Assembly: GCA_053919585.1 (NCBI GenBank)
Contig: CM132795.1
DNA from: Euprymna scolopes
Lineage: Eukaryota
Length of the DNA: 64,000 nucleotides
Strand: one strand, 5' to 3'
Below the pieces are notes generated by a model. The model was not told where the DNA came from. It worked only from the letters and a program-made list of their open reading frames with translations, and did not search any database. Below are positions 1 to 64,000 of the stretch, piece by piece. Numbering within the stretch: position 1 is the first letter of the stretch; the number at the start of each line of letters is the position of its first letter. Position numbers and translations under genes: made by a program.

Positions 1-1049
1 AACTTAAGCTTTAAATCGTAGAACTTTTCTAGCAGAAAACGTCTTAAATGGATTGTTATTCAAAATAGAATGGGGAATAAAAGTGTTGCCGCCATATGAT
101 TTAAACTAGAAAATTTAAATCGGACATAAAATAGGTGCAAAATCTGAAAGGCTCATCATTGTCGCATATATGCACTTGATAGATATTTAGATCGAATGTA
201 AATCATTTTATACGACATAACTGTTGAAAAATCTGTTCCTATTAGTCACCGAATTTAAACGACTTTTACTCGGCTCAGTAATAAATAGGTAGCCATTTGG
301 CAGACTGTGCGAAGTATGTGTTCTAAAAACCGGATCAGAGTGGGCGGCGATATGCTATTCTTCTCCCACAATACAGTATATTATATGATACACCACACCC
401 CAAACTTTGGAGGGTGAAGAGAGTCTCAAATTGAATAATTTTATTGTCGATATTTTAACTGCGTTCCAATCATTTTTAAATTTCGTGTCGTCTCGTAAAA
501 AGGCGATTGAGTTTTGTTTACTCATCAAAAAGATTCAAATGACTTACTTGTTTGCTTGGCTGATGATGATAATGTGCGTTGGTGGCCATGTTTAAAATAC
601 AAATTTTAGAAACGGGTCAAGGAAATTTGCTGGCAATAACTGTTAAGAACAAATGATAAGCATTTATTCACGAAATGGAATTGTATTTGTTAGGAAAATG
701 TGTGCTATATTAATTCACCGAATGCTGTAGCAGTAAAATAGACATCAATTAATAAAAAAAGTCAATTTGCGAATTAGTCTGCAAATGTGTTAAATGTATG
801 ACGTGGATTGCGACGACTAGATGGTATGTTAGAAAGATATTTGTATTTATTTTGTTGATTTGATTAATACGGGTTAATTTCATTATCTCTATAATTCTGG
901 CCTGATTTACAAGTACTTAAATAGAATGTGTTCTACTTAATTCACAGAACTTTCTCCCAATTGACGAAAATACTCTCGAACAATCCGACAAGTAACACAA
1001 TCACGTCGCTGTTGAGGTTATCCACAACCGGAAACAGATTATTCTAATA

Positions 1050-1250
1050 CAGTAGAACCCCGGAATACGATGGTCCTAGGATACATTTTTTTTTTCAGGT
1101 TACGATATGGAATACGGTGTTTTTTCTGGTCTCTCGTTACGGTATTTCCCCCGCCTTACGGTGATATTTCTAATGTTATTTGATTATATACTGATTATGT
1201 ACTGAACTGAAATTTATATATTTTTAAAACCGTATCCCAGGGTTCTACTG
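1050..1250. mobile_element. Tc1/mariner-pogo-type MITE (~200 bp)
   Basis: ta|CAGTAGAACCCCGGAATACG ... CGTATCCCAGGGTTCTACTG|ca: terminal inverted repeats with a TA (right side CA) target site. A related copy lies at 29633-29900. Confidence 0.75.
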
Positions 1251-1570
1251 CAGCTACTTCTTTTGGGCCACTAGACATTATTATTCTCCCCTATTTACTA
1301 CTTTCATGGCGGTAATGGCATGCAGAAATTAAATTGTAATTAATGCATACATTAAACAGCATGTAATAAACATCTTGCTACCAAAATTAGATCCTTCCAA
1401 AGAACGGCGGCAATGCTCTTTCTTTCGGAGCCTTATAAAGTACAAAAAGGGTAAGTGTTAAAACAAAGGTAAATATATCTGTAACAATGTACTAAATTGT
1501 AACACACTGGATAAGCTGCATTGCATGGAAAATAAATATTTGCATCTTGCAATATACCTATATTGCTATC

Positions 1571-1623
<53 letters not shown>
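1571..1623. repeat. (CT)n-(TA)n microsatellite
   Basis: Direct reading. Confidence 0.95.
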
Positions 1624-1624
<1 letters not shown>

Positions 1625-1716
1625 GATAATATGATATGTCCTTATATTTTCGTGCCTACCAGCCCTATTGTAGAGTTGAAAGTACCAAGAGATCACCCAC
1701 GTTTTGTTTTCATATG

Positions 1717-2316
1717 TTTTTTTTGTTTTTTTTTTGTTTTTTACACAGTGATCACCACTTATCAGGGCCCGGAAGCCACTCAGGGATAAGGGTTTTTTTT
1801 GCATGTACAGTACGTTAGTGTGGAGATTTGATGAATTGTTTATTTAAGGGGGCGGTTCATTAGGAATTTGTTAACATTGAACTTGAAGACATCCAAGTTG
1901 TAGTCCGGTGGGAAGCAGGCAGATGGAACAGAGTTCCACAGGCGTGCAGTTCTAAGAAAGAAGCTTTGTTCATGGAATCCGCGTTTTGATTAAGGCACAG
2001 ATATAGAGTGTGGGAACTTTTTCACAGTGGATTCAGCTAGACGGGTGTTTTCGTGAAAGATTGGCGAGGGGGGACCAGAGATTGGAGTTCAGACGAGCAC
2101 CTGCCATGGAAATAACGATAAAACAAGGATAGGCTCGCAACGTCTCTTCTGTGAGAGAGAGGTTGCAGGGTAGAGAAAAAGGCATCCCCCACTAAGCCAC
2201 GAAGTTTATTTTATACTCTGTCAAGGAAGGATAGGCTGTTTTTAGCAGCTCCTGCCCAGATATGGCAACAGTATTCCATCCTTGGACGTACTTGGCTTTT
2301 ATATAGATAGAACATG
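1717..2316 (-). mobile_element. 5'-truncated CR1-like LINE (ORF2 C-terminus, 3' UTR, A-rich tail)
   Basis: Minus strand translates as FYLYKSQVRPRMEYCCHIWAGAAKNSLSFLD...LQPLSHRRDVASLSLFYRYFHG. The 3' end GTGATCACCACTTATC...GATAAG is shared with copies near 31.7 kb and 45.5 kb. T-rich tail on the + strand. Confidence 0.85.
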
Positions 2317-2325
2317 TCTATGTCA

Positions 2326-2745
2326 TCTACCTTTAGGTTTTCTCCTATTTATTTTCTCAATCAATTTATTTTTTATACTTATGCTTTACTTTTGTGACAA
2401 ATTTAAAGCGACATCCGCATTTTTCCTTAGCTGTTTTGTCATGACGCTATCAATTCATTGTCGTTAATATATTTAATTTTGTTAATGCATGGAATCCGAG
2501 CAGCGGTGTTGCAAATATAATACAATAAGTCGACGTTCAAATCTTATATAAAATTCTGTCCACTATTTTCTCATGAGATAACATACCAAAATATTATATG
2601 CATTTAATTAGCTGGTTGTTTCTCAGGACCAATCGATACGTGTCTAAACGAAATGTCGCTTGCTTTACAAAAGAAACTGCCATTTGCTACAAAACTGTTA
2701 ACGTGACATGCGAATGTTTAAAGTTAAAAGTTGAAAGCTAATTTC
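2326..2745 (-). repeat. Diverged direct repeat, copy 1 (paralog of 4163-4565)
   Basis: Shared blocks: TCTAC(C/T)TTTAGGT, ATTCA(T/C)TGTCGTTAATATATT, ATGCATGGAATC, ACCAAAATATTATA, TTTCTCAGGACCAATC, TACAAAAGAAA.TGCCA. Confidence 0.75.
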
Positions 2746-3587
2746 TAGATTACCAGAGCAAGTTTAATTTGCCGATACTATATTTTATCGACTTTTACAA
2801 ATGGTATGAACATTGTGTTGATCATTATTAAATGCTGGTATCATAAAGAGTTTTTTCATTAATTGTGCTAAAATCAAATCCTATAGTCCCGTCGAAACAA
2901 TCCAATTTTTATCAATCATTTTCATAAAATGACATGTTTTGCAATTCAATATTTATCGTATAATTATTTTTTCCGGTAAGAAAAAAAGAAAATCGTTATT
3001 TTTGTAAAAAAGAATTTCATTGTAATTTTTTTATTTTAACTAATAGAGAAGAAACATTTTCGTTTGATGTATTTTTCTTAATAAAATTTACCCTTTCGGA
3101 TACTTATTATAACGAATAAAATATCTTTCCTGTCACATTATACAGTTTGATATGGAAAGCATCGTGTATTACAAATATATATTTTTTAATTATACTATTG
3201 GTAATGATAACAATTAATAAATGAAACTAAACTAATATAAAGTCTAATATATCAACATAATTATAAACAAACGTATCTAAGCATGCAGCATTAAAAGAAG
3301 ATCATCTGTTTATGAGTAAAGAACAAAGGTTTAATCTTTCTAAAAATAAACAAGGAGAGACGTGAACTTCAATCCAACAGTACCTTAGTCTAATATAATC
3401 CAGACCATTGGTTGTTACTAACAAGAGCGAGAATAACAAACACTCTGATTGGTTAATTTACGAGGTTATTATTACGTGTATATATATATCAAACTGCAGA
3501 GTAACACCAATCCGACGCATTAGCCTGATGAGTCGCAAAGAGTAGGAAACGCGGAAAATTTAGATTACTTGCCATATATATTTCCAT

Positions 3588-3589
<2 letters not shown>

Positions 3590-3645
<56 letters not shown>
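3590..3645. repeat. (TA)n microsatellite
   Basis: Direct reading. Confidence 0.95.
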
Positions 3646-3646
<1 letters not shown>

Positions 3647-3756
3647 GTTTGTATGTTCATGGCGTAGTCTATTTCAATACGTTGCCATTAGATCCAAGTG
3701 TTTTTTTGTACGGTGAAATCTTCTTCACCATTTATATAACATAGCATTACGCATTT

Positions 3757-4272
3757 CTATTCCAAATTCTTATGGCGATCAACATAATTAAGATAGAAAA
3801 ATATGTTTATCAATTGCTGGTGGTTCTTTTCTTTTGAAATGGCATTCGCAAAATATCCTTCTTTCTTCACGCATTTGTATTCAATTTCTCCAGAAATTTT
3901 CTCGATGATAATGCAAGCACTGGATTTTCTTTTCACGCAATATATAGCGAATGCACCTTTTTCGAACAATTTATTTCCTTTTTTTTTTTTTTTGTTATTT
4001 CTTTTTCCTAAATTTATCAGTAGATTTTATGCGAGGTTTTCCTTTTGATTTATCAAACGCACTGCATTCCAAGCACACATAGGAATATCCGATTTTTCAA
4101 GGATTTTACCACATCTGTAATCTTGTCAATTTGAATATACTACGATATCACTCCGGTTCTATTCTACTTTTAGGTCCTCTTCTTTTGTTTTCTCAATACC
4201 TATATTTCTACTGCTTATGTTAGTCTTTAGTAAGAAATTTAACATAGCATCCTCATTTCGATATTATATCAT
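3757..4272 (-). pseudogene. Possible decayed ORF of unknown family (~170 codons, several in-frame stops)
   Basis: One minus frame reads MI*YRNEDAMLNFLLKTNISSRNIGIEKTKEEDLKVE*NRSDIVVYSN*QDYRCGKILEKSDIPMCAWNAVRLINQKENLA*NLLINLGKE...LFEKGAFAIYCVKRKSSACIIIEKISGEIEYKCVKKEGYFANAISK. Its N-terminal part aligns with the paralogous repeat at 2326-2460. Confidence 0.3.
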
Positions 4273-4565
4273 TCACTGTCGTTAATATATTAAACTTTGT
4301 TGATGCATGGAATCAAATAAGCGGTGTGGAATATATTATATTACAAGTCTCACGTCAAATCCCCCTGTACATATCTGTCAAGCATTCTCCAAAGAGAAAA
4401 ATACCAAAATATTATACCTAGTTAAGGAGCTGGGCATTTCTCAGGACCAATCAATTCATGCTAAAACAACGTTTTGCCTGCTGTACAAAAGAAATTGCCA
4501 ATTGCGGCTTAACTTTCAACCTTACATACGAATGTTTTAAGTTACTAATTCGAAAACTAATTGTT
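4163..4565 (-). repeat. Diverged direct repeat, copy 2 (paralog of 2326-2745)
   Basis: Same shared blocks as copy 1. Confidence 0.75.
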
Positions 4566-5850
4566 GGATAATCCCAACACAAATAACCTGGTATGCTATT
4601 TATTAAATATACTTTAATTTTAAAATAATAATTGCTTATATAGTCAATTGCTTATTATCATATAAAAATATATATTAACAGTTTTACAAACAAAAGAAAA
4701 GAAAGAAAAATATATGCGTGTGCGTATTCAGATACAATCTATACAATTCAGCATCAAATTCTCATTAATTGAATACACACAGACACACACATATATACAT
4801 ATATATACTTATATATTGAATGTCATTACTTGAATGCCGTTCCATCTATTTCTTAGCTAAGCATCGCATTTCTGCATCCCAGTCTATGCTGTTGATAAAC
4901 CTTAAATTTAATAAGCCTTTTAGATTGACATGCAAAACTGTATATAATGCATTAATAAAATGTAATATATACATGTGTATTTGAGAGAGAGAGAGAGAGA
5001 GGGGGTGTGTGTGTCTGTGTTTGGGTGTGTGTGTGTGTCTATATATGTCAGTCTCATAGAATGTCTACATTGTTCTGAACCAATATGGAATGTATTCTTC
5101 CCTCGATTAGACTGTTTCTTAATTAGAAAGCCCGTTGTGTTAAAAATGGTTTAAACAAACGGCATATAACACTGATAATTTTTTATTACTTTAAATGTTT
5201 GTTTGTGTTTCAATAATTTTGTCGCACTACTTTCTTAAATAGAATTTCTGAATTTAAATGGAAAGATAATGTTATCGTTTGATTATCAAACTATGACTTC
5301 TAGTTACATGTTAAAAAACTACACGTAATATTATAACATATTTTCATATCGAAAAAAGTATTTTGTACAAATTACTTCAAAGACTATTAATCTTCAAATA
5401 TGTGAGGAATAGCTGCAAATATTAAAGACAGAATTAATATCTATTCGACAGTCTCAATGATTTCTACCTTCTTTCAAATTTTGGAGAAGTCATAACGTAA
5501 TTTGTATTTTTTTAATCTTTTTTACAATAAATAAGTTTATGTATTAATGAATGAACAAAAATGTATTTTGGCGTTTTTGATTTTGTAATTAATTTTTGTA
5601 AATAATATTTTTAGTAGTTCGTTATATTTTATGAAAGTGCGCTTATGATTTAGATATATGACCGGTCAATAGCGAGTAAAAATATATTAATATAATGTTT
5701 AATTATCAAAATTGCGTAAACGTAAAAAAAAACGCACACATGCAGGGAAATATAAATAAATTATCGATATTGATATTTTAACATAGAATCAACCGATTGC
5801 CGATAAGCCAACAGCAGTGAGACGAATTCACACATTTCTTGATCTAATAA

Positions 5851-7121
5851 CACTGGTCAAGAACATATTTGCTGTCTACGTGTTTTCAACTGATTTATTA
5901 GGAAACTGATGCGCTTAAGCTAAAAATCACGTCGGTTTGTCTCAATCAGGTAAGGTTTGGAGCTATGACCATATGTAGTTTTTTACGTTCTCGTTCACAT
6001 GTACGCATATGTAAGGCTTTTTAGAAGTTGGTGGGAGTAGAATACCATGTTTTGCTGGTAAAGAATGATTTTAATGTAAAAATAAGTATTCCAGGCTGGG
6101 AGTTCTGGGTGATTATGTCGAAAAGGTGGTCAGTTTGAAGTCAGAAAATATCGAAATATTTCAAACATTGGTGTCAGCATACACGGGGAAAGACGGGCCT
6201 CTGCTGGAGGAATTGGTGCCTTGCAAAGTAGGGAACGTTATCAAAGACCTTTTGGTTGACAGAGACAGAATACTCTTTTACTGCTGCACATTAAGCTTGG
6301 CTTAATCAAGCAGTATATCACGATTCTGGACAAGGTTATAGACTGTTTCACTTACTTATGCCAGGCTTTTACAGGATTGACTATGGAGAAGTTGAAATCT
6401 GGCACCTCTAATGTCCCTCAAATTCGGCAGCATATCAAAGATCATGAGTTCGAAAACTCAATGAACTATATGGCACTCGATGTGTGGAAAGGAATGTGTT
6501 GTGGTAGTGAAGAACTGTCATGGCAACAACAAGACCAGAAACTACGCAGAACTTATCAACTACATGCTTATTGCTTTCGAAAACTTGGGCTGCATCGTGA
6601 GCGCTAAGATGCACTACCTATTTGCACATATTCCTTGGTACCTGGGTTCCATGAGTGATGATCAAGGTAGGGGGATTTACCAGGGTCTGTGAGAGATTGA
6701 CAGCAGTTATCAGTCACTTGAAGGCAGTCATGATGGCCGACTACTGTTGGAATTTCAGCATTCCAGGAGTTCGAAGAAACAGAAGTTCAAGCACTGACGT
6801 TTGAACAATGGTGAAGCAACATGTGAATTATGCGTACTTATCTTTATACATACCCACCAATCAGTTTACAGCATCAGATTATCATTTTATGTTGTTGCCT
6901 AAACATTTGAATCGCTTCAAAGCATAATTAGGCGGATTGAGTTCACAGAAAACAAAAACAATCAATTTTGTTACAAAATCTGATTTTTTTTAAATAAACT
7001 TAGCATAAAAACCTTACCTGATGGAAAGAAAGGGGTGTCATGTTCTGATCTACCAGTGCAACGATACTCCAAATCTGTTGGAGAACTCAATCTTTAGAGT
7101 TAAGTAAATTGTTGTCCAGTG
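5851..7121 (+). mobile_element. Internally deleted Chapaev3-type (CMC) DNA transposon
   Basis: taa|CACTGGTCAAGAA ... TTGTTGTCCAGTG|taa gives imperfect CACTGG TIRs and a 3-bp TAA TSD. The frameshifted transposase C-terminus reads LHIKLGLIKQY...EKLKSG...PQIRQ...GNNK..NYAEL...LGCIVSAKMHYL...MSDDQG...MMADYCW. Confidence 0.8.
6270..6750 (+). pseudogene. Chapaev3-like transposase fragment (frameshifted)
   Basis: ORFs 6377-6607 and 6480-6692 supply overlapping parts of the motif series LHIKLG / PQIR / LGN.K..NY / S.K.H / SDEQGE / MMADYCW. Confidence 0.75.
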
Positions 7122-9391
7122 TAATCTGTAGTTATGCCACGTGCTGTCTGACGTACCGATTTTTGCATGTTGGGGTGAATGATAATTTACTTTTTTATTC
7201 ATTGTTACGCAAATATTTACGTTATTTAAAAATAAAAGAAAATATTTATAAAAAATGAGGTTCTTTTAAATCAACTATTAGCAAACCAAAGTATTTGGCA
7301 ATAAAACGGTAGGCCCACTTTTATTCATAGATTCTTGAAACTTTCAAAAATTTCAAACAACAGCTATCCGTTGCACGGCGGATAAATTTTATTACGAATT
7401 CTAATTGTGTAGATTGTGTAAAAATATTAATAACCGCTCTCTGCATGAGCCATATTTTCCGTCCTTTTATATTAAAAATTCAAATTCAGCCTACGCCCGA
7501 GTGTCGGAAGAGCTATAAATGCCAAACGGGGAATTTCTTTACTTGCGTTGTATTACCTTCTGTAAACATATAGAAATCCTAATTTCCCTGTTGCTATGGT
7601 GGAATGTACTTTTTCCCCACTGCAGAAAAATGTGACAAAAGATCAGTAAGTGGGATGAGCACAAATAGCACCCTTAAATAGAGGCACGCAGGCTTTTTTA
7701 CATTGTCTGTCGGCATTTCCTGGTCAAGATGTTTCATGCATGAAGCAATAAATTTACTCTACAGGAAAACGAGGGGGATATCTTCAAGGATTAGTGCTGT
7801 GTCATGGAAGACCAGTGAAAATAAGAACAATCAAGCCGAAGTTCGGTTAAGGAACAAATGTATTAACCATAATGTACAAAGATAGGAAAGCGTGTATATC
7901 TGCTGGGCACTCGGCTAGCAGTTGAAATGCAGTCGCATCTCGCTCACCGGTATTGGAATTACTACCGCTATTTATAGTGCTAATCGGTGTAAATTGCTCT
8001 GTTCAAGGAAGGCCGGTATAACAATTAACAAGAACGTATTTTAAATTACTAAGTTTTTGGGGAACTGATTGTCGAGATAGAAACTTCGACTGGCATATGT
8101 CTTTGATCGTAGTTAAATGGCAAATGTCTTCCACGAACCCCTACTATTGCAGTAATAGCAGCCCATCTTCGAATATCAATTTGTAATTATAGTTTTGCAA
8201 TAAATAATCAAGTCGACTCAATCTGATTTAAAAGACGAAGAATATCTGCTAAATATTCCGATTTTACTATGAAATAAGTTTGGATTTATTCAGTTTCATA
8301 AACTTGAGACAAGAGAAACCTGTGCTGGAATAATCGGATAAGTGTTTGTGCTCGTAAGTAGCATTGGAATAGCTTAACAATCATTAGGACTAATTATGAA
8401 TTTCTTTGTATTCCTTTTCCATGTGGATTAAATGGTAATTCGTCGTTAATAAACGGTGTTCGAATAAATTCATTTAAAATGATCATCCAATCAGTGTTAC
8501 TGTATCAGTCAAGAGTTATGGTGATTACTTGAAAGTGTTCCTAATACAACGAATGAGTTATACTGAAACTAAGTTTCCGCAGTAATTGATTATACGTCTG
8601 GTGACGCTGTATTGGTTATGTCGACTAACAGGAATACATTCAAAAGAACAAAATCAGGGCTGGAAAAACTAAAGAAGGACCAGTATTATTTAAATGTTTG
8701 ATTTTGCTAAACTATATGATCAAATATCTTAATACTCGAGTCTACCATAAAATTTCACCGATAGCCAGAATCAGAAAGTATATTCATTTGGATAAGTAAA
8801 AGTAACGGTATGGCATTTTTAAGTATCTAGGCAAATTGTGTGTTGTTTTTTTTTTTACTTCGGTGATCATGTTTGTCGCCCTGATAGAGTCGTGATAAAA
8901 CAACTATGTAAACAACTAATAAATGGATCGACTATAGCTAAGATTTATCCACAGTTTTGATTTGCATTGTTTACTAGGTCGAGATTTAGTGTCGATCCCT
9001 TTCTTGAACTAATACATTCACACTTTTTGTCGATTTCATATATTATTTAGCAAAACAGGATTGAGTGGCCCTTTTTAAATCTTTTAAATGACTGTATCGT
9101 TAATTGAAACTAGATCTCTGAGTTAGCTCTTGACTGCGTGATCATGGTCAGCATTAAATACCCTAAAATAGCCAGTATGCTGTCTACCAGACACTGTAAG
9201 AAAAAAAATCTCTGAGGGTTGGTTCTGCGGCAAAACAAAGGCATTTTATTATCTTATTCGTTATGTACTTATTATAAACTTTATTTCATGTGTTAAATAA
9301 TTGACATAAACGAGACATTCCTTTGCATTAAAAAATGCAAAGGAATATCTCGTTTTTTTTAACATGAAAATAATTCAGATTTATCTTTTAA

Positions 9392-9556
<165 letters not shown>

Positions 9557-10676
9557 TAAAAACATTAATGCCCGCACCCTCAACTGGGCACTTTTCTACA
9601 GGGAGGGGTCATTTTTATATATAGTAAACTAATGAGGCTGCTCAGCATAATTGTATCTGAAAAGTGGGTCTATTTTACTAGAGCTGTCGATTGTTAAAGC
9701 AGGTCAGTGATAATCAGCAATGGTATAAAATGACGTATTTCGTATCATTTTTAATATTCTAGATACTGTGTTTATCTTGGATTTTATTCTGAAAACAATA
9801 CAGTTTCGGCTGATAAAACTTCAGACCATCTTCATGATCGTCTTGTTTATCCCAAAACAGAATGTCGAAATGAACCATTTATTACATTTATTGTGATCAC
9901 TTGTTTCTTTTCCGTCAATCAACACTCGTTCTGTAAGAAATAAAACGATTAAGTTATAATCAGTTGTTAGTGTCAATCTCCTGGTGGCTGATGGTTCAAT
10001 CCTCGGTGCACGCAATACTAAGAATACAATTAGAAATTATTTAAGATTTTTGCACAGTCATGGCCAGCAGAACGAGAACAAAATACCTTTGTGAAATTAA
10101 AAGGTTCGCATGGAAATTTCTGTATAGATTTATGACTTCAACACGACGCACTTGAACAGGGTCGGAAGTTACGTCGTCCTAATCATCCAAATTATCCATC
10201 CTCATTTGGAAAATTGCAAAAAATGAAATGTATTTCTTCCATGAAACAAAGCGGCTGTGAGGCAATTCAATTAAGCTAAAAGACATTACTTTTTTCATTT
10301 TTAAAATCAACTGAATAATTTATATTAGCATTGAATTAATAATTATTAAATACTGTATGTGTCATTACAATCACAGACTGGTCTTATTTGTTTGTGTATT
10401 TATTTCAATACTAATCATATTCCTTGCGTATTCTTCTTGTTCATACAAAGAGAGAAACGTGCAGCAATATTTCACTTATACTTACATATATAACATTTAA
10501 ATTAGCAATATTAAAACAACTCATAGAAATCACTTGATTAATTAAGAATAACCATTAAACATTTAAACGTATTAGATTTTAACAGACTGTATACAAAAAT
10601 GCACAAATTTATCAAGTACTATTTCAAAAAAGTTTTATTGGTAAAATCGCTCGGTAGCCATTTGTGGACTTCATTA

Positions 10677-10677
<1 letters not shown>

Positions 10678-10745
<68 letters not shown>
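10678..10745. repeat. (TA)n microsatellite
   Basis: Direct reading. It accounts for the YIYI ORFs. Confidence 0.95.
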
Positions 10746-10748
<3 letters not shown>

Positions 10749-11490
10749 CTGAATGTTTGTGTGTATGCATGCGTGTGTGTGTCTGGTCACGAATAGGCTC
10801 CTATATTGTTGACTATTTAAAAAAAAAACTGATCACATATAATGATAGAAGATGTATCGAGACACAGGAATGGGTATGTTTGATCTGGCAGAACATTGGT
10901 TCATTAAAAGTGTGTGGTCTGCGTTCGCGCCTGTTCCACAACGTATGGAAATAAAAAATTAAAAAATTAAAAAAAAACGTTTACAAGTGTTTTTTATATA
11001 GATATACATAATAATACTTTGATAAGTATGGTTCAACTTAAATAGGGATGGTATAATAAAATTGTGGCCTCCATACAATGGAAATAGGCACAAATTTTAA
11101 TAAAGACTTTTCATATCTATCTGCGTAAGTATACTTTGATAATTATGTTTCAGTTTGACGAAACATGGTATAATCAAATTATTGGGTGTTCGTTCGCGCC
11201 TGACCTCCATAGGATGGAAATATGTCACAAAGTTTAACAAGGTTTTTTAATATAGATCCACAGAATATTCTGATAAGTGTTTCAGTGTGAACAGGTATGG
11301 TATAATAAATTATGGTGTTTATAAATTTTATTTTTACTTTCAACATATTTTGCTTTGGTTTTGATACCCACAAATTCGAAGCTATCTCTTTACAAGCCTT
11401 CCTCTTCATAACCTATCATACATTCATAAATCAGAGTCCATTTTCTGTAGGCTGTTTTTGAACTCAATCAATGACGGGTACTTTTGCTAG
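10741..11490 (+). mobile_element. Non-autonomous Helitron-like element, unit 1 of tandem array
   Basis: Starts ATATAAAGCTGAATG followed by a GT-rich microsatellite; ends GACGGGTACTTTTGCTAG|T. Confidence 0.55.
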
Positions 11491-11876
11491 TATATATATA
11501 TAAAAGTGAACGTGTCTGTGTGCGTACATTTCCATACGTAATAACTCTGTCAATTTTAAGTCTAAAGACCCGAAATTTGACATACAGGCTACTGAGATGT
11601 GGGAAAATCTGTTTAATCCGTTTGCGCCCAGAAACCTGGCAATTAATGTGTTTAAGTTCAACGATTTGACTTTTGTAAATTCTATAAAACTCCTCCGACA
11701 ATTTTGGGTCTAAACACATGAAACTTTAGATATAGGTTCTTTGTATATGGATCTAACTTAATAACTTGATTTGAGCCCAAAACAATAAATTTTAAGGGGT
11801 CATAATAATCGTTTTTATTTTTTTTTGCTCAACGTACACCTCCAAATATCCAGGCAACGCCGGACACCCATGCTAG
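11491..11876 (+). mobile_element. Non-autonomous Helitron-like element, unit 2
   Basis: TATATAAAAGTGAACGTGTCTGTG head; 3' hairpin CCAGGCAACGCCGG then CTAG|T. Homologous to unit 3. Confidence 0.7.
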
Positions 11877-12414
11877 TACATCTATAGACGTGAGCATGTC
11901 TGTGGGTATGTCTGTGTGAGTGTCTGTGTACATTTCCCTACGCAATAACTCTGTCAATTTTAAGGTTACAGACTCAAAATTTGATATACAGACTACTGAG
12001 GTTTGGGAGAATCTTTGTGATCGGTTTTCGGCCAGAAATTTGGCGATTGATGCATCAAAGTTCAACGATTTGATCTTTGAGGACTCTAAGAAACTCCTCT
12101 GACAATTTTGAGTCTAAACACTTGCAATTTTAGATATAGGTGCCTTGGACATTGATCTAACATAATAACTTGATTTGAGTCCAGAAAAATAAATGTTAAG
12201 CGGTCATAATAGAAGTCTGTGATAACTGTGATAACTGTCATCGGTTTTCGGCCATAAATTTGTCGATTAAGGGGTTTAAGTTGATTTGAGCCCAAAACAA
12301 TAAATTTTAAGGCGGTCATAATAGAGGTCAAATTTTAAAAAAATTGACCACTTTTTTTTTTTTTGCTCAACATACACCTCCAAACACCCGGGCAACGCCG
12401 GCCTGAAATGCTAG
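11877..12414 (+). mobile_element. Non-autonomous Helitron-like element, unit 3 (internal duplication)
   Basis: TCTATAGACGTGAGCATGTCTGTG head; 3' CCCGGGCAACGCCGG hairpin then CTAG|T. The TTGATTTGAG.CC...GCGGTCATAATAGA block is duplicated internally. Confidence 0.7.
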
Positions 12415-12532
12415 TAATATATAAAAGTCGATAGAACATTAACTCTATAATAATATATACGAAATCTGCAAGAATTAAAATATCATATTTAAGCGTACTT
12501 TACGACCGGGCTTTGCCGGGCGTTCCGTCTAG
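12415..12532 (+). mobile_element. Short Helitron-like element, unit 4
   Basis: ATATATAAAAG head; CCGGGCTTTGCCGG hairpin then CTAG. The 3' end matches the reverse copy at 56119. Confidence 0.55.
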
Positions 12533-14088
12533 CTTAGATAAATACTTTTGCAGTTTTAACAAAAAGGATACAATAATATCAGAGCGTCTCCATTTATACT
12601 GAATGTCTATAGAATGCCAGCATCAGTATATTACATATGACTAAGTCCCCCTGTGGAATTGTCACAGGTCCCGCTAATTCAGATATTAATTCAAGAAATA
12701 TAAGTATCATTAAAAGCTTTCCTGACATTGGTAATAATTGTTTTCTGGATTTGCACGGCGATTTATTTAAAAAAATACTAAATGGATTTGAGTAAATTCT
12801 TGCGTACATATTTTTTTTACTTACGGGGTAAGTACATAAACATTTTTGTATTATTTGTTTTAATATAATATGAACATTTTTACTCCATGATAAACGCGTT
12901 GTTTACGTTTCAATTCAAAATATAAGTTTTGTAAACTAATTAAACGCAGATATGTAAAAAAACAACAACAAAAAAACAAAATGAATAAACATTTATTTGT
13001 TTATAAATAAAACTTTTCGATATCCTCGCGCTATCTACAGGAATCTTTATTATGTTTTGGCAGGATACGACTTATAAAAAAAGATATGTCCCATCTTTAC
13101 AGCGGTGATTTTTTTTAAATGTCCAAGCCAGGTTGCACTTTATATGTAACAAGTTTTTTTTTTCTCCCTGATAAATTTAATCTGGAGAAGCACTGTTCAT
13201 CCTTTCTAGTCTAAAATAATTGAATATTTTATATCTTAAACATTATCATAAGACGAGTTAGATTTGCCAATGCCGTAATCTATCTGATAATTGCTACTAA
13301 CTATGATGCCACATATAGTAAAGGAGGGAAAGATTATTAACGGGGATGAAAATAATGGTTTAACGCCACAATCTCGTACTCTAAAAGTCTTGGGTTCCAT
13401 CACTGTAAAAGGTAGTACATATTTATTTCGCTTCAATCACACCCACAACTCAATGTCTCTAAGCCTAATCCGAGATTTTTGTCTGGTTATTAAAACTTTT
13501 CAAACGCAAATACTTGATTGGTGATCTTATTCGATAACCATCGTCATCATCATCATCATTATCATAATCATGATAACTTTTTGTTCAGAATTAAAACTTC
13601 TATTCTTCAAAATATCAATTTTATTATCCACATAGTGTTCTTCATCTTTCAGTTGGCAATCATTGCCTTATTATTAACCCTTATCTTTGAGTGTCTCTTG
13701 GTCTTGATAAGTGGTGCCCTATTTGTTAATGTTGACTATATTATCCAATCATATGTCTAATACTATTCGTTTCATAACTGTTTCTTGAAAAACTTACTTT
13801 CATTAACGGTTATAATTTTAAGCCAATGAGAATCTCAAATTTTAGTTACCCGCTTCGATTCAATTTTTCTATAAAATAAGAATTGGACCTCAGTTTCAGA
13901 TTTGTTGTTCGTCGTCTTTCTGACGAGAAGAGATCGTGCAAACAATAGCAATTGCGTAAGTTCCACTCATTTCTTACCCTAAATGATAAAGGCGGTTACA
14001 TTAATTCGTGATATAGACTGTACACACACCAATTTCCACGCGTCAGTTTTTTTCATTAAATGTAATTAAAAATGTATATAGTCTTTTA

Positions 14089-14278
14089 GGTGCTAGTGCA
14101 CTTACTGATTCGCGCTATTTTTAAATCATATTTTCAAGTTTAATTAAAGTTTTATTTTAGTTCTTTATTCAATTGTAAGGTTAAAGTACAGAATAGGTAA
14201 AAAAAACACCCTCCCCATGTTAAGAATGACTTTTTAAATGTTATTATTTCAGCACGGATCAATAAGTGCATGAGTACC
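14089..14278 (+). mobile_element. Merlin-like MITE (subtype A)
   Basis: GGTGCTAGTGCACTTACTGAT...GGATCAATAAGTGCATGAGTACC; flanks gtctttta/gactttta (7/8 TSD). Confidence 0.85.
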
Positions 14279-15347
14279 GACTTTTAATACGGTTAATGCG
14301 TAATTAATAAAACAACTACAGAAACTCGTTTATATTCAGGCCTTTAAATGAAATCGCGCAACATAGTCGGCACATAGAATTCTTTACAAGTTGTTGATTA
14401 AAGTTGAAAATCGTATTTAAGTAAGAACGGTATGCTTTTTACTTAAACCGTGTAGAAGAAAGTTATTATATTGGCTTTTTCTTCCTTTCCTCTGTTTACT
14501 ACACGCTTATGATTTATAGCTTAGTTGTTCCTGATAAGTGTTTTAGTGATTTTATAATCTCCATTAATTTGGATATTTGGAAATATTTTCAGTTTCCCGC
14601 CAAACCGCTTTATCCTGTTTCTACGGTTTGTTAACGCTTAACTCTAATCGTTATTGCAACAAATCTCTGTGTTTTACATGTTTGGCGTAGAACTTGCAAG
14701 TTCCTTTTTTTTTGTAATTACAAGAATCTGTTATTTCTCCTTGAGTATTACTTTTAATACAGCTTTTAATACCATTTCTTACTTTCAACATTACCGTGCA
14801 TGCCCGGTAGCTTATGCACCTGCTAATAACAAATGGCGTCCGTTTTAAGTAATTTAAAATGATTTTGGTACTTTTACAGACTTGTAATCGAAATTGCTTT
14901 TTAATTTAAAATTCAACTTAGGTATTGGTAAAACTTTAGAACCGAACAAAAACTGGTTAAGATGTTAGGGTTATTTTTTACTGATAAAGTTTTTTTTTCT
15001 CGAGACAAAGATATACGAATAGAAAAAATCGATTGTATTCGGTTAACATTTTTCTCGAAGCACTATATACTCGTAATAACCATTTTCCCGCATTTACACC
15101 TAGTTTTCATTTACACTCTCGTTCAAAATTTTACTTATTTTAGTTTGCAGCGGCCGGGAAACTGAGATGTACATAGATTTATCCATTCGTATCGCTTAAT
15201 AATATATTTATTGAACAGATATTTTTCAAAACTCTGTATACTTTACAATAGCCAGCAGAACAAAAGTAGAAAATATACAAATGTATGATACATAATACCA
15301 AAGACAAGATATGTTATTCTTCTACCTATATAGAAAAATCTGAATCT

Positions 15348-15446
15348 GGTGCTAATGAACTTACTGATCCGCACTATTTTTTTTAAATCGTATTTCTGAG
15401 TTTAAAATTTTATGTTTTTTCTATTCAATTGTAAGGTTAAAGTACT
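15348..15446 (+). mobile_element. Merlin-like MITE, truncated
   Basis: Left TIR and first half of the body only. Confidence 0.75.
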
Positions 15447-15524
15447 TCCCATATCCGCCATATCATAAAAAAAAACTCAGACCCCCTCAAAGGCGTGTGG
15501 CATAATCTCTAATTAAGACATGTT

Positions 15525-15704
15525 GATACTCATGCAGTTATTGATCCGTGCTGAAATAACTTTATTTAAAAAGCCATTCTTAACATGGGGAGGGTGATTT
15601 GTACCTATTATGTACTTTAACCTTACAATTGAATAATAAAACACATCATAAAACTTTAATTAAACTTGGAAATACGATTTAAAAAAATAGCGCGGATCAG
15701 CACC
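15525..15704 (-). mobile_element. Merlin-like MITE (subtype A, small TIR deletion)
   Basis: Reverse copy; flanks gacatgtt/gaaatgtt. Confidence 0.8.
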
Positions 15705-15711
15705 GAAATGT

Positions 15712-17086
15712 TCAGCTGAGCTTGCCCCCATACTTTCCAAACTCTACAATAAATGCCTTGCTGAATCTTGTTTCCCTAATAGCTGGGAGATGGCCTGTGT
15801 GGCACCACTGTACAAGAATTCTGGTGAAAGAAGACCCTTTCAATTATCGCCCCATTAGTCCCTTCCCACTCTTCGCTAAAATCTTTGGGACCTTAATTAA
15901 TCAAGCACTAATTCACCACCTCGCAAATGCAAATCTCTCTGAAAAAGAGTATCGATTCAGGCAATATCTTTCTACTGCAGATATCTTAACGGTAATCTCT
16001 GAACGCCTTTACCATGTACTGGATAAGGCGGGCGAATCCAGGGTGTAGCCTTTGATATATTCAAGGCCTTTGAGAAAGTCTAGCACAAAGGGCTGCTGAA
16101 AATTAAATCGTACGGTATAACTGGACGTATACTAAATATAATTAGATCTTTCTTATACAAAAGAAGCATAAAACTTGTTATTGACGGACGTACATTCAGG
16201 CAGCATAACATTAATGCGGGAGGGCCTCAGGGGTCAATCTTTGGACCATTATTAATCCTGATATTTATGAACGTCCTTCCTGGTAATAATGTCCGAGATG
16301 TATATATTTGCTGATAATGCAACACTCTATAATATGCATGAGGGAAAAACAGATGTACATAAATCTACAACAATGGCAGAAGCGTGAGAAATTGACCCTC
16401 AGCCTATAATAGAATTCGGCCGTAAATGAATGGTAGCATTTAATGCTAGTAAACCTAAGCTGCTCTCCTGTAACAATTACAAGACACCTCTCCAACCGCT
16501 ATATCCATGACAAACAGTCCCTTACTTGAGGAATCAACCTAGAAGACTACTCACGCCAGAGAGTATCCTGTACCTTTACAAGTTCACCATTCGCCCACGC
16601 ATGGAGTATTGTTACCACATCTGGGCTAGTGCATCTACCATTAGTATCTCCCTCTTAAAAAAAGAGTTGTCAATCTAATCTGTCCTACTTTATCAACTAA
16701 GTTCCAGCCCCTGTCGCATTGCCGCAATGTTGCATCACTGTGCCTGTTTTACAAATATTTTAATGGAATATGTTCTGATGAACTCGTTTCACTTGTACCC
16801 CTTCGGCGTACATATCCCCGACACACCTGCTTAGCAATAAGATCTCACCTCTACACTGTTGTTGACGCTAAATGCCAGAAAACTTTTTTATTTTGATAGT
16901 CTCTTCACTCGACCAGCTATTCGTTGGAATTCCCTTCCTGCTTCCCTGGCTGTACTGATATGTAGAAGTTTAAATGTAGCAAACAAATATCTTGCACATC
17001 TTTCCTAGACATGGCCCCAAATAGTAGCCCCTTACATCCAAGTGGCGATATACTTTGTAAGGGATTACCATGAGTAAAACAAAAAA
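15712..17086 (+). mobile_element. Decayed CR1-like LINE (RT domain to 3' end)
   Basis: NYRPIS...FAKIF...STADILTVISER...DIFKAFEKV*HKGLL, G.PQGSILGP, IFADN, YLYKFTIRPRMEYCYHIWA, QPLSHCRNVASL. Multiple stops and frameshifts; A-rich tail. Confidence 0.9.
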
Positions 17087-18529
17087 TAGGAATCAGTATA
17101 TATTAGAAAGCTGATTTATAACTTTCGGTAAACAAATTTTAGGGCATAAATTTTGATTTTTCACATTCCCTCTTTTGTGTAAAAAAAAGTGCGGTAGTTT
17201 GTTTTTTTTTAACTTTAACTCCATATTTACCGTCAAATAGATGACTTTTATTAGTCCCGAATATGCTGAAAATAAATATCACATTTATATTCCGGTCAAG
17301 TAAGTAATTTTCGGGATATTAAGAGCTTTATTATTCAGTGTGATCTGTTTTCACTTGCCGCCATGTTTTTCCAACTTATCAACTACTAATGTACATGCAT
17401 GTTACAAAACACTCTCTCCCCAATTACCCTCTGAAATTCATTAAGTAATACATTGGGAAAATGTCTTATTACCCAGTGTAAAAAAGATGCTTATGTTGGG
17501 TGAGTTCAATCATTGGGAGATAAAGGCACTAACATAATGAAGCATGGCAAATGGTAGTATGGTCAAATGACATTATGTGCAAATGGGTTGGAGGTAGTTT
17601 AAATCATCTCTCTAGTCGAATTTTAGTCATTTTCGCGACTAGACCAGGCCGTTGGACTTGCTCCGACAGGCATTTTTCATACTCTTGTTACTATAACCGG
17701 TTGGGGGATCGCTAAAAGTATTTCTTTCTTTTTGTGACTGACGTTTCCCTGCTCGCCTTGAAATGTCACCCTTCGATCCATTTTACGACACCAGGAAACT
17801 ATTTATCTGAGGAAAATTCGAATGTCATAAGTTTTTAGCATATCCGAAAGGTCAATTTAAAGGTGGGTGTTGAGTTATATTTTAACTAAGTAAGAATTTA
17901 ACAAAATGTCTTTCCGAAATCATACGAAATGTTTTATATGAGAGTTGGTTTTTCAACTAACAGTATAACGAGATCCCCGTTACTTATAAAATTAGATTTC
18001 AATTTAAAAATTACCGTTTCAATTAACGTATTTTAGTGAACATTATTTTTTATTATAGATATGTGCACTATATTTTTTTTTCATTTTTGGTTTACATAGG
18101 GGAGGGCGGTGGTTATGAATGCGCACATCATTAAGAGTAAATAGCAATATTGATATCAACGCGCGTGATTCGGAAATATCAGTTTGAATAATTCATGATC
18201 GACGATTAATCTCATAAAAACATGAGTAGGCTAGGAGACTTGCACATATGTCGTGGAAATCTTCTAATGAATACATAAGTTTGCTCATACGAATGGGTTC
18301 GGATGGGTAGTAATTTTGAATGAATGTACATTAAAACATAGGCGATGAGAGGACATCTATCAAATCATATGTTTTACAGTCCAATTTATGATACAAATCG
18401 GAAGTAGCCGAACTCGCTGAGCAGTTAATTAGTACGGATAAGTAATTTCCTAAGCTTAAGGTTAATGTTAGTTTAGTCCCCTTCATAAAGGAGGTATATT
18501 ATTTCAAATGAACAAGTATTTAACTTTAA

Positions 18530-18700
18530 GGTTCTAATGCACTTACTGATCCGAGATATTTTTTAAATGGTATTTTCAAGTTTAATTAAAGTTTTATGAT
18601 TTTTTTTTATTCAATCGTAAGGTTAAAGTACAGATTATGTACAAAACACCGAATGGCTTTTTAAATGTTTTTTCAGCACGGATCAATACGTGAATGAGTA
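18530..18700 (+). mobile_element. Merlin-like MITE (subtype A)
   Basis: GGTTCTAATGCACTTACTGATCC...CAGCACGGATCAATACGTGAATGAGTA. Confidence 0.8.
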
Positions 18701-19666
18701 ATATATGACGGTATATTTAAAGGCAGTAAACAATTTTCCCCTAACGTTTGCATCCCTACAGTGGACTGGTGTTATCTAGTTTTAACGTTTTTTCAAACAT
18801 AAATTACCTTGGTAATTTATGTTTGTTCTATAAATCGCGATTGAAAACATCCGAGACTATAGGAGCCCTCACATATTAAAAAATAAATAGTTAGCCGCGC
18901 GATATTTATTTTTACTAAACTCACTTTATATATACTATTTATTAACGGATATTTAATATTTTAGAAAAAAACAACGGAGGTAAATATAAAATATACAATA
19001 AATAAATGTTACTTTAGCACTTGGTTATTTTTTTTTGTTTTAAAGTTTTAAATACTTTTTTATATCAAGTATTCGATTTTACGATCATATTGTTGGTAAT
19101 ACCGCTTGTAAACATCGAATATTTGAGATAAAATATAGCAGTTAAAACTATTTTAAAAAGCAAAACGATGAGCCAGATAGTATAAAAGTAAGTTTTATTT
19201 GACATGAAAAAATTATTTATTGCGTATTTTAATATTTTACATTTTTTTCGTTAGTTGACTTATGTTTAACTCCTGAAATTTAAATGTGCAAGTGCACGAA
19301 AATGTATCACATGAATTGTCATTGAAAATGAGCTTTGACATATGTTTAGGAGAACAATAACTCAGATTCACCATTTATTAAACATGTTAATCTTAAAGTT
19401 TTAAAATACTTATAACAATATAGATATGTGTCTTACCGTACCGATATTTTATATAGTATTTCAAGTTAGATTGTTAAGCAAATATTTAACTGAAAAATAT
19501 AGTTAAATAGCCCATTATATCAAAATGTCTTTTTAAATGTTATTTCAGCACGGTCCGTAAAATACACATACGTAAATGTATACGGTTTTTTATGGGTCGT
19601 TTTTTTTTCAATTAGATTCTACAATAAATCAACACATTTCCTATTTCGTTCACAAAAGATGGACAG

Positions 19667-19845
19667 ATGCAGAGAGTGATCCGTGCTGAAAAATAATGTT
19701 ATTTTAAAAGCCATTAACATGGGAAGGGCAGAGTGTTTTGTACCTATTCTGTACTTTAACCGTACAATTGAATAAAAAATCAAAACTTTGAGTAAATGTG
19801 GAAATACGATTTAAAAAATAGCGCGGATTACTCTGTATTAGCACT
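19667..19845 (-). mobile_element. Merlin-like MITE (subtype B TIR)
   Basis: ATGCAGAGAGTGATCCGTGCTG...GCGCGGATTACTCTGTATTAGCACT. Confidence 0.75.
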
Positions 19846-21269
19846 GATATAAATATTGCAGTGACTGAGCAACAATCGTATAAATAATAATCTTAATCAA
19901 TGCCAAGGAGTAATTTCTTTAAAAAGTACCGGATGTGTATATAATATTTCAATTATTTAAAGACAAAAACACATATTTTTCACGGGAGGACGGTGTCATC
20001 CAAAATTTACGCAAACTGATCAAGTAGTTTATTTTTTAAACTAGTAAAATTGAATTGTACGATTTTTCACGATTTTATTACTAAACTGTATTAAACATAA
20101 AACGTTTTCGACCTCTACACTTCGAATCCAGTTGGCTCCCCTTATTATTACATCGGATTTCATCACAACCAACGAAAATATGACTCGATTAGTCGTAAAT
20201 TTTTATTTAATAATAAAGGTAATTGTTTTCTTAATATTTCATGTAGGTTCCGTGCCTAGTAGGTACACTATACATACTTTTGTTTTTGTTCTTTACTTTT
20301 AATTGCGGTTATAGTGAAAATTTAAATAAGTGCTGAGTAGTGTCTTCTCGGAATAATGTAAGATAGATTTCTCTAAAATAATCCTAATTAATATATAAGT
20401 AATATTTTCCAGCATTGTTCGATTAAAATTTTATATTTTGAGCAATGCATTCTGCGAGTAATGGCTTTGGTTTTTGCGATGATAATCGTAAAATTATAAG
20501 AGGAATAACCTTTTTAAAATTAGAATGTTATGGGAGCCATGTATCTAAAAATACAAAGTAATTAACTCTATAAGTATATTTGAAAACTAATTAGGAATTA
20601 AATAACCAGGTGACAGTTTATGTCGTCAAACAAATTAAACCGAAGGAAAACTTATTTTAGTTTTGTATAAGATTAGATCCTGATAGGTATTATTCGATGC
20701 AAAGTCAAGTTTTGGTAATTTAGTACAATCTACATGCTTTAAGATCATTGGCAGAAAACCGGAGACAAAGACTGCCATTCTTGTAAAAATAGGTTTTTAA
20801 ATAGACATGTGCTATTGATATTATTTGGGAAATACAATCTGCAGTAAACCTTACATGAATTACATTGTTACCAATGCAGGTTGAAATAATTGTTATTTAG
20901 AAATTTAAGCATTGCGTAGCTTCAATAAACAATGTCGTATAGAAATATGTAAAAATTAAATTTAACCCGATAGCCCTATATAAAGCACTGCACTTGCCGT
21001 ATAAGCGCCAGTATATTCTAGAAGCGAATAAGATTTCGGTGATTACATCTTGGAAAACTGTCGAACGAAATATTTCTTGAAATAAGTATACATTACAGAA
21101 TCGATATAATTCGGTTACATTACAAAACCTTTATTTTGGCATGGCTAGAAGGTACGATTATGATAGAATTGTAAATGACTATCCTGTTTCTGAGAAACCA
21201 AAGCGACACTTCTCCTTAATGTTCAAATCTCTAACTTATTTTCGCGGAACACCGAACCTGTAAGACAAC

Positions 21270-21270
<1 letters not shown>

Positions 21271-21323
<53 letters not shown>
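21271..21323. repeat. (TA)n microsatellite
   Basis: Direct reading. Confidence 0.95.
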
Positions 21324-21327
<4 letters not shown>

Positions 21328-21410
21328 CACCCAGAACATCCAATATAATTTTGGAATGGTCTGTAGATATGCAAGTAGTTTTACACGGCACTCAAAGATG
21401 CATAATATAG

Positions 21411-21693
21411 TGTTGAGATTATTTCACCAACAAGAAGAGGAGGGATGTAATAAAAGGCAGTAAGGGCTTGCAACGAAATGGTGACGTTGCTTACAATTCA
21501 GGCAAAAGACAGCAAATACTAGAATAATTCAATTCTAAAAGAGGGGTAATAAATTTCGTTGCAAGCCCTTACTGCATTTTCTTACACGACCTCTTGTTGG
21601 TGAAATAATCCCGAAAAATTGCAACGAAACTTTATTACCCTTCTTCTAGAATTGAATTATTCTAGTATTAGCTGTCTTTTGCCTGAATTGTAA
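21411..21693. repeat. Interlocked inverted repeats A-B-A'-B'
   Basis: A 21411-21495; B 21491-21564; A' 21554-21616; B' 21619-21693. Confidence 0.9.
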
Positions 21694-21694
21694 C

Positions 21695-24180
21695 ATGGAG
21701 GATTCAGTCTCTATGGAGGAGCTTGGTCTTAAACGGAGACTTCTGCAAAGAAATGTACTGACTATTCTAGAAGTACTAGAAAAAGAAAAGAGTCCTGAGG
21801 AAGTGCTTTCTCGTTTCAATAGGGAAATTGAGGAATGGATGGAAGAGCTGGAAGCCGTCTCATTTGGTATGGAGGAGATTTATGCTTAAGAAGATGCAGA
21901 GACCCTGGCCAACTTAAGTACTGTCTTCTTTCGCTTTAAATACGATGTCAGATGAAGGTTAAGTTTACTGCGAAAGACTGAGGAAGACGAGACCCACGCA
22001 GCCACCTCGTTCGATGGAGATATTGACTCGTTTACTAATCAAGAGAACCCGGTGACCCCTGATAAGAGAGATCCACCTTCCAAATTGGCAGCTAATCATC
22101 ATTTTCGGTGGAGCCATTTAAAAGAAAGTTGAAGGGACCTCACTTCAACAAAAAATACTTTAAAAAAGACAAAAGGAGTTTTACGGACTTTTGGGGAAAA
22201 ACTTGAAAATTGTGCCAGGTCCATTACATCGGACACGAACAAACTTTATTTCTTAAGATGTTCATTAGAAGGCAGAGCTCTCCAACTGATAGATCACCTT
22301 TCTCCCTCTGTAGAAAGTTACCTGATGGCCCTGAAAATTTTAAAGGGCCAATATGTGGACGAGGAAGAAATAAGAGGTGAGATTATACAGGGAATACTGG
22401 ACTTTCAGTTGAATAATCCTGGGAATCTGGAGAAATTGAAAATTTTTATTGTGAAGACCCAGGCTGATATGTGGGAATTAAGGGATTCATACAATTGCGA
22501 TTTGTATGATGATAGGTCAGCCGGAGCAATTATAATATCGCAAGTGTTGTTAGTGAAGATCCCACCAGCAATAAAAGTAGAACTTCTGCGAATTTCTGGC
22601 AGTTACTATCCCTCATTGTTTGTGCTGTTGAAGGAGACCCCGAGAATAGTCAAACAAGTGCTTGTTGCAAGAACACCTAAGATCACGGTGAAACCTAGGC
22701 CGCAACCTAAGTTTAAGACACCAACTGAATCCTCATCTCTCGAGACCTTCAACACAAATCTGATAAGAGACCAAATGTGTTTTTTGTAAATCGAGTGAAC
22801 ATTTGTCTGACAACTGTAATAATTATACAACCCATGAGGCCAGAATAAGCAGGTGTCGAGAGCCACGCCTCTGCTTTCATTGTATTAAAAAATCCCACTT
22901 AGGAAATATGTGGCCATTGAAGACATCTAAAAAAAGTGTCTTCGTTGTAAATCTAAGGGGAACGTGACTACCATGTGTTCTTCTGTTACTAGTAATATGC
23001 ATATTGATACATGCCTCGCACTAAAGACTGTGATAACGCTTTCCTGTCTCCTATAATAGGAATTATTGTGAAAAAATGGGGATAAGGAAGTAAAAATTAA
23101 CTGCTTGTTAGACACCGGTAGTCAGAGGACTTACCTGGACTATTCAATTAAAAAAAATGGGGTTTGTATTACTGTACACATAGATTCGAAAAAGTTGTCA
23201 AAAAACAAATATATAACAAATAAATGTTATCAAAGGCAAGATAAGTTACTTTTCTACCAAACTGGATATATTTTTCGTGTTTTTATTCAATGTAAGATGT
23301 TTATTCAGCTCGAAAACCATAGTGTTTACCGATGTATTGGAACATTCAAGATGGCGTCTTATTCTCTCTTTAACACGGTAAGTGTGGGATAAGATGTTAT
23401 AAATAAAAAACCGGATAAAATACTGTTAAAAACTCGCTCAATATATGTTACCGTGACATAGGTTGACATATATTCGGCGGGTTGTTAATAGTATTTTGTA
23501 TAGTTTTTTTTTATTTATAACACCTTTTTCCATACTTGCGGTGTTAAAGAGGGTGTGAGACGCAATCCTGAATTTTCGAATACATCGGTAAACACTGTTT
23601 TTCGAGCTGAATAAATGTTACATTGAATAAAAACACAAAAAATATATCAAGTTTGGCAGAAAAGTAACTTATCTTGCCTTCGATAACATTTATTAGTTAT
23701 ATATTTGTTTTTTGACAACTTTTTCGAATCTGTGTACAGTAATACGAAATCAAAAAATGAATTGCCTCTCCTTAGCAAAGGATAGATCTATTGATGTGAA
23801 AACTTTTTTAGGCACAAATCCTAAAATGTTTAAAGAAATCTTTTTAAATTTAAATTTGTTCACTGGCAAAACCAATACCCTTCCAATTCTTGCGACAAAA
23901 TTGTGTCATATAATCTGGAAAGCCTCCCTCAGATGCTTAGGAATCTGAAGAATTGTAGATTGGCCGCTCATTTTTATGACAAAAAACCTTATTGACTATA
24001 GATGGGTTGCTAGGGAGTGACGCAATCTAGTACTTAGAACCCCTAAAGGTGATACGTTGTATGTATAGAGCTGCTTTAGAAACACAAAAAGGATTGATAT
24101 CATTCGGAAATGTTAACCCTTTTCTCTTTGAACGCCAGATCAAGAAACAAAAGTAAATTATGCAGAAGTTTTGGCTAGAA
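21695..24180 (+). pseudogene. BEL/Pao Gag-protease, disrupted
   Basis: DUF1759-like TSDTNKLYFLRCSLEGRALQLIDHLSPSVESYLMALKILKGQY; decayed Cys/His knuckles at ~22.78-22.98 kb; aspartic protease LLDTGSQRTYL. The protease is interrupted at 23160-23751 and resumes ...IDVKTFLG. Confidence 0.75.
23160..23751. mobile_element. Foldback element (~590 bp, long TIRs) inserted in the BEL protease
   Basis: GTATTACTGTACAC..AGATTCGAAAAAGTTGTCAAAAAACAAATATATAAC mirrored at the right end; arms ~260 bp; TSD AAAAAATG (8-9 bp). Confidence 0.85.
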
Positions 24181-24189
24181 CCCCACAAC

Positions 24190-24445
24190 TTATTGAGTCT
24201 CAGGAAGAACCTTGAATCTAGCCGACTCTTTTAAAGATAAGATAAAACCAGGAGATATAATACTCATTAAAAATCCTCTGAAGACTAGGTCTTTTTGGTC
24301 CCTAGGTAAATCCTCGAAATAATCCGAGGAAGTGATAATTTGGTATGCATGGTGAAAGTGAAGAAAGGGGATGGAGCTATAGACATGCATTCCATCAAAC
24401 CTCTTTCCTCTAGAATTCTCTCAACAGCCAGAAGAACCTGACCCA
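24190..24445 (+). pseudogene. BEL/Pao integrase C-terminal region (DUF5641-like)
   Basis: LLSLRK...IKPGDIILIKNPLKTRSFWSLGK / LEIIRGSDNLVCMVKVKKGDG..HSIK / LFPLE, with frameshifts. Confidence 0.75.
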
Positions 24446-24450
24446 CTGTC

Positions 24451-24702
24451 ATGGAACCATTAAGCTCTCAAGATGTGAGCCTAGACCCACAAAGGAGACA
24501 GAGCACGATAATTTGGATCTGTCCAGCCTGCAACAGATCAGAAGATACTAGACCAATGATAGCATGTGATACATGCGATGATTGGTTTCATTTCGACTGT
24601 GTGGGCCTAATAGAAGCACCGCCAGAAAATGAACAGTGGTGCTGTTATAACTGCAATCCTCGAGATTTAACAAGGGGTAGACCCAGCCTATCAAGCGTCT
24701 AA
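24451..24702 (+). CDS. PHD finger (C4HC3), TAF3-like, within the retroelement; probably the C-terminal end of the decayed Pol
   Basis: IWICPACNRSEDTRPMIACDTCDDWFHFDCVGLIEAPPENEQWCCYNC retains all eight zinc ligands. Confidence 0.8.
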   Translation: MEPLSSQDVSLDPQRRQSTIIWICPACNRSEDTRPMIACDTCDDWFHFDCVGLIEAPPENEQWCCYNCNPRDLTRGRPSLSSV

Positions 24703-24754
24703 ACTGACTGTTTTATTCCCCTTAATCAGGAATTCGTTTTTTATTTGTGGGGAA

Positions 24755-25171
24755 TGTGTGTAAGAATTGAAATTGATTTGAGTTACCAGGAGTGGATCAG
24801 AGGGAATAAGACACTGAACTGCTGTTTGCCGTTACTGAGAAACTGGGTGTCTATTTCCTACTAAGTTAAATAGACATTCTAATCACGTTGGAAATCACGT
24901 TGGAATTCTCGCCACTGAGAGTTAGTATGTATAAAAGGAGTTGTCTCATTACGGGTTAGTGATAAGTTAAGAACCTAGTTACCTTGCTTGCTAGTCGGTT
25001 GGCGTCTCTTAGACTGATTACCTCGTTACTGTTGTTCCGCAAACGTTACCTGTTAATCGTTATCTTTACAAGGAAAGAAAAAACTTCTTGTAAGCAACGT
25101 CACCATTTCGTTGCAAGCCCTTACTGCCTTTTCTTACACCCCCTCTTCTCGTTGGTGAAATAATCCCGACA
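24755..25171 (+). repeat. 3' LTR-like segment of the BEL element
   Basis: Follows a GGGGAA PPT; begins TGTGTGTAAG; TATAAAAG near 24930; tandem AATCACGTTGGA; ends ...CCCGACA. Confidence 0.6.
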
Positions 25172-25331
25172 ATAGTCCTTCTAAAAGAACCGTCAAATGC
25201 TGACAGGTTCTCCTGCTACATCCGTAACGATTATGCAAGAGAGTAGCTGGAGAGGAGAGCTATCTATGTACACATGGACACCCGACATAAACCTGAAGAG
25301 ATGGCAAGCTTCGTTCAAGAAGTAGCAATCG

Positions 25332-25367
<36 letters not shown>

Positions 25368-26702
25368 CATATGCGTCGTGATTTAAGTGGGTGATAGCGA
25401 TATGTATGTCTTTGTATAGCAAACTAATTTGACACAAAATGAAAGTTTGAAATTTTAGAAAAAATGCGTAAATATTTTTCAAATAAAATTATTTGACAAA
25501 AAAGTGCAACCATTCCAGTATTGTTTTCATGTAACTATAAGAATACAGGGTAAAATTGCTAAGAGAAAATCCAATATAATATTGTTCATTGATGCAAAAT
25601 ATATCGGTATCTATCTCCTTGCATTTCTTTTCTTTTGCGAAAAAAAAAAGAAAAACGAACTCTACCTGACATTTGCATTCAGTTCAAATCTTGTTTTGCA
25701 TCAATGATCCGTAAATATTCTGATCATGCAAATATCTACATTTTCTATCCTAATGGACAAACAAGCCACGTATTCTTATTACGATTATTTACGGTTTACC
25801 TTCCTTATTTGTTTCGCACTCGATTATTTGACCTTGGATGTTGAATAAATGCTGTGTTAAGTCATGACAAATTCCTCTCTAGAAAATCTACACGTATTAA
25901 AATTGTACAGTTTGGCTTCAAATATTCTTTCTAAAACCCTTTGTCTGAAACTAGGCTTAATATTCTAATATCGTGAAAAACGCTAATTTTGAATATTGGT
26001 TGATTTTATTTATAAGGCATACATTTTGAAAGCAATTCTCATAGAGACTTAAGGTTTAGACAATGGATCCAATGTTCTAGTTTATATTTTACATCGTGTT
26101 ATTTAATTACAATGAAATGCAAGTTATTTTTAAATAAATTTCAGATGTTTTAAATGTAGATGCGTTTAAAATACTATTTTCGGTGTTTGTTACGAATATA
26201 ATGTCAAGGTTATATGACGGTTTCAAAATACACATGCTTTAATATAAAATTGCAATGATAATTTCCATCGATAACGTGTGATAAACATTCTATTTGTATA
26301 TCATAAAATAGACAAAGTACTTTAGTGTGGATAAGCAGGTAAAGTATTTAAATGTGTGCAATGCATCAGTTTTAGGAGACACGCTTTGAGAACATCATTA
26401 ATTACAAAACGGTATTTACGCCCTTTCATTATTTTTTTTGTTAACACCCGACAACTGGTAACCGAGAACAATAAATAGCAAACAGAAGGAAGTTCGCTTA
26501 TTAGACAATTTTTATGTTCTAGATTTCTTTAATCTCTTTTTGATATATAATAGTGGCTAAGACCTTTCGGCTTTGCATTGTCTCATTAAAGTTAGTATAC
26601 TCGTTCTATCAGATCAGACATTGTAATGATACTGACATTATGACTTAAAATGCGCAAAACATCGACGTTTTAGTTTTGTAGTGCGTCTGTATTTATTGCC
26701 AC

Positions 26703-26946
26703 GCGATTTCCACAAAGTTACTCGGGTGTGCCAATAGAGGACGAGTAGAACCGGAAATGGCCGGGTGAGCCTTGTTACAGAAAACAATTGTTACAACCCC
26801 CTATAACCCGTTAAAAATAGCCATGAACACTGCAATTCATCAAGTAATACAGTGGAAAAATGTCTCTATATCCAGAAAATTACTTGACTGTCTCCGGTTC
26901 TTCCCGTCATTTTCTGGGCACATCCAAGTAACGTCGTGGAAATCGC
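26703..26946. mobile_element. Old MITE with ~50-bp imperfect TIRs
   Basis: GCGATTTCCACAAAGTTACTCGGGTGTGCC versus GGCACATCCAAGTAACGTCGTGGAAATCGC. Confidence 0.6.
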
Positions 26947-26957
26947 AGGTTTATAAA

Positions 26958-27125
26958 TAGCACTAGGACAATAGCATATTCTTGTCATTGTTTTGACTCT
27001 TTAGTGTATATCCGTTGATATCTTATATGCTGATGATGTGGTTTTCGGTCGATTACCTCTCTGCCGGACTATATAATACCAGAGAGTCAAAACAAAGAAA
27101 AGAATATGCTGTTACCATAGCCCTG
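26958..27125. mobile_element. Palindromic MITE (family shared with 55797-55946)
   Basis: AGCATATTCTT..TTGTTTTGACTCT versus AGAGTCAAAACAA..AAGAATATGCT; ends CATAGCCCTG. Confidence 0.65.
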
Positions 27126-27264
27126 TTAATATATGCAGAAGTACCAGTTTTGTCCCTTCCCGTTGTATTAGTCACTAATGTGCAAAAGCAAAAATAATTT
27201 TTAGTGCTTATTTAAAATTGCTTATGCTTTACAAAACGAAATACAGAAAATTCTTTATGCACAC

Positions 27265-27555
27265 TCGTCACGGAACTAAGAATATTCCAAAAATCATGTG
27301 CATTGATCAAGTAGTTTTTTATTTTAAGAAAACGATTTGCAATGTTATGGAGTTTATTACTGAATGTATTCATTATAAGGCTGATTAATACCGCGATATT
27401 TTGAATTGTCCCCCTACAAATAGAAATTTTATCAACAAATTTGGTCGATCAAAATCCTCCGGCTCGCTTAGTTATGGAATTTGATTTTCTTAGTTAAAAA
27501 ACTACGTGATCAAGTAACAGGATTTTTGGAATATTACATTTTCCTTCCGCGACGA
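27265..27555. mobile_element. Old foldback/MITE
   Basis: TCGTCACGGAA..AATATTCCAAAAATC..TGATCAAGTAGTTTTT mirrored by AAAAACTACGTGATCA..GATTTTTGGAATATT..TTCCGCGACGA. Confidence 0.6.
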
Positions 27556-27864
27556 TTCCATGTATCATAAATATATTCATGCATTGTTTTTAAATAGTGC
27601 AAATCATAATTACTGTCCAAGTATAAATAAATGTAAAGAAAAACACCGTGGGTAAATATTAAAACATAGCGAATCTGAAGCCTGTTTTTTTTTTTACGAA
27701 TTTTTGTATTCGGTAATAACTTTAGAATGAGGGATATGACGAAAAACCAACCAAACCAAAAATAGTGCAGCGAAAAAGATTTATTAAAAGAAAAATTGCT
27801 ACATGATGATGATTAGCAATTTAGAAAATTTGGTAGTCATATACTTATCATACCATGGAAATGG

Positions 27865-28030
27865 TGTTATTAAGAACGGCGTGCTGAACATATGGAAGAG
27901 AGGGTGGTTCGTTACTATTTTGTACTTTGTCCCAACGATTTAATAAAAAAAACAGATGTCGTAAAACTTGAATTTAACTTGAACATACTAGGTATGAAAA
28001 AAATAGGGCGGCACAATAAGTGCATACTAT
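27865..28030 (-). mobile_element. Highly diverged Merlin-like MITE copy
   Basis: Residual GAGGGTG, CTATTTTGTACTTT, AACTTGAACATAC and AATAAGTGCAT blocks. Confidence 0.5.
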
Positions 28031-28381
28031 CAGGAATTCCCTTCTAATGTCTTTGATAAAAAATTATGTTGGTCTTTACGAGGTTTCTAGTATCAAGTTA
28101 TTTTGCCTTTATTACGTTCTAAAATGTAAGCTGAAACTTTCTATAATAAATGTTTTAGTTTAAGTTTAATTTCTAGATATGATGGCGGGTGGAATATGAG
28201 CTGTGGCGTGCCTCTTTTCCTCCGCTACACTGTCGGATAGCCTAGCGTAAGGGCGATTACTTATTTAACCCGCCCCCGATCAAGGTACGTGAAGTCACGG
28301 CAGGCAGGTGATAGATAAGCTGTTGAGCAACCTGATGGATTCCCCCCCCGGGAATTGGTCAATTCTTGTATTAGGTAAATG

Positions 28382-28571
28382 GGTGCTTATGCACTTACTG
28401 ATCCGCGCTATTTTTCAAATCGTATTTCCAAGTTTTATGATATGTTTTTTTTAAATTCAATTGTGAGGTTAAAGTGCATAATAGGTACAAAACACCCACC
28501 CTTCTCCATGTTAGGAAGGGTTTTTAAATAATAACGTTATTTCAGCACAAATCAATAAGTGCATAAGTATC
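28382..28571 (+). mobile_element. Merlin-like MITE (subtype A)
   Basis: Full length with a perfect 8-bp TSD GGTAAATG. Confidence 0.9.
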
Positions 28572-29632
28572 GGTAAATGATACTGATTGGAAGACAATGT
28601 AAAGACTACATGCTCTGTGAACACTGCCGCTATAGCAAGTAATTGCAACGTACTATAGATACTATACTGCAAAGAAACTCATGAGGAAAAGTCCAGCTGC
28701 AAAAGGCGGAAATAACAAGTTTCATGTAAGCGCATGATATCGATGCTCTATTTGTGTTGTAATGTTGGAAAATTTAATAGGCGTATTGTTCTGAGAAATT
28801 ACTATATATTTGATTATGAACCCGTTCAACTCAAGCAAATTAGAGAGGGTATTATAGGCGATACACGCACTTCTATATACTATATAGAACTATGATCGTA
28901 AATAATTGACAATTCCAATTCAAGCGGATAAGTTACACGTTTTTCTCTTACTATGTAGTCCGTCTGTTGTAAATTACTCTGCTTCCTACTTTGAAATCAC
29001 TTAATAGATTTACGTCTGAATAGCAGCGGTGTCTATGAAAGCCCTCTTTTCTAAAAGATAGTATAACAGGGTTAATCACGCAGCAAAGTTGACAGTAGAT
29101 ATGTATAAACTCACACGGATAATAAAGCTAGCAGTTTTGTTCAACGATAAAAAATATCTATTTTGCGATTTGCCAACGAAATTTGTGAGACGAACACTGT
29201 GTACATCATTGTGTATTTATGGTTTCGATTTAGCAGAGGCCAGCCTATAAAAAGGACGAATCTATTGCAACAATATATATAAAATATTTAAAAAATGCAT
29301 GTCCTTAGAAATATCGCCGAATAATATATGGTTCCTGGACGGGTTTATATAAGTTATTTCTTAATTTCTTAGATTGTGTATCATAAAACCTCCATATTTC
29401 TCTTTACATCTTTGCTTCTGTCCCATGGATAAAGATATTTTTTTACTTGTGTGATTACCTCTACAAAAATACTGGTAAGGCTAGTTTATGTAAAAAAAAA
29501 TAATTTCCATTAAACATTTCATAACTTCTGGCGTAACATAGTTTTTCAAAAACATTACACATTTTTATTAAAAAAAAATATATATTTTAGTCGTACAACA
29601 AAACCCCGCGATACAGACCATGATGACGAATA

Positions 29633-29900
29633 TAGTATAATCCCGGGATACGGTGACACCATGATACACTTTTTCCAGGTTTCGATGTGGAATACGACTC
29701 TGCTTACGGTATTTGCCTCGCTATACGGGGTTATTTCTAATGTTCTTGGATTATATACATGTGTAATATATACTGCACTGTATTTTGTAACTAATTTTAA
29801 TATGTACTGTATATGTGCTTATGCTCCAACATACGGCGATTTCATCTTGCGATCCAACCCCCCCGGAAGGGATAAATGAAGTATCACGCGCGTTATACTG
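29633..29900. mobile_element. Tc1/mariner-pogo-type MITE related to 1050-1250
   Basis: ta|TAGTATAATCCCGGGATAC...GTATCACGCGCGTTATACTG|ta; internal CAGGTT.CGAT.TGGAATACG is shared with the 1050 copy. Confidence 0.65.
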
Positions 29901-30025
29901 TATTTTTAAGCACATAGTGCAAATTTTAACATTTAACAAGTTGACCGGCTATAAAAAGCGGGGAAGTTAACTGGCTGAGATATGACAGTTTCCATTCATT
30001 TGTAGGGTAAGAGATAAAACCTATA

Positions 30026-30219
30026 GGTGCTAATGCACTTACTGATCCGCGCTATTTTTTTTAAATTGTATTTTCAAGTTTAATTAAAGTTTTTTTTTTA
30101 AATTCAATTATAAGGTTAAAGTACAGAATACGTACAAAACACCCTCCCCTCCCCATGTTAAGAATGGCTTAAATAATAACGTTATTATTTCAGCACGGAT
30201 CAATAAATGCATGAGTATC
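30026..30219 (+). mobile_element. Merlin-like MITE (subtype A)
   Basis: Full length; flanks aacctata/aatctata. Confidence 0.9.
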
Positions 30220-30375
30220 AATCTATAAATTGGGTTCGTATAAAAAGAAAAACTTGCCAAATCTTAGCCAGGCATCTCCTACTGAATTAGCACTGCATCA
30301 ATTCAGAGGAAAAGAGAAATCAGGGATGATTGGAAGCAATACATATATATCAGTGGAAAACGCGTAAGCACCTTG

Positions 30376-30570
30376 GGTACTAGTGCAGAGAGTTATCCGG
30401 ACGTAAATAATATTATTTAAAAAGTCATTCTTAACATGTGGAGAGTAGGGTGTTTTGTACCTATTCTTTACTTTAACCTTACAATTGAATAAAAAAACAC
30501 ATGAAATTTTAATTAAACTTAGAAATACGATTTTAAAAAAATATCGCGGATCACTCTCTGCACTAGAACC
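30376..30570 (-). mobile_element. Merlin-like MITE (subtype B TIR)
   Basis: GGTACTAGTGCAGAGAGTTATCC...GGATCACTCTCTGCACTAGAACC; flanks gcaccttg/gcaccgtg. Confidence 0.85.
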
Positions 30571-31199
30571 GCACCGTGTATTCATAAATGGTCACATATT
30601 TTATAATTGACAACCCTTAACGTTGTATTACTAAAATAAGATAACAGTAACCGGTGTATTAACTTGATCATGTCGCATGCAAACAAAGTTTGATATATGT
30701 TCGCTTGTGAATAGAACTGAATTTCTTATGTCATTCTTTCCTTTTTACGTTGCGTTTTTTCGTCCTTTATATCCATGGAAAGCCACGCTCACTTGATGAT
30801 ATGAAATGGGGAGAACTCTTCTGATTTATTATGCATTCTTATAAGAAAACTGTTCCTTTGGGAGTGTGCGGTTTTTCGTTTCTCTGTCGCATCAGTTATT
30901 CAGATTAGTAGAGCCTGACACGAAATAATCCAACAGATTCAAATTTATAATGCAGTTGATCTCATTACAATGTTAATGCAGCTAGGAAACACTGAATATT
31001 TCATTGTCTTGTTCATAGGTCAAAATTAAGACAACATTGTGAGTTTCGCGAAATGAATTTACACATTTGCCCTTTCCATACCCACTCTGGCCCTAACTCT
31101 TTGTACCTGTTTAGTATCCCAACCTCATGTTTAATATTACTTATACATTAGATTAGTTGTTTACAAAACTTGGTATTTAAATTTATATAATTAATTTAT

Positions 31200-31394
31200 G
31201 GTACTCATGCACTTATTGATACGTGCTGAAATAATAACGTTATTATTTATAAAGCCATTCTTTACATGGGGAGGGTGTTTTGTACCTCTTCTGTATTTTA
31301 ACTTTATAATTGAATAAAAAAAGCACCATAAAACTTAAATTAAACTTGGAAATACGATTTAAAAATAGCGCGGATCAGTAAGTGCATTAGCACC
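31200..31394 (-). mobile_element. Merlin-like MITE (subtype A)
   Basis: Full length; flanks taatttat/gaatttat. Confidence 0.9.
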
Positions 31395-31711
31395 GAATTT
31401 ATATTTAAGATATTAATGGTTTGAAGTATAGATGTATTCTGGTAAGGTTGTATGTATTCTCTACAGATATACACGTGTACGAAACGAGTGTGTTATTGAA
31501 TGTGGATCTGTTTTTCGTACATGTATTTACATGTGAGCGCCTGTTTTCCAGATTTTACAAAACAATTTATCTCGTATGTTCAACTAACAACATAAGTTCC
31601 GGAATAACCATCTGTGTCTCTTGCTAGACAAAGGATGCATACCTTTTAGAAAAGGGGCAAAAACTATTATATGGGGTTACAACATTCGGTCAATTAATGA
31701 ACACGTTTGCC

Positions 31712-31928
31712 TTCTTTTTTTTAACCAGTGATCACCACTTATCAAGGCCCGGAAGCCACTCAGGGATAAGGGTTATTGCAAGTACATTACGTTAGTGTGG
31801 AGATTTGATGAAGTATTTACTTAAGGGGGCGGTTCATTAGGAATTTGTCAACGTTGTACTTGAAGACATCCAAGTTGTAGTCCGGTGGGAAGCAGGCAGA
31901 CGGAACAGTTCCACAGGCGTGCAGTTCT
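31712..31928 (-). mobile_element. CR1-like LINE 3' end (short 5'-truncated copy)
   Basis: Near-identical to 1747-1953. Confidence 0.85.
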
Positions 31929-33915
31929 TTGATCTTTTTAGAAGGAAAGCTACAACGAACATTTTACTACGAACAGCAGACGCCGGGTTTATTTGGGAAA
32001 CCTTTGTTCAACATGTTATCTTGGAAAAGTTGAATGCTGATACAGTCCTGTCGATCTTGCTCCTGCTAGGTGCCATCCAGTCGGTTTACTTTCTCTCTCG
32101 GCCGCCCGTTACAGACTCAACTCCAACTTTCTAAGGTGCTATGTATCTACGTTAGAAAAATTCTTGTCTGGTCTTTTGTCACATATCTTTGTTCATTAAC
32201 AGCAAACGCTCTAATCCGATATTATGAAACGTCCTAAATATTTTATCGTTTTACATATTTCTGACTTATTTCAACAGTAAATTCTAGTTCTATTTAAAAA
32301 CAATTATTTCGTTAACAAAACACTTTATTTCCATAACATCGTAACTGGTTTAAATGTCGGTCAGTTACATCTTTCCCGGGGACATCATACTTTTCCCGAG
32401 TTATAATATAATATAGACATGAGGATAAACTAACGAAAATTATTGATATATAGTAAAATAAACGCAGATTTATGCGAGATGAAGAGAATCAGAAATGCAT
32501 TATTTTTACGTTGAGTATATTTCTAATAACTAATGTTATATTTGCTAATGATGGCGGGCGTTTAGCGTTGCGGTAATTTGATCACAAAGGTAGTTAACCT
32601 TCTTGCACTCATATTGAAACTTATATTCGCATGGTTGCCGGTGAGAATGTTAATATAACATGGTTTGTCATGGCCGAGGTAATGTTGGTGCCGATGGAGA
32701 ATGTGAAGTTGACGTGGCTAACTTCGTGCTCTATGGATTCAATTATGCCGCGTGGAAATAGGATTTATGATCGGATTCCACACATAAATTAGAAAATATT
32801 GAAAAACTTCTCTTTAGCTATGGACAAAATATAAACGTTTGAGTAATACTATCCATAATTCGATTACACAAAACTTACAGGACTTGTTCATAAAGGGGCC
32901 CGAATATTTCTGGATTATAGAATAAACCCAAAATGGTTTAAGTTATATAAGATTTTTGTTTATCACGAGAAAATTACAAAAATGCAGACGATGCTAATGA
33001 ATGCAAAAGCAAACTGTTTTTAAACGGCGTAGGAACAGAGGTTCTGTCTCTCAAAGCACAAATTACATTATACGAAGACGATAGACTAGGGGCATCTGGA
33101 TTTTACAAGAAATAAAAACTAAAATATATCCTTGTGGTTAAGGTTAAACACAATTTCAACTCTTGAAATTAAAATTTAAACGAAATCTCGTTAAAAGAAA
33201 AAATAATCCATTTATTTATAAATCAGAATATAAAAGTCCTAAACGAGTGAGTAATATAACGTAACCTTATGTACAAACTTTAAATAAAAATTGTTTTTTT
33301 CAATGTCTGTACTGATTAAATGTTCGACATCTCGATTATTTTGCGAACATTCAGGAAAATAGAAGTATTATAAACATAAAATCCGATCTTAAAATATGCA
33401 ATATTATGTCTGCATACGAAATACGAGGTAGATTATTAATTTTGAAAAAAATGAACCTATTAAATTTATATCTGACTATTTCGCATCCAATTAAGGATGA
33501 TGCCTTATATTTTCAAGTTACAAATGATCAAATAAATTTGACTTTTTGCTGTTTGCATTTTAATTCATCCAGTTGAAAACTGAAAATCGATCCTGTTTTA
33601 TTTAACGTGATTTATCTACTGATCCATATAACTAAGCTTTTATCGATTTCTCGGCGACTATTTTCAAAATTCCAATATAAATATATTGATATGAATCGAT
33701 TCATGAAGATGCGATTTTTTGTCTCTCTAAAGACTTACGAGATTGACAGCTGTGCATTATTTTGGAGTTGAACTGCTTCTAGGAACATATATAGTATACA
33801 AGTCACAATATAGTTCGATATAGTTATGTATACGAGTACACACATATTTAGACTTGTGTTTTATTTTATTTGTAAATTGATGCATTCTGTATGAAAATGT
33901 TGATTTAGCAATAAT

Positions 33916-33972
33916 CTGTTACTGAAATAGCTACGGTGTATCACTGTTACTGAAATAGCTACGGTGTATCAC
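33916..33972. repeat. Perfect 28-bp tandem duplication
   Basis: CTGTTACTGAAATAGCTACGGTGTATCA x2. Confidence 0.9.
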
Positions 33973-34119
33973 CACTACTTATTATATTGTGGAGTTTATA
34001 CATACAGTGAGATACGCGAAAGTTGTGGGTTTAGAAGGAACATGATTGCATTACCCTTTCATAGACGACGGTTTTCGTTTTTGTTGTAGACGATTTACTA
34101 GTTGGCCAGATTTGTAAAA

Positions 34120-34810
34120 ATCACAAGAGCGATAAAAGCCTATCATGTCTGAAAGTGACACCACGTTCAACGAGGGATATTGGAGATGCACCGCTGTACA
34201 ACTCCTGCTCTCTACCGATCCAATTTATGAACACAGGGTCATTGCAAGCACCCTCAGAATGCACCGCTGAATTGCCATAGTATAACAGCGACATTAGCAG
34301 GGTGATGACAAAGTTTATTGTCACGGTTTTGGTCTGGATTCAAGTGAGAGCCACATGATACCACTTCACATTTTCGAAATCGGCTTGAAAGTTAACACCT
34401 AAGTAACCAGATGGACTCTGAAAGACCCTTGGTGTGGCACCAGGACTTGGCACCGGCCTACATGTCCAAAGAGACCCTGATTTGGCTACATAAGGAGTGC
34501 TACGACTTTGTACGCTTCTCTCACTACCTCCCATTCCTCTGACTTTAACCCACTGGACTACTTCGTTTGATCGTATGTCCAGAACCTTACCTATTACATC
34601 TCAAAACGCCAAAGCCAGCCTGATTCGCTGAGCTTCCAGCAGCGCTTGTGGAAAATACATGCTCCCAGTTCTGACCATAGTAGTTAGGCTGTGATTGAAG
34701 CTGAAAGTGGCTACATTGAATAGATGTCAGCTCTAATATATAAAGTTACTTGAATATATTTTTTCAATAAGTTTTAAAATAAAGTTGTCATGTTATTTTC
34801 CTTGTGCCGA
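34120..34810 (+). mobile_element. Decayed Tc1/mariner (DD37D/maT-like) transposon remnant
   Basis: HIFEIGLKVNT, WHQDLAPAYMSKETLIWL..ECYDFV.FSH, SSDFNPLDYFV, VIEAESGYIE* across frameshifts. Confidence 0.75.
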
Positions 34811-34811
34811 C

Positions 34812-34888
<77 letters not shown>
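34811..34888. repeat. (TA)n microsatellite
   Basis: Direct reading. Confidence 0.95.
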
Positions 34889-34889
<1 letters not shown>

Positions 34890-34981
34890 CCGTGCATTTA
34901 AGTGGTGAATAATCTTAGCTGATTTAGTAAAACACCAAACTGCGAATGCTGGTCTCATGAGTGCGATCCTAATCCATCTAA

Positions 34982-35027
34982 CCCATGCTGATGACGGTTG
35001 AAAGCTAGAAAAACGCATGTCCCTGGT
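34982..35027 (+). ncRNA. Degenerate minimal type-I hammerhead ribozyme-like motif (Penelope-type)
   Basis: CCATG-CTGATGA-cggttgaaagctag-aAAAAC-GCAT-GTC-CCTGG; stems I and II are imperfect. Confidence 0.35.
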
Positions 35028-36446
35028 TAATACATTTTATGCACGTTATTACATTTAATAGAATAAATAAACATGCCCCCCATTCGCTAACAACACGGAC
35101 TGATTACCTGAGTGTCCAAAGTTCGAATCTCGTTCGTTTCACAAAAATCATGTATATTTAGGATGTTGGATACCTACTCGTGTTTCTTTGCGTAAGTACC
35201 AGATGTTTTTCCAGAAAGAATTCTTACTATAGAGAATATCGTGGGAACCAATGCTAAGAATATGTGTATATACAGAATCTCTTATGGTTTTATTAGCAAT
35301 ATTAAGCAAAAAACCCTGTATTTTGTATTTAACATCGCAATGTCTATCTCGGGTTTGTTTTACATATCGTCCAAATTTTTTGTGTTTTCATTCTTGGACG
35401 GAACGTATTTAATCTTGATTTTATTTTTTAATATTTTATGTGCTGGAACGTTATCAGTGAACACGTGTTTCTTGCTACCAATCATTAGTATGGCTATCCT
35501 TTCATGAAAAGGATCGACCCTATAACTGAACAATCTACCGCTGAGTCATGACGTCTGAATCGTTTTATATAGTTTGCTGTTTTATTACATGCGTGTGCTT
35601 TTTGAATGTCCGATGAATAAATATGAAAATAAACTGGCCCGTGTACTTTGTTACCCCCTGTATTATATAAACGTAATACCAATAATTTCATTTTCTATTC
35701 CCATCTCTTCTGCAATAAAGTACTTTTTGATTGTTTTCTTATCAAGTATAACAAAAAAAAACAACATTCATGTAGATTTATTCATATGTGTCTTCATACA
35801 TCAAGATGAATTTTACATGAATATTTTTAATACGTTGAAGTATCTCAGAACAGATTAAGAAACACTGATATCTACCAAGTAATTTCTTCGAGTATTTGAA
35901 ACTTGTAGACGTATAAATACACGCGGGTGCAGCAAATAAATACAACTTATATAATTATGACATCAGATCATCTTGCGTGCTTGGGCGTTTAAACCGCATA
36001 TCCGGTTTTAGACTTCCGGTTTCAAAAAATTCGTTTACTGACCTATTCCATGGCCGCTCTGTCTTAGTCCGATATCAAGTCACTGTTGCTATTCAAAGCA
36101 CACACAAGGCCAAAAATATTTGTTTATAACTTACGTTAACGTTTTTCCCTTACAAAATGTCATTTAACCATGTTGAGTTAAAAAAAAAACTGATGTATAT
36201 TTAAATATACAATATATGACTTGAATCATATTCATAATCATATTTACAGCTTTTTGCAGCGCTCCCGTAAGTTTCATTATTTCGCCATTATAAATATATT
36301 AAAAAATTCAACGATTAGACCCACCATCTTTCGAAGCTTATTACTACTTTTAAAATGTATTTTAACACCGATTTTATTTCAATAAAACAAGCAAACATCA
36401 AACATTAAAATATAAAGGATTTAATAGAAAAATTTGCAATATTTTT

Positions 36447-36636
36447 GGTACTCATGCACTTATTGATCCGTGCTGAAGTAATAACGGTATTATTTAAAAC
36501 GCCATTCTTCACATGTGGAGGGTGTTTTGTACCTATTCTGTACTTTAACCTTACACTTGAATAAAGAAAAAACTTTAATTAAACTTGGAAATACGATTTA
36601 AAAAAAATAGCGCGAATCATTAAGTGCATTAGCACC
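36447..36636 (-). mobile_element. Merlin-like MITE (subtype A)
   Basis: GGTACTCATGCACTTATTGATCCG...AAGTGCATTAGCACC. Confidence 0.85.
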
Positions 36637-37509
36637 TATTTAACTAGTTTCTACAAAAAAAAATTACAAGAAATTAAACTAATTTTAACTTAGTTCGAAT
36701 TTGAAAATATATATAAACTTGAAAAAAATTACGAACCCATCCAGAAATTATAGTCAATGTGTAGTTCCATTCTTCATTTTCACGAATTCGTAAGTAAATA
36801 TATGTGGGACTAAACGTACGTTCAAATAAATCAATTTTGGGGAGACACGTCAAAAATACCGCCATATACAAACGTGTTAAATCAAAAATAAAGCAGAGTT
36901 GTCTAATTTTGTGGTCTTCCAGAATATGGAGGCCCAGAAGAGTTTTAAAAAATGTTTTTAAAAATGAAATCTACACATTACACCATTCCTGGCACGTATA
37001 GATCACAGTATCTTAAGAAGGATACCATTTCATTCCCAATTGAATTTGTCTATTTTTATGACACTAAAAAATCGGGGCATATTGTCCGAATTTCTTTTTT
37101 TCTTTTAAAAAATTACATTTTTTTTTTAAATTTAAAACATATCTATCTTAGACTGTTTTTTCATTTTGTAGTATGTATTTTTATGGGATTAATGTTCTTT
37201 CTTGGCCTAATTCTTTTCCAAAAACAATGTTTTTGCATTTTGAAAGCAATGTTCGTGAAAGTGCACTGGAAATCAGCCGTAGACTTACTTTTAAGAAGTT
37301 GAATATGGAGAAGTTGAAAATAAAAATACCTTTCGGATTAAACGGTTTTAAGAATAAACACCCCCAACATTCCAATGTTAAGAACGACTTTCGGAATAAG
37401 CACCGTTTGCAGATTGAACAATCAGTGCACATTGATCGCAATATTCTTTTCTAGAAACACTTATTCTATAAGGAATGTCTTTCTTTTGAAATTACTGTTT
37501 TCTTATTCT

Positions 37510-37700
37510 ATGAGTAATCACTTTTTTTCTGGAAGTAATGTTTTCTGTGGGAGTAATGTTTTCTGTGGGAGTAATGTGTTCTCTAGTAGTAAGAACTTTG
37601 CTTTGGTTGGGAGTAATTATTTTTTTTGTGAGAACTGTATTGTTGGCAGAATTACTTTAGAGTAATGACGTTAGAGTAATTTTATTTTTCTGGGAGTAGT
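37510..37700. repeat. Degenerate 18-bp minisatellite (TTTTCTGTGGGAGTAATG)
   Basis: Two perfect units and several decayed ones. Confidence 0.7.
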
Positions 37701-38896
37701 GTCTTGTAAGTGTTTGTTTTTTAGCATTACCACATTCTGTAAAATGTTTTCGGAAGCAGCTTAGTAAAAAAATATAAGCAATTATCTTACATATAGAATT
37801 ATATTTGACAACTTTACCTGTCATTAATTACCTGTAGATGGTTGATGTCAGAAAAAAAAACGACCAAAGGTAAATAACTTTTGTATTCAAGTTTCAATTT
37901 CTTTCACTTACACTTTTGTTGTAAACTTTTAATACAGAAACCGTTTTATTTATATACCCTGTTTGGACTAAAAGTTTCCTTACTGTGGTTGCTCCTAAAT
38001 CAAGGTTCGTTGTATACATTGAAAAACTATCACTTCTTCGAAAGGGACGTGTTTAACATCTTTGTTTGCAATGATCACCTCTCGAGATTTGATTTATAAT
38101 TGACGTTGATTTTGTGTCTGCATTTGTTGAAATTGTGAAAGTCGTATCGGCAAACACAATTTCAGATTTCTATGCGTGTGGTTTTCTTGTGCGGTCCTTA
38201 TTACTGATTTATGCCTTTGTTTCAGGGGTTGGATGTTGATTGATGGAAACGGTCTCCAATAACTGCCTGTAATGTATGATATGCCCCATCGTCTACGTAA
38301 ACCTCGGCGTATCTTGACAATCGCTTCCCGCTTTTGTTATCATAATAATTCATAACGATCGAACGCGCCAATCGTGGAAGGCGTATATAATTTTCTCTAG
38401 TCATCAGAATATCGTTCGCGTAGAAGATGCGCAACACGGTAACTACCATCCATGGCTACAACGCCGTGGTAGAAATGACGTCGGCTTAGAAAGTCGACAC
38501 CATCACTTGATTGAAATACGTATGCATTTATCTTATACTAACTTCGCCTTAAAGTAAAGAAAATCTATCAACCATTACAGATGACAGTGCAATACATTCA
38601 TTATAACTTCGATTTTATCTGCATTTAATTGGAGAAAGCCATTTAGAAGTTCAAATCTTGTTATACAAACTTTCGTAAAGTTTATATTGAATGCTAGGTG
38701 TCATATCTTTGATAGAAAAATTAGAAGTATGACCGTACTACTGAATGTAATTATTTTTATTTTAACAATTATAGTTTAAAACCATTGGAATGACGTACAC
38801 TTGAAATATGACAGTATTTAAGATGACTAGCAGGAAATTAAAACATGAAAACTACTACACAAATACGTGTTTATCCTTATTCCAATTTGTATAATG

Positions 38897-38948
<52 letters not shown>

Positions 38949-39076
38949 GAACGATAACAATATTTCATGAAGTTAAATGTATTAGGTTGACGGTTGGACT
39001 CTTCATATTAGAGTAATTCCATATATAACTATACTTATGAATGTTAATGAACCTGATAATGGATATACTTTAATAC

Positions 39077-39137
<61 letters not shown>

Positions 39138-40100
39138 ATTATTTATTGTGAGTGATAAAAATACATTTATAGTAAGTTAGCTCTAGAGATGCATCCGAAC
39201 ATAATCTATAGAAACGGAGTTCAGTCAGACTATCGATATCCACTGAAGGGTGCCTGTGCACTAAATTGTTGTGGCAAAAGTTGCAATCCTTAATCACACA
39301 TTACACATCTCCTAAGTCGACACTGTTTTGATTCCAGTTGCAAGTATCTGTTGGGGATGACTAGAAACAATGTCAATATCAGCGGAGAGCACATAGTATC
39401 TAGTGTTCCCAAATAGTCTGGTACTGGCCAGGCTTAAATTTAGTGATCTTGCCAAAACTGGCGTCAAGATGATTGTGCTAACTCTATATATATTATGTAA
39501 CATGTTTTATTTTACTTCGCGATTTTTGGCGTTATAAATTAAAGTAAACAAGTGGATGAACAAGGCTGAGAATACATTAAAATTATTCCACAATAGTAAA
39601 TGTAAGACGTTCGGCCAGATTGAAATTTATGCCCCCCAAAACGATACGGTCTGATACGTTTTCTCTTTTAGAAATTACTTACAAGTTATATTAATGTAAA
39701 CATTACCCAGTATATCTTGTTAAAATGCACTATATAGATATGGCACAGAAATTTGAATGGCTACAAAAAGAAAATCGTATCAAAACTTTCTTTATGCTAC
39801 ATTAGACTGAAATAATGTAGGTTTAATTCTAATGTATTTATAAGGGATTTTAAATTATATGTGAACTATTAGATAGTGATAACATGCTGTGACGTTCTAA
39901 AGGTTTAAGTGAATTCGTCAGTAAATAACCTTAAATAGTTGACACGTCGTTAAAAACAGACAACAGTTAAAATATATTAAACTCAAATGTAAAAGCACTG
40001 TTTTTAGGCAGTGGTGTTTTGACTGATGCATTATAAAAATAGTTTGAATTATAAGTTCATAAAAGTAAGTTATCTTTTTTATGCTGAAAATTATTTGAAG

Positions 40101-40121
40101 TCTATTATATAAAAGCGGAAA

Positions 40122-40154
<33 letters not shown>

Positions 40155-41050
40155 ATTTTTCGTGTATGTCCGCCTAAGGCTTTTCTTCGGGAAGGGGCGA
40201 TCGGTCCGGTCACTGTTTAAAACTTTTTATATACTGTCTAAATCGTAATATCTTCGAGTTAAGAATGGGGGTCGCGTCTATTTTTAATTTGCCCGACTTT
40301 TGCGCGCTATCTTCAAGATTTTTGTCGATTGCCGCGTTTTCGTTTCACTTTTCAGTATAAAAAAGCGAAACTTGGAAAACGAATTTGGGTACTAATGCAC
40401 TTATTGATCCGTGCTGAAAAAATAACGTTATTATTTAAAAAAAAAATCTCAATATGGAAAAGGGAGGGTGTTTTTTTACCTATTCTGTTCTTTAACCTTA
40501 CAATTAAATAAAAAAATATAAAATTCTAATTAAACTTGAAAATACGATTTAAAAATAACGCGGATCAGTAAGTGCATTAGCACCCGAATTTGTGTTCTCG
40601 GCCCGGGCCTCAGGGACGTCCAGAATGCAAATCAGCTTTTGATCAATGCAGTTGGACACCCCCATTTTTTATGGCGAGCTGGTTTTCACGCCTACCCAAG
40701 GTCTTGGGGAAAACAAAACCAAAACAACTGCCTCGCAGCCATACTTAAATGCGGAATTGATGTTTGACTTAATAAATGTTTTAGTTAAGTCACCAGGCTT
40801 TTTTTCGCTTTCGCCTAAAGAATGTTGGTTCGAGCTTACCTACCTCCCCAAATCTTTTTTTGTTTTCACACACCCGGGCACTGCCTGGCCGTTCGTATTG
40901 CATCACGTTCGTATTTTAAAAATTGTTCCCCGCTTTTTTATAAGTTTTAACGTTGTTTTAATTTAAACAGGGTTATTACTTCGATTTGTTTTGGTTTTAC
41001 CCCCACACACACCTCTAAACACCCGAGCAAATCCGGGTACCCCTCGCTAA
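40101..41050 (+). mobile_element. Non-autonomous Helitron-like element hosting a MITE
   Basis: 5' TCTATTATATAAAAG plus (GT)n; 3' CACACCTCTAAACACCCGAGCAAATCCGGG hairpin and CTAA|T, like units 2/3 at 11.5-12.4 kb. Confidence 0.65.
40388..40584 (-). mobile_element. Merlin-like MITE (subtype A)
   Basis: Perfect 8-bp TSD CGAATTTG. Confidence 0.9.
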
Positions 41051-42049
41051 TATGTAATAAAAAAAAACAATTCAAATCAGTGATACCCTATAGGCCGTTT
41101 TTAGACTTCATATACAAATAAGGAATACGATTCATTCTACGTATCATTTTTGTGTCATATAACAATTGGAACTGATATTGAAGTATGCATTACTGCAGAG
41201 GCGTAAATCATGTCATTTAAATAAAAAAAATCATCTGGAATGAGGTAAAACCATGAACGGTAAAATGTATGTATAACGTTGATCACAAACTGCCCGTTCT
41301 AATATATAGTATTATCTTAAAAAATGCCACACAATCACCTGACAAAGGTTCTCGTTAGATCACCGAATTTAAGCAATGTTGAGTCTAACGAACACTAGAT
41401 GGCTGACCATTTGAGAATTCCCGTCGCTATACGTATAGGGATGTAAACACATCTGGCAGCTTCTGCATTCAGCTTGGCCTCTAGCTGTCTCGACCTTGTC
41501 TTGCCAATCGACTAGGTTAAGTGGGACGACAGAATAAAATCTGCTCTGCTTTAACAAGCTTCATTAAAAAATGAAAGCTGAGCGCGTGTTAGCACTTATC
41601 CTTTGGCTGATCAGATGTTTTTGTCATTCTAATAGTCGAACATATATATTTAACATAGCACAGAAGCGCGTCTGCTAATGCATGCAAAATTACTTCACCG
41701 GTAAAGAAAAATGAAGCGAGATCACGTTAGAGGTGTATCTGATGTTCAAAAGCACATTCGAGAAGACGATCACAAACGAGACTAAAGAAATAAATGGCAT
41801 TGTACATCAAAAATAACTAGTTGAAGTTGTTTTCCTTTTTGTTTTGCGACTAAGTTTACATGATTATTTTATAAAGTCACAAATATATAGTCTCTGAATT
41901 TACTTTCTTACGGCTTACAATTGTTATAAGATCACAGGATAGTAGGTGTTAATGAGTTTGTCAAGCTAATACCGGAATAATTAGAAACTAATTTGGAAAT
42001 TAAGCAGGGTTTGATTATTAAATAGGAATGCTGAACTAGCACGTCTATA

Positions 42050-42243
42050 AGTACTAGTCCACTTATTGATCTGTGCTGAAATAACGTTATTATTTAAAAA
42101 GCGATTCTTAACAGGAGGTGGGGATGGTGTTTTGTACATATTCTTTACTTTAACCTTACAACTGAAAAAAAAACCCATAAAACTTTAATTAAACTTGGAA
42201 ATACGATTTACAAATGGCACGAATCAGTAAGTTCACTAGAACC
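42050..42243 (-). mobile_element. Merlin-like MITE
   Basis: Full-length, diverged copy. Confidence 0.8.
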
Positions 42244-42779
42244 CTTATTTATATTAGACTGAAAACCAGTGTTGCAGTTTAATGAAAATCAGCTCTGAGG
42301 TATTGTTCCGCAAACGTCTAATTCGAGAAATCTTATATTCATGAAATCTGTTAGTTATTAAGTAAAACATGAAATAAGAATTTCAGTAGTAGACCAATTT
42401 TTGTTGTGCTATTCTTTTACAGTAAAAATTATACGTTTGAATTTAGTCGCGAATCTGATATGAAAAGAGAGCAGCGTAAAGCTACATCTGTTTAAACATA
42501 CGATTCAAGAGGTCTTAACTCAAATATTCGAGTTTAGTGAAGGTTACCTGTTTTTTTTTTTGGGGGGGGGATTTCGAGTTTAGGGGGAATGTGCCACAGT
42601 TTTAGGGTAAATCTTTCGACCGGGGTCTAAGTTTTAAGAATGTGAAATTCGGGTAATATGTCTGCTCGGTTTCGATTGATGGTATTTGTACATACTTCTA
42701 ACAAGTGGTGAAACAGTAAAGTAGATTTTATCATGTCTAATATATATATATATATATATATGACAATATTAAATTACCT

Positions 42780-42976
42780 GGTACTCATGCACTTATTGAT
42801 CCGTGCTGAAATAATAACGTTATTATTTAAAAAGCCATTCTTAACATGTGGAGGGGAGGGTGTTTTGTGCCTATTCTGTATTTAACCTTACAATTGCATT
42901 AAAAAAACATAAAAATTTAATTAAACTTGGAAATACGATTTAAAAAATAGCACAGATCGGTAAGTGCATTAGCACC
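42780..42976 (-). mobile_element. Merlin-like MITE (subtype A)
   Basis: Flanks aattacct/aattgcct. Confidence 0.9.
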
Positions 42977-43563
42977 AATTGCCTGTTTAAAATTTCTTTC
43001 TACCCCCTTATTGTATTTTATTTACATTCGAATTTCGGACGCTAACAACACATTAAACATTTTCGGATGATGAGATATGTAGATTGTTTTACGTCTGACT
43101 ACAGTATTCAGTGGTATTTGTTGACATTCTCTTCACGCCAATTTCATCACCGTAATCTGGTTTATACTTCGTAAAAATTTGAACTTTCTCGTATCTAGAT
43201 AAAAAAAAACATGTTGGTAATTAATTCAGTACTTCACATTTTTTGGAGTGGCGAAACATTTTAACGGATTATTTTTTTTCTCACTTAGGTAAGTTCCGAG
43301 ATGGTTTGTCTTTGGCAATTGTAACAGATGAAACACGAATGCTGCTTACATCTTAGAGACAACTCGTAATAAATTTGGATAAAAGAACTTTTATATATTC
43401 GGAGCGGAAATATCAGGCAGAAACAATGTGTAAAGGTTTGGAACACGTTTGAAAATATTTTCTATATCTCCACAATGCATGGTCAGTACTCTTCTTGATT
43501 CATCTTACTACTATAATCTTAGACAGGAGAATGTAAACGTTATCTATGCATCTGTAAAATTGA

Positions 43564-43897
43564 GGTACTAGTGAACTTATTGATCCGTGCTGAAATAATG
43601 TTATTTAAAAAAAAAATACTTAACATGGGGAGGAAAGGCTGTTTTGTACCTATCCGTACTTTAAACTTACAATTGAATAAAAAAAAAAACACCATAAAAC
43701 TTTGGTCCTAGTGCACTTATTGATCCGTGCTGAAATAATAACGTTATCATTTAAAAAGCCATTCTTAACATGGGGAGAGGGGGGTGTTTTGTACGTATTC
43801 TGTACTTTAACCTTACAATTGAATAAAAAAAAAAACTTTAATTAAACTCGGAAATACGATTTAAAAAATAGCGCGGATCAGTAAGTGCACGAGCACC
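43564..43897 (-). mobile_element. Tandem Merlin-like MITEs (partial 43564-43703 plus full 43704-43897)
   Basis: Two same-side TIRs and one opposite TIR; outer flanks aaaattga/agcattga. Confidence 0.85.
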
Positions 43898-44439
43898 AGC
43901 ATTGAAAATGTGCGAGGGCAATTCTGAACTTATATACTAAAAAAAATTTGTATTTACAGACTTGAAATTAAGCATGTAGGGTATTCTGACTTGTGGAAAA
44001 CTTTGTAATTGATTTCATCTGTTAAGAAGTCAAAATTAGAAAAATTGGTACGACGGGGGGGGGGATAGTCGGATTTTTATCCGTTTGCTAACTGTTTCAC
44101 AAATGTGTATGCATGATCCCTACAGCTGACAGATTCCTTATGTTAAGAATAAATAGATTTGAAAACACTTTTTAAAGATCATGTCAAACTGGCCTAATGA
44201 TTATCGTGCTTGACTCACTGTCTTTAGGTTTTAGTTTCAATCTTGGCTCGAGTATTGTTTGTACTTACAAAAGTGAACTTTTGGAAAAAGCATACTCGCA
44301 TAAGTTTCGGTATAAATTGAAATATATTTATACGTATTTTATGACCTAGAAACACAGGGTGGATTGCTAGTTTATTATAATGCAATGAATGTATTTTCAT
44401 TGATACCAATCTAAGTAGTCTTATGGTACCTCTCTTACC

Positions 44440-44491
<52 letters not shown>

Positions 44492-44557
44492 TCCCAATAC
44501 ATTACCGTTTCGCTGTTTGACAGCTCATTAATGCGGCTAAACAGACAACTATATAAA

Positions 44558-44616
44558 GCCAGGATCGAAACCCGACCTCCCAAACGACAGAGATTCTAAC
44601 CCTTGAGCTATTCGGC
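44558..44616 (-). mobile_element. tRNA-derived SINE head or tRNA pseudogene
   Basis: GCCGAATAGCTCAAGGG (A box) ... GGGTTTCGATCCTGGC (B box); no intact cloverleaf. Confidence 0.5.
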
Positions 44617-44825
44617 TGCTGCTATGCGGGTAGTGAATTAGCAATGTTTTGACATTGTCCAAATACCTAAGCCTGATTTCTTTACACAAAGAGTATCGCA
44701 TCATATGATAATCGTAATTTTGTATATCACTTCCCAATATGTTCAACCCAAGATAGGGAGCATTACATATATAACAATTATAAGTTTGTTTTTGTTTCAC
44801 TGCTATATAGTTAGATTTCTACTTT

Positions 44826-45267
44826 GAGTACTTGTACAGTTTAATCAAAACATTAAATAATAGATCAAAAGTTATATTGTACGTACCCGTTATGTTCTCC
44901 GTAAATATTTTAACTACATTTGATCAAGTAGTTTGTTTTTGTTTTTTTACAGCGGAAAAAAATGACACCGCGCAAAAGATATCCATGTTTTTTTTATTTT
45001 TAGAGCATAAGGAAGAAAGAGATGCTATTTAACATATGAAGATAGGTGTCGGTGCTCTCGTGGTGCCCCCTTCATTCCTCATGGCCTAAAAATTTACATA
45101 TGGCTACCTCCAGCTTGCTGTCATAAACTATTTTTTTTCGCTATAAGAAAACTTGATCAAATTAAGTTATTTTGGAGAACTTTATTCTATAACGGGTACG
45201 TACAATATAACTTGTTTTTTTCGATATTTTCATTTTATTATGTCTTGAATAAACTGTACAAGTACCC
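44826..45267. mobile_element. Foldback MITE with ~110-bp imperfect TIRs
   Basis: GAGTACTTGTACAGTTTA..AAGTTATATTGTACGTACCCGTTAT versus ATAACGGGTACGTACAATATAACTT..TAAACTGTACAAGTACCC. Confidence 0.75.
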
Positions 45268-45499
45268 GTTTTTGTAATTAATTTTATCGCTGTAAGTCTG
45301 CGATATGTTCAATTGGTACTCATAGGAATTTAAACTGCGTTTTTTTTTTAAATATTTTTTAATAAAATACTCGATTCCTTATTAAACGATATATTGGGTG
45401 TTTAGATTTGCCTGGTGTCATTTCTCTTATATACTTTCCTGCCTCGTGATAAATGTAATTAAGCATTGTTCCTTTTCTTGATCTGTTCCTTTACAATGT

Positions 45500-46315
45500 T
45501 ATGTTTTTTTTTGTTTTTTGTATTTTTTTTGCACATGGGGATCACCACTTATCAAGGCCCAGAAGCCATGCAGGGATAAGGGTTATTTTGTGTACAATAG
45601 TCAATGCGATAATATCGTAGTAATAGTAGGTATTGGAGAGTCTTACTTAAGGGGGCGATTAATCAGGAATTTGTTTATGTTGGACTTGAAGACGTCCAAG
45701 TTGTAGCCAGGTGGGAAACAGGCAAATGGAAGAGAATTCCACAGGCGCACACTTCTCAGAAAAAAAAAACTATGTTCATGGAATCTACGTTTTGATTTAG
45801 GCACAGATAAAGAGTGGGGAAAATTACTGACAGTGGTTTTAACTAGACGGGTGTTTATCATGAAGGATTGGCGAGGGGGACCAGAGATTGGGGTTCGGAC
45901 GAGCACTTGCTATGGAAATAACGATAAAACAAAGACAGGCTCGCAAAGTCTCTTCTGTGGGAGAGAGGTTGCAGGGAAGAGAAGAGAGCATCGATCACTA
46001 AGCTACGAAGTCTATTTTGTACTTAGTCAAGGCAGGATAAGTTGTTTTTTGAAGCTCCAGCCCAGATGTGGCAGCAGTACTCCATCTTTGGACGTACTTG
46101 GCTTTTATAGAGATAGAGCATTGCATCAGTAGTGAGATATCTTCTGGGGCGGTAGAAGGATCCCACCATTTTCCTAGCGGCCCGGGCAACAGACTTGATA
46201 TACGTGTTCCATTTCAGATCAGGAGTAAAGGTCAAATCCAGGAGCTTGTCAAAACATGAAGCCTCCCCAAGACGAAAGCCATCCATTTCAATTGATGCTA
46301 GATGAGGAACAGAGC
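45500..46315 (-). mobile_element. 5'-truncated CR1-like LINE
   Basis: ORF 46023-46286 (LTFTPDLKWNTYI...YLYKSQVRPKMEYCCHIWAGA) and ORF 45643-45906 (HSFFFLRSVRLWNSLP); same 3' end as the 1.7 kb copy. Confidence 0.9.
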
Positions 46316-46968
46316 ATTGATGATGTAAAGTTAGGAGTTCTTAAATAGTTCTTAAAAGTAAGGTATTAATAGTATAATTATAAATATTTACTTGTAGATA
46401 TATTATGATCTTATAATTTCCTATATTTGCGATTTGCTACATATTTTTAATTAGGAATGTGGAATTTGCCACTGGATTATGATTTAAACGGTTTTTCTAT
46501 TTGAATCCCAAAAGGAACTAAACAGCGAATAGTTGACGTCTGTTTTCTACTTAACTATTCAAATTAATGTTTGTGTTTTCAGTGTTATATACTTTAATTC
46601 TTTTGTAATTTAGACTTTTTAAGAGTAAGTAGGCTCATATCAGTGGTAAACTTGGGATATGTTAAACATTATATCGATGAATACTACTGTATTTTTTTTA
46701 AATATCCCAAGTTACTTTAAACTACACACGCACAGACATATGCAAATATGTATGTATGTATGTACTATATAGCTTTCGATACAATGTCGAAAAAAAATTA
46801 TAAGGAACAATATTTACACACAAAAACAATAATAAATAAAACACACTTCTAGTCTCGTAAAACAATTGTGTATAAACATCCTCACCGAGTATATTATAAG
46901 TGATAAAACGACATACGACGGATACTCATATACCCCGCACACACAAATATATACCAACCAACACACAC

Positions 46969-47000
<32 letters not shown>

Positions 47001-50000
47001 TACCTCGCACATATGGGCACATTCACACACACCCATAATAAGCAGCATGAAAACAAGTTTGCACATACTTTATAAGATGAGAAAAATTCATACAGTCAAG
47101 CACATTCATCTAAAATATACATTGTAAAACAATACGTATACACTAATATACAAACTAAATGCTAAGAGTTCACTAGACAATACCTTCAATTTATTTTCAA
47201 GTTGAAGGATCAGGTACCTTGCTGCGTCGGTTGCTTGGAGACTGGGTAGAAGTACCAGTCAAGGATCGGCTCTTGACAATAATCCAGATAGGTGCGGAGT
47301 CAGGACCTAGCCGCTTATCTGTCGGACTGGGATACGTCGCCTGGGTATTTCAGGTCCACCATCTTATGCCTTGCTATCCGGTGTTCAACTGGAGCAATTC
47401 TATTGCTTGTTGCCTGGGACGCCCCGAGCAGGGAATGCTTAGATTTTTTTTAGGACAGACTTATCCTTTTTTCAAAAGCGCTGGTTTGAACACTAACTAC
47501 TTGCTTTGTATCACATCTTGCTGTAGTGGGCAACATTTAAAAATCTAGCTGAGATGAGCAAAACACATACATTTGCGCACATACATCTTAAGTGTAAATT
47601 GTTAAAAAGTACATATGCACACATAAATATTAAATAAAATCTTACACAAGAGTTCGCAGAACCAAAACAGTCATAAAAATATATTTTATAAAAAACCTCT
47701 ATAAATTATAACCAGTTGTTCTTTTACTAACACGAACAACCTTGGCAATTGGATGCAGTTTTTTTTGTGTTGTACTTCGAACTTGTATTATTAACGGCAT
47801 GAATTTATCGACAATACTTTTTTCCGTAAGATTTTCGCTTATATGAAAGCAGTGGGTCCAAATTCAACCGTTAAGTCTGAATATCAAACGTACACAAGTA
47901 TTATTTGTATGCGCGTATGGCATTGTGTGTATATGACTGTGCGCCTAAGATTATGAGTTTTCAATAAAGACACGTTTGTGTGCATAGATGTACATTGGTT
48001 GTGTGAGACACATCTCAAAATTGTTAATTGTTGTTTTGATTAGAGCCAGTCAAACTAAGTCTGCAGAATCTTTCTGATGTGTCCACTTCGTAAATACGTA
48101 ATGGCGTCATGTGCCTTATTCGTCGTTTAGCTAGGAATAAACCGCAAGGCGCTGAGTCGCATATTAATGCCACTACCAAGGCTGGCAGCACAAAGGAAAC
48201 CCTCAGCCGATTCCTGTTGATTTGCATAGTGGCGGCGCCCGATGTAAGCCGTCTATTCAAACCATGCGTGCTTTTCGCTCGTCAATATAGATTAATTTTG
48301 AATATTACATTATACAACGATTCGTCTTGTCTATAGATAGAAATGCCACAACGCATGCGCAAAGGGAAATGTGGCTTTCGCGGCGTGTATTCATCGTTTA
48401 TTCTATTTTCTATGTTTATTAGCATTGTAAGCCTAAGATCCTATAGCTAGTTACACTGATGGCCTTTTCAGAATGTATTCATTTAATGTGATATGCCACT
48501 TAACATGATATAAGGTTAGTTAATTTTCTTAAATACAAATTTCAGCAAGTCCATATACAGATAGCATTATTTATGATTTACAGGAACCGGAAATGAACTT
48601 AGTGCTATTGTTTGAAGGTGAACTAATAATATACATTTAAACTAGTGGCATGCACGTAAAATTAAACGTGCGAAGTATATAAGCAAATTCAATCGGTCAA
48701 TACTAGATGTCGGTTATAAGTAGCAAAGGACGAGATGTTCTGAATCGCTCGCAATCTGTTCATATCGAGTTAGTGTTGGTCAATTTAGGAATTCGCTTTA
48801 ACTTTAAACGTAATTTTACTTAAGCAGGATATTGTCTGTTATTTTGTTTCTTAGATTTTCTAAAACGTGGTTTAGTTTATTTAGTCATAAAATTATAAAT
48901 GAAAATATATGACCACGAACAAATAAAACTGAATGAGGCATTTTAGGTTTGTTTAAAATCTGCTATTATGACTAGAAAGAAGATAAGGAGTAGTTTTCAA
49001 TATGCATTCAAATTACTGTTACTTACCTGAGTTAATGGCTATTCATCCAATGAAAACTGTTCCCTTTTTGTGCATTGCATTAGTAAATCACCCAAAAGTA
49101 AATATTTAAATTTATTCCAAATTGTTTCTACTGTTACGAAATCGAGATTTAAGAACATGCGGAGTTTCTCAATATTGATTATTTTTTTCATTTACAAAAC
49201 TCAATCATGGTCTGCAAAGGTAAGTTTCACTCATACAAAACAAACCAAATATCGTGTATAAATATGTGAACATATTAATATTATGAAGCATTAGCTTCTT
49301 GGAAACGTAACTGAAAAATATTTATATGCCATAAAACACAACAACTCTAAACCTACATCCAATAATAAAGACCATTAATGAAGCTTTATGTGATGCAAGT
49401 ATAAAAAGGAACTATATCAGCTTAATTTCAGTTTATAATATTTCTTAGGTGTTTTTTCTCGAGTTAAACTGAATGCGTGATCGTATCAGTAGAAAATATA
49501 GATCAGTGTGCCCATCCAGCTACACGTTAGTAAAGCATTTATGCTGAAGTTTTAAATATCATTGTTACATGTGTTCACGAATCTTTATGAGAGGAGTTTT
49601 CTGTCAGCTAGATGATTAGAGAAATATTTTTACTCGGTAAAACAGACTGAATGGTCGCAACCTTAGTACGTTCTTGCTTCTTTGAAGTTATATTTAATTA
49701 TTTTCGAACAATTTTTTTATCTCGATTTGTAAACGTTGCAGCCATTTTTCCATCTGGCCTCAACTTAGTAAGATTTCCACAAACTCAAACAACCACAAAA
49801 TTTAAAACTCAACCTTTTGATTGAGAGAGTGATCTTTCATTGATTGCAAACGTATATAGTATCATTGTCCAATAATTATGTCTTTCTAGAAAGTACCTGC
49901 CTTTGAGGCAACTCCCAAAGTCGGATGAGGCATACATGTTGCACCTTCATGCATTGAGTAACACGCGAGAGAACGCGCTATACCTAATAAAAACAGCAGT

Positions 50001-50720
50001 CAGCATCCTTGCTATAGAATCATTGCATAGTTTCCCAAGATACAAGAAATACTGGAGAGCCCAGATCAGATTAAAGAGCTATCGCGGACACTATAAAACA
50101 AGTAGAGAATATGTCATCTTAGCAGGAGATGGACTAATATCATGAAATCATACACATTAAGAGATTGAGTATTTATGCATTATGTGGATATCTCTCTCCT
50201 CGGAACACTATTCGGTGCCTTGAATAATAATAAAATAAGCTGAGAAATGTAGTCGCCGTGATCACTTCTCAATAATCTTCTTTTTTCACATAAGATACGT
50301 TGTAAATCCTTCATTTTATTATTTCAGAGAAAAGTTGTAAGGTTAAATTCCTGTCTGTGTTTGTCAGGAATACAACACAAAAAAACGTTTTATTAATAAA
50401 GGGAAAACGCTTACTATTTTTTACGGCTTACAATCTGTGGAGTATATTAGCGTGGTAATGTTCCCTTGTTGATTACAACTTGGGTCTTTTGTATGCCAAT
50501 AATTTTTTCTTGGACCACTTCAAAATCGGTGCCAATTCTTACCGTTAATCTAGTTTAGTTATCTCATAGTGTTTATCTTTCTGGTAGCAATAATTTCAGT
50601 CTTAACTCTGATTATCTAGTGTCTTTATATATAGTAACCTCAATATTGCAAAAGTAGGGCAATGTCAGTTTACTGGCGTTTTTTATTCAATATATTTTTT
50701 GGCTGTAGTGTAAAAGTTTC

Positions 50721-50902
50721 GGTTCTCATGCAGAGAGTGATCCGTGCTGAAATAATAACGTTATTATTTAAAATGCCATTCATAACATGGGGGGGATGTG
50801 TACCTACTCTGTACTTTAACCTTACAATTGAATAAAAAAAACTTTAATTAAAATTGGAAATACGATTTAAAAAATAGCGAGAGCGCTCTCTGCATTAGCA
50901 CC
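50721..50902 (-). mobile_element. Merlin-like MITE (subtype B TIR)
   Basis: GGTTCTCATGCAGAGAGTGATCC...CTCTCTGCATTAGCACC; flanks aaagtttc/aacatttc. Confidence 0.85.
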
Positions 50903-51741
50903 AACATTTCAAATACAACTAGCTTTTTTCCGTTTAAGTGGTTCAAAAAAGAAGCCCACCCCACTTTTTAATTCTACATAATTTACACTTTGGGAAGATG
51001 TCCTCAAAATATAGCACAATAAATGAATTGAGCCTTTTCTTGGCCTCTTTTGTTACTAAAGAATTTCGTTCATATATTCATTAGGCTAAAAGCCACAAGA
51101 TGGTTGAATGCCGTTAAGATTATTAATAAAACATTATTCACCTCGTTTGCTGTGACTTTGCTGGTTGCCTTAGAAATGATAATTGTTTTGGAATAGACAG
51201 TAACAACACAAACTACATATAATCCCGAAGGCACGTGCGCATTATTTTCTGCGGCTTTGGAAAATAAACTATTTATCAATGTTGACATCAAGCTGCCTAC
51301 AATCAGTCTTCCATACATTCGATTATGTAAACATATTTTTACGTCAAGCCTATGCGTTAATCCTTAGCGTTGAATTCAATTCGTGGAGCGACGTCCTTAA
51401 CGATTAAAACTGCCAGCTTAGAAAGGGTAGACATGCTGTGAGGAATATAAATAGTTGGAAAACCATTGTAAATCTTATGATGCTTAAACCAAACAATATA
51501 ATCGGCAAGCATTTTAGAAAGTCGGCATACATTACTTTTAGATGTTCATAATAATCTCAAACTGTTACAGCTGTTGATGCTGAAAACCCGGTGTTTGGTC
51601 AACTCCACAACATAAAGTAACGCTGTGCCTTATGAGTAATAGTTTGAGCGAAAATTTGGAACTACCAATCAATACAAAACGCTTTTTTTAATATTCATCG
51701 AACATTTATATTCTGATAACTGTTTAAATAGTAAGTGCTAT

Positions 51742-51790
51742 TATCTCAAAGTTTAGGTCGATGTAGTCTCTGACCTTCTTCAGATGTTTC
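51742..51790 (-). ncRNA. Decayed hammerhead-like motif (Penelope-type)
   Basis: Minus strand CTGAAGA-A-GGTC-loop-GACC-(T)AAAC; the core G is mutated. Confidence 0.3.
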
Positions 51791-53146
51791 TTCTTGAACT
51801 TGGGAATCTGCACAAAAACCCGTGATGCAATAAAAATAATGTATAAAACTTAAAATCACGAAGATTGCTTAAGTAGTTTTGTTTTAAAATATTAGTTTGG
51901 ACTAAACACCGATCGGCGAACTCTCGATGTCATATTTTAATAGTCTCGAAGACAAAAGATATATCCCTATTAATTCATACGTGTGAATTTTTAGGATGCT
52001 TATGAGCTGCGCTATTTTGTAAACAGTAATTTTGAAATAGTAAAATGCTTTTTTTAAAATAGTATTTTCAAGTCGAATTCAAGTTTTTCGTATTTTTGTT
52101 AATTAAACTAGGCCACCCGTGACCCGTTGGGTCAGTACGTTATATTAGCTATGGAATTCATGTATGAGCGTGACACTTGTGGCATAAAGAAAATAGTTTT
52201 TTTTTACATAACAGAAGCATTTCTATGAAAGTATATTAAAATGAAAAAAGAATATAGATAGATTTCTATGAGTCGTTCTGTTTATTATAATTATTTTTTT
52301 TTAAATTACAGTTACTGAATTATAAGTGGTTGGTCATACTTATAGGTAAATATGCACTGAACAGGTATCATAATCCTTATTATAGTTAAATTCAAATTTT
52401 GATATATCATCTTTTAAATGAAATTGTTAGTTGAAAGTACAGAATAATAAAAAAAACACTCTCCACATGTTAATAATGGCTTTTTTAATAGAAAATGAAA
52501 ATAAAATGTAACTTTTTCATTTAATTTAAGCAAACATTCAGTACCCATTGTGTAAAGGAAAACACTATTTAATGTAATAGAAATGTGTGCATTTACCGAT
52601 TCAGCTTTCCGTTTGGAAATGTAAGCAGACGACTTTAAAAAACATGGGAAGAAGAAAAAGACATTTTTTTGTAATAACGCCCTCTAGTAAAAAGGTCTGC
52701 ATTAGTTAAGGGGGATAACTCTATCCAGTTTTACATCGCTGCCTTTTTCTCTCTCTCACACATACACGTAACTATTTCTCGCGTACGTAACGAAAACAGA
52801 GGGAGTAGGAGTGTTGAAATCTATTAGAGGGAAAGTGAGGTGTTTTCTTTCCATAAATTGTATAGGGTAATATTTCATATTATCAATAGATTCATAGATA
52901 AATAGATTTTATAATATATATTATAATTATCTATGAATCTATGTATTATTTGTATATATAAATAACTATTTGATCAAATTAAATTAAATTGTTTGTATTA
53001 AAAGCGATATAAAAATTCCGGAATTGGAATAACGGATTGCAGACGTTGCTATTAACGCATGCGCAACCGGATGTTGAAAACCGGAAATCTGATTGCAAAC
53101 ATACAAGATCCATAGACTTTTAGTATTATATAGATTGTTATCTGAC

Positions 53147-53253
53147 AGTACAAAATAATAAGAAAATAACACATCGATCCCTCTCCATGTGAAGAATAAC
53201 TTTCTTAATAACGTGATTATTTCAGCGCAAGGGTCAAATAGTGCATAAGTACC
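53147..53253 (+). mobile_element. Diverged partial Merlin-like MITE
   Basis: ...CCCTCTCCATGT..TTATTTCAGC..AGTGCATAAGTACC. Confidence 0.55.
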
Positions 53254-53390
53254 GATTTTAGAAAACTAGTTTCTGTTAGAAGAGGGCACTGGAAAAACTC
53301 ATTACTCGCCAACTCCATTTTAAAACATAAATTAAACGTGTATACCAACGTCGTGCCTACGATTTCCTATGAGTAGGGTATTGATTTTCT

Positions 53391-53580
53391 GGTACCCATG
53401 CACTTATTGATCCGTGCTGAAATAATAACGTTATTATTTTTTTAAGCCATTCTTAACATCGGAAGGGTAGAATGTTTTGTACCTATTCTGTAATTTAACC
53501 TTACAATTGAATAAAAAAAGATACAACTTTAATTAAACTTGGAAATACTATTTAAAAATAGCGCGGATCAGTAAGTGCAT
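53391..53580 (-). mobile_element. Merlin-like MITE lacking the last ~7 bp
   Basis: Left flank gattttct; the right end GCAT|TTTCT fits a small deletion across the TIR tip and TSD. Confidence 0.85.
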
Positions 53581-54427
53581 TTTCTATATAAAAATAAAAC
53601 TATTAGTTTATGTGGTTTTTGGGCGCACGATACCTGTCTGTGAGCCGTATGTGCATGATAGTTTATTTTTTCTTGAATGCGGAACCTATTTCTCGAGCTC
53701 ACCTGATTATCTTATATTTATTATTTAATAATAGTGCTTGTAATCTGGTACAGCGGATTTATTCTGTACAACTACTTTATCATGGAACAACCGATGCTAG
53801 CCCCTTTTTACTCTGTTGTTGTTTCATATTCTGTTAAACATAAACAGCAAGAAGTGTTTTCGATATCAAAACGAAACAAAAAAATAATTTTACTCTTCGA
53901 GTGCAAAGCGTCAGGCTGAATTTATACAGTGCTGCTTTTAAAGGGCTTCTTTGAAGATTACATAACTATTTTCAAATGTCATGTAAACATGTAATGAAGC
54001 ATCCCCATACCTAATTCAAGTGTGGTTAACCTCATCAATATTTCCAAATCCATGACGAATAAGGTTATTTATCAATCAACTTCCAATGATTTCACCTCAC
54101 CTACCCTGACTTCGAGGTTCGTATCATTTTGTGATTATTTATCCCTAGTAATAAATGTGTTTGAAGTATTTCAAGTAATACATTACAATTATAATGTAAA
54201 AATATATGCCAAATATCTACGATCAATACAGACAAAAAGACATTAAACTATATATGCATTCATACTAGAGCTATGTGCACATTTTGATGTTAGTGTGGGA
54301 AGAGTATAGACAATTATTCGCGAGGAACTGAGGATGTGCAAGATTTTCGCGAATGCACCAGTCCACAACTTCATCTTTGTCACAGATTACTTTAACAAGT
54401 TGGACATAAGAACAGTACTCACCCTCT

Positions 54428-54704
54428 TTATCGTCCAAACCTTGCTCCTTGTGACTTTTGGTTATTCCCAAGGCCAAGGGAAACTTTAAGAGCTGTCGCT
54501 ATGACACGATTGAGAGGATAAAAAAGACAGTGACAGGTCATTGGAACGCTCATACATGGGACTTAGGAGGCCTTCCAGAATTTGTTCGATTGGTGTAAGA
54601 AATACATAGCAGTCTGGGGAGATTATTTCTAAGGGGACTGCATATATGTACTATCAATTAAAATGACTATATGAAAAATCTAGATACTCATTGAAAGCAC
54701 CTCG
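54428..54704 (+). mobile_element. mariner transposase 3' remnant with right TIR
   Basis: YRPNLAPCDFWLFP (YSPDLAP motif), AFQNL, IAVWGDYF*GD; ends TTGAAAGCACCTCG. Confidence 0.7.
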
Positions 54705-54827
54705 CATATGTGTTTATATCGAAGTAAATACAGTAATCTCTACTGTGGATTTGGGGATTAGCTAAAGCAGTGAGATTCTGTTTTGCCTTTTGATGTTAAT
54801 CTCTTTTAAATATGAGTAACACTTCTC

Positions 54828-55024
54828 GGTACTAATGCACTTATTGATCCGTGCTGCAATAAGTCATTATTTAGAAAGTCATTCTTAACATGGGACGGTA
54901 GGGTGTTGTGTACCTATTCTGTACTTTCAATTAACAATGAAATAAAAACAGATATCGTTAAACTTTAATTAAACTTAAAAATACTATTAAAAAACTAGCG
55001 CGGATCAATAAGTGCACTAGCACC
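54828..55024 (-). mobile_element. Merlin-like MITE
   Basis: Full length; flanks cacttctc/aacttccc. Confidence 0.85.
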
Positions 55025-55796
55025 AACTTCCCAACAACTTTAGATTCATATGCTTTTTTTTTTTAGAAATTCTGTGTGTTAAAGCCAAACATACAAATGC
55101 TGTCTATTGTTTCTTTGCTATTCTCTTCTTGAGGACTTTTCACACAAATCCGATGAAAGCGTCGTTCTTCGCTTTCCAAGAGTATGCTGCCAGCTGACTG
55201 CCTCGAGCAAGCATTAATGCGCGGTATCTCGAAATTTCTGTGAACACATGGAAAAAAATGTCCAGATTCGTATGAAGGATTTATAATTTGATTTGCTGAA
55301 AGATTGTCTAGTTTCTTCTATTCCTACCCGCACACAAGAGAACCTATATCGAATGTATTTAGTTCCTCTGAAGCACGTTCGTCCGACCGGGAATACTTGA
55401 TTCAATTTACATCACTTAAGAACTGCCATCTTCGAAAGTAAAGCGAAAAAGCTTTCTCAGCATAAATGTCGTTGTTTTACTACGATCAGCAAATCTCGTT
55501 TTCAGCTAAAACGGCAAAAAATAGTCGTCCTATTTGAATATACGCATACCATTGTATAACAACGCAATGAATTAATATTTAGACGATGGCTTTAAGTTTG
55601 GAATAATAAGAATTAAAGTTAACCAAGCTTATGAGACAACCCTTATACATGTAAATATATCATTATTTCTTTCATAGATCCACATAGTGTTATCAGAATG
55701 TTGTGTACCACCTTTAAGAATTTACTTTGAGTGTGATCAATAACGGATTACGGATATATAGTATGTAATGAATGTAATGGTGATGAAAATGTTCTT

Positions 55797-55946
55797 ATTG
55801 TTTTGACTCTCGAGTAAACATTCGCCAGAGTTAGACATAGTGAATAAACAGAGAACCACATCACTCAATATAAAAGCATATAAGATCAACAGATACACAC
55901 TCGAGAGTCAAAACAATGCAAGGAATATGCCGTGGTCATAGCCCTG
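55797..55946. mobile_element. Palindromic MITE (family of 26958-27125)
   Basis: Perfect 19-bp inverted repeat ATTGTTTTGACTCTCGAGT / ACTCGAGAGTCAAAACAAT. Confidence 0.65.
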
Positions 55947-56083
55947 ATAATGAATAGATATATATGGCAATTAAGTTGTATGTAATTGAATCATGGGTAT
56001 AAAGAAGAGCGAGCACTGGAGAAGTAAAACTCTTGCCGTTATTTTTTACGGAAATATGTGTCTTTTGTACGGGCAGCATATGT

Positions 56084-56118
<35 letters not shown>

Positions 56119-56165
56119 CTAGCAGGCTGCCCGGTGTCACCCGGTCGTAAAATACGCATAAATTT
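56119..56165 (-). mobile_element. Helitron-like 3' terminus (extent of element unresolved)
   Basis: Minus strand GCGTATTTTACGACCGGGTGACACCGGGCAGCCTGCTAG|T matches 12493-12532. Confidence 0.55.
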
Positions 56166-57376
56166 TAATTCAAACAAAGAATGAGGCGTGCATGCGAGTA
56201 TTGTTTTCTAAACAGTTCAATTCTTGTAAGTTAAAAATAAATACTCGATCTGAAGTAGAAACCAATCTTTAAAGCAATGTCTCAAGTTCAGCAACAATTA
56301 GATCGGCTAGACACAATCTTTAAATTTCATATATATTTTTACCAAAAAAGAATTTGTAATGTGAACCATTCACCCATGCGCATTCGAAAAACTGTTAGCA
56401 AACAGTTAAAAATTCGACGACCCTTACATACCAATTTTTAAATGTTGGCTCTTTAGCAGCACATTTTTTCGGATGAAAAGCGATTAAAAAGTTTTACACA
56501 TGCCTGAATATCCAATATACCAAAATTTAAATTAGTATTGCACAGCTTCGAAATCCTTTTCTAAAAAGCTTTTTGATATGCATAATATACATTTTATGCG
56601 CAAGGAAGTGCTGATACACAATTCTTCCGTGAGGATTTCTTTATTGTAGAACCCGAATCTGAATTACCTTTCAGATTAATTCAGTACCTTTTTAGACTCC
56701 TTACAGACAAGTAAAATTTCACGCACATGTTAACGTTTCAGTGAGCGATGATAAATCTGATGTCGTATATGTGTCGACTTGTGAATAGACTCATATTAGA
56801 AGTGTTCTGAAACAAAATTAGTTCCTGTCAACAAATAAACACTACAGTTTTAAATAACTGTATTTAAGAAAGTAGTATTTTATCTGTGTAAAGAATATTT
56901 AATTGAAAACTGTCTTAAAAGAAGACCGAGTAGTTATTGCTTAAAACGAACTACGTTGCTCAAATTTTAAATATTTTGCTCAAAACTTTATTCATTAAAC
57001 AGATATTTGTTTTTTTTTATCCTGTGAACTCGCTTGAAACAGTATCATTCGAAATTTCGAAAACAGATTCCTGAGTTTCAGAACTATTAACTATTTCGAT
57101 ATTCGAAAGAGGTCGAATTCTTACGTTGATTGAAACGTGCAAATAACATATAAAAATAGAAGAGTAGTCCAAGAAATCCAAGTAATATACACTCCGTCAA
57201 TGTAGTACCTAGAATAAAGCTTATAATTATGAATTAAGGGTTTATAGTGCGATCAAAGAATTCTATTTAAAAAGCTGATCGTGTAGAGATACGTTCTGTT
57301 GAGCGGCGTATTTTGTTTTATTTCCTCATTTCCCCTCCTATGATCAGCTCTTCGCTGTCATGGCACTGTGATTATT

Positions 57377-57409
<33 letters not shown>

Positions 57410-58844
57410 GAAATTGCAATTACGCCATTAATTTTATCCATTGCAGCATACTGCATGGTTTTGATTAGAGGAATCGCATTGAATGTCAGCTAATACATCT
57501 AAATGGAGGTAAGATCAAAGTAAATATTTTCCTTAACGAAATTAAATGTCTATAATTTAACAAAATTTGTGTTTTTAGTGAGTCTGCTAATGCAAAAACA
57601 CTGAGAATACTATATATCTGTAGTTCTCCCATGGGTGATTATAAAAATCGCAATGGTATACACAATCGTGCATAAACCTAAATTAGTCCTCAATGACACT
57701 GTTGGATTATGCATTTCATTTGTGCCAAGCTCTGATAAATACATTTTAAGCTGAATAAAACCTGTTAGATTAAAACAAAGATGCATGAAAATCATGTACG
57801 AAAATGAAACCGAAATAGGATTCAACGACCATGCGTGCAAATTACGTACATGTTATTAGAGTAACAATTGTGTCATTCAGTATAAATAAGACATTCATTA
57901 TGCTCGTTAAAATTAAAACCAGTTCGTTTTTGTGCGCAAATTGTGCCGGATTACAATTTACTTAAGATTTGCATCGTGCATGAATTACATGATTCTCGAA
58001 TCTGGTCCGAATTTAAATTCCTGGTGCTTCTAATACGATTTGGTTCAACAAAATAAACATTTTCTAAACCCATAAATCCAAATATATCGGCTGTCTTTAT
58101 ATTTTTAAATACTAGGCACTTAAAGCACTTGGTCATAAAACGCTAGATTTGTTAGGTAGCATAATCAATCATAGTATATCTTATATAAATGCTAAACCCT
58201 TAGGAAATATATTCTTAGTTTCATTAGAACAACACCTTCAGATTTTTTTAGTTTGATTTACAAAGAAGTTACCTTCTAAGCTAATAATACGATCCGTTTA
58301 TTCAGTGTTCACTGGTATTGATTGATTGATTGATCTATTTTATGGCTTTACTTATTCTTATTAAATAAAGAAAGGATAAATTAAAATCATGACCCGATCA
58401 CGGGACATGCATTACTGATAGATATTACAGAATCCCTCAAAATCTCTAGTTTTTGCTAATATGCGTGGACGTTTTCATGGTGTGTAGCTAAAATGCCATC
58501 AGGGCAGTGTAATGCGGAATCTTTTTGACTTCAATATGGACAGAGTAACGAGTTCCTAACATGAACAGAACCGAAATTAGTGCATAACGTTCTACTTTGA
58601 CCGTTCTTAATCTTAATCAATATCCCCAAATTAGGTCGTTCTCACTTAGGAAATAACCGATATTCTAGCAGAAACGAAATGTGTGCTGTGTACAAAGTAA
58701 ATCACAAGCATGATGTTCTTTGCAGAAGTAATTAGTCGACCCGTGCACGACGAATAATATTACTAAGACATAACAATATTTAAGTTTTATAAAAGGTTCA
58801 CCAAAAGACTACTAATAAATTTTTAAAGAGTTACTGAAGATTAT

Positions 58845-59146
58845 TTGCCACGGCTTACAAAAAGGGGTTGAATGGATAAAATGTCTGATTAGCAGTTTAG
58901 TGCCGATTCTCATGTTACACGAGCCGCACCTATTTTCGACATTCGTAAGTCTCCGAGGATTGTATTGTTGACATTGAATTCACCGATGTTTCTACCTGTC
59001 AGAATGGTTTCTAGAAAGGCATTGAATACTTACGGGAAGGACCACGTGAAGGTTGCCAACATTCGTAAGTTTGTAGAACGAACTGGATTCGAACTGTGAA
59101 TTCTTAGGCTGTCAATTCATGTCGTTAACCACTTGACCACTGTCCC
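58845..59146 (-). mobile_element. Putative tRNA-derived SINE
   Basis: GGGACAGTGGTCAAGTGG (A box) ... GTTCGAATCC (B box); the 3' boundary is approximate. Confidence 0.5.
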
Positions 59147-59282
59147 ATCGATTTCTAGCATTGCAAAGTTTTTGATTTTGTGTACGTATTTCGTATTCAG
59201 TAGAATTCATACTTGGCACATCGCCTTCCAGAAATGTATATAAAATTGTTTTTCCTCAAGTATTTAATCGGCGTAGTAAATA

Positions 59283-59442
59283 CAGGGTGACCTCCCCCCT
59301 GCCAAAAAAAAGAAGCTAAATGGAGGTCATCTAGAACATATGCTGTAGAACGGAGAAAAAAGGCCAAAAGTTTAATTTCATTCGGACAAAACACTAAGAA
59401 ACTGGGCCTAATTAGTTGGTGCCCGTTTTTTGGGTCACCCTG
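59283..59442. mobile_element. Tc1/mariner-type MITE
   Basis: ta|CAGGGTGACC ... GGTCACCCTG|ta. Confidence 0.75.
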
Positions 59443-59519
59443 TATTTATCGAACCAAACATATTTATAAGTAGAACTCACTTCTCGCAAAACAGTAACAT
59501 AAAAATGATTTATTCCAAA

Positions 59520-59932
59520 CTAGCCTAGGTGCCTGAGGTCGCCTGGTTGTTTGGAGGTGTATATTGAGCAAAACAAAATCGTGGTAGTAGGCAGGTAGGC
59601 TCGAACCTGTACCGCGAAGGACATGAAAAAATAGTTACGTCTTTGCCGTTGCGTCTATCGCCAAACCAAAGTGGCCAAAATGTAAATTAAAGCTAGTCAA
59701 TCGAAAAGAGTGGATTACTTTCGAAAATATCGGCGAATAAAGCGGCTCCTCTTTGTAGAAAAGTGTCCAGTAGAGGGTGAAAGAATTAATGTTTATAGTC
59801 ACATTTTCGATATTTGTCGTCCGAGGAGCCGAGCTTAATAACGATACCGATCTCGTGAAAACCCGTCGCCGCGGTGGAGTTTTAGTCAAAAATACATACA
59901 TTTAAACAGGGAGGTGAGATTTATATAATAGA
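59520..59932 (-). mobile_element. Non-autonomous Helitron
   Basis: Minus strand A|TCTATTATATAAA ... GCTCAATATACACCTCCAAACAACCAGGCGACC...GGCTAG|T, with canonical TC/CTAG ends in an AT site. Confidence 0.75.
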
Positions 59933-61841
59933 TGAATGCAACATTTTCATAGATCATGCGTATGCGATATTACGTAGTTGATTAATTAATTTGTATATGT
60001 TTTTGTAATTGAATCTTTTGAATAAACTACAGCTATTATTTTTTAAACACACTGATTGTTTGACTTTTTATATAACAAATATTTTTGGATCGAATGTTTA
60101 ATTTTCTAGATGAATTTTGCGTTAAAAGGTGCCTTTCTTTAAAGTAACCTTATTTACCTTGAATAGGAGGCGATTTCATTCTATATTACTAGTAGAAACG
60201 CATATTGATTTATCTTGGTTAAACTTACAATCAGGAGATGAATAGTTTTGTAGCCAGATTATCAGATCCATTTGTCTATATTAAATGAAACAGATTTTAT
60301 TTTATTTAAAATTTCATGATTTAAATGTTTACTTTAAGTTGGTGTTAACGTATTAAAGCGCAACCAGTTAGACATATTAAAAAAGGTATGTTACCTGCCT
60401 TTAACGCTTTTATTTACGAACATATTTCAAGATATGTTCATAGGTATCTCCGTCACAGTGTAATTTAAGGTATTACATTTTATTCCTATCAATGTTAATG
60501 ATTTTAACCAGTAAGTATACATGAAAAACAGATTAAAGTGGCAAATGATTTACGCAAGTCAACAAATGTCAATGAGCGATATCTTCACCTAGGCGCACTT
60601 TCTCTGACCCTCGTATCTGGCAATGATCCGAGATATCTTTATAGCCTACCCAGGCCAAGTCTCGACAAGACGAAGTCTTGTGATCTCTACACCTGCGTCA
60701 ATCATTAACCTCTGTCTGCTTGAGGTCAGCCACGTTGTGAAAAGGCCAGATTGGAAACTGAACAAAGTGCTAAGGTTGATCCTTATCGACTTATCAGATA
60801 TCTGGTTAGTAATATAATTGATATATGTGGCTCGTGTAGAAGGGACGAGATTCCTACATAACCGGTTAAGATATGAGCCTAGATTCATACGTTGATGCCG
60901 AGATAAATCAATAAGAAGTTATGGCCTTTTAGTCACATGTTTAATAACGGATATTTTCTTTCACTTTTATTTACAAGACATGTATAAACCACAGATATAC
61001 GATATGTAACTGTTAGCAAAGGCAGGATATTTACTCTTCTATCTAGATATGCTTTTTGCGTTTTAATAGCGTAAAGCATTTAATGTTAAACAAATCGTGG
61101 CTGAGTTACAACGAAAAAATGGCATTGTACGAAGTCTCTTGATAATCACTTGAAAATCGACAATTAAACAAAATGCTTGTAGAACGACGTTATATTTTAG
61201 CACGATTAGGATCATTTATAAGATTTATTTTAAAAGTACATGAGATTATCATTTATTGTTAATAATATACACAGTAATGAATCTGAATCAAGTATAGTAA
61301 TCAAGATAAACAGTAGCGCCTGACCGTACATCTCTTTGCAATAAAATAATGATTTAGCATTGTCATTTGCTACAAGCAACCTACTTATATGAATATATAA
61401 TTCATTTATAAATACTAGCCCCATGAGAATTTAACAAAATGAGAAATGTTTAATTAAATTATGTTTAGATAAACCTGCCATTTTTCTGGGTAACGCAAAA
61501 CGTGAGCTTTTTTTAAAACTAATAACACTCGGCAAATATTAATTCAAAAACATTTCAATGGAAATAGTGTCTATTGTATTGGAAATTTAGAACAGATCCT
61601 AATGAGAAATTAATTGGTCGTTATAACATTTCAGAAAGAAATACTGTGCTACATAGTTCAATACCAATAATATGATACCATTATAATAGATAATATTTCA
61701 TCTACTCTTTCATTCTAATATAATTCGCAGAACTGTTCTTTCTTTTTACCCGTTTTCTCGATTTTTTTACGTAAATTTTCTGACTGATTTCTTACGTAAA
61801 AAAAAACATTGCGTGTCAGAATAAGTTACTTTCTTACATTA

Positions 61842-61951
61842 TGTAATATCCCTAACCCCTCATCTCTTGAATGCACTCTTCCGTTAACTATAAATGCTGT
61901 GTAATTAACGCTATTTGTGACTTGCTTTCTTTTGTGAATAAAACCTTTACA
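61842..61951 (+). repeat. Putative 5' LTR (110 bp) of the Ty3/Gypsy element
   Basis: TGTAA...TTACA termini with internal TATAAAT and AATAAA, ~50 bp upstream of the gag ATG. Confidence 0.6.
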
Positions 61952-61999
61952 AAGGTATTCGGCTCTTCGTTTTTCACTACAATTTTATTCACAAAAGAA

Positions 62000-64000
62000 A
62001 TGGACCGAGTACTTCGTCCCGAACGATTCGACACCGAGTCTACAGCCTTCAATGCAGAAAAAAAAAGTACAAACGTTTATGAATTACTTATATACGGTTA
62101 ACGGCACTGAACAAACTGGAAACACCCAAACTGACTTCTATGCTTTAATAAATAGCATATCGGCTGATGTATACGAAATAATCAGTGACACAAGCGACTA
62201 TGCATCTGCCATGAGAGCTCTGGACGCGGCATACATCAGGCCTACTAATATCGTTTACAACCGACATCAACTTATTACCATGAAACAATAACCAGCGCAA
62301 ACAGTGGATTCTTTCAGGCTACAGTTGGAAAACCTCGCTAAGACATGCAACTTCCAAGCCGTGAGTGCTGAAACAAATAAAAGCCAGTATATGCGGGAGG
62401 CTTTTATTAGTGGTATCTCCTCCTCCTCAATTCGGCAACGACTTCTCGAGAAATCCTCTCTAATTTTTCGGGAATCATACGAGATGGCAAGATCTCTGGA
62501 ACAAGCAGAAAAGCAATTTGCGCGTTACACCCAGGAGAGTGTGATTTCTGCGCCAATAATCGCTTCAGGAGAAAATACGAGTCTGACTGCAACACAAAAA
62601 AAAAAAACGAGGCTGAAGGAAACTTGTTTTTTCTGCGGGAATCCTCGTCATCCGCGTCGCCTTTGTCCAGCACGGGACTCGAACTGCAATAAGTGTTCGA
62701 AAAAAGGACACTGGGCCAAAGTCTGCAAATCTTCCGTGTCAGCGGTGCTAAATGAAGACACTGATTTCCCGAGTCTCGCATGTCTAGGAAGGACAAATAC
62801 ATTACTTTTACTAAGTGTAAAATAAATAGATTCACCGTCAATGCCATGATAGATTCTGGTAGTGTGGGGACTTTCATTAACGACAATATTGCAAAAAAAA
62901 AAAATGAACCTCGAAATTATTCCCAAACACAAAGAAATATCATTAGCCGACCCTAAAATGTGTGCGAAAATTGTGGGAGAAACTAAAGTCGATATCTCTC
63001 TAAATAATAATATACACTCTAACATAATAGTGGAGGTCATTAAAAATTTATTTGTCGACTTAATCATTGGAAAAGATATCTTCGGCAGATACAAGATGGT
63101 AACTTTCAAATTCGATGGACCGGAGGAAGAACTTATTATCGGAGCAGTCACCAAGAATACCTTTTTTCCATCCATGAACGCTTCTCCTCCCCCATTATTT
63201 TCTCATCTTTCTACGAAAACAACACCAATCAGCACCAAGTCACGTAGCCACACAATTGCTGATAGCAAATTTATAAGAGCAGAGACTGCAAAATTGTTGA
63301 AGGAAAATGTTATAGAACCCTCAATTTCACCTTGGCGAGCGCAAGTTCTAGTAACATCGAATGAAAATCGAAAAAAAGAATGGTGATTGATTATAGCGAC
63401 ACAATCAACAGATTTACTGAATTAGACGCGATTCCAATACCAAGTATATCAAAGATTGTCGAGGAAATAGCCAGGTATGTTTTCACTACACTTGATCTTA
63501 AATCAGCATACCATCAAATCCCCATCAGTAAGGAGGATCGTAAATTTACAGCATTCGAGGCGAATGGTAAATTATACCAGTTTACTCGCCTGCCGTTCGG
63601 GGTTACTAATGGAGTAAGCGCCTTCCAAAGGACCATTGACGGTATTGTAAGCAAAGAACAATTAATAGATACTTTTGTCTATGTGGGTAATGTTACTATC
63701 TGTGGAAAAACCCAAAAGAAGCATGGCTATAATCTTCAAAGATTTTATGGGGTTGCTAAACAGTACAACATCACACTTAATAAAAAAAGCATCGTTTCAG
63801 TCTCAACGATAACATTACTTGGGTGCACTATCAAAAACAACCAGTTATCGCCCGACTACGAACGTCTTAAACCTCTACTTGAGATGCCACCTCCTCTAAA
63901 TCTAAAATCACAAAGACGGATTATTGGGATGTTCTCCTACTACAGCAAATTTATCCAGATTTTTTCAGAGAAAATATTAACACTAAACCGCAATAGAGAA
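62000..64000 (+). pseudogene. Gypsy gag-pol with frameshifts and stops
   Basis: MDRVLRPERFDT; CFFCGNPRHPRRLC..CNKCSKKGHWAKVC; MIDSGS; SPWRAQVLV; LDLKSAYHQIPI; TAFEANGKLYQFTRLPFGVTNGVSAFQR; YVGN. Confidence 0.9.

What the first reader, a model, noticed from the sequence alone, without database searches (positions are those of the whole stretch)
21411..25171. LTR-retrotransposon body inserted between two inverted TGT...ACA ends with a 4-bp TSD
Seen: 21411-21495 is the reverse complement of 25089-25171, and ATAG flanks both sides. The interior is BEL/Pao Gag-PR, integrase tail, PPT and one LTR-like segment. There is no direct-repeat copy of the U3 part (24755-25088) on the left. Hypothesis 1 (inference): the repeat is the element's own R/U5 end, so an aberrant cDNA with two U5 att ends was integrated, giving a retroelement the architecture of a TIR transposon. 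Hypothesis 2: Ginger-type DNA transposon ends (TGT..ACA TIRs, 4-bp TSD, integrase-like transposase) captured a BEL fragment. Either would illustrate an LTR-to-TIR transition.
Basis: partly seen in the sequence, partly recalled or inferred. Interest (0 to 1): 0.8.

Follow-up and report, generated by a model that had tools for sequence, protein, structure and literature searches.

The report
Retrotransposon inserted by two U5 ends
A single dead copy of a common BEL/Pao retrotransposon entered this animal genome with the same LTR tip (U5) at both ends, most likely because its DNA copy was scrambled during reverse transcription; it is a rare one-off fossil, not a new kind of mobile element.

Summary
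21411-21496 is the reverse complement of the last 84 nt of the only LTR (24759-25171), and ATAG flanks both sides.

The ATAG is a real 4-bp target duplication. The flanks belong to an older repeat, and 8 of 9 paralogues examined read straight through with a single ATAG. Ten solo LTRs of the family have 4-bp duplications.

It reads: inverted U5 end, inverted PBS+leader, a direct 65-nt U5 remnant, then the normal PBS, leader and gag. The blocks join at microhomologies: TTACAA, and an 11-nt U5 motif complementary to the PBS position.

Both junctions, and a private 3.1-kb pol deletion, are unique in the 5.9-Gb genome. The LTR has at least 981 candidate copies, and all 52 examined have normal ends.

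Best reading: one aberrant cDNA carrying two U5 ends was integrated once (H1). The formation pathway, a fold-back at the U5/PBS complement plus a template switch, is inferred, not shown.

The Ginger reading (H2) is rejected. No spread as a TIR element is seen, so this illustrates rather than demonstrates an LTR-to-TIR transition. Short reads were too shallow to confirm the assembly.

The parts
21407..21410 (.). Left copy of the 4-bp target-site duplication ATAG
   Evidence: Eight of 9 paralogues of the host repeat carry a single ATAG at this point.
21411..21496 (-). Inverted copy of the last 84 nt of the LTR (U5 end). It starts exactly at the LTR terminus (TGT = reverse complement of ACA).
   Evidence: 92% over 86 nt, E=4e-30.
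21491..21496 (.). Junction J1: 6-nt microhomology TTACAA. It is shared by the LTR (25088-25093, TTGTAA) and the end of the leader (21688-21693, just before the gag ATG).
   Evidence: The junction is unique in the genome at up to 3 mismatches.
21491..21564 (-). Inverted copy of the PBS-position 11-mer plus the leader (reverse complement of 21619-21693)
   Evidence: (I3, 66 nt, 94%), and (93.4%).
21554..21564 (.). Junction J2: the 11-mer TTTCGTTGCAA. It is at once the reverse complement of the PBS-position 11-mer and the internal U5 motif (25106-25116).
   Evidence: The junction is unique in the genome.
21553..21617 (+). Direct remnant of a 5' LTR: only its last 65 nt (U5 from the 11-mer to the terminus), with U3 and most of R/U5 absent
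   Evidence: D1, D3; LTR positions 347-411.
21619..21694 (+). PBS-position 11-mer TTGCAACGAAA (21619-21629) and the leader, with no TGG-type tRNA PBS
21695..23157 (+). Decayed gag (DUF1759 at 22229-22582, zinc-knuckle region) and the start of the protease, collinear with full-length copies
23160..23751 (.). Later nested insertion: a 592-bp element with long terminal inverted repeats and an 8-bp duplication AAAAAATG. It is not part of the retrotransposon.
   Evidence: I1, I2; absent from full-length copies.
23752..24192 (+). Rest of the protease region, up to the private pol deletion
24188..24192 (.). Junction J3: a 3.1-kb deletion removing RT, RNase H and the integrase core, with ACTTA microhomology
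   Evidence: The junction is unique in the genome.
24193..24702 (+). Integrase C-terminal tail with a PHD finger (24520-24654)
   Evidence: Full-length relatives carry DUF5641+PHD in the same place.
24747..24758 (+). Polypurine-tract side, GTGGGGAATGTG
   Evidence: the same sequence precedes the 3' LTRs of other copies.
24759..25171 (+). The only complete LTR (413 bp, TGT...ACA), in the 3' position
25172..25175 (.). Right copy of the target-site duplication ATAG

Best explanation
The unit 21411-25171 is one insertion of a defective cDNA from an abundant BEL/Pao LTR-retrotransposon family. Both of its termini were U5 ends, and the family's integrase joined both to the target, leaving the usual 4-bp duplication (ATAG).

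Shown:
- It was a single insertion with a genuine duplication.
- Both junctions lie exactly at the U5 terminus.
- The inverted block contains only the element's own U5 end and PBS+leader.
- The blocks join at 6-nt and 11-nt microhomologies.
- The structure is unique in the genome.

Inferred pathway (favoured):
1. Minus-strand strong-stop DNA started at the PBS and copied 84 nt of U5.
2. It then switched at TTACAA to the end of the leader and copied the leader and PBS to the end of the RNase-H-trimmed template.
3. Its 3' end (TTTCGTTGCAA) folded back on the complementary 11-mer inside its own U5 copy and primed on itself.
4. [quoted passage not shown]
5. The finished linear DNA therefore carried an inverted U5 terminus where U3 should be.

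The 3.1-kb pol deletion may be a third switch in the same cDNA or a later loss. Lacking a 5' U3 promoter, RT and the integrase core, the copy could not move again and has since decayed.
For: - Exact terminus. The left end aligns to the LTR end up to its last base in several full-length copies.
- Family behaviour. Ten solo LTRs and the full-length copy L063 have 4-bp duplications.
- Empty sites. Both flanks belong to an older repeat. In 6 paralogues the two flank alignments overlap by exactly 4 nt, and 8 of 9 read ...GCATAAT ATAG TCC... with one ATAG.
- Normal arrangement elsewhere. All other scored copies carry only the direct order U5 end, AAA, TTGCAACGAAA, leader, gag.
- Uniqueness. J1, J2 and J3 each occur once in 5.9 Gb at up to 3 mismatches.
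- Microhomology at every junction: 6, 11 and 5 nt.
- Fold-back is feasible. The proposed intermediate 21411-21565, folded as DNA, pairs its 3'-terminal 12 nt with 21467-21478 in the minimum-energy structure (z = -3.3).
- Age agrees. The internal duplicates are 92-93% alike, the same range as LTR pairs of other old copies (93.5-97.1%). This fits identity at the time of insertion.
- Precedents. [quoted passage not shown] Proviruses with inversions, deletions and asymmetric LTRs from template switching are documented in vivo (PMC9278108).
Against: - A single fossil cannot show the order of events.
- Deletions between short direct repeats in a larger inverted structure would give the same junctions.
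- The inverted leader carries the family's 'b' indel variant (GAAA-TTTA) and the forward leader the 'a' variant (GAAACTTTA). The two leaders may therefore come from different templates. That fits co-packaged RNAs or two cDNAs better than a strictly one-molecule fold-back.
- The three U5 copies share no private variants that would prove a common source.
- The assembly of the 283-bp knot could not be confirmed. Only about 0.33x of each of four Illumina runs was sampled and no long reads were laid.
- I found no published in-vivo case of a U5-U5 integrated element. The prior for this event is therefore unknown.
Confidence: 0.68

Rival explanations
1. Two U5 ends were integrated in one event, but the inverted structure did not arise by RT fold-back. 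The U5 ends of two separate cDNA molecules were joined to the two sides of the target and their free ends were ligated by host repair, giving a head-to-head dimer. The unstable palindrome then lost most of one arm and its centre through deletions between short direct repeats (TTACAA...TTACAA and TTTCGTTGCAA...TTTCGTTGCAA).
For: - The reverse complement of the PBS 11-mer and the U5 11-mer are direct repeats in such a dimer, so J2 could be a simple deletion.
- The forward and inverted leaders carry different family variants, a and b. Two source molecules explain this naturally.
- The duplication and the exact termini are explained as well as in the best reading.
Against: - It needs two donor molecules, an end-joining step and at least two later deletions. 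The best reading needs two switches on one nascent strand.
- No head-to-head U3-U3 junction of this family was found in the genome, though this was an exact-match search only.
- It does not explain why the inverted leader block ends exactly at the PBS.
Confidence: 0.14
2. A normal element with two LTRs inserted at ATAG. Its 5' LTR was later rebuilt in place by a replication-based, microhomology-mediated rearrangement (FoSTeS/MMBIR type) that copied the element's own U5 end and leader in inverted order.
For: - Microhomology is present at J1 and J2.
- Inverted templated insertions are typical of such repair (established knowledge).
- The duplication would be inherited from the original insertion.
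Against: - A third breakpoint would have to fall exactly at the first base of the 5' LTR and exactly at the last base of the copied U5, with only TGT as microhomology.
- A block copied from the element's own leader should carry the same a/b variant, and it does not.
Confidence: 0.08
3. Two independent insertions of the family, one inverted and one forward, hit the same 4-bp target. Two deletions then removed everything between the kept parts.
For: - The a and b variants in the two leaders are explained.
- The family shows some taste for AT-rich targets.
Against: - The second insertion would have to use exactly the duplicated ATAG next to the first element's end.
- The family's duplications are diverse (AAAC, GCAA, GTAT, CATG and others), so there is no site specificity.
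- Two further deletions with precise endpoints are also needed.
Confidence: 0.04
4. Assembly artefact: the left-end knot is a chimeric or palindromic read artefact and the real locus has an ordinary or truncated 5' end.
For: Junction-spanning reads could not be demonstrated.
Against: - The blocks are 60-90 nt long, far shorter than any read class used for chromosome-scale assembly.
- The copies differ from each other by 7-14%, as expected for old real DNA and not for a fresh artefact.
- The left flank joins the knot at an exact LTR terminus with a matching duplication.
- Sampled reads cover 21468-21634 in all four runs at roughly single-copy depth.
Confidence: 0.04
5. H2 of the first reader: a Ginger-type cut-and-paste DNA transposon whose TIRs captured a BEL fragment.
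For: TGT...ACA ends, an ~85-nt inverted repeat and a 4-bp duplication resemble the Ginger features described in PMC2836005.
Against: - The 'TIR' is the U5 terminus of a BEL/Pao LTR with at least 981 candidate copies.
- The composite is single-copy.
- There is no Gypsy-like DDE transposase. The interior is collinear with BEL/Pao copies.
- A direct U5 remnant plus PBS and leader sits inside the left end.
Confidence: 0.01

Closest known systems
Defective retroviral proviruses with inversions, large deletions or asymmetric LTRs produced by RT template switching (HIV-1; PMC9278108)
   Same: An integrated, replication-dead product of error-prone reverse transcription. It has microhomology junctions, an internal deletion, and an abnormal LTR on one side.
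   Different: Here the whole U3-R part of the 5' LTR is replaced by an inverted U5 end, so both integrated termini are U5. The host is an invertebrate BEL/Pao retrotransposon, and the copy is an old germ-line fossil.
[quoted passage not shown]
   Same: A nascent minus strand whose 3' end pairs with an upstream complement in the same strand and is extended on itself.
   Different: Those products are described as dead ends in vitro. Here the inferred fold-back regenerates a PBS end, could complete the second strand transfer, and was integrated. The hairpin is the U5/PBS complement, not TAR.
Ginger1/Ginger2 DNA transposons (PMC2836005)
   Same: TGTNR-type termini, inverted ends of tens to hundreds of bp, and a 4-bp duplication made by an integrase-type DDE enzyme.
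   Different: Ginger elements are multi-copy cut-and-paste families encoding a Gypsy-like transposase. This is a single copy with BEL/Pao gag, protease and integrase-tail remains, its 'TIR' is an LTR tip, and there is no evidence of excision or re-insertion.
Tf1/Tj1-type self-priming LTR retrotransposons (PMC4600332)
   Same: There is no tRNA-type PBS. An 11-nt stretch just downstream of the 5' LTR is complementary to an upstream stretch of the element's own LTR transcript region.
   Different: In Tf1 the complement is the first 11 nt of the mRNA, and the elements are Ty3/gypsy. Here the complement lies 65 nt before the LTR end, its position relative to the transcript start is unknown, and the family is BEL/Pao.
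In-vitro concerted integration with two identical (U5-U5 or U3-U3) viral DNA ends, for example intasome substrates and Ty1-based artificial transposons (own knowledge, not checked here)
   Same: An integrase joins two copies of the same LTR end to a target and gives the normal duplication length.
   Different: Those are engineered substrates. This would be a natural germ-line event.

Membership tests
BEL/Pao LTR retrotransposons | Gag with the DUF1759 domain | tested here: met
   PF03564 at 22229-22582, E=7.6e-7, above the curated cut-off. Also found in L064.
BEL/Pao LTR retrotransposons | Pol with RT, the Pao-specific Peptidase_A17 region, integrase H2C2 and the DUF5641 tail | tested here: met
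   Found in the full-length relatives L063 and L064. In the window copy the RT to integrase-core stretch is deleted.
BEL/Pao LTR retrotransposons | TGT...ACA LTRs and a short duplication of fixed length | tested here: met
   All 52 LTRs examined have conserved ends, and 10 solo LTRs have 4-bp duplications.
BEL/Pao LTR retrotransposons | Two direct LTRs flanking the body (canonical copy) | tested here: not met
   There is only one full LTR. The left side has an inverted 84-nt U5 end and a direct 65-nt U5 remnant, and no U3 copy exists in the window.
Ginger DNA transposons | Multi-copy family sharing the same TIR pair around its own interior | tested here: not met
   The composite junctions are unique in 5.9 Gb.
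Ginger DNA transposons | Encodes a Gypsy-like integrase-derived DDE transposase | tested here: not met
   Only BEL/Pao gag, protease region, integrase tail and PHD are present. The interior is collinear with BEL/Pao copies.
Ginger DNA transposons | TGTNR termini, 40-270-bp TIRs and a 4-bp duplication (PMC2836005) | tested here: met
   Met in form only. The TIR is an LTR tip.
Tf1-type self-priming retrotransposons | PBS complementary to an upstream stretch of the element's own RNA instead of a tRNA 3' end | tested here: met
   TTTCGTTGCAA in U5 pairs with TTGCAACGAAA 3 nt after the LTR. Each is exact in 19 of 25 canonical 5' ends, and the leader has no TGG.
Tf1-type self-priming retrotransposons | The complementary stretch is the 5' end of the mRNA and is released by RNase H | not tested
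A TATA-like box at about 24931 would place the start roughly 145 nt upstream of the 11-mer (sequence reading only).
DIRS-like elements (retroelements with inverted terminal repeats) | Tyrosine recombinase and no target-site duplication | tested here: not met
   A 4-bp duplication is present. The pol remains are of the integrase type.

The most novel reading that the evidence does not exclude
The U5/PBS 11-nt complement is the family's self-priming device. The same palindrome makes fold-back 'pseudo plus-strand strong-stop' DNAs a recurrent by-product. Their integration through two U5 ends would be a natural route by which an LTR element acquires terminal inverted repeats, the first step toward Ginger-like, integrase-driven TIR transposons.
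Probability: 0.1. Interest if true: 0.65.

Novelty: new variant of a known kind. Interest (0 to 1): 0.4.

Why it matters
If the reading is right, this locus is natural germ-line evidence on two points.

First, an LTR-retrotransposon integrase can insert DNA that carries two U5 ends and no U3 end while making its normal duplication. To my knowledge this has otherwise been shown with engineered substrates.

Second, it preserves a readable record of where reverse transcription went wrong. The breakpoints single out the U5/PBS complement, which bears on how this BEL/Pao family primes its cDNA.

It does not show a new mobile-element class. It is a single, dead, decayed copy.

Tried and rejected
- Read support. 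Four Illumina runs of the same species label were laid on 20800-25800. Only about 2 Gb, roughly 0.33x, of each was sampled. Depth over the knot is near single copy in all runs, but no junction-spanning evidence or empty-site joint could be extracted. The output is dominated by the nested high-copy repeat at 23160-23751. Not decisive either way.
- Common-source test. I looked for shared private variants among the three U5 copies and found none. The region is too short and too conserved. An apparent excess of rare states in the two left-hand U5 copies comes mostly from a hypervariable poly-C tract, so I dropped it.
- Head-to-head U3-U3 junctions of the family: none found, in an exact-match search only.
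- Literature. Searches for in-vivo U5-U5 integrated elements or inverted-LTR retrotransposons found nothing on point. A search for BEL/Pao PBS usage gave no direct statement.
- Ginger reading: rejected (see the membership test).
- DIRS-like inverted-repeat retroelement: rejected because of the duplication and the integrase-type pol.
- Autointegration product: rejected because it gives circles, not a chromosomal insertion with a duplication (established knowledge).
Full report
**1. The observation**

The sequence and the repeat scan confirm that 21411-21496 is the reverse complement of 25088-25171. The scan reports 55 nt at 96% plus 36 nt at 86%. As one alignment it is 86 nt at 92%, E=4e-30. 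ATAG lies at 21407-21410 and 25172-25175. No second copy of the U3 part exists anywhere in the 64-kb window.

Two corrections apply.
- By comparison with 52 family LTRs, the LTR runs 24759-25171. It starts TGTAAG, and the internal side reads GTGGGGAATGTG.
- The left end is a four-block knot, not a plain inverted repeat:
  - an inverted U5 end (21411-21496);
  - an inverted PBS+leader (21491-21564);
  - a direct copy of the last 65 nt of the LTR (21553-21617);
  - then the normal spacer, the PBS-position 11-mer, the leader and the gag ATG (21619-21697).

**2. What the element is**

The LTR has at least 981 candidate copies in the 5.9-Gb genome. The window copy has a gag DUF1759 domain and a C-terminal PHD finger. 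Full-length relatives of about 6.55 kb carry DUF1759, RVT_1, Peptidase_A17, Integrase_H2C2, DUF5641 and PHD. That is a BEL/Pao element. All full-length copies examined are themselves broken.

Against those copies the window element reads as follows:
- It is collinear from the U5 remnant through gag into the protease region.
- It is interrupted at 23160-23751 by an unrelated element with long inverted ends and an 8-bp duplication.
- It lacks 3.1 kb of pol (RT, RNase H and the integrase core).
- It resumes in the integrase tail, PHD, PPT and LTR.

The pol deletion has a 5-nt microhomology and is unique in the genome.

**3. Is the ATAG a real target duplication?**

Yes. Ten solo LTRs of the family have 4-bp duplications of varied sequence, and the full-length copy L063 has ATAC.

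The flanks of the insertion belong to an older interspersed repeat with at least 592 candidates at about 80% identity. In six paralogues the left-flank and right-flank alignments overlap by exactly four bases. Eight of nine paralogues read ...GCATAAT ATAG TCC... with one ATAG.

The whole of 21411-25171 therefore entered as one piece at a staggered 4-bp cut.

**4. Is it a family or a one-off?**

Searching the genome with 21395-21700 returned only the window itself as a full-length match. Every other scored copy matched only the direct U5-PBS-leader part, and matched the inverted blocks on the opposite strand at the canonical places.

The two novel junctions each occur once in the genome at up to three mismatches, with zero control hits. 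In every LTR examined the 84-nt segment is the LTR's own tip. In the 5' LTRs among them it is followed directly by AAA, TTGCAACGAAA and the leader.

This rules out a mobile TIR family and the Ginger reading. Ginger's published features (TIRs of 40-270 bp, TGTNR ends, 4-bp duplications, a Gypsy-like transposase; PMC2836005) are matched in form only.

**5. The junctions**

- J1 joins the inverted LTR piece to the inverted leader. The shared TTACAA is LTR position 25088-25093 and the last six leader bases before the gag ATG.
- J2 joins the inverted PBS to the direct U5 remnant through TTTCGTTGCAA. This is both the reverse complement of the PBS-position 11-mer and an internal U5 motif. The two halves together form a perfect 16-nt palindrome.
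- This U5/PBS complementarity is a family trait. Each 11-mer is exact in 19 of 25 canonical 5' ends, and the 80-nt leader has no TGG-type tRNA PBS.
- That recalls Tf1/Tj1 self-priming (PMC4600332). The position of the RNA start was not tested.

**6. Mechanism**

*What the data require.* A linear DNA with a U5 terminus at each end was joined to the target in one integrase-type event.

*How that DNA arose is inferred.* My favoured route has four steps:
1. Minus-strand strong-stop DNA, whose 5' end is by nature the U5 terminus, copied 84 nt and then switched at TTACAA to the end of the leader.
2. It copied the leader and PBS to the end of the RNase-H-trimmed RNA.
3. Its 3' 11-mer folded back on the complementary 11-mer in its own U5 copy and extended. 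This re-created U5 end, AAA and, from the primer, the PBS.
4. Such a strand ends like plus-strand strong-stop DNA. It can make the second strand transfer onto a full-length minus strand, giving exactly the observed order of blocks.

*Supporting observations.*
- The present-day sequence of the proposed intermediate folds with its 3' end paired at the predicted place (z = -3.3).
- Rearranged proviruses from template switching are known in vivo (PMC9278108).

*A caveat on the templates.* The inverted and forward leaders carry different family indel variants, b and a, each seen in about half of the copies. This suggests two templates. Co-packaged RNAs in this route would fit, and so would two cDNAs.

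**7. Rivals**

- A head-to-head dimer integrated by two U5 ends and later trimmed by deletions between the same short repeats would look the same. It shares the core claim.
- Rearrangement of a normal insertion in place needs a third breakpoint exactly at both LTR edges, and it conflicts with the a/b difference.
- Two insertions at the same four bases plus two deletions is very unlikely, given the varied targets.
- Misassembly is unlikely. The blocks are far shorter than reads, and the copies are 7-14% diverged from each other. It could not be excluded with the shallow read sample.

**8. Age and fate**

The internal duplicates are 92-93% alike. One short pair is 86%, driven by a poly-C tract. 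LTR pairs of three other copies are 93.5-97.1% alike. The insertion is therefore old, about as old as the older copies compared.

It has no 5' promoter, RT or integrase core, carries a later nested insertion, and no daughter copies exist. It is an evolutionary dead end.

**9. Verdict**

H1 is supported in its core and H2 is rejected. The 'LTR-to-TIR transition' is an illustration, not a demonstrated transition.

It is an unusual variant of a known kind of object, a defective reverse-transcription product that got integrated. For retroelement specialists it is of moderate interest.

Noticed in passing
window 23160-23751 (duplications 23152-23159 and 23752-23759): A nested 592-bp element with ~120-140-nt terminal inverted repeats and an 8-bp duplication AAAAAATG sits in the protease region. 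Its ends recruit more than 1000x read depth at ~0.33x sampling, so it belongs to an extremely abundant MITE/foldback-like family. Many reads show inverted and tandem joints within it.
   Followed up: partly
window 21327-21410 + 25176-25332, with (TA)n at 21269-21326 and 25333-25365: The retrotransposon sits inside an older ~240-bp interspersed repeat with at least 592 candidate copies at about 80% identity. That repeat is itself bracketed by (TA)n microsatellites.
   Followed up: partly
window 21554-21564, 21619-21629, 25106-25116; loci L032-L060: The family has no TGG-type tRNA primer-binding site. An 11-mer three bases after the 5' LTR is complementary to an 11-mer 65 nt before the LTR end, and each is exact in 19 of 25 canonical 5' ends. 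This makes it a candidate self-priming BEL/Pao family. The RNA 5' end was not mapped.
   Followed up: partly
window 24520-24654; L063:5896-6579: A PHD finger lies at the very C-terminus of pol, after the DUF5641 integrase tail. It is present in the window copy and in a full-length relative (E about 5e-11), so it is a family feature.
   Followed up: partly
loci L004, L005, L009, L013, L016, L030: Several LTR copies of this family are flanked on both sides by (AT)n. This suggests a preference for AT-dinucleotide repeats as targets.
   Followed up: no
G000:C21:94156754-94169600 (L066, L011, L014, L044, L051): Three LTRs about 6.2 kb apart on the same strand, with internal sequence between them. 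This is a tandem LTR-body-LTR-body-LTR array of the same family.
   Followed up: no
window 21629-21634 versus 21549-21553: The leader shows a one-base indel polymorphism that splits the family about evenly (GAAACTTTA in 10 copies, GAAATTTA in 9). The forward and inverted leader copies in the window differ at exactly this site.
   Followed up: partly
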